From a virus, in IMG/VR virus record IMGVR_UViG_3300033150_001135, positions 28,146-92,145 of that record: a stretch of 64,000 nt of DNA; one strand, written 5' to 3'. Positions 1 through 64,000 of this stretch are shown in pieces. The translations under genes and the position numbers were made by a program. Numbering within the stretch: the first letter of the stretch is position 1; every line of letters begins with the position of its first letter. Under the pieces are notes generated by a model. The model saw only the letters and a program-made list of their open reading frames with translations, was not told the DNA's origin and did not search any database.

Positions 1-639
1 GTGACAAGTATTGCTGGTAACGTACTAACGATGAAAGGAAACCACGTGTTGCGGTATACAGAAGGTACGTATGTTGAAGTTGGTGACGACGATAACAGTG
101 GGGCGGGGTTCAAAATTACTAGTATTAACTATACTACGAATAAGATTACCTTAGATGGTAATCCTAGTCCCGGAGGGGGAACCCCTGCTACTGTTACTCC
201 TTGGTGGCCATCTTCTGGTTCAGAGGTTGGAACACCTGGACATGGAAAACTTGGGTTGGTTACTGTTGATGGTTCGAACGCTATTATTATGGAAGCTAGT
301 GTGGATGTTAATAACAATATTAAGTATTACGAAGAGGAAAAGAATAATCAGTGGACAGCAGAACGTTTTGCTCGACCTACGAAACGAGGAATAGAAGGTT
401 CCTTACGGTTAAAGTTCTTGGATGAAGGTAATTCGTATTTCTATAGAGCTGACTACCAAATTTCCGATGCTTTGATCATTCCTGTGGGGAATGTGTCTGG
501 GTATATTATGGAACTTCAGATTCCTTATGCGGAGTATAGAACTCCTTCCATTTCTGGTGGCGAGGAGTTTGAGCAGGAGATTCCTTTTGTGGCAGTAGCT
601 GGTTCGGGAAACGATGAGTTTAAAATCGTTTTCAAGTAA
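1..639 (+). CDS. Tail tube (major tail) protein, C-terminal part (5' truncated by window)
   Basis: Beta-rich ORF ending in a tail-tube-like C-terminus (EFKIVFK); lies just before the chaperone pair and tape measure. Confidence 0.7.
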   Translation: MTSIAGNVLTMKGNHVLRYTEGTYVEVGDDDNSGAGFKITSINYTTNKITLDGNPSPGGGTPATVTPWWPSSGSEVGTPGHGKLGLVTVDGSNAIIMEASVDVNNNIKYYEEEKNNQWTAERFARPTKRGIEGSLRLKFLDEGNSYFYRADYQISDALIIPVGNVSGYIMELQIPYAEYRTPSISGGEEFEQEIPFVAVAGSGNDEFKIVFK

Positions 640-683
640 TAGTTACTAAGTTTGAGGAGTTAAGAAGAGAATTTGTGAAAAAT

Positions 684-729
684 AAAAGACTAAGGGGTGG
701 GATTAGTAGTATTCCACCCCTTATCTTTT
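684..729 (+). terminator. Intrinsic terminator-like hairpin
   Basis: TAAGGGGTGGGAT / ATTCCACCCCTTA stem followed by TCTTTT, downstream of tail tube stop. Confidence 0.6.
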
Positions 730-745
730 AAATTATAAAAAATTT

Positions 746-1246
746 ATGGAGGTAGTAAAGAAAATGTCTAATGAAAAGGTAATGACTAGTCAGGAACTTG
801 CTAGTTTAATTAGAAAAGCTGGTGAGAAGGAACGAGTAAACGAGTTTGAGTTTCCAGAGATTTCAGGGTTTAGGGTTAAACTTGCTTATGCGAGTAAAAT
901 GCTTATGTCTCAAATACGGGAAGTGGCAAGGGTTGTTAGGAAGAATTTTAGAACAGGACGTATAATTGAAGACTTTGATGAGGAAAAACTTAGAGATGCC
1001 TACGCAAACTATATTGTTAAGGGTTGGAAAGGTCTTACAGTAGACCGGTTAAGAGAATGTATACCTGGTATAAAGATTACGGGTAAGAGAGGAAGTGAAG
1101 AAATACCCTATTCTGTTGAAGTGGCAACAGCTCTAATGGATGTTTCTGCCGAGTTTGAGAATTGGATTGTTGAAGTAGCAGGAGATGTACACAACTATAA
1201 AGATGTTGCTATTAAGAAAAAGGAACAGCAAGAAAATTTAGACTAG
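746..1246 (+). CDS. Tail assembly chaperone (gpG-like)
   Basis: Position between tail tube and tape measure; ends in slippery heptamer A AAT TTA (1234-1240). Confidence 0.7.
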   Translation: MEVVKKMSNEKVMTSQELASLIRKAGEKERVNEFEFPEISGFRVKLAYASKMLMSQIREVARVVRKNFRTGRIIEDFDEEKLRDAYANYIVKGWKGLTVDRLRECIPGIKITGKRGSEEIPYSVEVATALMDVSAEFENWIVEVAGDVHNYKDVAIKKKEQQENLD

Positions 1247-1704
1247 TGGCGTGGTGGTGGGTACATGATGTAGAAAAAAAGTATGAGGATTGTAAAAAGT
1301 TAGCTTCTCAATCCTCATTCGAGAAAGGGTCGAGAGTACGAGTAAAGAGTATAGAGGATTGTGAAAAAATACTAGAAGAGTCTCAACCTACAGATGAAAA
1401 CTATCCTATTGTTATCCTCTACAATGAAATGCCTAGAAAATTTAATCCAGTATCCGGTATTAGAGAAATCTCTGTTGAGGATATTAGATTTGTATTTAAG
1501 TTGTATAATGTACCTGAGGAACTATATTATGACTACTACCACCGGTTGCTTTACTTTCATGACCAGGTAGTTAAGTATGGGGTAGAGCTTGAGAAGAAGA
1601 AAGCGAAGAAGAGAAAAGAAGACAATGAATGGAGAGAAAATGTCAGAAAGAATCGTTTTTCTCTACCACCAAAAAGGAGTATTCATAGGAGATCATACAA
1701 GTAA
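1246..1704 (+). CDS. Tail assembly chaperone frameshift extension (gpT-like)
   Basis: In the -1 frame relative to the upstream ORF, open from the AAATTTA site. Confidence 0.65.
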   Translation: MAWWWVHDVEKKYEDCKKLASQSSFEKGSRVRVKSIEDCEKILEESQPTDENYPIVILYNEMPRKFNPVSGIREISVEDIRFVFKLYNVPEELYYDYYHRLLYFHDQVVKYGVELEKKKAKKRKEDNEWRENVRKNRFSLPPKRSIHRRSYK

Positions 1705-4700
1705 TGCCTAGTAAAGACCTTGTACTAGTTCTTGAGTTCGACGATAAAGGTAGCGCAAAGGTAAAGAAAGTTATTAGTGTTACCAGAGACGAACTACGAA
1801 AACTTGAGAAACAATCAGACTCTACGGGTAAGTCTACTCGTGAGATGGGAGACTACGTAGAGAAAACTACTAGTCGTTTTGAGAAGTTAGCTAAGAAGCT
1901 TACAACTGTTGGTGACGGAATGAAGAGGGTAGGTAAAACTTTATCTATGCGTGTTACGTTACCAATCATGGCTCTTGGTACTGCAGTGGTAAAGATGGGT
2001 GCCGATTTCGAGCAATCGATGATGAATGCAGCATCTATTTCTGGTGCAACTGGAGAAGAGTTAAAAATGATGACTGAGGTTGCACGTGATATGGGGGAAA
2101 AGACAGTTTTTTCTGCGAAGCAGGCGGCAGATGCATTCTACTATATGGCATCAGCAGGTTGGGGTGCTAACAAAATGGCAAAGGCGATTGAGCCTACCCT
2201 AAACCTTGCAGCTGCAACTCAAGGTGACTTAGCGTTTACTACTGAAACTGTTATTGCTGCTTTGAATCAGTTCCAACTAACTGAAAACGAGGTGGGAAGA
2301 GTAACAAATGTTTTTGCTTCAGCTATTGGTGGGTCACAAGCAACATTAGAGAAACTTGGTACTTCGATGACTTACGTTGGTCCGATTGCTCACAGTATGG
2401 GTATGGAGATCGAAGAGGTTTCAGCACTGCTGATGTCACTATATAATGCGGGTTACCAAGCCTCTACAGCTGGTACATCATTAAGAATGGGGTTTGCTAA
2501 ACTTATGAAAGGAACTGGTGAAACGGAGAAGGCTTTGAAAGGGTTAGGACTTTCTTTAGAGCAAATTGATCCACAAACTCATAAACTTGCAGATACTATT
2601 CGATTACTAGGGGAACGGGGTGCAACCACTAAAGACTTGATTGAGATTTTTGGAATAAGAGCCGGTCCTGCTTTTGCAGCACTTATCGCACAAGGCAGTG
2701 ATTCTATAAAACAATTCGAAGCTAGATTACGTAGTGCTGGTAATGCTGCAGGTGAAATGGCGGAGAGACAGATCAATACAGTAAGTGGAAGCTTTAAACT
2801 ATTAACTTCAGCGTTAACTGAAACAGCGTTATCTTTTAATGAGATTCTTGGACCAGCAGTAAAGAAGGTCCTTGATAATACCCTAATTCCCCTTATCAAG
2901 CAACTAAATGCGACTAGTAAAGAAACAAAACTAATGATTTCTGTTATTGCTGGACTGGTTGCTGGGGTAGGTCCTTTGCTGACTGTTTTTGGTACTCTTC
3001 TCACTTTTATTCCAAAAGCAATTTTTGGGTTTAAATTGCTAGGGGTTGCGATAAAGTCTTGCTTAGGTCCAGTTGGTTTAATTGTGGCATCACTTGGGTT
3101 TCTTATTGAAAGAGGGATCGTAGCACGAAAAACATTTCTTAATTTAACTGATGCAATAGAAGAGTATGAAGCGGTAACAAGTGAGAAGGTTGGTTGGTTA
3201 AAGAAAACGTGGACTAGTTTGAATGCAACAATTAATGAAATGACAACAGGCTACCATGATGCTAAAGTTGTTGCTGCCGCATATAGACGAGAAACTATAC
3301 AAGTTAGAAAAGAGCAGGCAGCCCTTGGTAAGAAAGTTATTGAGCAGGTTACCAGTACTGAACTATATACACAAACAATAGGAAAAGCGAAGGACGTTTT
3401 GAATATTTTTAGAGGTGTTCTTGGAATGCAGACTCTTGAAGAAAAGAAAGCTAAAGAGGTTGCATTGGAAATGGTAGCACAGTACCAGAGAAGAATTGAG
3501 GAAACGACTGATTTGATTGAAAAACAAGAGTTAATGGAAGCAACAATAAACAAGATTTCTAGCGCTTTAGAAACCAATAACTTGTTAACAGACGAACAAA
3601 GAGCTATACTTACAAACTATATGGAAGGTTTAAAAGCAACGATAGGTGCTGAAAAAGAGACTGAGAAAGTAGTAGAAGGACATGGACAGAAAATAAAGGA
3701 GTTGACTGAAAAGTATATGCAGATGTTACCTTCTTCACAGAACGTAACTATGTCATTACAAGCTATGCAATCGGCTTTGTCAGAAATTGAAGCCAAAGGT
3801 GGTGACACTTCTGTTGCTATGAGTATGATGGAAGACGGAATACGGTCTCTTTATGAGGAAGCACAAAAGGCTGAACAACTTTTTGATACTCCTATTCCTG
3901 AGGCTCTACAGAAGTTGTATGACAAACTTAAGAAAGTAACTGAAGAAGTAGTTCTTCTAAAAATGGAGTTGCCTGGTGCTACGGAACAAGGAAAACTATT
4001 AGCCAATACTGTTGCTTTGATGGGAGGATCTTTCGTAGGAGCACAGTCTGCTGCTGAGTTCTTTGGGATTAGTTTACGATCGAATGCGAACCAAGCGTTG
4101 AGTGAAGCTAAGTTGAATTTTGATGCATTAAGGCAGTCAGGAGAGTTTGCAAAGCTAACTATAGAGGAACAATCTGCTGTTGTAAAGAAGATGGCTGAGA
4201 TGTATAAGGCTGCTGGTAAGGAAGTTCCTTCTAGTTTACAGAGTATTATTGATAAGTTGAAGCAGACAGACAATACTGTAGTTAATTTCATTTCTAAGAA
4301 TGAGAAAAACTTTGCGACTCTTGCTACTGGTATCATTGGGCTTGGGGAATCAATAGGAGGAACTTGGGGAGGTATACTTTCGGAGTTAGGTGGTACTGTT
4401 AGTCAGTTTGTTTCCAACTTATCTAATAACTTAGAGGGTGGAATTGGTGCTGCTCTTGGCTCTATTTCTGGTATGTTAGGAAGCCTTGGAGGCATGATAG
4501 GTTCGGCTATCAGTGGTGCGTCAAAAGAAGGGCGAGAAACTTTTGCAAAGATGGGTGCAAGCCTTGGGCAGTCAATCGGAGGCATGTTTGGTCCTATCGG
4601 TAGTGCTGTCGGTTCAATAGCCGGGGGGTTGCTCGGAGGGCTTTTTAAGAAACCGAAAACAGAGGCAGAAAAATTTGCAGATTCGGTTGAAGGTGTTACA

Positions 4701-6410
4701 AAAAGTCTTGAGAGATATGGTGAGGTTTCCGAAGCTACAGCTAAAGTAATAGCAGAGGATATGAAGGATGGTATGAGCCAGGCTGCTGCTGAAGCAAAAC
4801 ATTTCGATGAAATCTTAGAAGATATAGAAATAACTGAAAGTAATTTAGATTCACTTTGGAGTGATGCGACGAATACGTTAGATGCAATAGCTTCTGGGGA
4901 ACTATCTGCGGCAGAGGGGGCGGAAACTCTTGGCAATTCGTTTAGTACTCTTCTTGAGAATGCTCAAGAGTTTGGCACAGAAGGGTCTGCTGCTATGGTC
5001 GATTTTATCAATCAGGTGAAAGCGTCTGGTCTCGAGGTTGCTGAAGTAACAGACTATATTAACGACCAGTTAGGTGTAATTGATTCCGGGACGATGAATG
5101 CGGCTCAAGGTCTTGAGGCTATGGCGGAAGGTGTGGGCAATAACCAGGAAGCATTAGCAAGACTAGAAACCCAAAGTCTTGCTGTATTTAACGCAATGAT
5201 TGAAAACGGAGCGACTTATGCTCAAGCTATGGAATCCATCGGGGGAACGTTGGATGCGATTATAGCGAAACACGAAGAAATGGGAACAGAAGCAGGAGCA
5301 GACATTCAAGAACTTATGAAGATACGTGAAGTGACTGAGTCTCATAAAGGTCTTTTTAATGCTATAGAAGGTAACCTCGCTGTAATGGATGCTTTAGCGA
5401 ATACTGGTTCACTAACTCAAGAAACATTTATGAACTCACAGAAAGAGGCAGTCAACTATTTCAATCAGTTGAAAAATGCAGGATTATCACAGAATCAATC
5501 TCTCGCTCAGATGGCTCCTACGTTAGAAAGAATAGCGTATCTTGCAAGAGAACACGGATTAGCAGTTGATGAAACAACTCAGAAACTGATCAATCAGGCA
5601 GAAGAGCAGGGACTGATTGATACGAAGGTGATGTCAATGCAGGATACTATGATGGCTGGGTTTGGAGAAATAATAAAAGCACTCGGAGGAGATGTCCCAG
5701 CTGCGTTTCAAGAAGCTATGGACGCTATGAATGAGATGACTAATGCTAGCGTACAGAACGCTACTACAATGACTTCGTATTATAATCAGTCAGCCGTAGA
5801 TATTAGTAGTAAGTTTGGGGAGGTAGCAGGAGAGATGAGTTCTGAGTTTGCTCGTTTGCGGGACGATACAAAGATAAAGTCAGAAGAAATGACTAACCAT
5901 TGGGAAGAGAGAATTCGGTCAGTTGGCGAGACACAGAGAGAGATAACAGGAAAGATGATAGAGAATGTTCAGTCACTATCTGAAAAGACTGGAAAACAAT
6001 TTGAAAAAATGGATAAGTCCGCAAGGGAGAAGTTTATGAGTATGACCGATGCTGCAAAGGGTTCGATGGAGCTAATGGCTAAGACATTTGGTACTGGTGC
6101 GGAGGCTATGAGTAAAGCTCTTGGCGGAATACAATTCCCAACACCTCCAGGTGGAGGAAAGGGAACTCCTGCAATCGCTGCTCAAGGTGGTTTGGACATG
6201 ATAGTCGATAGACCTGTACAGCCTATTCTTGCTCACCAAGGCGAACACGTTAAAATAACCCCCAAAAGTGAAGTTACAAAAGAGAAGCAGGGTACTAGAA
6301 ATATTTATATTAGTATGAATATTTATGCCCAAAAGCTTGATGATAGAACAATTTATGAGGCAAAGGAAAAACTATATCGCGCAATAAAGATGGAAGAACG
6401 GAGAACGTAA
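1704..6410 (+). CDS. Tail tape measure protein (TP901-family core)
   Basis: 1568 aa, Ala/Gly-rich helical; core motifs GEKTVFSAKQAADAFYYMASAGW and AGTSLR; hydrophobic segments. Confidence 0.93.
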   Translation: MPSKDLVLVLEFDDKGSAKVKKVISVTRDELRKLEKQSDSTGKSTREMGDYVEKTTSRFEKLAKKLTTVGDGMKRVGKTLSMRVTLPIMALGTAVVKMGADFEQSMMNAASISGATGEELKMMTEVARDMGEKTVFSAKQAADAFYYMASAGWGANKMAKAIEPTLNLAAATQGDLAFTTETVIAALNQFQLTENEVGRVTNVFASAIGGSQATLEKLGTSMTYVGPIAHSMGMEIEEVSALLMSLYNAGYQASTAGTSLRMGFAKLMKGTGETEKALKGLGLSLEQIDPQTHKLADTIRLLGERGATTKDLIEIFGIRAGPAFAALIAQGSDSIKQFEARLRSAGNAAGEMAERQINTVSGSFKLLTSALTETALSFNEILGPAVKKVLDNTLIPLIKQLNATSKETKLMISVIAGLVAGVGPLLTVFGTLLTFIPKAIFGFKLLGVAIKSCLGPVGLIVASLGFLIERGIVARKTFLNLTDAIEEYEAVTSEKVGWLKKTWTSLNATINEMTTGYHDAKVVAAAYRRETIQVRKEQAALGKKVIEQVTSTELYTQTIGKAKDVLNIFRGVLGMQTLEEKKAKEVALEMVAQYQRRIEETTDLIEKQELMEATINKISSALETNNLLTDEQRAILTNYMEGLKATIGAEKETEKVVEGHGQKIKELTEKYMQMLPSSQNVTMSLQAMQSALSEIEAKGGDTSVAMSMMEDGIRSLYEEAQKAEQLFDTPIPEALQKLYDKLKKVTEEVVLLKMELPGATEQGKLLANTVALMGGSFVGAQSAAEFFGISLRSNANQALSEAKLNFDALRQSGEFAKLTIEEQSAVVKKMAEMYKAAGKEVPSSLQSIIDKLKQTDNTVVNFISKNEKNFATLATGIIGLGESIGGTWGGILSELGGTVSQFVSNLSNNLEGGIGAALGSISGMLGSLGGMIGSAISGASKEGRETFAKMGASLGQSIGGMFGPIGSAVGSIAGGLLGGLFKKPKTEAEKFADSVEGVTKSLERYGEVSEATAKVIAEDMKDGMSQAAAEAKHFDEILEDIEITESNLDSLWSDATNTLDAIASGELSAAEGAETLGNSFSTLLENAQEFGTEGSAAMVDFINQVKASGLEVAEVTDYINDQLGVIDSGTMNAAQGLEAMAEGVGNNQEALARLETQSLAVFNAMIENGATYAQAMESIGGTLDAIIAKHEEMGTEAGADIQELMKIREVTESHKGLFNAIEGNLAVMDALANTGSLTQETFMNSQKEAVNYFNQLKNAGLSQNQSLAQMAPTLERIAYLAREHGLAVDETTQKLINQAEEQGLIDTKVMSMQDTMMAGFGEIIKALGGDVPAAFQEAMDAMNEMTNASVQNATTMTSYYNQSAVDISSKFGEVAGEMSSEFARLRDDTKIKSEEMTNHWEERIRSVGETQREITGKMIENVQSLSEKTGKQFEKMDKSAREKFMSMTDAAKGSMELMAKTFGTGAEAMSKALGGIQFPTPPGGGKGTPAIAAQGGLDMIVDRPVQPILAHQGEHVKITPKSEVTKEKQGTRNIYISMNIYAQKLDDRTIYEAKEKLYRAIKMEERRT

Positions 6411-6411
6411 T

Positions 6412-6762
6412 ATGGCTTCTGTAAAACTTGGCGTTAAAGATAGTGAAACAACACTTGTTAAGGTTCAAGTTTCTCGTCCTACAGGTATTGTTAAAGGGTA
6501 CTCCCGAAGAGTTATGATTGATCATTCAAAAAGAGTTGGAATGTTTAATTCATATCGTACATGGACTTTAAATTTTCTACATCTAACTAAAGCAGAACTA
6601 GATGATATTATAACCGAAGTACAAAGAAAACAACAACTCCGTTTTCAGGATTCTTGGGAGTCAGATACGTGGTATGATGTAATTGTTACTTCCTTTTCTT
6701 ACGACTACGAGACGATTACAGCATCCCATTACGTTGCGACTTTAGAATTAGAGGAGGTGTAG
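6412..6762 (+). CDS. Distal tail-like protein
   Basis: Small beta-rich ORF directly after tape measure, ends LELEEV. Confidence 0.55.
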   Translation: MASVKLGVKDSETTLVKVQVSRPTGIVKGYSRRVMIDHSKRVGMFNSYRTWTLNFLHLTKAELDDIITEVQRKQQLRFQDSWESDTWYDVIVTSFSYDYETITASHYVATLELEEV

Positions 6763-6764
6763 TA

Positions 6765-8111
6765 ATGCAAAGCCTTCAAGGACTGTCTTCATCAGATTTT
6801 AAAGAAAAAGTTTCTCAACCTGTTTCCAAACTAGAAATCTACCATGACGAGGATAAAGAATGGAAAAACCTTTGTGCTTTAGGAGGCAAAAACTATCTTA
6901 TTTCTATAGATTACTCAAGTGGGCAAAAAGAACTGGGGTATAAACCTGTAGCCGCTTCTATTACAATTGAACTTGATGATACAGATGGGGACTTGAACCC
7001 TAAATGTGAAAGTGGATTATATACTGACTACTTAAAAGTTGGAAGAAAAATTCGTTTCTATACTGGACTTTATACTAATGATACTGAATATTTCTGGCAG
7101 CAGTTTATTGGAGTTATTGAGGAAATTACTGTAAACAGAAAGGAGGAAACTATAACTATTCGGGGTTCAGACTATACACAGCGTCTTATAGAGACAAAAC
7201 TTCTAGGTTCTGACAGTTACTGGGGGACCTCTACTACAAAATCCACGGTAGATGGTCAGACTGAATACGAGTTACCTGCTGACTGTAAAGGAGTTTACTT
7301 AGTTTACCTTGATGGCGAACCAATTTACGATCAAGATTACTGGACTTACGATTACTCGTCAAACAAATTATATTTCTTCCCATCGAAAGCTCCTGGGAAT
7401 GGGACAGATAATTTAGTCATTTACTACTTTATAACCCAGAATGTTGAGGATGTAGTTGCTGATATTCTAGTAACCGCAGGAATTCATGAAAAAGTTAGTA
7501 ATAGTAATTTTGAAAACTGGTCGGATGGTCCGGCTTCTAACCCTGACGATTGGGAAACTTGGAGTTCGGGTGACTCTCATAGTATAGCTCGTGAAGGAAC
7601 AATAACAAAGTATGGGTCATATTCCGCAAAACTAACAAGAGCAGGGGAAGACGCTAGTATATTCCAAGATATTCATGCAACCAAAGGGATAAGTTACTGG
7701 CAAGGAAAAATTATAACTTTGTCAGCTTGGGTCTATGCTACAGTTGCAAATCGGGTTAGATTACGAATTGGGGATGGGGTTGGGGTTGCTTATTCAAATT
7801 ACCATACTGGTGATTCAACATGGCAGTTACTTTCAGTTTCAGCAGAAATTGATTCTAGTGCTACAAGAGTTCGATGTGGTGGATGGATTAGTGGAGGAGA
7901 TACGTCTGGATATTTCGATGGACTTACTGTAGTTAAAGGAGATGTAAGCATTCCTTACTTGGATTATACGGTTACAGGAGTAACTATTGACAGAGTTCGT
8001 TTTAACTCAGGAGTTTCCGCCCTTTATGCAATTCAAAAACTTTGTGAAAGAGTTAACTATCAATTTTTTTTCAAATACGATGGAACGCCTTATTTTAAAG
8101 CAGTTCCATAG
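6765..8111 (+). CDS. Baseplate hub/tail tip protein, N-terminal part, with inserted carbohydrate-binding-like domain
   Basis: Hub-like motifs (LKVGRKIRFY..FIGVIEEI..ITIRGSDY; ALYAIQKLCE..FFFKYDG) flank an NSNFENW-starting jelly-roll-like segment. Confidence 0.6.
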   Translation: MQSLQGLSSSDFKEKVSQPVSKLEIYHDEDKEWKNLCALGGKNYLISIDYSSGQKELGYKPVAASITIELDDTDGDLNPKCESGLYTDYLKVGRKIRFYTGLYTNDTEYFWQQFIGVIEEITVNRKEETITIRGSDYTQRLIETKLLGSDSYWGTSTTKSTVDGQTEYELPADCKGVYLVYLDGEPIYDQDYWTYDYSSNKLYFFPSKAPGNGTDNLVIYYFITQNVEDVVADILVTAGIHEKVSNSNFENWSDGPASNPDDWETWSSGDSHSIAREGTITKYGSYSAKLTRAGEDASIFQDIHATKGISYWQGKIITLSAWVYATVANRVRLRIGDGVGVAYSNYHTGDSTWQLLSVSAEIDSSATRVRCGGWISGGDTSGYFDGLTVVKGDVSIPYLDYTVTGVTIDRVRFNSGVSALYAIQKLCERVNYQFFFKYDGTPYFKAVP

Positions 8112-8150
8112 GAACATATATATATAGGAATATATAAGAAGGAGATAAAA

Positions 8151-8504
8151 ATGGGTTATTCAACAGTCGGAAAAAACAAAATGCTTGATGAATTGGCAGC
8201 AGTTGCTGTTTATGTTTCACTTCATAACGATGCTCCTGGTGACAACGGAGCTAACGAGATTTCAGGTGGTTCTCCCGCATACGCAAGGAAAGCTATTACT
8301 TGGAACGCTGCTTCTGGTGGAGCTATTGATTCATCAAACCAACCGGAATTTGATGTACCAGCAGGGGAAACAGTTAAGTATGTAGGATTTTGGTCTGCAT
8401 TGACTGGAGGAATTTTCTACGGTTATGCGGATGTAGATGATGAAGTTTTTACTAACCAAGGAAAATACACTCTTGATGATGTCGACCTTGACTTGAATGG
8501 ATAA
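8151..8504 (+). CDS. Small virion structural/tail protein
   Basis: YVSLH..PGDNGANEISGG..YARKAITW pattern typical of phage tail-associated proteins. Confidence 0.6.
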   Translation: MGYSTVGKNKMLDELAAVAVYVSLHNDAPGDNGANEISGGSPAYARKAITWNAASGGAIDSSNQPEFDVPAGETVKYVGFWSALTGGIFYGYADVDDEVFTNQGKYTLDDVDLDLNG

Positions 8505-8514
8505 GTTTTAAAAA

Positions 8515-10341
8515 ATGGCTATATCATTCGACGCATCGAGCCACGACAAAGACAGTGACGTCTCATCGCTGACTTTTTCACACACAGTAGGTTCTGGAAG
8601 CAACAGAATTCTGGTCGTCGGAATCTATAATAAAAGCGGAGGTGACCTTGTTACTAGCGTAACGTTCAATGGAACCGCACTCACTAGGCTAGGGACAGCA
8701 AGCGGAGGGAGTCTTAACCAAGGATACTTATACTATCTTCTGAATCCGGACACAGGGACTCATAACATTGTCGTAACGCTTTCTGGTGAAACGACAGCAC
8801 TTCATGCGGCAGCGGCGTCGTTTTTTGGTGTTGATAGTTTAGATAACTTAGATACCGATAGCGGGACTAATGGGTATCGTTCTTTAAGTATTTCTGGTCT
8901 AGGAAGCGGCGATTGGTGTGTAGGGATTTGCGCTCATACGTCAGGGACAAGCTGTACGTTGGATGCTGGAGACGACAAAAGAGCCGAGGAATGGGGGGTC
9001 ACGGTCGCTACGGATGATGACGGAAGCCTTGGTTTTACTTTCACTGATAGTCAATCATCAGCGGTGGGTGGACGTTTAGTATCATTTATTGAAGAACATT
9101 CTGGTTCAGGAACAATATCTGGAACCGGTAGTCTTGTTGTATCTGGAATAAAAGAAGGAATTGGAACTGGTACAATATCTGGAACCGGTAGTCTTGTTGT
9201 ATCTGGAATAAAAGAAGGAATTGGAACTGGTACAATATCTGGAGGTGGTTCCTTGACCGGTAGCGGTATAGCTTGTATTCCTGTTTTTGTTTTTGAAAAG
9301 GAGCTTACAAGTAACTTTCAATACATAGAAAATATTGATGAAGTTCGAAACCATATTGTTGTAGAGGGCGAAAAGTATACAATTCTTGACGATATAGTTA
9401 GACTAGCAAGTGGTGAAGATATGATGGATGAAAGTATTGAAGACCGTCATCTTAAGCAAGTGGTGACTGAGTTACCTTACGAGGCTCAGGAGGTAGTAAC
9501 TCCATCTAGAGATGTTATAGTGCCTTTCTATCTTCCTAGTAGTTTGTTAACAGTTAACTACGTAGAAATGAATCTTTATTTCCCTGGTTTGCAGGATGGG
9601 GACTATCCGAAAAACAGTCCGAATATTTATTTGACACCGACGAATTGGATGATGCTGGTTAAGAAAAATGGAAGTTTTGTTGATCCTGGAAATGAAATTG
9701 ATTTTGAGGTTGGAACGGGAGCGAATGGGTCAGATTACTGGTGGTATCGGGGATTTTTAAGGTATCATTTGGCCTCATTATTTGGGTTTAAGGTTGATAA
9801 GGCGGAGTTACATTGGAGCCTCAGAAATAAGGCGTTTCGAGGTTCGGGGGCGAATGCTCAGCATTCTATTGATTTGGATTCTATCAATGATTTTGGGACA
9901 CCGAGCAGTTCTATGTGGGGTATGGCGACGGAGGTCGATCATGGAGTGATTCAGGAGTATACAGATAGTAATTATGGTTCGTATTTAAAAGCGGTGACAG
10001 AGAGAGTTTCTAGTTTAGTAGGTGAGTTGACGAGTTATGCTTGTTTTAGACTGAGAAGTGATAGTGAGCCTACGGATGTCAATAATGCGAATAATTATCG
10101 CTACCAGATTCCTTGGACACTTTATGTGGAACTTTCAGAAGATACATCGGAGAGTGTATCGGTGTATGCGGATAATGGTTCAGGGTTTGGTTCATGTTTA
10201 GGGTCCTATAATTCAGACCAAGAGGAGATTGATCTGACTTCTCAATTCTCGGGAAGTGGTAGAAAGAGGATTAAACTGACCTGCTCAAAAACGAGGCGGG
10301 TCGATGTATTGATTCGAGTGGGGTTAACAATAAGCCGATGA
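8515..10341 (+). CDS. Mosaic tail/receptor-binding protein
   Basis: Ser/Gly/Thr-rich beta domains, internal 20-aa repeat and a hub-like segment (EVRNHIVVEG). Confidence 0.55.
   Translation: MAISFDASSHDKDSDVSSLTFSHTVGSGSNRILVVGIYNKSGGDLVTSVTFNGTALTRLGTASGGSLNQGYLYYLLNPDTGTHNIVVTLSGETTALHAAAASFFGVDSLDNLDTDSGTNGYRSLSISGLGSGDWCVGICAHTSGTSCTLDAGDDKRAEEWGVTVATDDDGSLGFTFTDSQSSAVGGRLVSFIEEHSGSGTISGTGSLVVSGIKEGIGTGTISGTGSLVVSGIKEGIGTGTISGGGSLTGSGIACIPVFVFEKELTSNFQYIENIDEVRNHIVVEGEKYTILDDIVRLASGEDMMDESIEDRHLKQVVTELPYEAQEVVTPSRDVIVPFYLPSSLLTVNYVEMNLYFPGLQDGDYPKNSPNIYLTPTNWMMLVKKNGSFVDPGNEIDFEVGTGANGSDYWWYRGFLRYHLASLFGFKVDKAELHWSLRNKAFRGSGANAQHSIDLDSINDFGTPSSSMWGMATEVDHGVIQEYTDSNYGSYLKAVTERVSSLVGELTSYACFRLRSDSEPTDVNNANNYRYQIPWTLYVELSEDTSESVSVYADNGSGFGSCLGSYNSDQEEIDLTSQFSGSGRKRIKLTCSKTRRVDVLIRVGLTISR
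9112..9243 (+). repeat. Perfect 60-bp tandem repeat (about 2.2 copies) in tail gene
   Basis: 9121-9180 is identical to 9181-9240; encodes GTGSLVVSGIKEGIGTGTIS twice. Confidence 0.95.
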
Positions 10342-10484
10342 ATATTATATTGTTTATTGTACTAGTAATACTTTCTTTAATTGTTTTAGTATTACTTTGG
10401 AGTCTTTGGAAAGTTGGATGGGATATAGTAGCTTATGTTTTGACGCAGTTTAAGAATGAGTTGAAGGGGGGGAAAAGGCAATGA
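10338..10484 (+). CDS. Small membrane protein (48 aa, below ORF-track cutoff)
   Basis: MNIILFIVLVILSLIVLVLLWSLW..; ATGA overlaps at both ends. Confidence 0.55.
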   Translation: MNIILFIVLVILSLIVLVLLWSLWKVGWDIVAYVLTQFKNELKGGKRQ

Positions 10485-10855
10485 CAGAAAACAATTTTGA
10501 AGAAGTTGAGAAAACAGTAAAAAAGAAGTATCAAGGAGAAGCTACTGCAACACAAGTTGAGATTGATGCTGTTGGTGGAGAGAAAACCTTGCTAATTAGT
10601 AATGTTCTTTTTCAAACAAATACTGTAGCACAAAGTATGGCTGACTTACTTCTTAATCGATTGAAGGAAAGAAAGGATTACTTTGAAGTATTTATCGAAT
10701 TTTGTCCTGTACCAATTGAAATAGGAGATATTGTTCGTATCCAAGAGTATGTAAGGCATGATAGATTAATTTGGCATATTTGTCGAGTTCGACAAATAAG
10801 GTTATCTATAACATCTAGTAATCAATCAATGAGTTTGGTTGTAGAGGAGGTTTGA
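10481..10855 (+). CDS. Baseplate hub C-terminal-like protein
   Basis: GEKTLLISNVLFQT..AQSMAD..PIEIGDIVRI pattern typical of hub C-termini. Confidence 0.55.
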   Translation: MTENNFEEVEKTVKKKYQGEATATQVEIDAVGGEKTLLISNVLFQTNTVAQSMADLLLNRLKERKDYFEVFIEFCPVPIEIGDIVRIQEYVRHDRLIWHICRVRQIRLSITSSNQSMSLVVEEV

Positions 10856-10916
10856 ATGTATTTAAGTTTTCGTAAAAGGTGGAAAAGGAGTAGGAAGGGG
10901 GTAAAGAATATTTTTT

Positions 10917-12167
10917 ATGGGTTTTAGTTTGGATAGGAGGTTAAGTAAAATGATATTTCTAATAAGTATTTGTATTATTGTTCTTGTAGGAGTAGTAGGC
11001 TACTTCTATTGGCGTAGCCACACGTATACGCCTGAACCCCAACCCATTCCACCTGATCCTTTAGAACCTTCTGAGCCTGAAACTAAAACGGTTGTAAAGG
11101 AACTTCAACCACAAGAGATCAAGAAGAAGATAGGACGTCCTTTCTATCTAGCGAATCTATTTGTTCCAGAATTGTTATGGTCTAGTCGAATTTCTTCTAA
11201 ACAGAGAAAAGAATTACTAGATACTTATGTTACGAAAGAAGCGGGTAACTCTATGAGGGTGTTTCTATTCAGTCAGTGCTGGGGGTGGAAGTATTGTAAG
11301 TGGAATCTTGAGCCGTTTAGAAGGGACGATAATGGTAAGTATATTATGCCTCAACCTTACCAAGCTTCTTCTACTATAGGTAACTTTATAAACGTTGACT
11401 GGGAAAGTAAAGTTATAGAGGTTATAAATGATATTACTGAGAGAAAAATAACAGTTATTATTTCGTTGTGGGATAATTGTGGATTTCATCGTAGAAGTAA
11501 CTCTGCTTGGGGACGGCATTTCCTGAATCCTAGTAACAGTTATATTTCCTTAAGTAGTAAAAATTATGCTTACTACTTGTACGCCGACCAACAACAAGTT
11601 GACCAAGAAATGAAGAACACTGGTAAGGTTGTTGAGGCAATGACCGAGTACATGCTTCGGCAAATTTGGAACTCTTTGAATGAGGAGCAAAAGAAGTATG
11701 TTACTATTGAGTTATGTAATGAAGGACAAGCAGGACAATCGTGGCACGATCGAATGTATAATGTTATTAGGGAAGCATTAGGGGGAGTTGCTCTATCCAA
11801 ATATAGACTTTTTACATCTACTGCTAAACGAATACGTGACAAGTTTACTCCTGTTATACACCAAGTGGGAACGGTAGATAGGTACACCAATAAAGTACCT
11901 AGTTATGTATGTGGGATTTCTACTGATGGATATAGAAAGTATGATGAAAGTGGTAATAGGATACCGATAGATACAACAGTTGCTAGGAAGATACTGACGA
12001 AAACCTTCGATGATGGGCATATTTTGTTTGAAGACTTGCATGGGCATTGTCAGGATCACGTAAGACTTCCCAAAGCTGGGCAGTTTTGGTATGATTTTTC
12101 GGCAATAAGGTGGGATTCTATGCAAGTGGTAGCTGATCGGTTACGGGAGAAGATAGAAACTCAGTAA
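10917..12167 (+). CDS. Membrane-anchored putative glycoside hydrolase (TIM-barrel-like)
   Basis: N-terminal TM helix, Pro-rich linker, NSMRVF, IISLWD and IELCNE (NE acid/base-like motif of clan GH-A). Confidence 0.5.
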   Translation: MGFSLDRRLSKMIFLISICIIVLVGVVGYFYWRSHTYTPEPQPIPPDPLEPSEPETKTVVKELQPQEIKKKIGRPFYLANLFVPELLWSSRISSKQRKELLDTYVTKEAGNSMRVFLFSQCWGWKYCKWNLEPFRRDDNGKYIMPQPYQASSTIGNFINVDWESKVIEVINDITERKITVIISLWDNCGFHRRSNSAWGRHFLNPSNSYISLSSKNYAYYLYADQQQVDQEMKNTGKVVEAMTEYMLRQIWNSLNEEQKKYVTIELCNEGQAGQSWHDRMYNVIREALGGVALSKYRLFTSTAKRIRDKFTPVIHQVGTVDRYTNKVPSYVCGISTDGYRKYDESGNRIPIDTTVARKILTKTFDDGHILFEDLHGHCQDHVRLPKAGQFWYDFSAIRWDSMQVVADRLREKIETQ

Positions 12168-12195
12168 CTGGAATACATTAAGGAGACGTGACAAT

Positions 12196-12612
12196 ATGAA
12201 GGACAAAATTAATGGTTATAATTCTAAGAGTAGAGAGTGGGAGGGGAAAGTTAATGAGTTCAGAGGCTATATGTGTGAGAAAGTAGAGGATCTTGATCAC
12301 AAGATTGAAAAGAATGATGAAAGGATTCATAAGATTCTACAACAACAAAGCTCTGACATAAAAGATATAAAGAACTGCTTAATAAATCTAAAAACAGAGT
12401 TTCTTAAGCGCCCTGCTGAGTGCCCTTTAAATAACCGTATTGAAAAATTAGATGAAAAGATTACAGAAACTAACGAAAGAGTCGATCCTATAGAAGTCTA
12501 CGTTATAGAGAAGAAGGGACTAAGAAGGGCAAAGGAAGTTTTACTAAGTTTTGTTAGTAGCATTATTGGTGGTATCGTTACGTTGGTCTCTTATCTTTTT
12601 ATTAGACAGTAA
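12196..12612 (+). CDS. Coiled-coil protein with C-terminal TM helix (holin/XhlA-like)
   Basis: Heptad region followed by LLSFVSSIIGGIVTLVSYLF. Confidence 0.4.
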   Translation: MKDKINGYNSKSREWEGKVNEFRGYMCEKVEDLDHKIEKNDERIHKILQQQSSDIKDIKNCLINLKTEFLKRPAECPLNNRIEKLDEKITETNERVDPIEVYVIEKKGLRRAKEVLLSFVSSIIGGIVTLVSYLFIRQ

Positions 12613-12967
12613 CGAGGAAAAGAATTGAAGAGGGATGAGAAGAATGAGTGATGAGATATCGTTGGCTAGTGTAGAGGAAGCTATACTAGATCAAGTTAAG
12701 TTTGTGGATATAGTGCTAGAAGAGGCACGAAAACGTGACAAGATTCTTAAAAAGAAACTAGGTATGAGCTATGCTAAATACGTTGGCTTAGCAGCTCCTT
12801 TTGAGGAATTGATCTGCTCTACTAGAAAAGTGAAAGCAGAGTTTGACAGCTATCTTCGAATAGTTAGAGAACAAATTACAGTTACAGAGAGTAAACGACA
12901 AAAACGTAAGCGAAGAAGTAAGAAGTACTAGAAGCAAAACAAGACCTACCTTATTTTGATCTTATAC

Positions 12968-12996
12968 TTGATTTTTCTAACAAAGTTCCTTATAAT
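12968..12996 (+). promoter_or_regulatory. Sigma70-type promoter (copy 1 of conserved phage promoter)
   Basis: TTGATT-17 nt (TTTCTAACAAAGTTCCT)-TATAAT. Confidence 0.8.
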
Positions 12997-13065
12997 ATAA
13001 AGGAATATGAGAATAGAATTAGTAGTTCTGATAACAACATCAATGTATTCTATTTTTCATAACTT

Positions 13066-13188
13066 TAACTCTTTTATTATTAATGGTTTACAAAATGAGT
13101 TCGAATTTTTTATAGGAACTTGGAATTTTTTAAAAAATTTTAAAAATTTTTTTCCTTCTAACTCTTTTATTATTAATAATTTACAAAA
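13066..13188 (+). repeat. Two 30-bp direct repeats in AT-rich intergenic region
   Basis: TAACTCTTTTATTATTAATGGTTTACAAAA (13066-13095) and TAACTCTTTTATTATTAATAATTTACAAAA (13159-13188). Confidence 0.85.
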
Positions 13189-13215
13189 AACTTGTAAAAA
13201 AATTCAAAAAAAGTC

Positions 13216-13244
13216 TTGATTTTTGTAAAAAAGTATCCTATTAT
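13216..13244 (+). promoter_or_regulatory. Sigma70-type early promoter with A-rich UP element
   Basis: TTGATT-17 nt-TATTAT, upstream A tracts, just before the small-ORF cluster. Confidence 0.7.
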
Positions 13245-13280
13245 ATTATTGAAATGATCAAAATAGGGAGGAAAGAAACA

Positions 13281-16000
13281 ATGAGAATACGAACTAAGTT
13301 ACGGCGACTTGAGCCAGAGGCAGCGGTAAACTATCTTTGGACAGAGATTGACCCAGAGACGATCCCGTTGGAAGATGTAAAGTCTCTGGCACTGATTGTA
13401 AGAAACCGTAGGCGAGATCCTTTAGGATTCTTGGGATTAGAGATCGCATGGTGGTTGCGAGCCAACCAGTCTTTAATCAGGAAAAGAATAAAAAAGGAAT
13501 TATAAAGGAGGAAAGAATGACAAAAACAAAACAAATCGTAAGTTACGAACTTCTCAAAGAAATCAGTGACCGAACGTATCAGAGACGAAGAGAAGCCGAA
13601 AGAGAATGTAGACGAAGAGAGAGGTTAAGGAAGGAAGCACAAGGAGTAGACAAAAGAAAACTTAGGAATATTTATAAGGATATTGAAAGGAAAGGGATAT
13701 CAAGGAGCTCGAACCAGATGAAATAGTAGACTTTGGTGCAGGTTCTTACCAGGATGAATGTGCTTGTGTTAGAGTGGAAAGAACTTGGCTTGACGAGAAC
13801 AAGAATACTCCATTATTTCTTGTTGACGATGAAGATCCTATGACATCAGTACCTAGAATTGTAGCCCACGTCTATCGTACAATCATTGATGACGTACTAC
13901 AGTATGGTTATACTCCAGAGTTTTTCCAAAAGAGAGAAAGAGAGATGAGGGATAACAAAGACAGAGAATGGCTTATGGTTACCGACCGTTTCCATCTAAC
14001 GGTGGAAATGATTGGAGGTAAACCTTGTTATGATATCCGAGAACACAGTAGTACATCAGATGATCTCGATGGACGTAAAATTGGTGAGATCAAACAAGGC
14101 TACCGAGGAGCAGACGTATTATTTACTAAACGGATAATGTTCAATTCCTCGGAATTGAAAGAGATCGTAAAACTAATTGATAAAGCACGGATTCATTTTA
14201 GAAGTTGGCTAAATAGAAAATCAAACAAAAATGACTGAAAGAAGGAGAGAGATGAGGGATAACCAATTCAATACATCTACAGAGCTTCAACGCCTAAAAA
14301 AAATCATTCGGAGGAGACGATTCGATCTAGTTGAGAGAATCACAAACGAGATCGGAGCCATAGTTGATGAGTTGATGGAAAGGGAAGGAGTTGAATACGG
14401 TGCAAATTATCCACACTTTGTGGATGAGGGAATTGAAGAAATATGTCAAATTTTAAAAGAGGAATTATAAAGGAGGAAAGAAATGAAAGAAACGAAAACC
14501 AGGTGTTCTGGGATAAATGTAGGTATTTACAGGATTGATTTTAAAGTTGACGACGAGGGGAATAATTATTTTGATTTCTTGTTGGAGCAACTAGCGATTC
14601 CAGTGGAACAACAAAAAAACATTGAAGAAATAGAATTAACGGTCACTAAGTATGAGGTATATCATAACTAATGAAACTAAAAGCAAAGACCAGAGGAACT
14701 GATTCTTCTGGTCTTATGGTAAGTAACAAAACAAGGAGGAAAGAAACAATGACAGAAAAGTACTACTATTACCAAACTTTACCTTTGGAGGAGAAGATTC
14801 GGCTTCTTGACGAAGCTCAGTCGATCCTTCACGAGGAAAAGGAGTCGATTGAGGAATCGCTTCATGGCATAGAGGTGACACTTAGAGACCTCGATCGTAT
14901 GTATGGCACTTCAATGCTCACGAGAGCCGAGAGTTACTGGCTCTCTCACATCAAGGAGGCTCTGGGCAACGGGTCGTCTTCAATATGTTCGCTTGACGAC
15001 ACACTCAAAGAAGTTCGTAAGCTTCATTCCAGTGAAATGTCGAAAGTGAGGTGGTAAGGATGCGAAGTAGTAAGAAAGAAGAAATCATTGAGTTTGTAAA
15101 TTCACCCAGAGGAAACTACATTATCAGTCAGGCACTCTGTATCGCTGTGGATAAACTAAGATCAAAACCAGCGAAGGAACGTGAGGAATCAAACATCATG
15201 GACATGGAGTACTTGATCGAACATGCATTTCCTATATACAGGGATGTTACTGGTTGGAAGGAAGCGATGGATGAACTCTTATTGAAGGAGAGGAAACGAA
15301 GTGACTGAGAGAAAGTGTCCAGTTTGTGACAAGGAAAATATGACCTATCCAGAATGTGATTGGAGTACGGGATTCATTTTCTGTGACGGTTGTATGAGGA
15401 AAGCTGAAAAAATTTACCTTAACAAAGTAAAAGGAATGGATGAATCCGATAACTTTGTATGCTGGCTACGCAGTATAGCCGAAGCTAGAGAAGCAACTAT
15501 GGCTATAAAAAAAGGAGGAAAGAAAGAATGAAAAAATTAACTGAAATGGATAAGCAAGAAATTATGAGTTATGTGGCTAGGTGCCGGAAACGGCAAGAGA
15601 AGTTCCAACCTGGTAGCAGAAACCATCAGAAAGAATCTAAAAGAATTAGAAATGCAGCAAAGCAAATGAAAAAACTTCAAAGGCAAGAGGCAGAAATATG
15701 AAATCTAACCAGGAACTTAGAAAGGAGTGGGGAAAGTTAGTAAGGGAAACTTTACGTGATCCTTGTGAATCTGAGATCAGAAAGAAACTTGAGTCGATCA
15801 ATTTTAGTTACGAGAAAGTAGTTATGAATGAGAAGGGGCGGTACACAGTGAGACATTATCCTAATCTCCTTAAACGTTTCTATCAACTAGCAGGTATGGA
15901 ACCAGAAACGATTAGTCGACAAAGACAGAAAATGTTTCTACATGAATACAAACTAGCTACAGCAGAGGAAAAGAAACGATTCAGAAGCAAATTCAAATGA
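13281..16000 (+). other. Cluster of about 10 small early hypothetical genes, several sharing the leader (AA)GGAGGAAAGAAA
   Basis: Tightly packed ORFs (starts 13281, 13517, 13774, 14231, 14483, 14749, 15051, 15301, 15528, 15698); five carry the shared strong SD leader. Confidence 0.7.
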
Positions 16001-16104
16001 CAATACTAAATGGTGAGTCAAGAGGAAATGAAGCAAGCATCATTTCCTCTGTAAACCACAATGAAGAGGGTGACAAGTCCCTCACAAAGGAGGAAAGTAA
16101 AACA

Positions 16105-17511
16105 ATGAAAAAGAATTGGTTTGAAGTTTCCAGAGAAGGGCTTAAGGAACTTCAAGCAGGAAAACCTAAGGATTTTGTAGTACGTGAGTTAGTTCAAAAT
16201 GCTTGGGACGAGGAGACCACGAATTGCTATCTTAGAATTACACGACTTGGAAACGGAGTCACTGAAATCACAGTAGAAGACGACAGTCCAGAAGGATTTA
16301 GAGACATTACTCATGCCTTTACCTTGTTCGCTCCCACTTACAAAAGATCAGATCCAGAGAAACGAGGTAGATTTAACATTGGGGAAAAGCAAGTGTTGGC
16401 TATCTGTGATGAAGCTGTTGTTTCTACTACAAAAGGAACAATAGTATTCTCATCAGAAGGAAGAGAGCAGAAACCGTTGAAACGTAAGGCAGGTAGTACT
16501 ATTCAAGTAAAGTTGCGAATGAACAAAGAAGAATACGAACAAATGCTAAACTCTACTCTTCTATATCTGCCTCCGAAAGGAGTGAATTTCCAAGTGAACG
16601 ATCGTCGTATTCTATACAGAGAGCCATACAAAGTGCTTGATGCTTTGTTACTTACAGATATCCAAAAAGAGCAAAGAGTGATCAGAGACTACAGAAAAAC
16701 TAAGGTACATCTTCATAAGGTTGAGGATGGTATTGCTTATCTTTACGAATTAGGTCTTCCTGTTTGTAAAATTGATTGTCCCTATCACGTGGATGTTCAG
16801 CAAAAAGTACCCATGTCAGTAGACCGAAACAAAATATCCAGAGGCTACTTACAAAAGTTGCTCACTTACGTCCTTAACGAAGTTTACGATGATGTTGATT
16901 CTAGTAGTACTTCGGAGCTTTGGATTAGAGAAGCATTGAGTAGTAAAATAATTAAAGAGGATGCCGTTCGCTCTATCATTAAGAAACGTTATGGAAGTAA
17001 GGTTGTTGTAGCAACACCAGGAGATCGAAGATCAGTTGATGCTGCATTATCCCACGGATACCGAGTATTATATGGTAACGAATTGTCCAGTCCTGAGTGG
17101 GAAAACATTCGTAAAGCAAATGCTATCAAGTCTGCTAGTACAATGTTTCCTTCCGATCCTACTGATAATGCTGTTGCGGTAGAGAGGGACGAGAACATGG
17201 TTAAAGTTAAGGAACTTGTTAAAAGGATTGCTCGTCGGTGCTTAGGGGTAGATGTAAAAGTTAGTTTTATGAGTTGGGACAGTAAAGTTTACGCACAATA
17301 CGGGCATCGAACCATTACGTTTAATGTCAAACAGTTAGGTAGACAATTCTTTAACCCTCCTCTTAGCGCTAGGATTATTGATCTAGTAGTTCATGAATTG
17401 GCACATGAGAAAGGATACCACACAGAAACCAGCTACCAAGATTGTATTACTAGAATGGCAGGCGAGTTGGTAATGGTTGCTTTAAAAGAACCAGAGTTTT
17501 TTAAGAGGTAA
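16105..17511 (+). CDS. GHKL (Hsp90/MORC-like) ATPase with C-terminal HEXXH zincin-like motif
   Basis: RELVQNAWD (N-box), VEDDSPEG, RGRFNIG, C-terminal VHELAHE; start set by the SD at 16087. Confidence 0.75.
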   Translation: MKKNWFEVSREGLKELQAGKPKDFVVRELVQNAWDEETTNCYLRITRLGNGVTEITVEDDSPEGFRDITHAFTLFAPTYKRSDPEKRGRFNIGEKQVLAICDEAVVSTTKGTIVFSSEGREQKPLKRKAGSTIQVKLRMNKEEYEQMLNSTLLYLPPKGVNFQVNDRRILYREPYKVLDALLLTDIQKEQRVIRDYRKTKVHLHKVEDGIAYLYELGLPVCKIDCPYHVDVQQKVPMSVDRNKISRGYLQKLLTYVLNEVYDDVDSSSTSELWIREALSSKIIKEDAVRSIIKKRYGSKVVVATPGDRRSVDAALSHGYRVLYGNELSSPEWENIRKANAIKSASTMFPSDPTDNAVAVERDENMVKVKELVKRIARRCLGVDVKVSFMSWDSKVYAQYGHRTITFNVKQLGRQFFNPPLSARIIDLVVHELAHEKGYHTETSYQDCITRMAGELVMVALKEPEFFKR

Positions 17512-18692
17512 GAGAGAGAGAAAACTTAAAAAAGGAGAAAACAATGACACCGATACCAAAAGAAACCTTAAAAGTAGAAAAAAGAACGTGGAAATATACA
17601 AATCAATCTTTTGCTGACTGGTTTATCTATGAAAACAAGGACGATCTAGCTTTAGTTAGTCAGGAAGGTAAGATTGAACGGGTACTGCGAGGTGCTAATA
17701 AACCGGAGGAAAGAAAGTGAGAAAGAGTATTACAGAAATTAGAAAAGGATTTCAAAAACATTTCGATACCAACAACATCTTTCCAAGTATTCTAAGTACT
17801 ACGGCTAATTACGACTTCGACATTATCGAGTTTGACAAATGGTTACACAGTAAAGGCTACACTGAAGAAAAGCATGGAAGTATGAAGGATTTTGTTAATC
17901 AACGTTACGGGAAAGAAGCCAGACGGTTTATTGAATCCTTACTAAAGAGTAACTAAGTAGTGGGAAACAAGAAGGAGGTACAAAGAATGGAAGAACTTAA
18001 TTTAGAGATGCTATATAGAATATTCCAACCAACACCGAAACGACTTGACATTAATACAAATGGATATCGGACTTTACAAACTATTGGTGAGTGGTGGACA
18101 CAAGGGTTTTGGGCACTTAAGGATTCCTTTGTTCCAGAGTTTATTAGAAAACAAGCTAGTACTAGCGCTCCAGAAAAGGAAGAAGTTATGCAAGGAGTTT
18201 TAGCCAAATTTCATAACAGTAGAATCACCTACAAAATTGAGAATCATATATACGTTAGCGACAATCGTCAGGATGGTATTCCAATTATTAGACTCGTTCC
18301 TGAAGGAGTATATCTTCATGAGCCAAACAAGATTTCTGAGGAAGCCGTTTACTTGAACATATACTATTTGAATATGCTACTAAAGGCAATATTTCAACAT
18401 TCAAACTGTGAGAAAAACCATGAGAAACTTTTCTCATTGACTGGTAACGGTAAACTAAACCACATGTTTGTGTCACGAGTTACTACGGATGGCAAAGAAC
18501 TTGTTGGAGTCGTAATGCCCTACAACTTTGGGTAAGGAGACTAATTTTTAATGAAATCAACTCAAACTAATAAAACTTTAAGTAAGTTAGAAGCAGAATG
18601 GTAGAAAAAATGCCTACTACTTATATGGTTAGTATCAAGTTTCTTTATGATACGAAGGAATATGAGGTAATTTTTTATTTTCTTTCATATAT

Positions 18693-18770
18693 GTCGGGAG
18701 TTTCTAGGGGTGTGGGTTTTCCTTTTTCTTTCCTCCTTGATCGAAGAGTATCCTGCACCCCGCTTCCGAC
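18693..18770 (+). ncRNA. Putative structured small RNA with anti-Shine-Dalgarno loop
   Basis: Stems GTCGGGAG/CTTCCGAC and GGGGTGTGGG/CCTGCACCCC (G-U pairs favour + strand); loop contains TTTCTTTCCTCCTTG. Confidence 0.5.
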
Positions 18771-18805
18771 TACCAAGCTAAACAATATAATAAATAAGGA
18801 TAAGA

Positions 18806-20191
18806 ATGCTACAAATTACAACTAGAAACGTATACTCGTTTCTAAACGATTATACAGAAGAGTTAGAAAAAATACTTACAGTTCCTTATCCTAACTACTG
18901 GTTTTCACCCCGGTATCGTCAAGGACTTTGGGATGGTAAGCATCACTTCCTAAAAATACCGTCGTGTAAGTTTCCTACGGGACTTTTGTTTATTGTTGAA
19001 AACTACTGTAAGAAAACCAGTACAAAGTATGAAGTAGTGGATCGTAGAATCGCTACTACTATAAGTAAGAAGGAATCAGTAGTACCAAACGATCTACTAG
19101 ATGGGATAACTTTACGACCTTACCAAGTAGAAGCAGTACAAGCAGCTTTACGAAGTGGTAGAGGTATTATAGAAGCTCCCACAGGGTCAGGGAAAACAGA
19201 AATTGCTATAGCTATTGTAAAAAAGATAGGAGCTAGAACTTTGTTTATGGTTAATTCAAAAGATTTGTTGTATCAGACAGCAGAGCGCTTTGAGAAACGG
19301 TTACCAGGTACTACGGTGGGCAGAATAGGAGAAGGACTACTTGAAATAGAACCAATAACTATAGCTACTGTACAAAGTCTGCTTTCAATTCTAAAACGAG
19401 TACCAAGGGAAGGAAAAGACTTGTTAAACTTCTATGAAGTAATGATACAGGATGAATGCCATCATTCAAGTTCCATGAATTTCTATAAACTTGCTATGTT
19501 TATGCATAATGCTTACTGGAGGTTTGGGTTTTCTGGTACTGCTCTTCGTAGAGATGTGTTATCGAATATGAAAGCTATGGCGATAACCGGTCCTGCTATC
19601 TACAACATAGAAACTTCTGATCTGATCAAGAAAGGATATCTTTCAGACATTCAGATTAAAGTATTAGAGAATTCTGAGATTGTTCATGAAGCTACATGGC
19701 AAAAGATATACGAGGCTGGTGTAGTAACCTCTACTACACGGAACGAACTAATAGTGCAACAGGTTGTAAAAGAATTTAAGAAAAAGAAGAAGGTGATAGT
19801 TCTAGTTCGTTACGTAGAGCATGGAAAAATTCTACAAAAGTTGTTGGAAGATCGTAGTACTCCTGCGTTATTTGTTTGGGGTACCCATGATGGAGGGTAT
19901 CGTACAGAGGTAAAGGATAAGTTTAATCGTAAAGGAAAGTTCGTACTTATTACTTCCGACATTTTCTCTGAAGGAGTAGATATTCCAGCTATAGATGTAC
20001 TTGTAATAGCTTCTGGCGGTAAGTCGGAATGGAAAACTATTCAAAAAGTGGGGAGAGGCTTGAGAAAGAAAGGAAAAAATGATATACTATTAGTATATGA
20101 TATTCAGGACAGTAGTAAGTATTTGAAAACTCATAGTAAAGAACGTTTAGAGATATATAAGAAAGAAGGTTGGATGGAAGACGAGCAATGA
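18806..20191 (+). CDS. Superfamily 2 DNA helicase (UvsW/XPB-like)
   Basis: LRPYQ, APTGSGKT, DECH, SGT, EGVDIP and QKVGRGLR motifs. Confidence 0.9.
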   Translation: MLQITTRNVYSFLNDYTEELEKILTVPYPNYWFSPRYRQGLWDGKHHFLKIPSCKFPTGLLFIVENYCKKTSTKYEVVDRRIATTISKKESVVPNDLLDGITLRPYQVEAVQAALRSGRGIIEAPTGSGKTEIAIAIVKKIGARTLFMVNSKDLLYQTAERFEKRLPGTTVGRIGEGLLEIEPITIATVQSLLSILKRVPREGKDLLNFYEVMIQDECHHSSSMNFYKLAMFMHNAYWRFGFSGTALRRDVLSNMKAMAITGPAIYNIETSDLIKKGYLSDIQIKVLENSEIVHEATWQKIYEAGVVTSTTRNELIVQQVVKEFKKKKKVIVLVRYVEHGKILQKLLEDRSTPALFVWGTHDGGYRTEVKDKFNRKGKFVLITSDIFSEGVDIPAIDVLVIASGGKSEWKTIQKVGRGLRKKGKNDILLVYDIQDSSKYLKTHSKERLEIYKKEGWMEDEQ

Positions 20192-20531
20192 GATGGCGTA
20201 GGTTAAGAGAGAAATATAACGAAGGTAAGCAAGATCATTTCTCCGATCCTTACGATTATATTCGGTATCTAAGGAGTATAGGGCAGAGGAGTGAAGCTAG
20301 AGAAGTAGAAAAAATACTAAATAGAAAAGCAAAAGAGGCAAACGACGATGAAGAAGCAACCAAAAATACAAGTATTTAGTTTACCTCAGTTTAAGTATCC
20401 TTTTGTAGTTATCGAATTGAGAAATAGGACTTACTGCGGTTTCTATTTTGAGCCCGAGATTCACCTATGGGAAAGTATAGAGACTAACGTGATGGGGAGG
20501 AAGCTGAAGTTTCATGGGAGGGAAAACAACT

Positions 20532-20903
20532 ATGACTAAACAAATTAAACTCAAGCCCTGTCCATTTTGTGGCAGTAGTAAGCAGAAATTATTTAATTTT
20601 TTCTTGGAGCCACAAATCGAGCCGATTCAAATTCGTTGTGAATATTGTGGAACTCTTGGCCCGGAAGCACATTCAAGCCAGGGTGCTAAAGAGGCGTGGA
20701 ATGAAAGGGTAAAGAGAAAAAGGATGAGTAAACAAAGAAGCAAAGAGGAAATAGTAGGCGATTTTTTACAAAGAACTTCCTATAGAACAAACACTGCCGA
20801 TATGGCATGGATTTTACGATGGGGTTTTGAATCCTTCCTAGAAGTCTTTTGTGATATTCGGGACAACCTCAAGGGGCAATCCAACGAAGGAGATAAAGAA
20901 TGA
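20532..20903 (+). CDS. Lar-family (restriction alleviation-like) Zn-finger protein
   Basis: LKPCPFCG..C..CG..GP..A.EAWNER. Confidence 0.7.
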   Translation: MTKQIKLKPCPFCGSSKQKLFNFFLEPQIEPIQIRCEYCGTLGPEAHSSQGAKEAWNERVKRKRMSKQRSKEEIVGDFLQRTSYRTNTADMAWILRWGFESFLEVFCDIRDNLKGQSNEGDKE

Positions 20904-23278
20904 GATTAAAGTTTGAAAATATGTGGAAAGGAAGTTCATTGAAAGCTGGCGGGGTTTTCCCTATTGATATTATTGAGGTTTATTTTGATATTAATCCAGG
21001 TTGTAAATATTTCCGTTTAGTCATTTTAAATTTCGTTTTTTCAGTACAGTTTAGGGGAGGAGATATGATAAAATGACCATAAAGAACCTTTCAAAAAGAA
21101 AATGTCCTTACTGTGGTAAGGAGTTTGAGCCTAAAGTTTTTTGGCAAAAGTTTTGTTGTCCCGAACACCAAAAAGCTTATTGGAATGACATGAGAAAAGG
21201 GAATCGTGCCCTAAGGCAAAAAATAATTGAACTAGATAAAGAAATAGAAGAACTAAAACAAAAAATAAGCAATTAGTAAGTAGAGCAATTAGCCGGAATG
21301 CTTATCATCCCAAAGGAAAAACTTTGACGAAATGGTCTAAAAGATATTGGGAGGGAAAACTATGACTAAACAAACCAGCTTCAAACCTTGCCCATTTTGT
21401 GGGAGTGAGAAAGCGATTTACATGAATAATGTAAGTGAAGGAGTTTATTGGGTTTTTTGCTTTAGATGTAATGCAACAGGACCACCGAAGGATACCGAAG
21501 CAAAAGCATTCGAAGCATGGAATGAAAGGACAGAGAAGGAGTAATCCAATGAAAAATAAATCAGAAGAGATTGTTTTAGAGGACCTTACTTGTGGATATA
21601 AGCGAATAGCAAAAAAGTTAATCATCCCATCTACAGAAGAAGCGGAAGAAATCATCTATATCAGAAGTTTTTACAAGAACTTAGATGGCGAGTGGATTGA
21701 AAAGAACGATTCTCCAACATCCCTTGAATTTTCTGATATCATCAAAATTTACGAAGCCTGGGGGAAGAAAAAAGAAGTCACGGAAAATGATGTGTGGATA
21801 TTACTTTTTGGACTTCGTGCAATAGAAGATAAGATAGTTACAGAAGAAAACATAACGAAATTTCAAACCAATTTTATCACTAACTGGCTTTCTAAACTAG
21901 GTATAGAGGTAAAGTCAGAAGGAGAGGCAAATGAAAATAACAAAGGCATGGATTAAAAAATGGAAGCCTTGTGACGAAGCTATAGAGTGGATCGAAGAGC
22001 AAGATACGAAAGATGTGTTTGAGTTAATTAGAAAGCTCAGACATTCAAACGTATCGAACAAGTATGACTGGTTGTTTTGGGCTATACCAAGATTGATAAA
22101 GACAAAGAAGGATAAAATCAGATTTGCCTTATATTGTATTGAGTTTGTTACGTTACCTATAGTTGAGGAAGAATGTCTTTATGGCAAATGTCATCAAGAA
22201 GCAACGAGAGATGTTAAAGATGCTGCTATTCGATATGCCGTTTGGTCTATTGTTGAGATGACTGAGGCTATTCATTGGGCAACTACTAAAAAAAATAAAA
22301 TTAGGACTACTAAAGCTGTCACTAAGGTTGTTGCTATAGCCACTAAGGCTGTTACTAAGGCTGGTAAGTATGTTGATGAAAAAAGAGATGCGATAGTAGA
22401 TTATGGGGTTAAGTTATTAAAGGAGCAATCTAACTAAGAGAGATAAGAAATGAATATGTATCCAACGAAAGAACAATTAGAGAAGATACACGAGATTGAC
22501 AAACTAAAACTTCCGATAAAGGAAAAAGTCCCTAAAATGCTTTCTCATCTCAAATCTATATGGTACTATAATAATTTTTTCATTGACAACGGAAAAGATG
22601 GCTTTGAACTCCATACTGGTGGCTGGTCTGGTAACGAGGATATTATATCAGAACTAAGAAAAACAGCGTTTTGGATTTTTTTCTGGCAGAAGACAGAAAG
22701 GGGAGGGCATTATTACTTTGACTATCAAATGGTGAGAATGGATGAAAAGGAACAATCCAATGAAGGGGGTAGGAGATGAGAGAAAATTTAAACCCAATGT
22801 CTAAGGGGCAAGCTATACTACTAAGCAAGTCAAAATTCTACGAAGATTGGATAGATGGGGATATTGTGGCATTTCAATTATTCACAAGCAAACTTTGTAT
22901 GCCGTTTGGAATACTTCATAAAGCAACGGAAACGGTTTTGAACCGCCCTATATGGATTCATGAGTTTGGGTCTAGGGGACATTTACAAGAAGAATTTATT
23001 ATAAAACTCAAATCTAAAAAAGGAGCAATCCAATAAAGGAGGTAAAAAATGAGTAGTTATACATATTATCCAGAGGACAGGATTCCTTTTACAAAGAATT
23101 CGCCTAGATGTCCTAAGTGCGGTGGAAAAACACAACGAACATACCAGATTGGTGGGGGAGTGTTTAGTCCTTATCGTGATTCTGATTGGTCAGGGGTTGA
23201 GTTTCTAAACGTATATTGCCAAGACTGCACCTACAGATTTCCGCAGTATGTTAAAACTCCCAAGAAGGAGCAATCCAA
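20871..23278 (+). repeat. Dispersed 14-nt gene-junction motif AAGGAGCAATCCAA (6 copies)
   Basis: Copies at 20871, 21536, 22420, 22747, 23020, 23265, each with 0-1 mismatch and at an ORF 3' end. Confidence 0.85.
21362..21544 (+). CDS. Second Lar-family Zn-finger paralog
   Basis: FKPCPFCG..CFRCNATGP..AFEAWNER; shares upstream GGGAGGGAAAAC..TATGACTAAACAA with the first copy. Confidence 0.7.
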   Translation: MTKQTSFKPCPFCGSEKAIYMNNVSEGVYWVFCFRCNATGPPKDTEAKAFEAWNERTEKE

Positions 23279-24387
23279 CCAAAGGAAGAGTAAATGAAAA
23301 AGAAAATGGAACCCGCTGAAGTATGGGTTTATTGTCCCTACTGCGGTACTAAGAGCTGGTTTGTACTTTCATTGTCTGATACTATGGAACCTGTGTGTCA
23401 AAAATGTGGGAGAGAACTGAAGCCTCTTCAGTTACTTAAAGAAGTTATAGGAAAAAGAGGTAGTAAGAACTTAAATTATAATAGGATAGGAGGTAAGAAA
23501 TGATAGTTATAACAAGAAACAAAGTGTTTGTTTGGGTATCAACTGTGGGATTTGTTTGTTTCATACTAGGTTTTTTTCTGGGACTTTATGTGCAACAGAA
23601 TTATTGTAAATTCCAAATGGAGAGGAGTATGGAAAAAAGTCAAGAACTAGCTACCTCTTACCATGTACCAGAATCAAGCCCAGATATAGAGAGATTATCA
23701 AGATAGATAGAGAGCAATGGAAAAGATACAAAAAAAAGTAAGGGTAGAGGTAAGTAACCTATATTAACCGTATATGTAAGGAGGATACAAAGTTATGGAA
23801 CAAAAGTTAAAAGAAAAAATCGATGAGTGGGCAAACAAAGAACCTCGTTCATTAGTTGAACTTATGCCCGACTATCTAGTGGAAACGATACGAAGAACTC
23901 CTGACCTCTTCGCAGCTTCTCGTAATCAGTCAGTAGAAAGATTTCTACGAGACATAGGATTCGATGAACCTGCGGTACGGGAAATACTGAGACAAAGGAG
24001 AAGGGAGAAAAAGTGTTATGACACAAGTATGTAGAAGGGTATATAAGATTACTGGTTAGTATCGAGTTCACTCGTGAGACCACGAGAGAACGAGTGCTTT
24101 ATACCCCAAAAACAACTATTCAACCATTACGAAGGAGTTTCGTATGAAGAGTTCACTCAAAGACTTCATCAGTAAATACCAAGAAAAAGAAGTTTCCGAA
24201 ATACTAAACTCTTGTCTTGGCGGAAGTAACGATCTAGTAAAAGAACTTCTAGAAGTGCGAGAAATTAAGGAAGCTATCTACAACATATGGGTAGATGGGG
24301 TAGTAGGTGGTATTTACTATACGATTGCACGGTCTACCGACCTAGATATACTGGAGGAGAAGACCGGAACATTTGTGGAGGAAGTAA

Positions 24388-24765
24388 ATGCTTATAACAC
24401 GAAAACATAAGGAAGTTCGGAAACCTTGGGGTAAAGAAATATGGTTTGCTAATGGTCCTTACTACTTGGGAAAACTGCTGATCATAGAACCAGAGCAGAA
24501 AAGTAGTTACCATTACCATAAGAATAAGGATGAAACATTCTACGTACAAGAGGGAATACTACAACTAGTAACAGATAACAACAAAATATCTATTGTTGGT
24601 AAGGGGTATTCAGTTCACATGCCTGCGGGAACTAAACATAGTTTACAAGCATTAACGCGTCGAGTAATACTACTTGAGGTTTCTACTTATCATCCTAATG
24701 ATTCAATACGAGTCAGAGACTACTATGGACGAGAGACTACGATAAGTGATGAAGAAGAAAGGTAG
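24388..24765 (+). CDS. Cupin (sugar-phosphate isomerase-like)
   Basis: KPWGKE, SSYHYHKNKDETFYV and GTKH cupin motifs. Confidence 0.8.
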   Translation: MLITRKHKEVRKPWGKEIWFANGPYYLGKLLIIEPEQKSSYHYHKNKDETFYVQEGILQLVTDNNKISIVGKGYSVHMPAGTKHSLQALTRRVILLEVSTYHPNDSIRVRDYYGRETTISDEEER

Positions 24766-24771
24766 AAGCTA

Positions 24772-25650
24772 ATGTTTAAAGAAGAGAAAATCAAAAAGTT
24801 AGAAGACTACTGTATTTTGGAAGGTTATAGAGGCAGTATAGCTCACGGGACTTACGATCCTGATTCAGATTTTGACGACAAAGATGTTATGGGAGTTTTT
24901 ATTCCACCACGTGATGTCGTATTTGGTATCAAGCACATGGGAACCGTAAGTGCTATGTGGAGTGAAAAAATTTCGCAGAAAAAAACAATACTGTGGGATT
25001 ACGTTTACTATACTTTGCCTAAGTACTTGTCGTTACTGGTTAAGCAAAACCCAAACGTTATTATGTTGTTGTGGCTGTCCGAAAAGCATTACATCAAAAG
25101 AACGCCTCTGGGCAACAAATTAATTGAAAATCGAGAAAAACTCCTATCAAAAGACTGTTACCATTCTTTTTGTGGTTATGCTTATGGTCAGCTGCACAGA
25201 ATGACCCACCATTCATCTACAGGCAGAATGGGTAGTAAAAGAAAAGCTCTTGTTAAGAAATTTGGATATGATGTAAAGAATGCTAGCCATCTTATTCGGC
25301 TTCTTAAGATGGGACTTGAAACGTTAGCCACAGGTGAAATGATTGTAGAACGACCTGATAATAATATGCTTCTAGAAATCAAACGAGGGGAATGGAGTTT
25401 AGATAGAGTAGTAAAGAAATCGGACGAGTTGTTTAAGAGACTAGACGAGGCTCTACTAGTTTCAAAACTTGAAAATCACGTAGACCGTGATTTCGTAAAC
25501 AGGTTGTGTATGGAAATAATGACTGAGTTTTACCACGTTGGAAAGTATAATAAATTAGAAGACCTTACAAATAAGAAAGTATTCTTTACTCCAGATACTC
25601 TAGAGTTTACTAGAAGAGAGATGCTAAAACTTAGGAAGAGAGGTAAGTAG
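24772..25650 (+). CDS. Pol-beta superfamily nucleotidyltransferase (PF10127/RlaP-like)
   Basis: GSIAHGT..DSDFDDKDVMGVF, NPN, YDVKNASHLIRLL. Confidence 0.8.
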   Translation: MFKEEKIKKLEDYCILEGYRGSIAHGTYDPDSDFDDKDVMGVFIPPRDVVFGIKHMGTVSAMWSEKISQKKTILWDYVYYTLPKYLSLLVKQNPNVIMLLWLSEKHYIKRTPLGNKLIENREKLLSKDCYHSFCGYAYGQLHRMTHHSSTGRMGSKRKALVKKFGYDVKNASHLIRLLKMGLETLATGEMIVERPDNNMLLEIKRGEWSLDRVVKKSDELFKRLDEALLVSKLENHVDRDFVNRLCMEIMTEFYHVGKYNKLEDLTNKKVFFTPDTLEFTRREMLKLRKRGK

Positions 25651-25995
25651 AGAATGATTATCTACGTTTGCAACTGTGGTTCAAAACTTGTAGTTGAGGA
25701 GAATACTGAAAAAAGTAGACGTAACAAGGTTCGATGGAAGAGGAAACATAGTAAAGGATCGCATCGTTGGGTTAGACGAACGGTTCGAGAAAAACAAAGC
25801 AGAGGAGAAAAGTAGAATGACAAAACCTATATATACTCAACTTTGGTTTCGTAAAAACCTTGAAAGTAGAATAGAATACCGTAAGTATTTGTATGGATTT
25901 TTCCCACTATGTCGTAAATGTAAGCATTCCTGTAAAGTAGTACAAGAACCGGAGGTTAAGTTTATATGTACCAGGTTCGAATCTATGGAGAAGAA

Positions 25996-26283
25996 ATGAA
26001 CATTACAATTAATAAGTCATCAGTTACTGAGAACCGAGTTTTGAAGAAGTTAAGAAACGTTCATACAGCAGCATTACCAGTTTTAATTTCTTTGTTTGTT
26101 CACTCGGAGAATGGTAGATTAGTTACTATAAAAATTGATCAACTTTGTTTCGAGACTGGATATTCTTGGGGAGCGGTATGTGATGCGTTGAAGTGTTTAC
26201 AAGATGCTGAAGTAGTGGAAGGTGCACGATTCGAAAAAGAGGGTGGCAAAACCTACTTGCTAAAAGATATTAATAAGTTATAG
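25996..26283 (+). CDS. Winged-HTH protein, possible origin-binding/initiator
   Basis: IKIDQLCFETGYSWGAVCDALKCLQDAEVV HTH pattern; near the palindrome cluster. Confidence 0.45.
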   Translation: MNITINKSSVTENRVLKKLRNVHTAALPVLISLFVHSENGRLVTIKIDQLCFETGYSWGAVCDALKCLQDAEVVEGARFEKEGGKTYLLKDINKL

Positions 26284-26570
26284 AGAAGGAGTAGAAAACG
26301 ATGCATTTAACGAAAGATCAAGAAAAAAGAAGGAAGCAAATGTACTTAGACTTAGAGGAGGATAGAAAGTGGTTTGAGGCAAAAGTTAGTAATGAAATTA
26401 TACAAAAAATGGGACGAGTTTCTTTGTATAAGAAAGCAATAGCAGAAATTAAGAAAGTTATGAGTAAGGAATGGATGGAAGAAAATTTTTCAGAACTTGT
26501 AGAATTTACGAAGAAACGACCGTATATGGAACAGTTAACTAGTATACAAAGAAGGAAGAAATAATGGGTG

Positions 26571-26935
26571 ATAGAATATATATTTTATATTCTATACTCT
26601 GGAAAAATATAGAATATAAGTTCTATATTCTATCTTCTTCACTTGTCAGAGGCGAAAATGAAAAATAGAATATACATGCTATATTCTATGCTTTGGAAAA
26701 ATATAGAATATAAGTTCTATATTCTATCTGTAGCTAGAAATTTTCGTTTTCACCCCCCCGTTTTAACCTCTTATAATATATATAATAAACGATACAATGA
26801 ACGTTTACCACTCGTGGTAAACGTTTTATACGTTACTAACTATTCCTCCTATCCTCTTATATACACATTTAGAATATCTAAAGATATTCTTCTTTTAGTA
26901 TATAAGAGGAGCGAAGTGAACTTTCGTCACTTCGC
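26571..26935. repeat. Probable replication origin: four 25-bp palindromes plus cruciform hairpins
   Basis: ATAGAATATA-N5-TATATTCTAT at 26571, 26609, 26665, 26703; 12-bp hairpin AACGTTTACCAC/GTGGTAAACGTT (26800-26825); nested CCTCTTATATAC/GTATATAAGAGG; upstream of the helicase. Confidence 0.7.
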
Positions 26936-26988
26936 ATATCTACTACCACCACTTAAAAAAGAGCTTCTTAGAAAAGGGAAACAAGACG

Positions 26989-27741
26989 ATGGACATACAA
27001 CTAAGTAAAGAACAAATAGAAACATTCGAAACAATTCGTGACCTCTTATGGTTCTACTCACGAGAGTACTTTAGAGCGGAACCTTTACTTCCTTCGTTAC
27101 CAAAGCAGGAACGGTTGAACGTATACTGTAAGAAACGTAGAAGAAAGAAACTGAGTAAAGTTTCTAAGATGGAACGAGACAAGTTGAGGAAGTTTACTCG
27201 TATACTTGCTTTAGTAGAGGAACTCGACGTACCTCTTCGAACTTTTATCCATGTACAAGTTAGAGCTCTTGCAACTATTCAACCTACCACACTTCCACGG
27301 TTAGGTAATCTTTCCTCCGAGTTGTCGAAGAGTAGGTTCCACCAGTTCTCTACAGAGAAGGAACGTTCCATCGGAGCAGACGGGAAAAGAAAACAACTTG
27401 AATCTAAAGAACCGGAAGTTAAGTATCTTATCGCGGCATCGGTAAAATTACTTCTACGTCGTCTCTGCTTGATTATGGAAGAACAAGGACAAGTTCCCCC
27501 TCTTCACGTAGTTATAGAGGAGTTACGACTTCTTCTTTCATCACGAAGAATTTCGAAACTTTACTTGCTAGTTTCACCAGTAGTAGAACATGATCTTGAG
27601 TTACGAAAGGAACGAATAAAACTAAGTGAACGAGTAAGTAAGAAAACTATAGAAGAGATAGAAAGTGCAACTAAGTCGTTAGAGTTAGAAAACGAGTTAA
27701 ACGATACTAAAGTGAAGGAGTTACTACAATATGTCATCTAA
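26989..27741 (+). CDS. Hypothetical replication-associated protein
   Basis: 250-aa basic helical ORF overlapping the helicase start. Confidence 0.5.
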   Translation: MDIQLSKEQIETFETIRDLLWFYSREYFRAEPLLPSLPKQERLNVYCKKRRRKKLSKVSKMERDKLRKFTRILALVEELDVPLRTFIHVQVRALATIQPTTLPRLGNLSSELSKSRFHQFSTEKERSIGADGKRKQLESKEPEVKYLIAASVKLLLRRLCLIMEEQGQVPPLHVVIEELRLLLSSRRISKLYLLVSPVVEHDLELRKERIKLSERVSKKTIEEIESATKSLELENELNDTKVKELLQYVI

Positions 27742-29092
27742 TCAACAACAAGATAGAAAATCTTACGGGTTCACGGAGTCAATACAAAAAAGAATAGTAG
27801 CGATGTTGCTACATGAATCCGACTCTGTTGTGGAAAACATTGAAATTATACGACCAGAATACTTTGACTATAAGGTCTTGTCCGACTTTGTTCGTATCAT
27901 TGAACAGTTTTATACGTCATATAGTAGAGCACCAAACTACGATGAATTTATAGAAGAAGTAAGTAGGTATCTTTCCTCAGAATCCGAGTTACCAAAGGAG
28001 CAGTATTGGAAAACGATTGAAGAGTTGGTTGAAATAGGGGAAGAAGGTGAGTTTGAATATGTAAGAGATCAAGTAGTAAACTTTGCTCGTTACCAAGCGG
28101 TTAAACGTGCAATGGTTGAATCAGTTGACGAGTTACGAACTTCTCGTAACTACACAAGTATTGTTGAAAAGATACGAATCGCTACAATGGTAGGGGAAGA
28201 GTTGGAAAGTTTAGGGACTTTTTATATTCAGAATTTGGAGGAACGTCTCCGACATCGGGAGGAACGAGGAGATCGGGCGGAACGAGCTATTCCAACTGGT
28301 CTTAGTCAACTTGACTATAGGTTGGGGGGAGGAGTAGCCCCACCGGAACTAGCCATTCTTCTAGCTCCTATGAAAAGAGGAAAAACTATAACGGTAGCTA
28401 ACTTTGGTTTTAGTGCCGTTTTAGACGGGAAGAATGTTCTTCATTATCCGTTAGAGGGGAGTCAAGAGAGTATGGAGGAAATATACGACTCCTTGGTATC
28501 AGGTATTGAGCGTGAGAATCTAAAGGGACGAAGCGAAGAGATTCGAGAACATTTGTATTCCAAAATAAAAGGACGAGGGGCGGGAGACCTGGTAATAAAA
28601 CATTTCCCTCCAAACTACTTGTCACCAGCGCGGATGGAGAAACATATACAACTTCTTAAGTTTAGACATCACTTCATCCCTGACTTAGTTATTATCGATT
28701 ACTTGGGGCTTATGATATCGTCACAAAGAAAGGCTGATATTTCAGATAGATACCAGTATTTGGGTCTTATAACTAAGGAGTTGTTGTCTTTAGCACATAA
28801 GTATCATTTTGCTATCTGGCTTCTTCACCAGGGAACTAGAAAATCGAAGACTAAGAATCTGGTGGATATTACGGATGCAGCTGATTCCATAGAGCCAATG
28901 CGGGATGCCGACCTTATTGTTTCCATTAATCAAAGTGACGTGGAGGCTAAGAAAGAGGGGGTGCAAGGTATGGAATTCTTCATAGCGGGTGGTCGTATGG
29001 TTAGAGATCGGGGTAGTAATATAGTAGTGTCCATCGACAAAGCAAAATGTCAAGTATTCGAGGCTATAGGAGAAGAATATGAGAAGAAATAA
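27731..29092 (+). CDS. dnaB: Replicative DnaB-like helicase
   Basis: IPTGLSQLD, Walker A APMKRGKT, LE, VIIDY, DADLIV. Confidence 0.9.
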   Translation: MSSNQQQDRKSYGFTESIQKRIVAMLLHESDSVVENIEIIRPEYFDYKVLSDFVRIIEQFYTSYSRAPNYDEFIEEVSRYLSSESELPKEQYWKTIEELVEIGEEGEFEYVRDQVVNFARYQAVKRAMVESVDELRTSRNYTSIVEKIRIATMVGEELESLGTFYIQNLEERLRHREERGDRAERAIPTGLSQLDYRLGGGVAPPELAILLAPMKRGKTITVANFGFSAVLDGKNVLHYPLEGSQESMEEIYDSLVSGIERENLKGRSEEIREHLYSKIKGRGAGDLVIKHFPPNYLSPARMEKHIQLLKFRHHFIPDLVIIDYLGLMISSQRKADISDRYQYLGLITKELLSLAHKYHFAIWLLHQGTRKSKTKNLVDITDAADSIEPMRDADLIVSINQSDVEAKKEGVQGMEFFIAGGRMVRDRGSNIVVSIDKAKCQVFEAIGEEYEKK

Positions 29093-29101
29093 AAAAAATG
29101 C

Positions 29102-29130
29102 TTGATTTTTCTAACAAAGTTCTTTATAAT
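29102..29130 (+). promoter_or_regulatory. Sigma70-type promoter (copy 2)
   Basis: TTGATT-TTTCTAACAAAGTTCTT-TATAAT with upstream A tract. Confidence 0.85.
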
Positions 29131-29170
29131 AAAGAGACAAACAAAATAGAAGAAAAGGAGACCTAGTAAT

Positions 29171-29884
29171 ATGAAAGGGATTAAAACATTGTTTTTCATT
29201 ATCTTTTGTATGTTGTTGTCGATACTAGTTTCTGTGTTTTATACTAGATCAGAACTAGTTGTATTGAAGAGAGGGTTAGCAGATACTAATTCTAAGATTG
29301 AAACGGTTGGAATAGTATCGAAGCAACTTTTGCTGTACCAGAAGATTGAAGATGTTTGGTTTGAGAAGGGTAGTAAGTACATGAACTATGACGAGCTTCG
29401 AGAACTCGCACGTCAGACATATCGTTACCATCAAAAGTATGGTTCTGAAGGAGAGTTTCCTATAGGACTTGACTACTGGAAAATATTCGCTATAATAGAA
29501 GTGGAAAGTAATTTTAATCCGATGGCGGAAAGTTATGCAGGTGCGATTGGTTTAATGCAAGTTATGCCGCTAACAGCAACAGGAGTGTTAGAGAGGGAGT
29601 TTGATTTGAGAGGATTAACTAGACGACAAGTTTTAGAGAAACTTAAGAATCCTGTGATGAATTTTCGAATAGGGGTGGCACGACTAATAGAATTACAAAG
29701 ACGATACATAGCATTCGGGTCAGCAGGAAAAGATGACTGGAAGCTTGCTTTGAGTAGTTATAACTGGGGAACTAGGGCTGTTTCCTCCTTAATGGAAGCT
29801 TACGAGAAAGAAACCCCTAAAGCATCATTACGGTATGCTATTTTGGTTGAGCAACGGATGAAAAGATACAAAGAGGAGAAGTAA
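29171..29884 (+). CDS. SLT-domain lytic transglycosylase with N-terminal TM/signal
   Basis: AIIEVESNFNP.A.S.AGAIGLMQVMP and ALSSYNWG. Confidence 0.88.
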   Translation: MKGIKTLFFIIFCMLLSILVSVFYTRSELVVLKRGLADTNSKIETVGIVSKQLLLYQKIEDVWFEKGSKYMNYDELRELARQTYRYHQKYGSEGEFPIGLDYWKIFAIIEVESNFNPMAESYAGAIGLMQVMPLTATGVLEREFDLRGLTRRQVLEKLKNPVMNFRIGVARLIELQRRYIAFGSAGKDDWKLALSSYNWGTRAVSSLMEAYEKETPKASLRYAILVEQRMKRYKEEK

Positions 29885-30906
29885 TGGAAGATAAAGTGAC
29901 AAAAGTAGTTACTTGGGATTGGGAAGTAGTTACTTGGGACGAAATTAGAAAGAAAATAAGTAAGTGGGTGGAAACTGTACTAAACGACTCACTAAATGAC
30001 CCAAAACATTACTTACCAGATGTTGTATTAGGAGTAGATAGAGGAGGGGTTCCCCCAGCAATAATACTATACAACGAACTTTGTTATTCTAACGTAGGAG
30101 ATAGTATTGAATATAGGACTGTAAGTCCTTTTGTAACGGATGTTATGGAAGAGTTTTCTGGTAGACGAGTTATCTTGGTCGATGATATTAGTGATACAGG
30201 AGCTACGATAGATTTTTTGAAAAAGGATGCAAAGAAACATAATGTTGATCTACTTCACGTGTTTACTTTAGTGAAGAGAAAGGAAGGAGATAGAGCTACT
30301 TGGTATGTATTTCCTTGGGAAACTGCGAAAGATACTATAGGGGGACGAGAACAAGCAGCTGTTGCTATTCTACGTAGTATAGGTGAAGATCCATTGCGTG
30401 AAGGACTTTCTAAAACTCCCTACCGTGTAGCTAAAATGTATGATGAACTTTGTATGGGGTATGGTCAGGATCCAAAAGAGGTTCTTAGTACAACATTTAA
30501 CGCTAACTCCTACGATGAAATGATTATTTCAAAAGATATTCGATTCTTTTCTTTATGTGAGCATCATATTCTACCATTCTATGGAAAAGTCCATTTCGGA
30601 TACATACCAGACAAGAGAATAGTAGGGGTATCTAAAATAGCACGTCTGGTGGATGTGTTTGCTCGTCGTTTACAAATACAAGAACGTATGACAATGCAAA
30701 TAGGGCAAACTTTTGAAAAAACTATTAAACCAAAAGGAGTAGGGGTAATTGTGGAAGGAGTACATTTGTGTGAAATGATGCGAGGTGTTCGAAAGGAAAA
30801 TGCTCCTATGATTACTAGTTACTTAGGAGGTACTTTTAGAGATAATGAAACGAGAAGTGAGTTTTTGAGACTAGTAAAATTTGGTTGGCAAGGAGGGGAA
30901 ATATAA
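29884..30906 (+). CDS. folE: Phosphoribosyltransferase domain fused to GTP cyclohydrolase I
   Basis: N-terminal RGG, VILVDDISDTGAT and FPWE; C-terminal REGLSKTPYRV, SLCEHHILPF, RRLQIQER, HLCEMMRG. Confidence 0.92.
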   Translation: MEDKVTKVVTWDWEVVTWDEIRKKISKWVETVLNDSLNDPKHYLPDVVLGVDRGGVPPAIILYNELCYSNVGDSIEYRTVSPFVTDVMEEFSGRRVILVDDISDTGATIDFLKKDAKKHNVDLLHVFTLVKRKEGDRATWYVFPWETAKDTIGGREQAAVAILRSIGEDPLREGLSKTPYRVAKMYDELCMGYGQDPKEVLSTTFNANSYDEMIISKDIRFFSLCEHHILPFYGKVHFGYIPDKRIVGVSKIARLVDVFARRLQIQERMTMQIGQTFEKTIKPKGVGVIVEGVHLCEMMRGVRKENAPMITSYLGGTFRDNETRSEFLRLVKFGWQGGEI

Positions 30907-31943
30907 TGATGGAACCACTTTCTTGTATTTATTTAACAAGAGCTTGTCCTATGAGATGTAAGTATTGTAGGATTCGGGACGCAATTAACATAGGTAAGCA
31001 ACTAAGTTTACCTCAGTGGTTAGATGCGTTTCAGATATTGAAGGATTTAGGAGTGGTATTTCATTTAGTTTTAGGAAATGAAGTGTTGATGCTAGGTAAG
31101 GACTTTGTGGAACTTGTTAAGTTTTGGGAGAAGAATAGTATCAGATATGCCGTATATACCACATTCCCGCCAAAGTTGTGGGAAAAATATAAAGAACTAC
31201 TAGTTGATGCTGGATTGAGAAATATTAGTTGCGGATTTGACTACTACCCGTTTTCTTCTAGTCATGACCGTTCTAAGGAGTTGGGGGATATAGCAACAAA
31301 GTCAATACGAGGATTTGAAGGAGTGAAGTGGGCAAGGAAGCATGGAATTTTAGATACTCAGCTTACTACTACTCTTTCCCCTATAAACTATAACATTGTA
31401 CCTTCTATGATAGAACTAGTGAATAAGTATGGTATATGGGCAGCATTTAATATAATTCATTACGATAGAGATGGTGAGTTTGATTTCTTCCCTCCTAAAG
31501 AGGAAATTCTAGAACTTTTACCAACTTCCTCTAGGGATCGTCGTAATCTTAGACGTATGGCGGATGTGGTTAAGGAGATGATAGTTTCTGGAAAGCATAG
31601 AATTCAAAATCCTCCTGCCTTTTTTGATGCGTTTAAGGAGTATGGAATAAGTTTGGATTGGCATTGTTCTTTGGATTCTTTTATGTATACGGTGGATGCA
31701 GACGGACGAATGCGAGCATGTGGCTATAGGAGGGGTAAACGGTCTCCTCAGTACTCAGTTTTCGACTTGCCGAAGCATTTAGATTCTTTTCTTGAGGACA
31801 ATAGAAAAGATCGGAAGGAGTGCCCAGGGTGCTTTTGGAGCTACTGGTATATGGCGGAATACTACGAGAAGAAGACCGAGTTTAGAAAAGAATTTTTTAC
31901 TGATCATGCTTCAGAATTTTATATAGAAGGAGATAAGAAATGA
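30906..31943 (+). CDS. Radical SAM enzyme with SPASM/twitch-like C-terminus
   Basis: CPMRCKYC; C-terminal C..VDADG.MRAC..CPGC. Confidence 0.85.
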   Translation: MMEPLSCIYLTRACPMRCKYCRIRDAINIGKQLSLPQWLDAFQILKDLGVVFHLVLGNEVLMLGKDFVELVKFWEKNSIRYAVYTTFPPKLWEKYKELLVDAGLRNISCGFDYYPFSSSHDRSKELGDIATKSIRGFEGVKWARKHGILDTQLTTTLSPINYNIVPSMIELVNKYGIWAAFNIIHYDRDGEFDFFPPKEEILELLPTSSRDRRNLRRMADVVKEMIVSGKHRIQNPPAFFDAFKEYGISLDWHCSLDSFMYTVDADGRMRACGYRRGKRSPQYSVFDLPKHLDSFLEDNRKDRKECPGCFWSYWYMAEYYEKKTEFRKEFFTDHASEFYIEGDKK

Positions 31944-32653
31944 AATATATAGTAATTACAGGGGCAAGTAAAGGAATAGGACATAAGTTATTAAGTGATC
32001 TTGTAGCAACTTTACCAGAGAGCGACTATAGAATCATACATATAAGTCGTACCCCTTCTAAGTTGCTATCTTCCTCTACTTGTACTTGGATAGAAGCAGA
32101 CTTAAGTACTGAAGAAGGGCTTCTAGACTGTCAGTTTCGTTTAACACGACAGATCGAAGAAGAAGAATTAGTTGTTTTAGTAAACAATGCGGGAGCTATG
32201 CCTTTGGGGCAAAGTTTTACAGAAACTACGTTTAAACGGTATAACGAGGTTATGGATTTGAATCTAAAAGCGGTGTTCTTTATGTGTAAGTTTTGTATAC
32301 CACTGATGTTGGACGGAGGGAGAATTGTTAACGTATCCTCTACTTCAGGAGTGAGAGCGGAGGAGGATGAGCATATAGTTCCTTACGGGGTAGCGAAAGC
32401 AGGAGTAATAATGCTAACTAAGTATCTTGCTCGTCTCTATCCTAGACTTTGCATTAATTCTGTGTCACCAGGATTTGTGGCTCCTACGGAGTTGGTACCA
32501 GGGGAAACCCCTAAATCCTTAATTGAAAGTATACCAAAGCAGCGGGAAGCAACAACGGGAGAAATATCCTCTATTATTCAGTATCTTTGTTTTGGTGACT
32601 CCGACTATATAACTGGCCAAAATTTTGTAATAGATGGAGGTAGTTCATTGTGA
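31940..32653 (+). CDS. Short-chain dehydrogenase/reductase
   Basis: TGASKGIG, VNNAG, YGVAK, NSVSPG, YITGQ..IDGG. Confidence 0.93.
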   Translation: MKYIVITGASKGIGHKLLSDLVATLPESDYRIIHISRTPSKLLSSSTCTWIEADLSTEEGLLDCQFRLTRQIEEEELVVLVNNAGAMPLGQSFTETTFKRYNEVMDLNLKAVFFMCKFCIPLMLDGGRIVNVSSTSGVRAEEDEHIVPYGVAKAGVIMLTKYLARLYPRLCINSVSPGFVAPTELVPGETPKSLIESIPKQREATTGEISSIIQYLCFGDSDYITGQNFVIDGGSSL

Positions 32654-33621
32654 GACGTAGTACAGATAAGAAAATTTTCGTTATAGGGGACGTAATGTTG
32701 GATCGTTATATCTACGGAACTACCACTCGTTTGTCTCCTGAGGCACCAGTTCCTGTAGTAGATATAAGCAGAGAGTCCCACTCGCTAGGGGGAGCAGGTA
32801 ACGTATACCAGAACTTAAAAGCACTTGGGGCACGAGTTGCTCTTTTCGGAGTTGTTGGGGCGGATTTACAAGGGAAGTTAGTTAAGGATTTAGTAGTGGG
32901 AGAACCGGTAGGTCTTCAGATTTCTCGTAGTAAACCCACGACTACAAAGACTCGTATCGTAGCGCGTCAACAACAACTTATTCGTTTGGATAGAGAAGAT
33001 AGAAGTGAAATAGAGTGGGAAGCAAGAGAAGCTATTAAAAGTTACGTAATAAGTAACTGTAAAGATGTAGATGGTATTGTTTTTTCAGACTATAACAAAG
33101 GGGTTGTTACAGATGCTTTAGTTACTCCTATTTTGGAACTTGCTAAGAAACGAGATATTCCAGTATTTGTAGATACTAAGAGAAAGGATGTATCCCTTTT
33201 CAATCCTATTACTTTTATTACCCCAAACCACGTGGAACTGGGGAGAGTTACTTTTTGGGACGAACGTCCATGTGAGACAGAAGAGGAAATAAGAAGAGGG
33301 GTAGAACGGTTGTTTAAAGCGATCGATACTAAGTATGTGATTGTAAAAAGAGGGGAGAATGGGACAATGTCCTTTGAGAAGAGAAAAGATAAAGTAGTGA
33401 GTTTCAGAGCTCTCGTACAGACTAGGAAAGTATACGATGTAACAGGAGCTGGGGATACTGTGTTAGCGGTGGTGGTACTAACTTATCTTATGGGATATTC
33501 TATAGAGGAGATAACAAAATTCGCTAACAAGGCGGGTGGTATGGTAGTAGAAAAAATGGGTACTGCCCAGGTAAAGAAGGAAGAACTATTTAACTTAGAA
33601 AAAGAAAAGGAGAGTAAATGA
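32650..33621 (+). CDS. rfaE1: PfkB-family heptose-phosphate kinase (HldE/RfaE kinase domain)
   Basis: VIGDVMLDRY..RLSPEAPVPVV, GGAGNV, SDYNKG, DVTGAGDT. Confidence 0.88.
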   Translation: MRRSTDKKIFVIGDVMLDRYIYGTTTRLSPEAPVPVVDISRESHSLGGAGNVYQNLKALGARVALFGVVGADLQGKLVKDLVVGEPVGLQISRSKPTTTKTRIVARQQQLIRLDREDRSEIEWEAREAIKSYVISNCKDVDGIVFSDYNKGVVTDALVTPILELAKKRDIPVFVDTKRKDVSLFNPITFITPNHVELGRVTFWDERPCETEEEIRRGVERLFKAIDTKYVIVKRGENGTMSFEKRKDKVVSFRALVQTRKVYDVTGAGDTVLAVVVLTYLMGYSIEEITKFANKAGGMVVEKMGTAQVKKEELFNLEKEKESK

Positions 33622-33622
33622 A

Positions 33623-34435
33623 ATGAGAGTATTAGCAGTAACATCAGGTGGTATGGATTCTATGGCAATGGGGGTAAAAGCTAAGCATGATGGACATGAA
33701 GTAGTTTTATTTCATGGCGATCTTGGGCAGAAGGCTGAACTACCTGAAAGGCGCGCAGTAAGAGTTTGTGGGGAAATATTAGGAGTGTCTACATACTTTG
33801 TTGATTTGTCGTGGGTTGGTAAGCTAAAAGGTAGTGTACTGACTGATCCAGCATTGGAGGTACCAAAAGGAATCGAATCACTTCGTGAAAGTAACCTTAT
33901 CACAAAAGACTATAGAAAGAAACAACATAAAGGGAAAGGTCTTTGGACTCCTGCTAGAAATGTCATTCTATTGGCGTCGGCTTCGGTATACGCAGAGAGA
34001 TATGGGTTTGATATGCTTACTTTGGGTGCTAACCAAAGTGAAACGGCTTATCCAGACAATAGACTTGAGTTCTTGAAACGGTTTGAATACATGTTAGAAT
34101 ATGGTACTTTAAGAGACATTGAAGTTTCTGCACCATTGTATGAAATGGACAAAGTTGACTTGGTAGAATGGGAATGGAAGAACGGCTATTCTAAAATACT
34201 TGCTCATACGTGGAGTTGTGACTTAGGAGAAGTGTATCAATGCGGAGAATGTGGATGTTGTATGAACCGGAGGTTGGCTTTCTACATAGCAAAACAAAGA
34301 GTGCCTGGAATAGAGGACAATCAGAGGTATGAGAATGAGAACTACTTTAGAGAGGTCTATCTACCAGCGATTCGGAAACCTGGTGCTATGAAAGGAATGT
34401 GGTTTGAAAAATATAGTGAACTTATTCTAAAGTAG
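33623..34435 (+). CDS. queC: 7-cyano-7-deazaguanine synthase
   Basis: SGGMDS, PARN, YPDNR, TWSC..CGECGCCMNR. Confidence 0.9.
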   Translation: MRVLAVTSGGMDSMAMGVKAKHDGHEVVLFHGDLGQKAELPERRAVRVCGEILGVSTYFVDLSWVGKLKGSVLTDPALEVPKGIESLRESNLITKDYRKKQHKGKGLWTPARNVILLASASVYAERYGFDMLTLGANQSETAYPDNRLEFLKRFEYMLEYGTLRDIEVSAPLYEMDKVDLVEWEWKNGYSKILAHTWSCDLGEVYQCGECGCCMNRRLAFYIAKQRVPGIEDNQRYENENYFREVYLPAIRKPGAMKGMWFEKYSELILK

Positions 34436-34454
34436 TGAGGGGAGGCGCTTAGTT

Positions 34455-35156
34455 ATGAGGAGAAAAAAAGATGTATTGATGTGGTCAGGTGGATTAGATT
34501 CGACGATTGCATACTTCTACTTGGGAAAGCCTCGTACTGTGTTTGTAGATTTGGGACATCGTTATGCTAACATAGAACGACTTACCACAGCTACGTTGGC
34601 TAAAGAGTTGGATATGGATTACGTTGTTGATACGAGATTGTTTCTAGGTGATATGGAGAAGGAAGATGCTGAGATACCAATGCGAAATATGTTTCTAGCT
34701 ATGGTGGGTGCTTTGTATGGAGACAATGTTTATATGGTTTTTCAGAAAGGGGAACAGAGTTTACCTGATCGTAGTATAAGGTTTGTTAAAGGAGCATCTC
34801 GTCTTCTATCGTACTTGAATAGTAGAACAGTGGAAGTTTGTAATGTTTTTCCACATCTTACTAAGGCACAAATGATTAGTTGGTATCGTAGTAAGGGATA
34901 TTCTGTAGATATACTATACGAAACTGTTAGTTGTTTTTCTGAGGATGAGTCAGAAATACCATGCGGACGGTGTAAAGCATGCTTTAGAAGATGGATAGCA
35001 TTCGAATGCAATCATTTACCAGTAGGATTCAATAACGATATAACAAAGTGGGATGGAATTCAAGAGTATGTGAAGAAAATGAAGGCAGGGGAATACGATC
35101 AACAACGAGTTAAAGAGACAAAAATAGTATTGGAGCGATATGGATTATGGAAGTAA
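34455..35156 (+). CDS. Second QueC-like PP-loop ATPase
   Basis: SGGLDS, IPMRN, DRS, TVSCF..CGRCKACFRR. Confidence 0.85.
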   Translation: MRRKKDVLMWSGGLDSTIAYFYLGKPRTVFVDLGHRYANIERLTTATLAKELDMDYVVDTRLFLGDMEKEDAEIPMRNMFLAMVGALYGDNVYMVFQKGEQSLPDRSIRFVKGASRLLSYLNSRTVEVCNVFPHLTKAQMISWYRSKGYSVDILYETVSCFSEDESEIPCGRCKACFRRWIAFECNHLPVGFNNDITKWDGIQEYVKKMKAGEYDQQRVKETKIVLERYGLWK

Positions 35157-36244
35157 AATGGGAATTTAGAAAGTTTTGTAGAATATTTGAAATAGTGAAC
35201 AAGTTTTCTTCTCCTAATGATATTTTTCCTCCTAGTAATTATATTTTTGTAGATGCAAAGTTAGGAGGGGTTGCTGTGATATCCTTAGTTGGTGGTGTTC
35301 TATACTACGGGGGGGTGGATACTGCATTGGAAAATGGAGTTTTTCCTATTTCTGTCTTTAGTAAAGTTAGTTCTTTTGTTTCGAAACATGAAAATTTAGT
35401 GGTTAAGAAATTGGAGGATGGTCGTTGGAAATTGACTATAGGACGACTTCGAGTTTACATGCCTTCTATACAAGAAGTTGAATGTGGGTTACCAAGTATA
35501 GAAAATGATGCTATTGTAGCGTTTTCTAACGATGTATTTAATACCATGGGGCGTATGTTATTTTCTGTATCAAAAGATATGAATCGTGTAAATCTTTACG
35601 GTATATGGTATTCACATAAAGATGGTAGACTTTACTGCTCTGATAACTACCGTATCGTGCGAACTGTTCAAGACCACTTGCTAGACAACGTTTCAAACGA
35701 TGTATTTTTTCCTAGAAGATTTCTTGAGCGTACATTTAGTTTAGATGTTTCTCCAGAAGGATTTTCAAGTGGAAACGTTCTTACTTTCTATTATAGTGGA
35801 AAGGAGGAATTTATTTGTTATACTAAGCTCCCCGAACCTAAGATGCCTCCATTCTTAGAAGTGTTTGAAAAATTAGAAGGAGGGAAGCGTATAGCTACTA
35901 TACTTCTAGATACTAGTAAAAGTACATTACTGGATTTTAGTACACTTTTACGTGAGCAAAGTGAGTGGGGTAGATTGAAGGTTTGGATAGAAGGTCAAGA
36001 ACTACTTATAGAAAACTTAGCAAATACTAGTGATGGATCTGACAAAAGTGGGTCAACTTTTAAGCTATCTATTCCAGTTGTGAAATTAGAAAGTGATGAA
36101 AAAAGTATTTCTTTTGTAACTACTACAAGGTTTTTCTTAGAGGCGTTACTCCGTTTCAATTCTTTTGATATTGTTTCTGATAAATGGTTATACTTTAGTA
36201 ACGAAGAGATTGAACACATTGTTTACCTAGTGAAAGGAAAGTAA
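35147..36244 (+). CDS. Diverged DNA sliding-clamp (beta-clamp-like) protein
   Basis: 365 aa; FSVSKDMNRVNLYGI..LYCSDNYRI resembles the beta-clamp domain II motif. Confidence 0.55.
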   Translation: MEVKWEFRKFCRIFEIVNKFSSPNDIFPPSNYIFVDAKLGGVAVISLVGGVLYYGGVDTALENGVFPISVFSKVSSFVSKHENLVVKKLEDGRWKLTIGRLRVYMPSIQEVECGLPSIENDAIVAFSNDVFNTMGRMLFSVSKDMNRVNLYGIWYSHKDGRLYCSDNYRIVRTVQDHLLDNVSNDVFFPRRFLERTFSLDVSPEGFSSGNVLTFYYSGKEEFICYTKLPEPKMPPFLEVFEKLEGGKRIATILLDTSKSTLLDFSTLLREQSEWGRLKVWIEGQELLIENLANTSDGSDKSGSTFKLSIPVVKLESDEKSISFVTTTRFFLEALLRFNSFDIVSDKWLYFSNEEIEHIVYLVKGK

Positions 36245-36246
36245 GT

Positions 36247-37215
36247 ATGGATACTACGACTAAATTTAAGTTGTATTTTGTTATACATCCTGTTCCTACT
36301 TTTAGAATGCAGGAGTTTTTTGAAAAAGGATTATGGAACCGGTTACTTTGTAGTTTTGCTTACAAAGAAAATATATACCAGTTTCTAGAGGCAGTGGATG
36401 ATCCTCACAAAGTGGAGATATTACTTGATAGTGGGGCTTTTACAACAATGACACAAGGTAAAGAAGTAGACATTGATGCATACGTTGACTTTTTGTGGGA
36501 AATGAAGGAGAAGAACTTTAAGTCGTTGTATGCTATTTGTCTTGACACTATTCCTACGGAGTTGGAAACGACACACTTGAATAAGTGTGCAAGAGAGACA
36601 TTTGAAACTTACCAGTATATACGAAGTAAAGGAATAGATTTTGTGGTTCCAGTTTACCATACAGGTGAACCTCTTAGCTGGTTGGATAAGATAGTTGAAG
36701 AGGGGTGTGACTATATTACTGTTGGTGGGGTAGCGAGACGATCGACACGTTCACATAAGAGAGATGCATTTCGTAGAGTTTTCATAAAACTTAGTCGTTT
36801 AGGGTATACTGGTAGAATGCATGGGTTAGGGGTTTACGCATCGGAGTTTTTGAAGGATTTTCCATGGTATTCGGTTGATGCAGCTACAGCTTCTTTGGGT
36901 TCGGGATTCGGAAGTGTTTATGTGTTTGACCCAGAGGTTGAAGAGGTAAAAGCGTACAATGTTTCGGGACTAAAGGCTGGTAGTTCCTCAAATAAAGTAC
37001 GAACGGAGATTGAGAAGAAAGTTTTGGTTAAGTATTTGAATAATGTTGGGTTGGATATAGAAAGTTGGGATGATTTGTCGGAGTATTATGTCCGGTTGGA
37101 GGCATCCTACAGATCATGGAGAGCTTTTGAAAAATTTCTAGCTTCTAGTACTCATTTGAAGAGAAATAGGTTTATGAGTGATGGATACCAAGGTAGTTTA
37201 GACGATGAATTTTGA
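36247..37215 (+). CDS. dpdA: DpdA-like DNA 7-deazaguanine transglycosylase (TGT fold)
   Basis: LLDSGAFT, CLD, PVYH, VGG, MHGLG and SVD motifs, in a folE/queC context. Confidence 0.8.
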   Translation: MDTTTKFKLYFVIHPVPTFRMQEFFEKGLWNRLLCSFAYKENIYQFLEAVDDPHKVEILLDSGAFTTMTQGKEVDIDAYVDFLWEMKEKNFKSLYAICLDTIPTELETTHLNKCARETFETYQYIRSKGIDFVVPVYHTGEPLSWLDKIVEEGCDYITVGGVARRSTRSHKRDAFRRVFIKLSRLGYTGRMHGLGVYASEFLKDFPWYSVDAATASLGSGFGSVYVFDPEVEEVKAYNVSGLKAGSSSNKVRTEIEKKVLVKYLNNVGLDIESWDDLSEYYVRLEASYRSWRAFEKFLASSTHLKRNRFMSDGYQGSLDDEF

Positions 37216-39718
37216 CGAAGAACAACAAACAGTAGTTTTTAAACAGGAGGAACTGTTGACTCCTAGAGAGATCAAAAAGTATTTTGGTGTTGGGGTTAGG
37301 GGGCATGGTAAACAACGTTTGTATTCTTTGGATGAAGTGGAGGAGTTGATTAAGAACGGGACTTTTAAGAAATTGGATTCTAAAGCTCCTACAAATCCTT
37401 GTGATACGTGTCCTTTTAAGGGAAAGAAACCTGTTCCAAGTAGTGGTGACTTTAGAAAAGCGAAAGTAGTTTTTGTGGGGGAAGCTCCAGGAAGAAACGA
37501 GGAAAGAGAAGGGATACCGTTTATAGGACAAGCAGGAAGAGTATTAAAGAGAACAATGTCGGAGTTGGGGATTAAAGAAAGTGATGTTGTTTTTACAAAT
37601 ATATGTCGTTGTCGTCCACCCGGTAACCAGCCGCCTCCTGAAAAAGTAGTAAGTAGTTGTAAAAAGTATCTGTTAAAAGAGTTAGAAGAGTTTAAGGGAC
37701 TTATAGTTTTATTGGGTAGTACTGCTTTACAAGCTTTGCTGGGTAAATTCGGAGTATTGAAAATACGGGGGTATGGGTTCTTTAAAGAAGATAGAGACTA
37801 TCTGGTTACCTACCATCCGGCGTATGTATTACGTAACCAAGGAACTGAAGTTGAGAAAAACTTTACTGAGGATCTTAGGAAGGTAAAACAATGGATGGAT
37901 GGTCCTAAAAGTATACTATATGAAACAATAGATACTCCTGAACGATTCGATACGTTTTTGGATAGGATTAGTAGGGTTACTAAGTTTTCTTTTGATCTTG
38001 AAACAACTTCATTGTCTCCATTTGATGAAGATTCAAGAGTATTGTCTATTTCTTTTTCTTGGGGGGAAGGGAAGGAGAAGAACTGGTTTCTACCGTTGGA
38101 ACATAGTTCTAGTCCCTTCTTAGGAGAAACTAGTAAACTAATGAAGAAGCTTCAACCAGTATTCGAAGACAAGGAGAAAAAGATAGTAACTCAGAATGGT
38201 AAGTTTGATGTGAAGTGGCTTAGAAAAAAGTATGGAATTATAGTCAAACGTTTGTGGTTTGACACTATGTTGGCACACTATCTTATAGAAGGTAAGTATG
38301 CTCCTAGAAGTTTGAAGAGTATGGTTTGGAGTTATGATACTGGTTATGGAGGTTATGCAATTTCTACTGATAACCTAGATAAGTTACCGTTAAAAGAAGT
38401 GGGACGATATAATGTTATGGATTCTTTTCTCACTTATCTAATAGCGAGGAAGCAGAAAGATAAGTTACTAGAAGCACAATACTACTTGTTAACACGAATT
38501 CTATCTCCTATTCAGCAAGTTCTAGCTGAGATGGAACTAAGTGGAATTAAATTGGATTGGAATACTCTTGTTTCAAGAGTAGAGCAGACACAAGAAGAGT
38601 TGAAGGATTTAGAGACACGTATGCATGGTTACAAAGAAATAGAGGAGTTGGAAGAGAGAAATAGTAGTCTTGTAAATTTTAATTCATCGAAACAGTTGGT
38701 AGAAGTATTTGGAGCTATCGGTATCTACCCTGCTAAGAGAACGAAGAAAACTGGTTCCGTTTCCACTGATAATGAAGCATTGAAAGAAATTGAAGGGAAA
38801 CATCCTGTGGTAGGTGACCTTCTGGAATATAGAAAAGTTGGTAAAATTCTTTCAACATACTTAGCGCCGTATTATGAGAATTCTAAGGATAGGGTAGTAC
38901 ATGCAAACTATCTACTAGATAGGACTGCTACGGGGCGTTTGTCATGTGAGAATCCTAACCTGCAAAACGTACCTGTTGATGTGAGGAAAGTGTTTACGTG
39001 TAAGAATGACTTTCTATTGGAAGCTGACTATTCACAACTAGAGTTACGTGTGCTTACTTGTTATACGAAGGATGAAAAGTTTGTGGAAGCTTTTAGTAGC
39101 GGCGCTGATATCCATGAAGCAACTCGTTTCAGCATGTTTGGAGAGGAGACTGATCGAAGAAAAAAGAAGGAACAAAGGGTGAAAGCAAAAGGAGTAAATT
39201 TTGGGGTAGTATACGGTATTTCGGAATTTAGTTTAGCAAAAGAATTGAAATGCAGCCACAGGGAGGCTAGGAAATTTATTGATAAGTTTTACGCTACTTA
39301 TGAAGGAGTTGCGAAGTGGGTACAAGATGTTAAAGATTTTGTTAAGAGTAACAAATACTACGAAACAGTGTTTGGGCGTAGAAGATACTTTAGATACTCA
39401 GTTCGTGATAGTATGGCGAGTAAGGAGGCAAAGTTAAGAGAGGCGGTTAACTTTCCTATTCAGTCTACTGCTAGAGACCTGGTTTTTGATGCAGAAGTTA
39501 GGATGTGGCGGGTGATGCGGGAACTTGGAATGAAATCAGAAATGATAGCCGATACGCATGACGCGGTTCTTTTTGATGTTGTGGATAAGGAGTTAGAGGT
39601 TCTAGTTGATATGGCAAAAACTATAATGGAGAATTTTGATCACTTCTCCTTCGTAAATGTACCTATTAAAATCGATCTTTCGTTAGGGAAGGTATGGGGG
39701 GAATTGGAGAAGTTGTAG
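37205..39718 (+). CDS. polA: Family A DNA polymerase with N-terminal uracil-DNA-glycosylase-like (family 4) domain and 3'-5' exonuclease
   Basis: GEAPG..PFIGQAG, CRCRPP, TYHPA; FDLET, NGKFD; TATGRLS..PNLQN, DYSQLELR, KGVNFGVVYG, HDA. Confidence 0.95.
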   Translation: MNFDEEQQTVVFKQEELLTPREIKKYFGVGVRGHGKQRLYSLDEVEELIKNGTFKKLDSKAPTNPCDTCPFKGKKPVPSSGDFRKAKVVFVGEAPGRNEEREGIPFIGQAGRVLKRTMSELGIKESDVVFTNICRCRPPGNQPPPEKVVSSCKKYLLKELEEFKGLIVLLGSTALQALLGKFGVLKIRGYGFFKEDRDYLVTYHPAYVLRNQGTEVEKNFTEDLRKVKQWMDGPKSILYETIDTPERFDTFLDRISRVTKFSFDLETTSLSPFDEDSRVLSISFSWGEGKEKNWFLPLEHSSSPFLGETSKLMKKLQPVFEDKEKKIVTQNGKFDVKWLRKKYGIIVKRLWFDTMLAHYLIEGKYAPRSLKSMVWSYDTGYGGYAISTDNLDKLPLKEVGRYNVMDSFLTYLIARKQKDKLLEAQYYLLTRILSPIQQVLAEMELSGIKLDWNTLVSRVEQTQEELKDLETRMHGYKEIEELEERNSSLVNFNSSKQLVEVFGAIGIYPAKRTKKTGSVSTDNEALKEIEGKHPVVGDLLEYRKVGKILSTYLAPYYENSKDRVVHANYLLDRTATGRLSCENPNLQNVPVDVRKVFTCKNDFLLEADYSQLELRVLTCYTKDEKFVEAFSSGADIHEATRFSMFGEETDRRKKKEQRVKAKGVNFGVVYGISEFSLAKELKCSHREARKFIDKFYATYEGVAKWVQDVKDFVKSNKYYETVFGRRRYFRYSVRDSMASKEAKLREAVNFPIQSTARDLVFDAEVRMWRVMRELGMKSEMIADTHDAVLFDVVDKELEVLVDMAKTIMENFDHFSFVNVPIKIDLSLGKVWGELEKL

Positions 39719-39745
39719 TGACTGAGAAAAAAATTAAAAAAAGGC

Positions 39746-39774
39746 TTGATTTTTCTAACAAAGTTCTTTATAAT
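39746..39774 (+). promoter_or_regulatory. Sigma70-type promoter (copy 3) directly upstream of guide-RNA array 1
   Basis: TTGATT-TTTCTAACAAAGTTCTT-TATAAT; predicted +1 near 39781, about 7 nt before the first repeat. Confidence 0.85.
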
Positions 39775-39787
39775 AGAAGTATGAGAG

Positions 39788-40007
39788 AGCGAGCCATAGT
39801 CACTGAGAAATCCATGAGTCAAGAGCGAGCCACGTTAGGAAAGAAACCCAGTCGAGAAGAGCGAGCCATGATCTCAAAGAAACCCAGGACGAATAAGCGA
39901 GCCACCTTTCCAAAGAAACCCAATGAAAAGGAGCGAGCCACGGTTCATGAGAAACCCACGATACTTGAGCGAGCCGTAATCGCTGAGAAATCCATGAATA
40001 GAGAGCG
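39788..40007 (+). ncRNA. TIGR-type dual-spacer guide RNA array 1 (6 units of 36 nt)
   Basis: AGCGAGCCA-N9-AGAAA(C/T)CCA-N9 starting at 39788, 39824, 39860, 39896, 39932, 39968. Confidence 0.9.
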
Positions 40008-40023
40008 CTATCTAAAAACTAAA

Positions 40024-40239
40024 GACAGCATGAAAGAGAATTGGCAGTTCCTACAAAATAAGACATTGCGTATGCCTACTACTGCCCGCTGTCGAATAAA
40101 TGCTTGCAGAGGATGTTCCTACTTAGAAACTGATACTTTCTGCTTACATCCCGTAAGCATCATAAATTATGTGGTTAGTAGCCAGCATAAAACGGTTCCT
40201 ACTATATTAACCCACTTACACCACATACCGTTCGCTGGC
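40024..40239 (+). ncRNA. Array of three covarying stem-loop RNAs with conserved GTTCCTAC and variable 22-25 nt loops
   Basis: Units 40024-40093, 40100-40160, 40181-40239; inner stems GGCAGT/ACTGCC, GGATGT/ACATCC, AACGGT/ACCGTT; unpaired C; outer stems GACAGC/GCTGTC, ATGCTTGC/GTAAGCAT, GCCAGC/GCTGGC. Confidence 0.8.
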
Positions 40240-40261
40240 ATTTTAAAAGGAGAATCGTAAC

Positions 40262-49926: not shown

Positions 49927-51810
49927 ATGGTACTAAATGGTATTGAACTTAGTAACTTTCTGAGTTACCGTGAACTACAGTATACTTTTCCTTTGACTGG
50001 TCTTTACTTTATTGGAGGAGATAATGGAGCGGGGAAGTCAACTATTATCGAAGCTGTTAGTTGGGTGTTATTTGGAAGGACTGTTCGTAATCTTAGTGCT
50101 GACGAAGTGGTGAATTGGAAAGTGGGAAAGGATTGTTATGTGTCTTTACAGTTTTTGGGGACCGATGGGCAGAAGTATTTGGTTTCGAGGTTTAGGAAGG
50201 ATTCAAGTAATGGTAATGCATTGTTTCTATTTCGGGGTGACAAGGATATAACTGACTCTTCTTCTAAGAAAACTCAGGAGTTACTAGACAGTGTTGTAGG
50301 AATGAATTGGCAAGTGTTTTCTACTGCAGTGGTGTTTGGAGAGAAGGCAGTGAGATTCGCGGAAGCACGGGATTCGGAAAAGAAAGAAATATTTGATGAG
50401 TTGTTGCTGTTGCATCGTTTTAAAGAGGCACAGAGAGAGGTAAAGAATGACTTGAAGAAAAAGGAAGAAGAGAAAGCCGCTTACGAAGCTGATAAGTCTA
50501 CTGGTGAGGCATTACTGTTAAACTTTGAATCTGATAGGAAGCGGTTAGAAGAGGAACAAACTGAACTTAGTAGAAGAAAGAAAAAGATTTCGGATCGTGT
50601 AGTGGAGTTGGAAAGTGAAATTAAGTCTGTGAATGAAGAAAAGAAGAAATATAGTGTGAAGTTGGAAGAAGCTAGAAAAGGTTGTGAAGAGATTGAGGAA
50701 GATAGGAAGAAAGTGCGAGCACAGTTGAATGAATATAAGGAGGCTAGAGATAGAGAAGTAGAATTATATAATAGTGAGGTTTCTAAAAGAAATGCAGAAG
50801 TATTAGCCTTACAAAGAGAGTTGGAAAAGGTACGTAGAATTTTGAATTCTGGTTTAAAGGAGGGGGATTGTTGTCCTACTTGTGGGCAGGAAGTGAAAGA
50901 CCTTAGTACTATTCAAGATTATTACGAGAAAGTACAAACTGGGTTAGAAGGCGATTTAGAGGGGTTGAATCACAAACTAAAAGAGGCAAGGGAAACTTTA
51001 GATGGAGTACAGGATAAATGGAATAAGACTATAGACGATCTTAACCAAGTTTTGTTGGAGGTAGATTCTACAGTAGAAGAGGTACGAGATCGTGGAAGAG
51101 AATACGAATATTCTATTAAAAATTGTGAGCATCGTATTGAGAAGGCTGAGTATGAAAAAAATAGTATAGAAGGGGATATAAAGAAAGAAGAAAATCGTCT
51201 TGGTAGTGAAATTAAAAAGAAAGAGGAACAGATAGGAACTATAAAGAAGAAACTAGTTGATCTGGATGGTAAGATAAGTCAGATTAACGAAGATACAAGG
51301 TATCTTAAATTCTGGGAGACAGGGTTTGGAAACCAGGGAGTTAAAAGTTTTCTTATTGACGAAGTAGTTCCTGTATTGAATAACAAAGCAAGTTACTATA
51401 TGGCTGCTCTTATGGATGAGGAACGTACTTTAGAATTTGATACAGAAACGAGATTAAAAAGTGGGGAAACTAGAGAAAAGTTTGATATTAGGTTACGTAA
51501 TGAAGAAGGGCAGGAGGTAACTTATGAAAGTTGTTCTGCTGGGGAGAAAAGAAGAATAGATACGGCTACTTTACTAGCGCTTCAGGATTTAGTGTTTCAT
51601 CGTACTGTTGGGGGAAGTAATATTGTATTTTTTGACGAATTGTTTGATTCCCTTGATCGGACAGGTATTGAACGTGTAGTAGGTATTTTGGAGGAAGAAG
51701 CGAAGGAGAAAGCTATTTTTGTTATTTCACATTTCTCTGAATTTGCCGACTACTTCGTTAATACAATTACAATTAAGAATGAGAATGGGGAATCGAAGAT
51801 GGAGGTTTGA
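49927..51810 (+). CDS. sbcC: SbcC/Rad50 ATPase
   Basis: NFLSY, GDNGAGKST, CPTCGQ hook, SAGE signature, FFDE, ISH. Confidence 0.93.
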   Translation: MVLNGIELSNFLSYRELQYTFPLTGLYFIGGDNGAGKSTIIEAVSWVLFGRTVRNLSADEVVNWKVGKDCYVSLQFLGTDGQKYLVSRFRKDSSNGNALFLFRGDKDITDSSSKKTQELLDSVVGMNWQVFSTAVVFGEKAVRFAEARDSEKKEIFDELLLLHRFKEAQREVKNDLKKKEEEKAAYEADKSTGEALLLNFESDRKRLEEEQTELSRRKKKISDRVVELESEIKSVNEEKKKYSVKLEEARKGCEEIEEDRKKVRAQLNEYKEARDREVELYNSEVSKRNAEVLALQRELEKVRRILNSGLKEGDCCPTCGQEVKDLSTIQDYYEKVQTGLEGDLEGLNHKLKEARETLDGVQDKWNKTIDDLNQVLLEVDSTVEEVRDRGREYEYSIKNCEHRIEKAEYEKNSIEGDIKKEENRLGSEIKKKEEQIGTIKKKLVDLDGKISQINEDTRYLKFWETGFGNQGVKSFLIDEVVPVLNNKASYYMAALMDEERTLEFDTETRLKSGETREKFDIRLRNEEGQEVTYESCSAGEKRRIDTATLLALQDLVFHRTVGGSNIVFFDELFDSLDRTGIERVVGILEEEAKEKAIFVISHFSEFADYFVNTITIKNENGESKMEV

Positions 51811-52401
51811 ATGAAACAAGGGCAACAAAAAGCTAAGGGACATGCATATGAAAGAAGGGTAGCGAAGATACTCACTGATGTTTACTACCCAGACGGTAGT
51901 GGGGTAATGAAGAAGACCCCTCTTTCTGGTGGTTGGAGGTTTCCCGGTGATATTATTCCCTTGAAATTTACAGGGAAAGGGGAAGAGGTGAAGATTGATC
52001 AAAGTTGGCCATTTATGGAGGAGTGTAAAGACTATAAAGATGTTAAGCATTTCTTTTCTGGACTTTACTCAAAGGATAGTCAGGTATTTGAATGGATGGA
52101 TACGGCGGAAAGGGACTCTGTATTGAAAGGAGGTAACAAGATACCTTTAGTAATATTCAAACTATATAGGCAGAAGGACGTTGTGATTCTTGACGGGTAT
52201 TCATTTCATAGATTAGAGGATATGTTCGGTGTTCCAAATTGTTGCTTCTTCTTTCTACGAAAAATTAAGCAGGGTCTTCTAGTAAGAAAGTTGGTATTTT
52301 TACTTCTTACAGACTTTATTGATTGGATAGATTTTGAGGTGTTTAAAGCTTCAGGTAATGTGAACTATATAAAAAGTTTAATAAAGAGGTCGGGAGACTA
52401 G
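51811..52401 (+). CDS. Holliday junction resolvase-like PD-(D/E)XK nuclease
   Basis: KAKGHAYERRVA, PLSGG, GDI, ECK. Confidence 0.75.
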   Translation: MKQGQQKAKGHAYERRVAKILTDVYYPDGSGVMKKTPLSGGWRFPGDIIPLKFTGKGEEVKIDQSWPFMEECKDYKDVKHFFSGLYSKDSQVFEWMDTAERDSVLKGGNKIPLVIFKLYRQKDVVILDGYSFHRLEDMFGVPNCCFFFLRKIKQGLLVRKLVFLLLTDFIDWIDFEVFKASGNVNYIKSLIKRSGD

Positions 52402-53348
52402 GAAATGTCTGAAGAAATACTTGATACTTTGAAAGATGCAATAAGTAAGTTTAGAACAGCTTCTTTTTTTGAGGAACCATACTGTATTGTTTGCAATAGA
52501 ATTACTTTTAATGCTATAAAAAAAGCATTACTAGCATTACCCGTTGAGAAGTTAGGGTGTAAGGAGGATGACTTTAAGTTAGTTAGTTTCGAAGGATTAA
52601 AGTTTAGAATATGGAATCTTGTTGCAAAGGATAAAGTTTACATTTTTTCTAAGGAAGCTGTAGATTGGTTGGATAGAGCTCCGGGGATAGTATTATGAGT
52701 AGATTATCTAGTAATTTGTTAGAGAAGGCAGAGCAAGTTTTTAGTTCTAAGGAAAGTATAGATACGAATGAAGGGCTTAGTCGTGGAGAGTTAAGAATCT
52801 TAGAACGTAGAAACATTGTAGAAAAGTTTCCATACTACGATGTGAGAAAGAAAAAGTTAGTGGGATGGAAACCTCCAATGCGTTACAAGTGGCGAGTAAA
52901 CAGACAACAGCTATCTTTGTTACTAGAAGTAAGGAGGAGTAATGAAAAGAAAAAATTTTAGAGTACCTAGAACTACCGTAAAGATGAAAAATGATCAGTT
53001 TTTTGCCGCAGTGGATAGAATAATTTTTCGGTTACAAGTAGTTAAAGGAGCTAGAGAAGTATTACAAAAGAATAGAAGTTTGTCACCACAAGCCAACTTT
53101 GGTATTAGAACAGAGATAAATACTTTAGTTAATGTTCTTGCAGAAGACATGGGTATTTCTCGTTCCTACTTTATGAATAAGTCACGAGAATTTTTGGATA
53201 GTGAGGAGTTAAAAGAAGCTATTCATCAAGTAGTTGAGAGAATTACTCCAGGAGGAACAAAGTTGGTAAAACTATATGGGGAAGTAGATTACAAAGCGGT
53301 GACTAGCAATAAGGAAGTGAAGAATATATTTAAAGGAGGTTATAAGAA

Positions 53349-53789
53349 ATGACCCAACTAATATGTAAGTTTAAGTTCGATGCAGCACATCGTCTTAAGG
53401 ATTACAAAGGAAAATGTAACAACATTCACGGGCATACTTGGAAAGTGGCTATATGCGTATCTGGTAAGGTAGATGAGAATAGTGGAATGGTTATGGATTT
53501 TGCTGACATTAAAAGTACAATAGGAAAATGGATAGAGACTCACTTAGACCACTCGTTGATCTACAATGTGATTGATGAAAAAGTAAGTAAATGGGTGAGT
53601 AAGCTTAACTATAAGAGTTGTGGTATACTAGGGGAACCAACATGTGAAAACATAGCTAATATTATCTATAAGAAAGCTCTTGATCTTCTTAAGTCAGTTA
53701 ATCCTTCAGTATTTGTCCAGTACGTAAGGGTTTGGGAGTCCGAAACAACCTCAGTAGTATATGGAAAGTTGAAGGAGACAAAAAAATGA
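53349..53789 (+). CDS. queD: 6-carboxytetrahydropterin synthase
   Basis: FDAAH.L, C..IHGHTW, GMVMDF, LDH, PTCEN, VWE. Confidence 0.93.
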   Translation: MTQLICKFKFDAAHRLKDYKGKCNNIHGHTWKVAICVSGKVDENSGMVMDFADIKSTIGKWIETHLDHSLIYNVIDEKVSKWVSKLNYKSCGILGEPTCENIANIIYKKALDLLKSVNPSVFVQYVRVWESETTSVVYGKLKETKK

Positions 53790-54415
53790 AAGTAATAGAA
53801 ATTTTTAGAAGCATTCAAGGGGAGGGATACCATACGGGTACTGCGGCAGTATTTGTTCGTTTTGCAGGCTGTAATTTGAGGTGCCCGTTTTGTGACTCGA
53901 AGTATACTTGGAAAGAAAATGTTGGATTTGGTGAGGTAAGTCCTGAAAAACTTGTAAATATAGTTAAGGATGTATCTGGTGAGGTTCGTTTTGTCGTTCT
54001 AACTGGGGGGGAACCAACAATTCAAAGTACTAGTGCTTTGTCGGATCTAGTATTTCGGCTAAAAGCCGAATCTTACTATGTGGCAATGGAAACTAATGGA
54101 ACTAAACTTATTGATCGTAGTTTAATTCCAGTGGACTGGCTTACAGTATCTCCTCATACAGCTATTTTTCACACACAAGGGGATGAATTAAAGTTGGTAT
54201 ATGAACCAGGGATTGATCTTAAGTTTTATGAACAGTTTGACTTTAAGTATTTCTACTTACAACCTATGGCTAAACCATCTAGTTTAGAGTGGAAAAAGAA
54301 TGTACTAGATAGAGGAATTATACAAGAAAACGTAGAGGAAGTTGCTAAGATAGTAAGTCGAGACCCTGTTTGGAAACTAAGTTTACAAACTCAAAAGTAT
54401 GTTGGTATATTGTAA
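53786..54415 (+). CDS. queE: 7-carboxy-7-deazaguanine synthase (radical SAM)
   Basis: EIFRSIQGEG..G..AVFVRFAGCNLRCPFCD, TGGEP, ETNG, LSLQTQK. Confidence 0.95.
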   Translation: MKVIEIFRSIQGEGYHTGTAAVFVRFAGCNLRCPFCDSKYTWKENVGFGEVSPEKLVNIVKDVSGEVRFVVLTGGEPTIQSTSALSDLVFRLKAESYYVAMETNGTKLIDRSLIPVDWLTVSPHTAIFHTQGDELKLVYEPGIDLKFYEQFDFKYFYLQPMAKPSSLEWKKNVLDRGIIQENVEEVAKIVSRDPVWKLSLQTQKYVGIL

Positions 54416-54433
54416 GGGAGTGGGTGAGTTAAG

Positions 54434-54685
54434 ATGCCGTATGTCGTGCAAGAAGTAAGACCAGAGTTAGATAAAATAGTTAGACTAATGCAGGAAAAAG
54501 GAGTACAAGCAGATGGTGACTTGAATTATATTTTGTTTGCTTTTTGTAAAAGAATTATAGAACCTAGTTACAATAATTATAAGAACTATTGTGGGGAATT
54601 AAGGCAATGTGCTACAGAGATTGAACGTAGGATTCTAGCACCCTACGAAGACGAAAAGATAAAGGAGAATGGTGATGTCGATTAA
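54434..54685 (+). CDS. Conserved small phage protein
   Basis: MPY..R..GDLNY..Y..E..RR..PYED.KI.ENGD pattern. Confidence 0.6.
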   Translation: MPYVVQEVRPELDKIVRLMQEKGVQADGDLNYILFAFCKRIIEPSYNNYKNYCGELRQCATEIERRILAPYEDEKIKENGDVD

Positions 54686-55088
54686 ACGAGTTTACGTTGC
54701 AGGATTACTGACCCCAAGAAATGTCTGGTCTCGTAACTCAGCAATTGACTATATTTTTAATCTTAAAATAATGATACGAACGGGAGTAGAAGTATTTTTA
54801 GCTGGTTTTGTACCTTTTATTCCAGCACTTGATTTTCTTATATTCTTGTTACTACGAGATGAGGAACGTATAACAGAACCAATGATCAAACGTTATAGTA
54901 AAGATTGGTTAGAGGTTTGTGATGCGGTGCTACTATGTAAGGGGTGGAGAAAGTCAGTAGGTACTAAGAAGGAGATAGAATTAGCAGAGAAGTTAGGTAT
55001 CCCTGTGTTTGAAAGTATTGGTAGGTTAGTGGAAGCTAGTAATACTGAGGAGAGTATAATGTGGAAGAATGATTATAGTAAGGAGTAG
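54675..55088 (+). CDS. Nucleoside deoxyribosyltransferase-like protein (DUF4406/DUF1937-like)
   Basis: VYVAG, CDAV..GW..S.G...E...A..LGIPV. Confidence 0.7.
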   Translation: MSIKRVYVAGLLTPRNVWSRNSAIDYIFNLKIMIRTGVEVFLAGFVPFIPALDFLIFLLLRDEERITEPMIKRYSKDWLEVCDAVLLCKGWRKSVGTKKEIELAEKLGIPVFESIGRLVEASNTEESIMWKNDYSKE

Positions 55089-55090
55089 AA

Positions 55091-55465
55091 ATGAAAGAGT
55101 TGGAAAGAACAGTTGCGGTTGACCTAGATGGGACTATTCTTGAATTCGACTGGACAAAGTTTCGAGAAAGTGGATACCATGATTTTGGAAAACCGAGACC
55201 TGGGGTAGTGAAAGCATTACAGAAACTACGTAAGTTAGGGTATAAAATAGTAATACATTCTTGTCGTTTTACCCCAGGTATTTACGAAGGCTCAAGTGAT
55301 ACAGTTGAAGAGGTTGTTGGTAGTACAAAGAAGTTTCTTAAGGAGTATGGAATTATTTATGACGAGTTTTGGACTGAGAAAGGAAAACCGGTAGCAGACT
55401 TCTACATAGATGACCATGCTATTAGGTTTACTACTTGGGACGAAGTAATGTTATACTTTGAATAA
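55091..55465 (+). CDS. HAD-superfamily phosphatase
   Basis: VDLDGTI, HSCR, KPVADFYIDD. Confidence 0.85.
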   Translation: MKELERTVAVDLDGTILEFDWTKFRESGYHDFGKPRPGVVKALQKLRKLGYKIVIHSCRFTPGIYEGSSDTVEEVVGSTKKFLKEYGIIYDEFWTEKGKPVADFYIDDHAIRFTTWDEVMLYFE

Positions 55466-55481
55466 GAGGAAGTAAAGAATA

Positions 55482-55832
55482 ATGAATACATCAGTTAGAC
55501 AGAAGAAAGCGTATTGGTTACGGTTTGTACAAAGCTGTGAGTTTCAGTGGAAGGAGGGGGGTAAACGATATGCTTTATCGGGAGATAAAGAGTTTACTGA
55601 TCTGATTACTGAGGCACTAGATGGTGGGACAAGTCACGATAAGGCAAATTGGATTATGGGAAACATAATAAAGTATGTAGGTGAAATAGTAAATGCTAAA
55701 AGAATGGGAGGGGTACCTCAGGAAGTTAATTATTTTAAGATAGCTGTTTATAGTTTTATCGCTTGGCTGAAGCAAATGGATGCGGGATTTCTGAGGCAGG
55801 ATCCGGGGGAAAAAGTTAGTATAGAAGACTAG
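55482..55832 (+). CDS. All-alpha nucleotide-modification-associated/MazG-like protein
   Basis: GGKRY, GNIIKY and KIAVY helical pattern; nucleotide-metabolism context. Confidence 0.4.
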   Translation: MNTSVRQKKAYWLRFVQSCEFQWKEGGKRYALSGDKEFTDLITEALDGGTSHDKANWIMGNIIKYVGEIVNAKRMGGVPQEVNYFKIAVYSFIAWLKQMDAGFLRQDPGEKVSIED

Positions 55833-55848
55833 AAAGGAGGATGTAGTT

Positions 55849-56085
55849 ATGACAAGTAATAGTAATGTAACAACAAACGGTAACGAAAGAAAAAGATGGG
55901 GCAGACGTCTTGGTGTAACTATTGCTTGGGGTATTTTGTTGGTTACTACTTACTATATTGTATTGTTTACAGGGAATGATCTTGTTTGGTTTACCGAGTT
56001 TGCGAAATTTATGACTCTTGGTCACGGATTTTTAGTTGGAGGATTAACTGTTACGGATGTTGCTTTAAAAGGGGTGAAACGATGA
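55849..56085 (+). CDS. Two-TM small protein, holin candidate
   Basis: Two hydrophobic helices with basic ends. Confidence 0.45.
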   Translation: MTSNSNVTTNGNERKRWGRRLGVTIAWGILLVTTYYIVLFTGNDLVWFTEFAKFMTLGHGFLVGGLTVTDVALKGVKR

Positions 56086-56801
56086 CAAAACTTAAAAATT
56101 TCCTTATTAGTTTTCTGTTGCTAATATTTATAGTTACAGCGGTATTCTATTGTTTAGAAAGTGCGAGAAGTAAGAGGATTGATGCGCTCTATGAAAAATT
56201 GGAGAATGATTACTCAGAATTGAAGGAAGATTACAAGTTGTTTAAAACGTTGTCTAAGAGAGAATTGAACCAGATCAAGGATAGTTACGAGAAGGAAAGA
56301 GAGAAGTATAAGAAAGAAATAGCTGATTTGGAGGAGGAGAATAGGAATATAACAAAACAATTAGAAGAAGAGAAGAAGAAAATTCGTGAAGCTGAACCTA
56401 ACTATATTGTAGTAGAAATAGGAAAACGTATCGGGGAAGAAGAGGTAGCATTTCATTTAGATGGATTCTTTTCTCTTACTAGACGTGGGGCAAATAGTAC
56501 TCTTTTTAAGTTTGTTGAGGGGGAAGCTTACGAAAAGAAATACCAGAATCAGTTGAAGCTTACGAGTAGTAAGGAGAAACAGATCGAATCTTTTGGGAAA
56601 GAAATTAGGAAGTACCAAAATGTTATAGTTAACAAAGATGCTAAGATAAGAAAGGCAGACGAGGTTATTGCTAAATGTGAGGAGACTAAAGTAGCTTTGA
56701 AACGTAAACTTAAGATGGAGGTATGGAAGCGTTGGGGTGAAGGAGCGGTAGGAGGTGGCTTGTTTACTTTGGTTGTTTTGAAGTTGTTAGGTTTTATATA
56801 A
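56082..56801 (+). CDS. Membrane-anchored coiled-coil protein (spanin-like candidate)
   Basis: N-terminal TM, long coiled coil, C-terminal TM. Confidence 0.4.
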   Translation: MTKLKNFLISFLLLIFIVTAVFYCLESARSKRIDALYEKLENDYSELKEDYKLFKTLSKRELNQIKDSYEKEREKYKKEIADLEEENRNITKQLEEEKKKIREAEPNYIVVEIGKRIGEEEVAFHLDGFFSLTRRGANSTLFKFVEGEAYEKKYQNQLKLTSSKEKQIESFGKEIRKYQNVIVNKDAKIRKADEVIAKCEETKVALKRKLKMEVWKRWGEGAVGGGLFTLVVLKLLGFI

Positions 56802-57716
56802 GAAAGAAATTTTTAAGGAGGTAGAGTGTTATGGGAAACACGTATGACATGACAAAGATATTTGTTTTAGCTGTGGTATTGCTGATGTTTTCGGGGCTGA
56901 TTGGATACCTGACCTGGAATTTTGTTGGTGTGATATTGTTTTTTGGTGGAGTAGGTTATGGTATTTATGGAATGATTAGGAAAGGATGGTTTAGGAAATA
57001 AGATAGGTGATAGTACCGTTACGGAAGACGGGAAAACGACCCTATCTTAGAAACCGTCAAGTTGGCAAGCTGGAAGGTGACTTGCTTATAAGAAGGTGTT
57101 CCGTGGCAAGACACCTTCTGGTAACACTTAAAGAAAGAGGATGAAAGGAGAGTAAGGAGTAAGCACTTCGATGGATAAGAAATGTAGAATAAAGAAATTA
57201 GAAAAAACTTGTGAGGCATGTCCAGCACAGTGGGAAGGAACGTTAGAGGATGGTCGAACAATTTACATAAGATACCGTTGGAGCACCCTTGAAGTACGGG
57301 TAAGTAAAACTAAAACTAACGATATAATGGAAGCAGTTAGAGGAGTTACTATATTTAGCGAACATATTGGTGGTGAAGAAGCTTTAGATGGCTCTTTAGA
57401 ACTAAAACAATTAAAGCAGATTACTAGGAAAGTAATTGATTGGAAGAAAAGTGTGGGATAAGAAGCAGGAATAGTATTATGTTATACTTAAAATTTGTTG
57501 TAGAAGAGGCTAGTAGTAAAGAACAGAGTGGACGTATAGATGTTTGGGGGTTACATAAGTATCATCCTGTGGACTATATTTATTTTCATACAACTAAGAT
57601 AAGAGAATTTTCTGAGTTACGACAAGTATGGGATTATAGTTACGTAACAGAGAAAAAGTTGAGAAAGCTTAAGAAGATCATAGAAAAGAAATATCGGAAA
57701 GAGGGAGAATGTTATA

Positions 57717-59369
57717 ATGGAAAGTCGTGAAGAAGTTGCTAGAAGGAGGTATTATGAAAATCCATCTAGTAGTTGGAAAAAGTTATCTAACCGGGTAGCA
57801 AAAGGGATAGCAGTTAGTGAGAATAGTAAGCAGGAAGAATGGAGGATGTGGTTTTATGATATAATTAGTACGTATAAATTTGTTCCTGGAGGTAGAATAC
57901 TGCGCAATGCTGGGGTGGGAACTAGTAGAAACTTACTTAACTGTTTTGTATTACCCATCGATGATAACATTGAGTCAATAGGGCAGTGTATGAAGGACGC
58001 TCTCATAACTTGGAGTGGGGGAGGTGGGGTAGGTATTAATTTTTCTAATCTTCGTCCCAAAGGTTCCGTGATAAAAGGGAAGGGAGGGGAATCATCAGGA
58101 CTTGTATCATTTATGACGGCTTTAAATTCTGTTGCTAATACTATAAGAGTGGGTGGACAAAGAAGAGCTGCTACCATAGCTATCGTAGATGTTAGTCACC
58201 CAGAAATTGAAGAGTTTATTGATGCTAAATTGAAACATGGTAGGTTGAATTGTTTTAATATTTCGGTTGGTATCAGTAATGAGTTTCTAGAGGCGGTAGA
58301 AAGGGATGCAGACTGGGACTTGATTTTTAGAAAGAAAACTTACAAAACTGTCAAGGCGAGAAAGTTATGGAATAGGATACTTAGTAATATGGTACAGTGT
58401 GCGGAACCTGGTCTTGTAAATATGAGTAAACTAACTAAAACAAATAGTTTTTACTTTGCTCCAGTTTTAGGAACCAATCCTTGCGGGGAACTTCCATTGA
58501 GTGCTTATGGTTCATGTTGTTTAGGTTCTCTCGTTTTGCCGAAGTTTGTGCAAGGTCAACAGACTCAGTGGAAAGAACTGGAAAGAGTTATAAGTATAGC
58601 TGTTAGATTCTTAGATAACGTAATAGATGTTACCACTTTTCCTACAAGTAGTATGAAAACAGTAGCAGAGGATGGGAGAAGAATAGGTCTTGGGGTTATG
58701 GGACTGGCTGACTATTTATTTAAGAAAGAGATTAGATACGGTTCTGAGGAATGCTTACTTGAGTTGGAACGGTTGTTTAAGTTTATCCGAAATACCGCAT
58801 ACCGTTCTAGTGTTGAAATTGCTAAGGAAAAAGGTCCTTTCCCAAAGTTTAGTGTGGTTGACTATGGAAAAGCAAGTTTTGTGAGAAAGTTACCAGCACA
58901 GTTAAGAAGGGAGATTAAGAAGTATGGTATAAGGAACGTAGCTCTTATGACGTGTGCTCCCACGGGTACTACTAGTTTAGTAGCGGGGGTATCTAGTGGT
59001 ATAGAACCCTTATTTTCTAAAGCATACAGGAGAAGAGACCAAATAAGTGATAGAATTTATATACATCCTCTTTACGAAGAGATTCTTAGTAGTGGAAGTA
59101 AGGTGCCGGATTGGTTTGTAGACTCGTATGATTTGAAGCCAGAAGAACATTTCGAGGTTCAAGCGGTAATACAAAGTTACGTTGATGGGGCTATTTCGAA
59201 GACTATAAATTGTCCTAAAGGAACTACTGCTAAGAAGCTATCGGAGTGGTTGTTGGAGTATGCTTACGAGTTAAAAGGTATAACAGTTTACGTTGATCAA
59301 AGTCGTAAGGAACAAGTTCTATACCCGATGACAAGGAAAGAAGCTGAGGAGGTATTTAGAAAGAAATGA
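57717..59369 (+). CDS. nrdJ: Class II (adenosylcobalamin-dependent) ribonucleotide reductase
   Basis: PGGRIL, NCFV, TNPCGE, GLGVMG, APTGT, ISKT; no beta subunit in window. Confidence 0.85.
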   Translation: MESREEVARRRYYENPSSSWKKLSNRVAKGIAVSENSKQEEWRMWFYDIISTYKFVPGGRILRNAGVGTSRNLLNCFVLPIDDNIESIGQCMKDALITWSGGGGVGINFSNLRPKGSVIKGKGGESSGLVSFMTALNSVANTIRVGGQRRAATIAIVDVSHPEIEEFIDAKLKHGRLNCFNISVGISNEFLEAVERDADWDLIFRKKTYKTVKARKLWNRILSNMVQCAEPGLVNMSKLTKTNSFYFAPVLGTNPCGELPLSAYGSCCLGSLVLPKFVQGQQTQWKELERVISIAVRFLDNVIDVTTFPTSSMKTVAEDGRRIGLGVMGLADYLFKKEIRYGSEECLLELERLFKFIRNTAYRSSVEIAKEKGPFPKFSVVDYGKASFVRKLPAQLRREIKKYGIRNVALMTCAPTGTTSLVAGVSSGIEPLFSKAYRRRDQISDRIYIHPLYEEILSSGSKVPDWFVDSYDLKPEEHFEVQAVIQSYVDGAISKTINCPKGTTAKKLSEWLLEYAYELKGITVYVDQSRKEQVLYPMTRKEAEEVFRKK

Positions 59370-60256
59370 TCGGGTTAGTTGATGTAGATTCTAAAATACC
59401 TAATTTAGCATTAATGAAACTGTCTGCATATTTTAAGAATTTAAAGTATAAAGTGAAATTAGTAGGACCAGTATTTGCTGACCAGTGTGACGAAGTATTT
59501 GCTTCTAAGGTATTTGATTATACGGAACTTCCTGCTTTACCTGAAAATACAGTTGTGGGAGGTCCTGGCTACTCTTTAGATACTAGGTTGGATGATAGTA
59601 TTGAAATGATGTATCCGGATTATTTTTTGTATGGTTGCAATTATGCAATAGGGTATACGTCAAGAGGATGTAATAGAAACTGTCCTTTTTGTGTAGTACC
59701 AAGAAAGGAAGGAAAGTTTCATCCTGTTTGTGACATATATCAGTTTTGGAATGGTCAAGATCGAATTAGGCTTCTTGATAACTCACTTAATACAGACGAG
59801 GAACATTTTGAGAGGATTCTAAACCAGTTAATTGAGCATAGAATTCGAGTAGATTTTACCCAAGGATTAGATGTTAGATATTTGACAGATAAGCAGGCTT
59901 TCTTGTTAAGCCGAGTTAAGTTATGGAAGAGAATTCATTTTGCGTGGGACTTAATGCCTACTGAAAAAGCAGTACGGAAGGGGGTTGAAATATTGGGGAA
60001 ATACCATTTGAAAAGTAAATCTACATTCTATGTTTTGGTAGGGTTTAATACGACGCAAGAGGAGGATTTATATCGAGTAGAAACTTTGAAAAATTTAGGG
60101 GTTGACCCTTTCGTAATGCCGTATAACAAGTTTGACCAGTATCAAAAAGATTTTGCAAGGTGGTGTAATAGGAAGAACCTTCTCTATAGTGTTAAGTGGG
60201 AAGAATATACAAAAGGATATAAGAAAGTTAAATATAAGAGAGGAATATTTTTTTGA
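59366..60256 (+). CDS. Radical SAM protein
   Basis: PNLALMKLS N-terminus, TSRGCNRNCPFC, QGLD.R, FAWD. Confidence 0.85.
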   Translation: MIGLVDVDSKIPNLALMKLSAYFKNLKYKVKLVGPVFADQCDEVFASKVFDYTELPALPENTVVGGPGYSLDTRLDDSIEMMYPDYFLYGCNYAIGYTSRGCNRNCPFCVVPRKEGKFHPVCDIYQFWNGQDRIRLLDNSLNTDEEHFERILNQLIEHRIRVDFTQGLDVRYLTDKQAFLLSRVKLWKRIHFAWDLMPTEKAVRKGVEILGKYHLKSKSTFYVLVGFNTTQEEDLYRVETLKNLGVDPFVMPYNKFDQYQKDFARWCNRKNLLYSVKWEEYTKGYKKVKYKRGIFF

Positions 60257-61239
60257 CAATGAAGATAGAAGATATTTTTCCGGATGGCAAGTGGGCAAGT
60301 AGTGGAAAGGAGTATATAGTTAAGTGCCCGTTTTGTGGTGACCCTCCTCGTTCCCACAACCATTGTTATGTTAATGTAACTGAGGGTATGTTTTACTGTC
60401 ACTACTGTGGTGAAGGGGGACGTATAGAGAAGTTGTTGCGTAAAGTTGGTAAGAGTATTAAGAAAGTAGAGAAAAAAAAGAAAGAGCCTCAAAAAGTTGC
60501 TTTGGTGGATTTTGAATCATTTCTAAAAGTTACAGGTACTAAAACTACTTTGGATAGATTGGCTTCTACTTACCTACGTAGTAGGGGGGTAAATGATACT
60601 GATGTTGAGTATTACAATATTAGGTACTCCACCACTGGTCGGTTCTATGGCAGAGTAATTATACCAGTATACGAGAATAAAAAAATAGTTTGCTTTGTGG
60701 CACGAGCATTTCTACCATTCGTTAAACCTAAGTATCTGTTTCCCAGGAAGGGGGAAACAATTCTAACTGCTAACCAAGTGTTATTTCATTACGATGAAGC
60801 AGTGAAGAATAAAGGAGGGTCTTACTTGCTAGTTGAAGGAGTACTTGATGCAATTCTAGCTTCTAAGAAGCTGAGTTCAAGGATGGGGGTTATTCCTATT
60901 GCTCTACTAAGTAGTTACTTGGGGGAAAGTCAGGAGTATAAACTAGCACGGTTAGGACAGTCTTCCACAGATACTCAGTTCTATGTTATGTTAGACTCGG
61001 ATGCTAATGACAAAGCATGGAAACTAGCAAAGAGACTATCGAAGTGGGGATACCAGATCAAAGTATGTGATCTGAGTAAAGTAGGCAGTGGTAAGCAAGA
61101 TCCGGCATCAGTAACTGTTGAAGGACTAATTAAGTCAATGAATGAAGCGATACAGTTTAGTGATGAAACTAAAATAGAAGTTGAACTTGGAGTGGAGAAA
61201 GAAAATGTACAATCCAGAAGAAATACGTCGTTTAGCTAA
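60253..61239 (+). CDS. DNA primase (Zn finger + Toprim)
   Basis: CPFC..H..CHYC, RVIIP, KY, VEGVLD, LDSD, DP. Confidence 0.9.
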   Translation: MTMKIEDIFPDGKWASSGKEYIVKCPFCGDPPRSHNHCYVNVTEGMFYCHYCGEGGRIEKLLRKVGKSIKKVEKKKKEPQKVALVDFESFLKVTGTKTTLDRLASTYLRSRGVNDTDVEYYNIRYSTTGRFYGRVIIPVYENKKIVCFVARAFLPFVKPKYLFPRKGETILTANQVLFHYDEAVKNKGGSYLLVEGVLDAILASKKLSSRMGVIPIALLSSYLGESQEYKLARLGQSSTDTQFYVMLDSDANDKAWKLAKRLSKWGYQIKVCDLSKVGSGKQDPASVTVEGLIKSMNEAIQFSDETKIEVELGVEKENVQSRRNTSFS

Positions 61240-61642
61240 AGAATACGTAAGAACAGGTGACACAAGAATATTTGAAAAACTTTTAACTGAACAGTTAAGT
61301 GATATTATAGATATTCAGTTAGCTAAAAAGTATAAAGGGTTAAGAGAATATTGGGGGGATATAAGGCAAGATATCCTTTTACAGTTTTGGAAATGGGCAG
61401 TGGAAGGAACTGCTAAAGGAGTTAATCTTAGGGAATCATTGAAGAAGGCATCAACTAAAGATTTCTATAACTTTTTCTATTTGAGAATAAGTACGTTTCT
61501 GTACTATCGTGTAGCAGAGTTAGAAAAAGAATATGAAAGTTTGAAAACAAACGTAACCTTTTTTGATGACTTACCAATGCAGTGGAAAACTAAGTTTGGT
61601 ATTGAATTAGAAGACAAGGATTGGGAGTTTTATGGAAAGTAG
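61205..61642 (+). CDS. Sigma-factor region-2-like protein
   Basis: GDTRIFEKLL..DIRQDILLQFWK..FYNFFYLRI pattern. Confidence 0.4.
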   Translation: MYNPEEIRRLAKEYVRTGDTRIFEKLLTEQLSDIIDIQLAKKYKGLREYWGDIRQDILLQFWKWAVEGTAKGVNLRESLKKASTKDFYNFFYLRISTFLYYRVAELEKEYESLKTNVTFFDDLPMQWKTKFGIELEDKDWEFYGK

Positions 61643-62213
61643 AAGGTTAGATAAGGTTACTGTGGAAAATTTTGCAAAAACCCATCCTGGTTCTATAGTA
61701 ACTGACTTGCTTATGCATTTCGATGTTGATGTAGTAACTAATTTGATTAGTTTGTATTCAGGTAGACAGATATACATTCCTACGGCTAAAACAGTATGGG
61801 TGGGACATAGGAACGAAATTATAAAGGAGGAACTGAATAAAAGTAATACAAGAGAAGTAAGGATGCAATTAGCGATACGGTTTGGATTGACAACTAAAGA
61901 TATTAGTGATATCTATACTGTGGTAAGGAATAAGAAAGTAGTTGTAAAAAGTAGAACAGTAAAACATATAGTGGATATTATTTTCAGAAAACATGAAAGG
62001 TGGTATCGTAAGGAGGTTTGGAAACTAGTTAAAAGTAGTGAGAATGTCCATTTTCAAGATCCTGAGACGTTGTATATACTTAAAGAATTACGAGGAAACG
62101 TAATGGATCGTTGTATACGAGACATAAGTACGCATTTGTCCCTTGTAGGTAATGAAAGAAAGAAGAAGGATGCGGTTACTATTTTGTATAAGAAAATACA
62201 GGAAATGTGGTAG
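61632..62213 (+). CDS. Mor-like transcription activator
   Basis: YSGRQIYIP..RNEII....LAIRFGLT..I. Confidence 0.6.
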   Translation: MESRRLDKVTVENFAKTHPGSIVTDLLMHFDVDVVTNLISLYSGRQIYIPTAKTVWVGHRNEIIKEELNKSNTREVRMQLAIRFGLTTKDISDIYTVVRNKKVVVKSRTVKHIVDIIFRKHERWYRKEVWKLVKSSENVHFQDPETLYILKELRGNVMDRCIRDISTHLSLVGNERKKKDAVTILYKKIQEMW

Positions 62214-62530
62214 TTTTATGTTGTATAAAAAAATAAAAATAAATTTTAGTTATTATATTTATAATGATTATAAATGTATAGTGGAAAGTAGTAAGTGAAG
62301 AAAGATTGGTTAAAAGAAATTGATAGAACGCGAGAACTTTTGAAACAAAAAGCGCGGGAGCAATGGTCACTACCAGAGAAACGGAAGATTAAACAAAGAG
62401 GAGAGCAGGAAGTGGATTTTTTTCGTATTTGGTATCCGCTTTGTGTATTAGAAAGAATGGAACGGTACTGGAGTAAGTATAGGTGGATGCCTCCGAGTTG
62501 GCAGCGTATACTGAAGGATTTAGCAAGAAA

Positions 62531-64000
62531 ATGGTAAGTAGTAAGAAGAGAGATATTATTGAAGTTTTTGAAGACCAGAGCGATCTTGGTCGTTATATGG
62601 GAAGGAACCAGGAGAGTTGGAAGAATTGGAAAATATGTTTGAAAGCTCTCTATGGTATACCATTAAGTAAAGAAGAGGTAGATACTTACTATAAGTATAC
62701 TGGTAGATCGGTTCCCCCTACCTCTAGTGGTTTTTCTGAGTTTTTTGCTGTTATAGGAAGACGAGGAGGGAAAAGTAGGATAGCAGCTTTTATAGCAACT
62801 TATGAAGCCGTTTACGGAGATTGGAAAAAGTACTTAGCACCAGGGCAGGATGCTCACGTTCTTTGTTTAGCTACAGATACAAGACAAGCACGATTAGTTT
62901 TTAAGTATATAGCTGCATTTCTACAAACTAAGCAGTCTTTGATCGTAAAGAAGTCGGAGGAAGAAATACAGTTAGATAACTCAGTTAACATTATAGTCAA
63001 AGCGGCTACATCGAGAGGAATACGTGGTTATACTACTGCAGTGGTAATATTGGATGAGTTAGCATTCTTCCGACCAGATACTGGATTTGCTAATCCGGAC
63101 AAAGATATTGTTGAGGCTCTTGTTCCTACCATGCTTAAAGGAGCAAAATTGATTGGTATTTCTTCGCCTCACCGTAAAGGAGGATACTTTTTCAATATCT
63201 ACCAAAGTAACTGGGGTAACGATGCATCTAGAGTACTCGTTTGGCAGGCACCTACTGACGATATGAATCCTACGATAGGAGAAGCACAGCAAGGACGACT
63301 GGCAAGACTAAATATTGATACAGCTTCTGTTGAGTATGGAGCTCAGTTTAGAGAAGATATTCAGCAGTTTATTCCTGGTTATGTGTTGGATGCAGCTATT
63401 GATGAGAATATAGTTTCAAGACCGTATAATGAAAGAAATAGATATTATGCATTTTGTGACCCTACTGGAGGGACAGGGGAAGATAGCTTTACGTTAGCAA
63501 TTGCACATATGGATAACGAAGAGAGTAAGATATTGTTGGATGTGGTAGAGGAGGAGAAACCTCCTATTGATTTGAAGGAAACAACAGCAAAGTTTGCATC
63601 TATTCTTAAGGAGTATGGTATATGGGAAGTAACAGGTGACAAGTATGCAGGCGACTGGCCGGCATCTGAGTTTCGGGTACATAACGTAATGTATAAACCA
63701 GCACCTAAGGAGAAAAGTAGAATTTATTCTGAGTTTGAGGGGATAATAAACTTAGGGAAAGTTCGGTTACTAGCTCAACCGGTAATAAAGAACCAGTTTA
63801 TGTCACTTGAACGGCGAACAGCAGGTAAGCAGGATAAGATAGACCACATGCGAGGGGCTCACGATGATGTGGCTAACTCTGTTGCTGGTGTAGTACATAA
63901 AATTTACTGCAAAATGTATCGTCGTCTTCATGGTGACGATGACGATTATGCTCGTATTCCTCATACAGTAGGGGCGGTGTCGGGTATCTATACCGCACCA
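62531..64000 (+). CDS. terL: Terminase large subunit (runs off window end; absent from ORF track)
   Basis: Translated by hand from ATG 62531: GRRGGKS Walker A, RG..VILDE Walker B, ISSP, EYGAQF, CDP, HDD..N. Confidence 0.9.
   Translation, partial: MVSSKKRDIIEVFEDQSDLGRYMGRNQESWKNWKICLKALYGIPLSKEEVDTYYKYTGRSVPPTSSGFSEFFAVIGRRGGKSRIAAFIATYEAVYGDWKKYLAPGQDAHVLCLATDTRQARLVFKYIAAFLQTKQSLIVKKSEEEIQLDNSVNIIVKAATSRGIRGYTTAVVILDELAFFRPDTGFANPDKDIVEALVPTMLKGAKLIGISSPHRKGGYFFNIYQSNWGNDASRVLVWQAPTDDMNPTIGEAQQGRLARLNIDTASVEYGAQFREDIQQFIPGYVLDAAIDENIVSRPYNERNRYYAFCDPTGGTGEDSFTLAIAHMDNEESKILLDVVEEEKPPIDLKETTAKFASILKEYGIWEVTGDKYAGDWPASEFRVHNVMYKPAPKEKSRIYSEFEGIINLGKVRLLAQPVIKNQFMSLERRTAGKQDKIDHMRGAHDDVANSVAGVVHKIYCKMYRRLHGDDDDYARIPHTVGAVSGIYTAP

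Follow-up and report, generated by a model that had tools for sequence, protein, structure and literature searches.

The hairpin at positions 18693-18770 is a real, undescribed regulatory RNA element, because its design recurs at the equivalent position in related phages. It is best read as this phage's version of a structured leader that stands directly before the replication SF2 helicase gene in a clade of uncultured phages of ∼92 kb. The window, which is the whole 64-kb stretch of DNA that we analysed, forms the final part of a 92,145-bp IMG/VR viral contig (GC 38%; completeness of 67% by CheckV) that carries nearly all of its genes on the + strand. None of the GenBank phages matched the window at the DNA level. 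One relative, G001, is a complete genome of 92.8 kb with terminal repeats.

The hairpin is located precisely at the junction between a block of orphan small genes and the replication genes (Table 1). The block upstream of the helicase, which also contains one HATPase-domain gene and is served by the promoters at 12968 and 13216, has the usual look of an early region. We found no sigma-70-type promoter between 18536 and 18692, immediately 5' of the hairpin. No U-tract follows position 18770, where the tail beyond the stem reads UACCAAGC..., and in the terminator scan there was no entry for this hairpin, its GC-rich stem not being followed by a U-run. A promoter within or just after the hairpin was also considered and rejected: the perfect TATAAT at 18786-18791 has neither an acceptable -35 element nor a TG extension. 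The first-pass annotation had described the element as a phage sRNA; with no sigma-70-type promoter before it and no U-tract after it, a stand-alone sRNA gene is not supported in the window.

Table 1. Positions of the helicase leader, its hairpin and the early-gene leaders in the window (complement, length of the match to the hairpin loop; first-pass position, position given for the leader in the first-pass annotation)
Feature	Position	Strand	Remarks
Second sigma-70-type promoter of the small-gene block	12968-12996	+	
Sigma-70-type promoter	13216-13244	+	TTGATT, 17-nt spacer, TATTAT; heads the small-gene block
Early-gene leader	13264-13278	+	12-nt complement; first-pass position 13267; gene start 13281
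Early-gene leader	13504-13518	+	13-nt complement; first-pass position 13505; gene start 13517
Early-gene leader	14469-14483	+	14-nt complement; first-pass position 14470; gene start 14483
Early-gene leader	14732-14746	+	15-nt exact complement; gene start 14749
Early-gene leader	15511-15525	+	14-nt complement; first-pass position 15512; gene start 15528
Leader of HATPase-domain gene	16086-16100	+	11-nt complement; first-pass position 16087; gene start 16105
Early-gene leader	17702-17716	+	12-nt complement; first-pass position 17705; GTG start 17717
17-codon frame	18551-18604	+	AAGGAG ribosome site at 18534-18539; stop overlaps ATG 18598
75-codon open frame through the hairpin	18598-18825	+	ends 20 nt inside the helicase gene
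RNA hairpin, 78 nt	18693-18770	+	outer stem, 5-nt bulge, inner stem, 35-nt interior
Outer stem, 5' arm	18693-18701	+	pairs with 18762-18770; includes SD-like GGGAG 18696-18700
5-nt bulge on the 5' side	18702-18706	+	
Inner stem, 5' arm	18707-18716	+	pairs with 18752-18761; includes in-frame GTG 18712
Interior	18717-18751	+	pyrimidine tract and weak mini-stem (18723-18728 with 18743-18748) closing the apical loop
15-nt segment complementary to early-gene leaders	18725-18739	+	anti-SD heptamer CCUCCUU at 18732-18738
Weak helicase SD, AAGGA	18796-18800	+	
SF2 (ResIII/DEAD) DNA helicase gene	18806-20191	+	PHROG 'DNA helicase' families; gene downstream of the hairpin

Folding of the + strand RNA 18680-18785 yielded −34.5 kcal/mol, compared to −22.3 ± 2.8 kcal/mol for its shuffled versions (z = −4.38), and 0/200 shuffles folded as well as the natural sequence. 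The minus strand of the region was unremarkable in comparison (z = 0.08). This asymmetry arises from four G-U pairs (18698-18765, 18701-18762, 18713-18755 and 18714-18754), which become C-A mismatches on the opposite strand, and it supports the earlier suggestion, made from the G-U pairs, of a + strand RNA. The stem amounts to 19 bp (9 + 10) stacked along its 3' side, and the same hairpin was retained when the RNA was folded in contexts of 212 and 231 nt. Among all 90-nt + strand segments of the entire 92-kb contig (mean −14.5, sd 4.7) it ranks fourth in stability. In this genome of 38% GC, the GC-rich stem has AU-rich single-stranded RNA on either side. The heptamer CCUCCUU, which is the same as the core of the 16S 3' end, was unpaired with a probability of at least 0.98 at all of its positions except C18732 (0.31), and the cost of opening the whole interior was ∼5.7 kcal/mol. 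It had also been argued that the region is not an ordinary ribosome-binding site of the minus strand, and we agree: no ATG, GTG or TTG comes after the minus-strand GGAGG, and the sole minus-strand ORF here, 18785-18675, begins upstream of it.

The element was not recognized by the available RNA models. Rfam had no family at gathering score across the whole window, and its E-value mode (E ≤ 10; 18450-18900) returned three chance matches to lncRNA/sRNA families only. ARAGORN found no tRNA. The exact 19-nt loop pattern is single-copy in the phage's own contig, and no further copy of it was present in IMG/VR.

We then compared the helicase loci of 23 distinct relatives, which are metagenomic helicase homologues of 44-58% identity from IMG/VR and JGI metagenomes; the closest of them is 58% identical in the helicase. 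A long hairpin occupies the equivalent place in 14 of the 23 (L088, L014, L097, L098, L100, L105, L013, L010, L092, L012, L112, L107, L113 and L091), and the remaining nine have none. These hairpins end 12-35 nt before the helicase start, or ∼55-83 nt before it in L012, L013 and L010, and that of the window likewise ends 35 nt 5' of ATG 18806. Helicase loci of ≤38% identity had no comparable hairpin. It is also absent from the best GenBank relatives of the helicase, the Herelleviridae-type phages of Bacillus and Staphylococcus (33-36% identity). In the carriers the 5' arm is purine-rich and the 3' arm pyrimidine-rich, with stems of up to 16-24 bp. An unpaired core of the CCUCC type was observed in the interior of 10 of the 14 hairpins, where 2.1 were expected from composition (P = 1.6e-6), and in 8 of the 11 hairpins of the non-redundant set (P = 2e-5). 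This core usually has a U-rich 5' flank; the unpaired CCUCCUU of the window is of the same kind.

Covariation was analysed in two groups, L097/L098/L100 and L107/L113/L091; the alignment of the window hairpin with those of L088 and L014 was unreliable and was excluded. Compensatory double changes were found at 13 of 24 pairs in the stems of the first group, and pair-preserving one-sided changes only in those of the second. The interior sequence UUUGCCUCCUC is invariant across L097, L098 and L100, and its reading frame in L097 differs from that in L098 and L100. The same is true of the 3' arm in L107 and L091. As the conserved nucleotides are read in different frames, conservation of the interior is at the level of RNA and not of peptide. 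Judging from these substitution patterns, the hairpin structure of the relatives is under selection.

These comparisons bear also on the view that the hairpin has no function, being either a chance structure or an inverted remnant of a leader. The finding was chosen post hoc and the loop is of low complexity, both of which would suit a chance origin. However, the z-score of −4.4, the fourth rank in stability within the contig, and the same architecture in 14 relatives with covariation and enrichment of the core all speak against it. Moreover, the similarity to the leaders stops at 15 nt, so the element is not an inverted duplication. We regard absence of function as very improbable.

Next, we asked how closely the window hairpin corresponds to those of the relatives. 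Covariance models R1 and R2, built from three and then six relatives (3-6 sequences only), recovered L105 (E = 2e-4, then 6e-12) and L088 (E = 0.4, then 3e-9) at the correct place. They gave no match to the window hairpin at E ≤ 10, nor did they recover those of L013, L092 and the L107 group. We therefore treat the window hairpin as a counterpart by position and architecture and, at the level of sequence, as a putative homologue only. It resembles L088 in its three-tier stem and in the CCUCCUU of the apical loop, and L014 in having an AUG 2 nt 5' of the stem base and a U-rich loop. Two further features of these loci were noted. On the minus strand of L105 (2311-2425), ∼500 nt upstream, there is a second similar hairpin (E = 0.0095, then 1.7e-9) that may be the leader of a divergent operon. 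The helicase of L014 is split after residue ∼131 (2573-2968 and 4001-5017) by an insertion of ∼1 kb encoding a homing-endonuclease/intein-like sequence.

The surroundings of the hairpin differ between the window and its relatives. In 10 relatives a consensus promoter (TTGAyT/TTTACT, 17-nt spacer, TATAAT) lies immediately 5' of the hairpin, and in 8 a U-run lies 3' of the stem. A matching type of promoter (A-tract, CTTGATTTTTGT, TATAAT/TATTAT) is present in the window at 12968-12996 and 13216-13244, and just 5' of the hairpins of L097, L098 and L100. A gene for a small Cys-rich protein (CxxC...CK motif) directly precedes the promoter-hairpin-helicase unit of the relatives, and its homologue in the window is found at 25802-25981 (or 25818-25999), 6 kb downstream of the helicase. 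In L012 a further gene stands 2 kb 5' of the helicase; its window homologue, at 12656-12877, immediately precedes the promoter at 12968. The simplest reading of this gene order suggests that a small-gene block of 5.5 kb was inserted between the old promoter and the hairpin, and that the hairpin was kept with the helicase. As the hairpin of the relatives travels with the helicase start codon, it belongs to the helicase leader and not to the early block. The earlier claim that the RNA is made at the end of the early block does not fit the relatives, in which the hairpin directly follows an early-type promoter and would thus be made first. In the window, because the promoter and the U-tract of the relatives are absent, the element would be part of a long early transcript starting near 12968/13216.

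An open frame of 75 codons runs through the window hairpin, with in-frame starts at 18598, 18610, 18625, 18691 (2 nt before the stem) and the GTG at 18712. No SD accompanies the ATG at 18691, and the distance from GGGAG to GTG 18712 is 11 nt. A short upstream frame usually runs through the hairpin in the relatives also. A strong SD and an AUG 6-9 nt apart, in or just before the 5' arm, serve this frame in 7-8 relatives, among them L097, L098, L100, L013, L107, L113 and L091; in L010 and L088 a TTG takes the place of the AUG. Its stop overlaps the helicase start (ATGA/GTGA) in L088, L107, L113 and L098, and the helicase start has no SD in six relatives (L088, L107, L113, L091, L112 and L014). 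A type I toxin was considered for the upstream frames and rejected, since their peptides lack both conservation and a clear membrane helix. A perfect 9-bp hairpin at 18822-18845, inside helicase codons 6-13, was reported by the terminator scan as a minus-strand terminator-like site; seen on the + strand, it comes just past the stop of the upstream frame.

The region could in principle be an ordinary gene for a small protein of 75 aa (18598-18825), with the fold being incidental. The frame is open, it is chained to the 17-codon frame, it overlaps the helicase start, and it is a called gene in the source annotation. The protein, however, had no homologue among 5.8 billion proteins and no match in Pfam, the frames of the relatives show no similarity of peptide and read their conserved nucleotides differently, and the fold is extreme for this genome. 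A small protein gene is therefore a reading to which we give very little weight. In the absence of homologues, we consider the 75-codon frame regulatory or incidental and not a conserved protein.

We tentatively propose, at somewhat less than an even chance, that the hairpin is a cis-acting leader gating translation of the helicase. The primary role is placed in cis because the linkage to the helicase start has been conserved through rearrangement, because upstream frames run through the hairpins, and because helicase starts often have no SD. Ribosomes would come to the helicase start chiefly through translation of the upstream frame and would melt the hairpin on the way, and this melting would throttle and time the synthesis of the helicase. 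The hairpin and the upstream frame together would then constitute the effective translation-initiation region of the helicase. The exposed anti-SD loop would prevent nearby SDs from loading 30S subunits directly: those of the 5' arm in the relatives, and AAGGAG 18534 or AAGGA 18796 here. Where a relative has an SD in its 5' arm, the unpaired core could offer this SD a second, earlier-transcribed partner. The folded stem might also shield the end of the replication-gene mRNA, and could be a processing site.

Several observations count against gating in cis. The upstream frame of the window has no convincing SD at 18691 or 18712, and the helicase has a weak SD of its own. Two of the three frames are open through the window hairpin simply because the hairpin is poor in stops. 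The helicase start region ranked only 91 of 141 for pairing with the loop (see below), and 9 of the 23 relatives are free of the hairpin. The complementarity of the window loop in cis is also short, 5-6 bp to AAGGAG or AAGGA, compared to 11-15 nt to the early leaders. In the window, L088 and L014 the core has no strong SD partner in cis (5-6 bp at most). That the core is kept where such a partner is missing is the strongest reason to think that other ribosome sites are met by the loop as well.

We looked at the pairing of the loop with the early-gene leaders. The first-pass annotation had called the loop antisense to a leader shared by seven early genes. We found that the 15-mer 18725-18739 is the only perfect antisense copy of this leader, and that the seven matches of 11-15 nt are all as it had listed, with the anti-SD loop exposed. 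The seven leaders make up a distinct class of RBS restricted to 13.2-17.7 kb; at most other GGAGG sites the next base is T. When the CCUCC core was fixed and the other loop positions were shuffled, sites of at least 11 nt numbered 15 against 2.2 expected (p = 0.001), a null that is too lenient because it mixes purines into a pyrimidine tract. A strict null moved only the three C's of the 15-nt pyrimidine tract 5' of the core to other places among its twelve U's, and 4-8% of these permutations reached the counts observed. Thus, the match does extend beyond the SD core as had been claimed, but this extension is marginal under a fair null (p = 0.04-0.08). In view of this result, most of the extension is a U-tract set against A-rich spacers. 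The seven leaders are, furthermore, near-copies of one another, so that one fit is counted seven times and the matches are not seven independent events.

We ranked the 141 translation start regions of the phage for interaction with the loop by the duplex energy together with the opening energies; RNAcofold, which lacks loop-target kissing, gave no gain. The ranking that the first-pass annotation had called for came out in its favour after correction for accessibility, as five of the early leaders that it had named were within the top 8. The leaders of the genes starting at 15528, 13281, 14749, 14483 and 13517 took ranks 1, 2, 3, 6 and 8, respectively, with net energies of interaction between −15 and −19 kcal/mol. 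The top 21 include ten genes of the 12.6-18 kb block. The leader 16086-16100 is structured and fell to rank 103 once accessibility was corrected for. Against the RBS set of this genome, the loop motifs of related phages found 0-2 sites of at least 9 nt, and the phage's own motif found 8.

It had also been proposed to compare loops and leaders in related phages, and here the outcome was mixed. Matched loop-RBS pairs were obtained in L098 (12 nt), L100 (11 nt) and G001 (12 nt). In L088 (the closest relative), L097, L092 and L014, on the other hand, self-matches were no better than cross-matches. Classes of motif are common to several phages, and cross-matches often equalled self-matches. A target gene conserved across the phages was rejected, as the best-matched genes are not homologous between them.

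These data define the main rival to gating in cis, an anti-SD riboregulator. The loop, with its CCUCCUU and the U-rich tract 5' of it, would pair with early leaders of the GGAGGAAAGAAA type, block 30S subunits and shut down early translation once the replication genes are reached, the RNA being either excised from the long early transcript or active within it; such a role is compatible with one in cis. The exposed loop and the low cost of opening its interior (∼5.7 kcal/mol) would suit this role. So would the five early leaders at the head of the ranking while the helicase start region escapes, the distinctness of the leader class, the poorer fit of foreign loop motifs to this genome, and the matched pairs of 11-12 nt in L098, L100 and G001. 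The promoter before the hairpin in 10 relatives and the U-tract after it in 8 resemble a small-RNA unit, and the unpaired core is kept in the window, L088 and L014 without a strong cis partner. On the opposite side are the marginal p-value of the extension under the strict null and the resemblance of the leaders to each other, the lack of a promoter or a terminator at the window hairpin, the absence of self-preference in L088, L097, L092 and L014, and the lack of relationship between the best-matched genes of different phages. In the relatives the RNA would be made first from an early-type promoter, which is a poor fit to a delayed off-switch, and a purely trans role leaves the tight linkage to the helicase start unexplained. 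We consider a riboregulator possible but doubtful. The same grade of doubt applies to a dual-purpose form, in which the hairpin would gate the helicase in cis and its loop would pair with the GGAGGAAAGAAA leaders, so that early translation is shut off as the replication genes come on.

A further reading is that the hairpin is an element of RNA processing or stability, an RNase III-type site or a barrier to exonucleases that separates the early RNA from the replication RNA and leaves a protective stem on one product, with the loop sequence being secondary. T7 and the Bacillus phage SP82 have RNase III sites between their early genes, and in lambda the translation of N is tuned by an RNase III hairpin in the N leader. 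The GC-rich stem between its AU-rich single-stranded flanks, its exact placement where the small-gene block gives way to the replication genes, and the 16-24 bp reached by the stems of the relatives are consistent with such a function. RNase III calls for about two turns of near-continuous dsRNA, and the window stem has 9 + 10 bp. However, this stem is broken by the 5-nt bulge after 9 bp, and the early region has a single such hairpin and not one for each gene gap. The nucleotide-level conservation of the unpaired CCUCC core and the SD and AUG of the 5' arms are also left unexplained. Processing as the main function is, in our opinion, improbable, and gating of the helicase in cis is the reading that we prefer.

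We compared the element with known systems. Closest in kind to a leader acting in cis are leaders of the ermC type and the long-range SD masking of MS2, which represent SD sequestration with a coupled upstream frame. In these systems, as proposed for the window element and its relatives, a stem hides or gates a ribosome site and is opened by translation of a short upstream frame, which brings ribosomes to the start downstream; stop and start codons overlap. Unlike them, the window element and its relatives have no stalling and no conserved peptide, they have an extra conserved and unpaired anti-SD core, and the SD in the 5' arm of the window is weak. Among the small RNAs of Firmicutes, the hairpins of S. 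aureus RNAIII and RsaE/RoxS have C-rich or anti-SD loops and several SD targets. Their pyrimidine-rich apical loops pair with the SDs of several mRNAs much as proposed here, but they are stand-alone RNAs with their own promoter and terminator, whereas the window element has neither and is tied to one gene.

For the riboregulator, the nearest known mechanism is that of the c4 antisense RNA, which is processed from the transcript that it regulates and whose site of action is an upstream frame to which the real target is coupled. In phages P1 and P7 the ant operon transcript is bound at its ribosome-binding region by loop sequences of c4, which blocks translation (PMC12197685). Like P22 sar and P4 CI, to which it is related in kind, c4 (Rfam RF01695) is a folded phage RNA with loops complementary to a ribosome-binding region of the same unit. 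The window element is comparable in that its loop is complementary, over 11-15 nt, to seven leaders of its own strand that lie 3' of the promoters 12968/13216. It differs in giving no match to the RF01695 covariance model, in being fixed to the helicase start, and in having at least seven candidate targets 1-5.5 kb upstream. Furthermore, c4 recognizes specific sequences of a single operon and serves immunity, whereas the window loop is a generic anti-SD.

T4 ends early protein synthesis with the help of the endoribonuclease RegB, which cuts the SD regions of early mRNAs with a strong-site consensus of GGAGRAYARAA (PMC3014915). It is the functional analogue for early shut-off: the proposed action of the window loop is likewise aimed at early SD regions, but RegB is a protein nuclease and the agent proposed here is an RNA. 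The GGAGGAAAGAA leaders of the window (13264-17716) agree with 10 of 11 positions of the strong-site consensus of T4 RegB/S1, and a protein that recognizes the leaders is an alternative reason for their uniformity. A RegB-like nuclease was considered as the cause of the shared leader and set aside, as no homologue of RegB was found in the contig, which is only 67% complete.

Little is known of how early protein synthesis is ended and the onset of replication timed in tailed phages other than T4, T7 and lambda. The element described here is a conserved RNA, absent from Rfam, that stands at the boundary of early and replication genes and displays the docking sequence of the ribosome. If it gates the helicase only, it would be an uncomplicated natural case of a structured leader coupling an upstream frame to its gene, found in a clade whose helicase often lacks a ribosome site of its own. 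If masking of the early genes were also true, it would be an RNA solution to the task that T4 solves with a nuclease, a counterpart of RegB.

Other structured or repeated elements were observed in the window. The third most stable fold of the contig (−37.4 kcal/mol) is at 26846-26935, where a pyrimidine-rich 5' arm is paired to a AAGAGGAG ribosome site. This site is followed by a GTG-started frame of 30 codons that overlaps the ATG of a 250-aa gene at 26989, and the whole resembles an SD-sequestering leader with a coupled upstream frame, the second one in this phage. Just before it, in a gene-free stretch following the Cys-rich gene block, 26571-26729 contains two direct repeats of 65 nt (92% identical, 94 nt apart) made of inverted half-sites of the ATAGAATAT type, which look like an operator or an iteron-like origin. 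A long hairpin at 46176-46265 (−29.7 kcal/mol) has a purine-rich 5' arm, in which a 34-codon frame has its SD and ATG, and a CU-rich 3' arm that pairs with it, an architecture as in the helicase leaders of the relatives. Between 20871 and 23300, the cassette-junction motif AATCCAA is present just 5' of the ribosome sites of several small genes.
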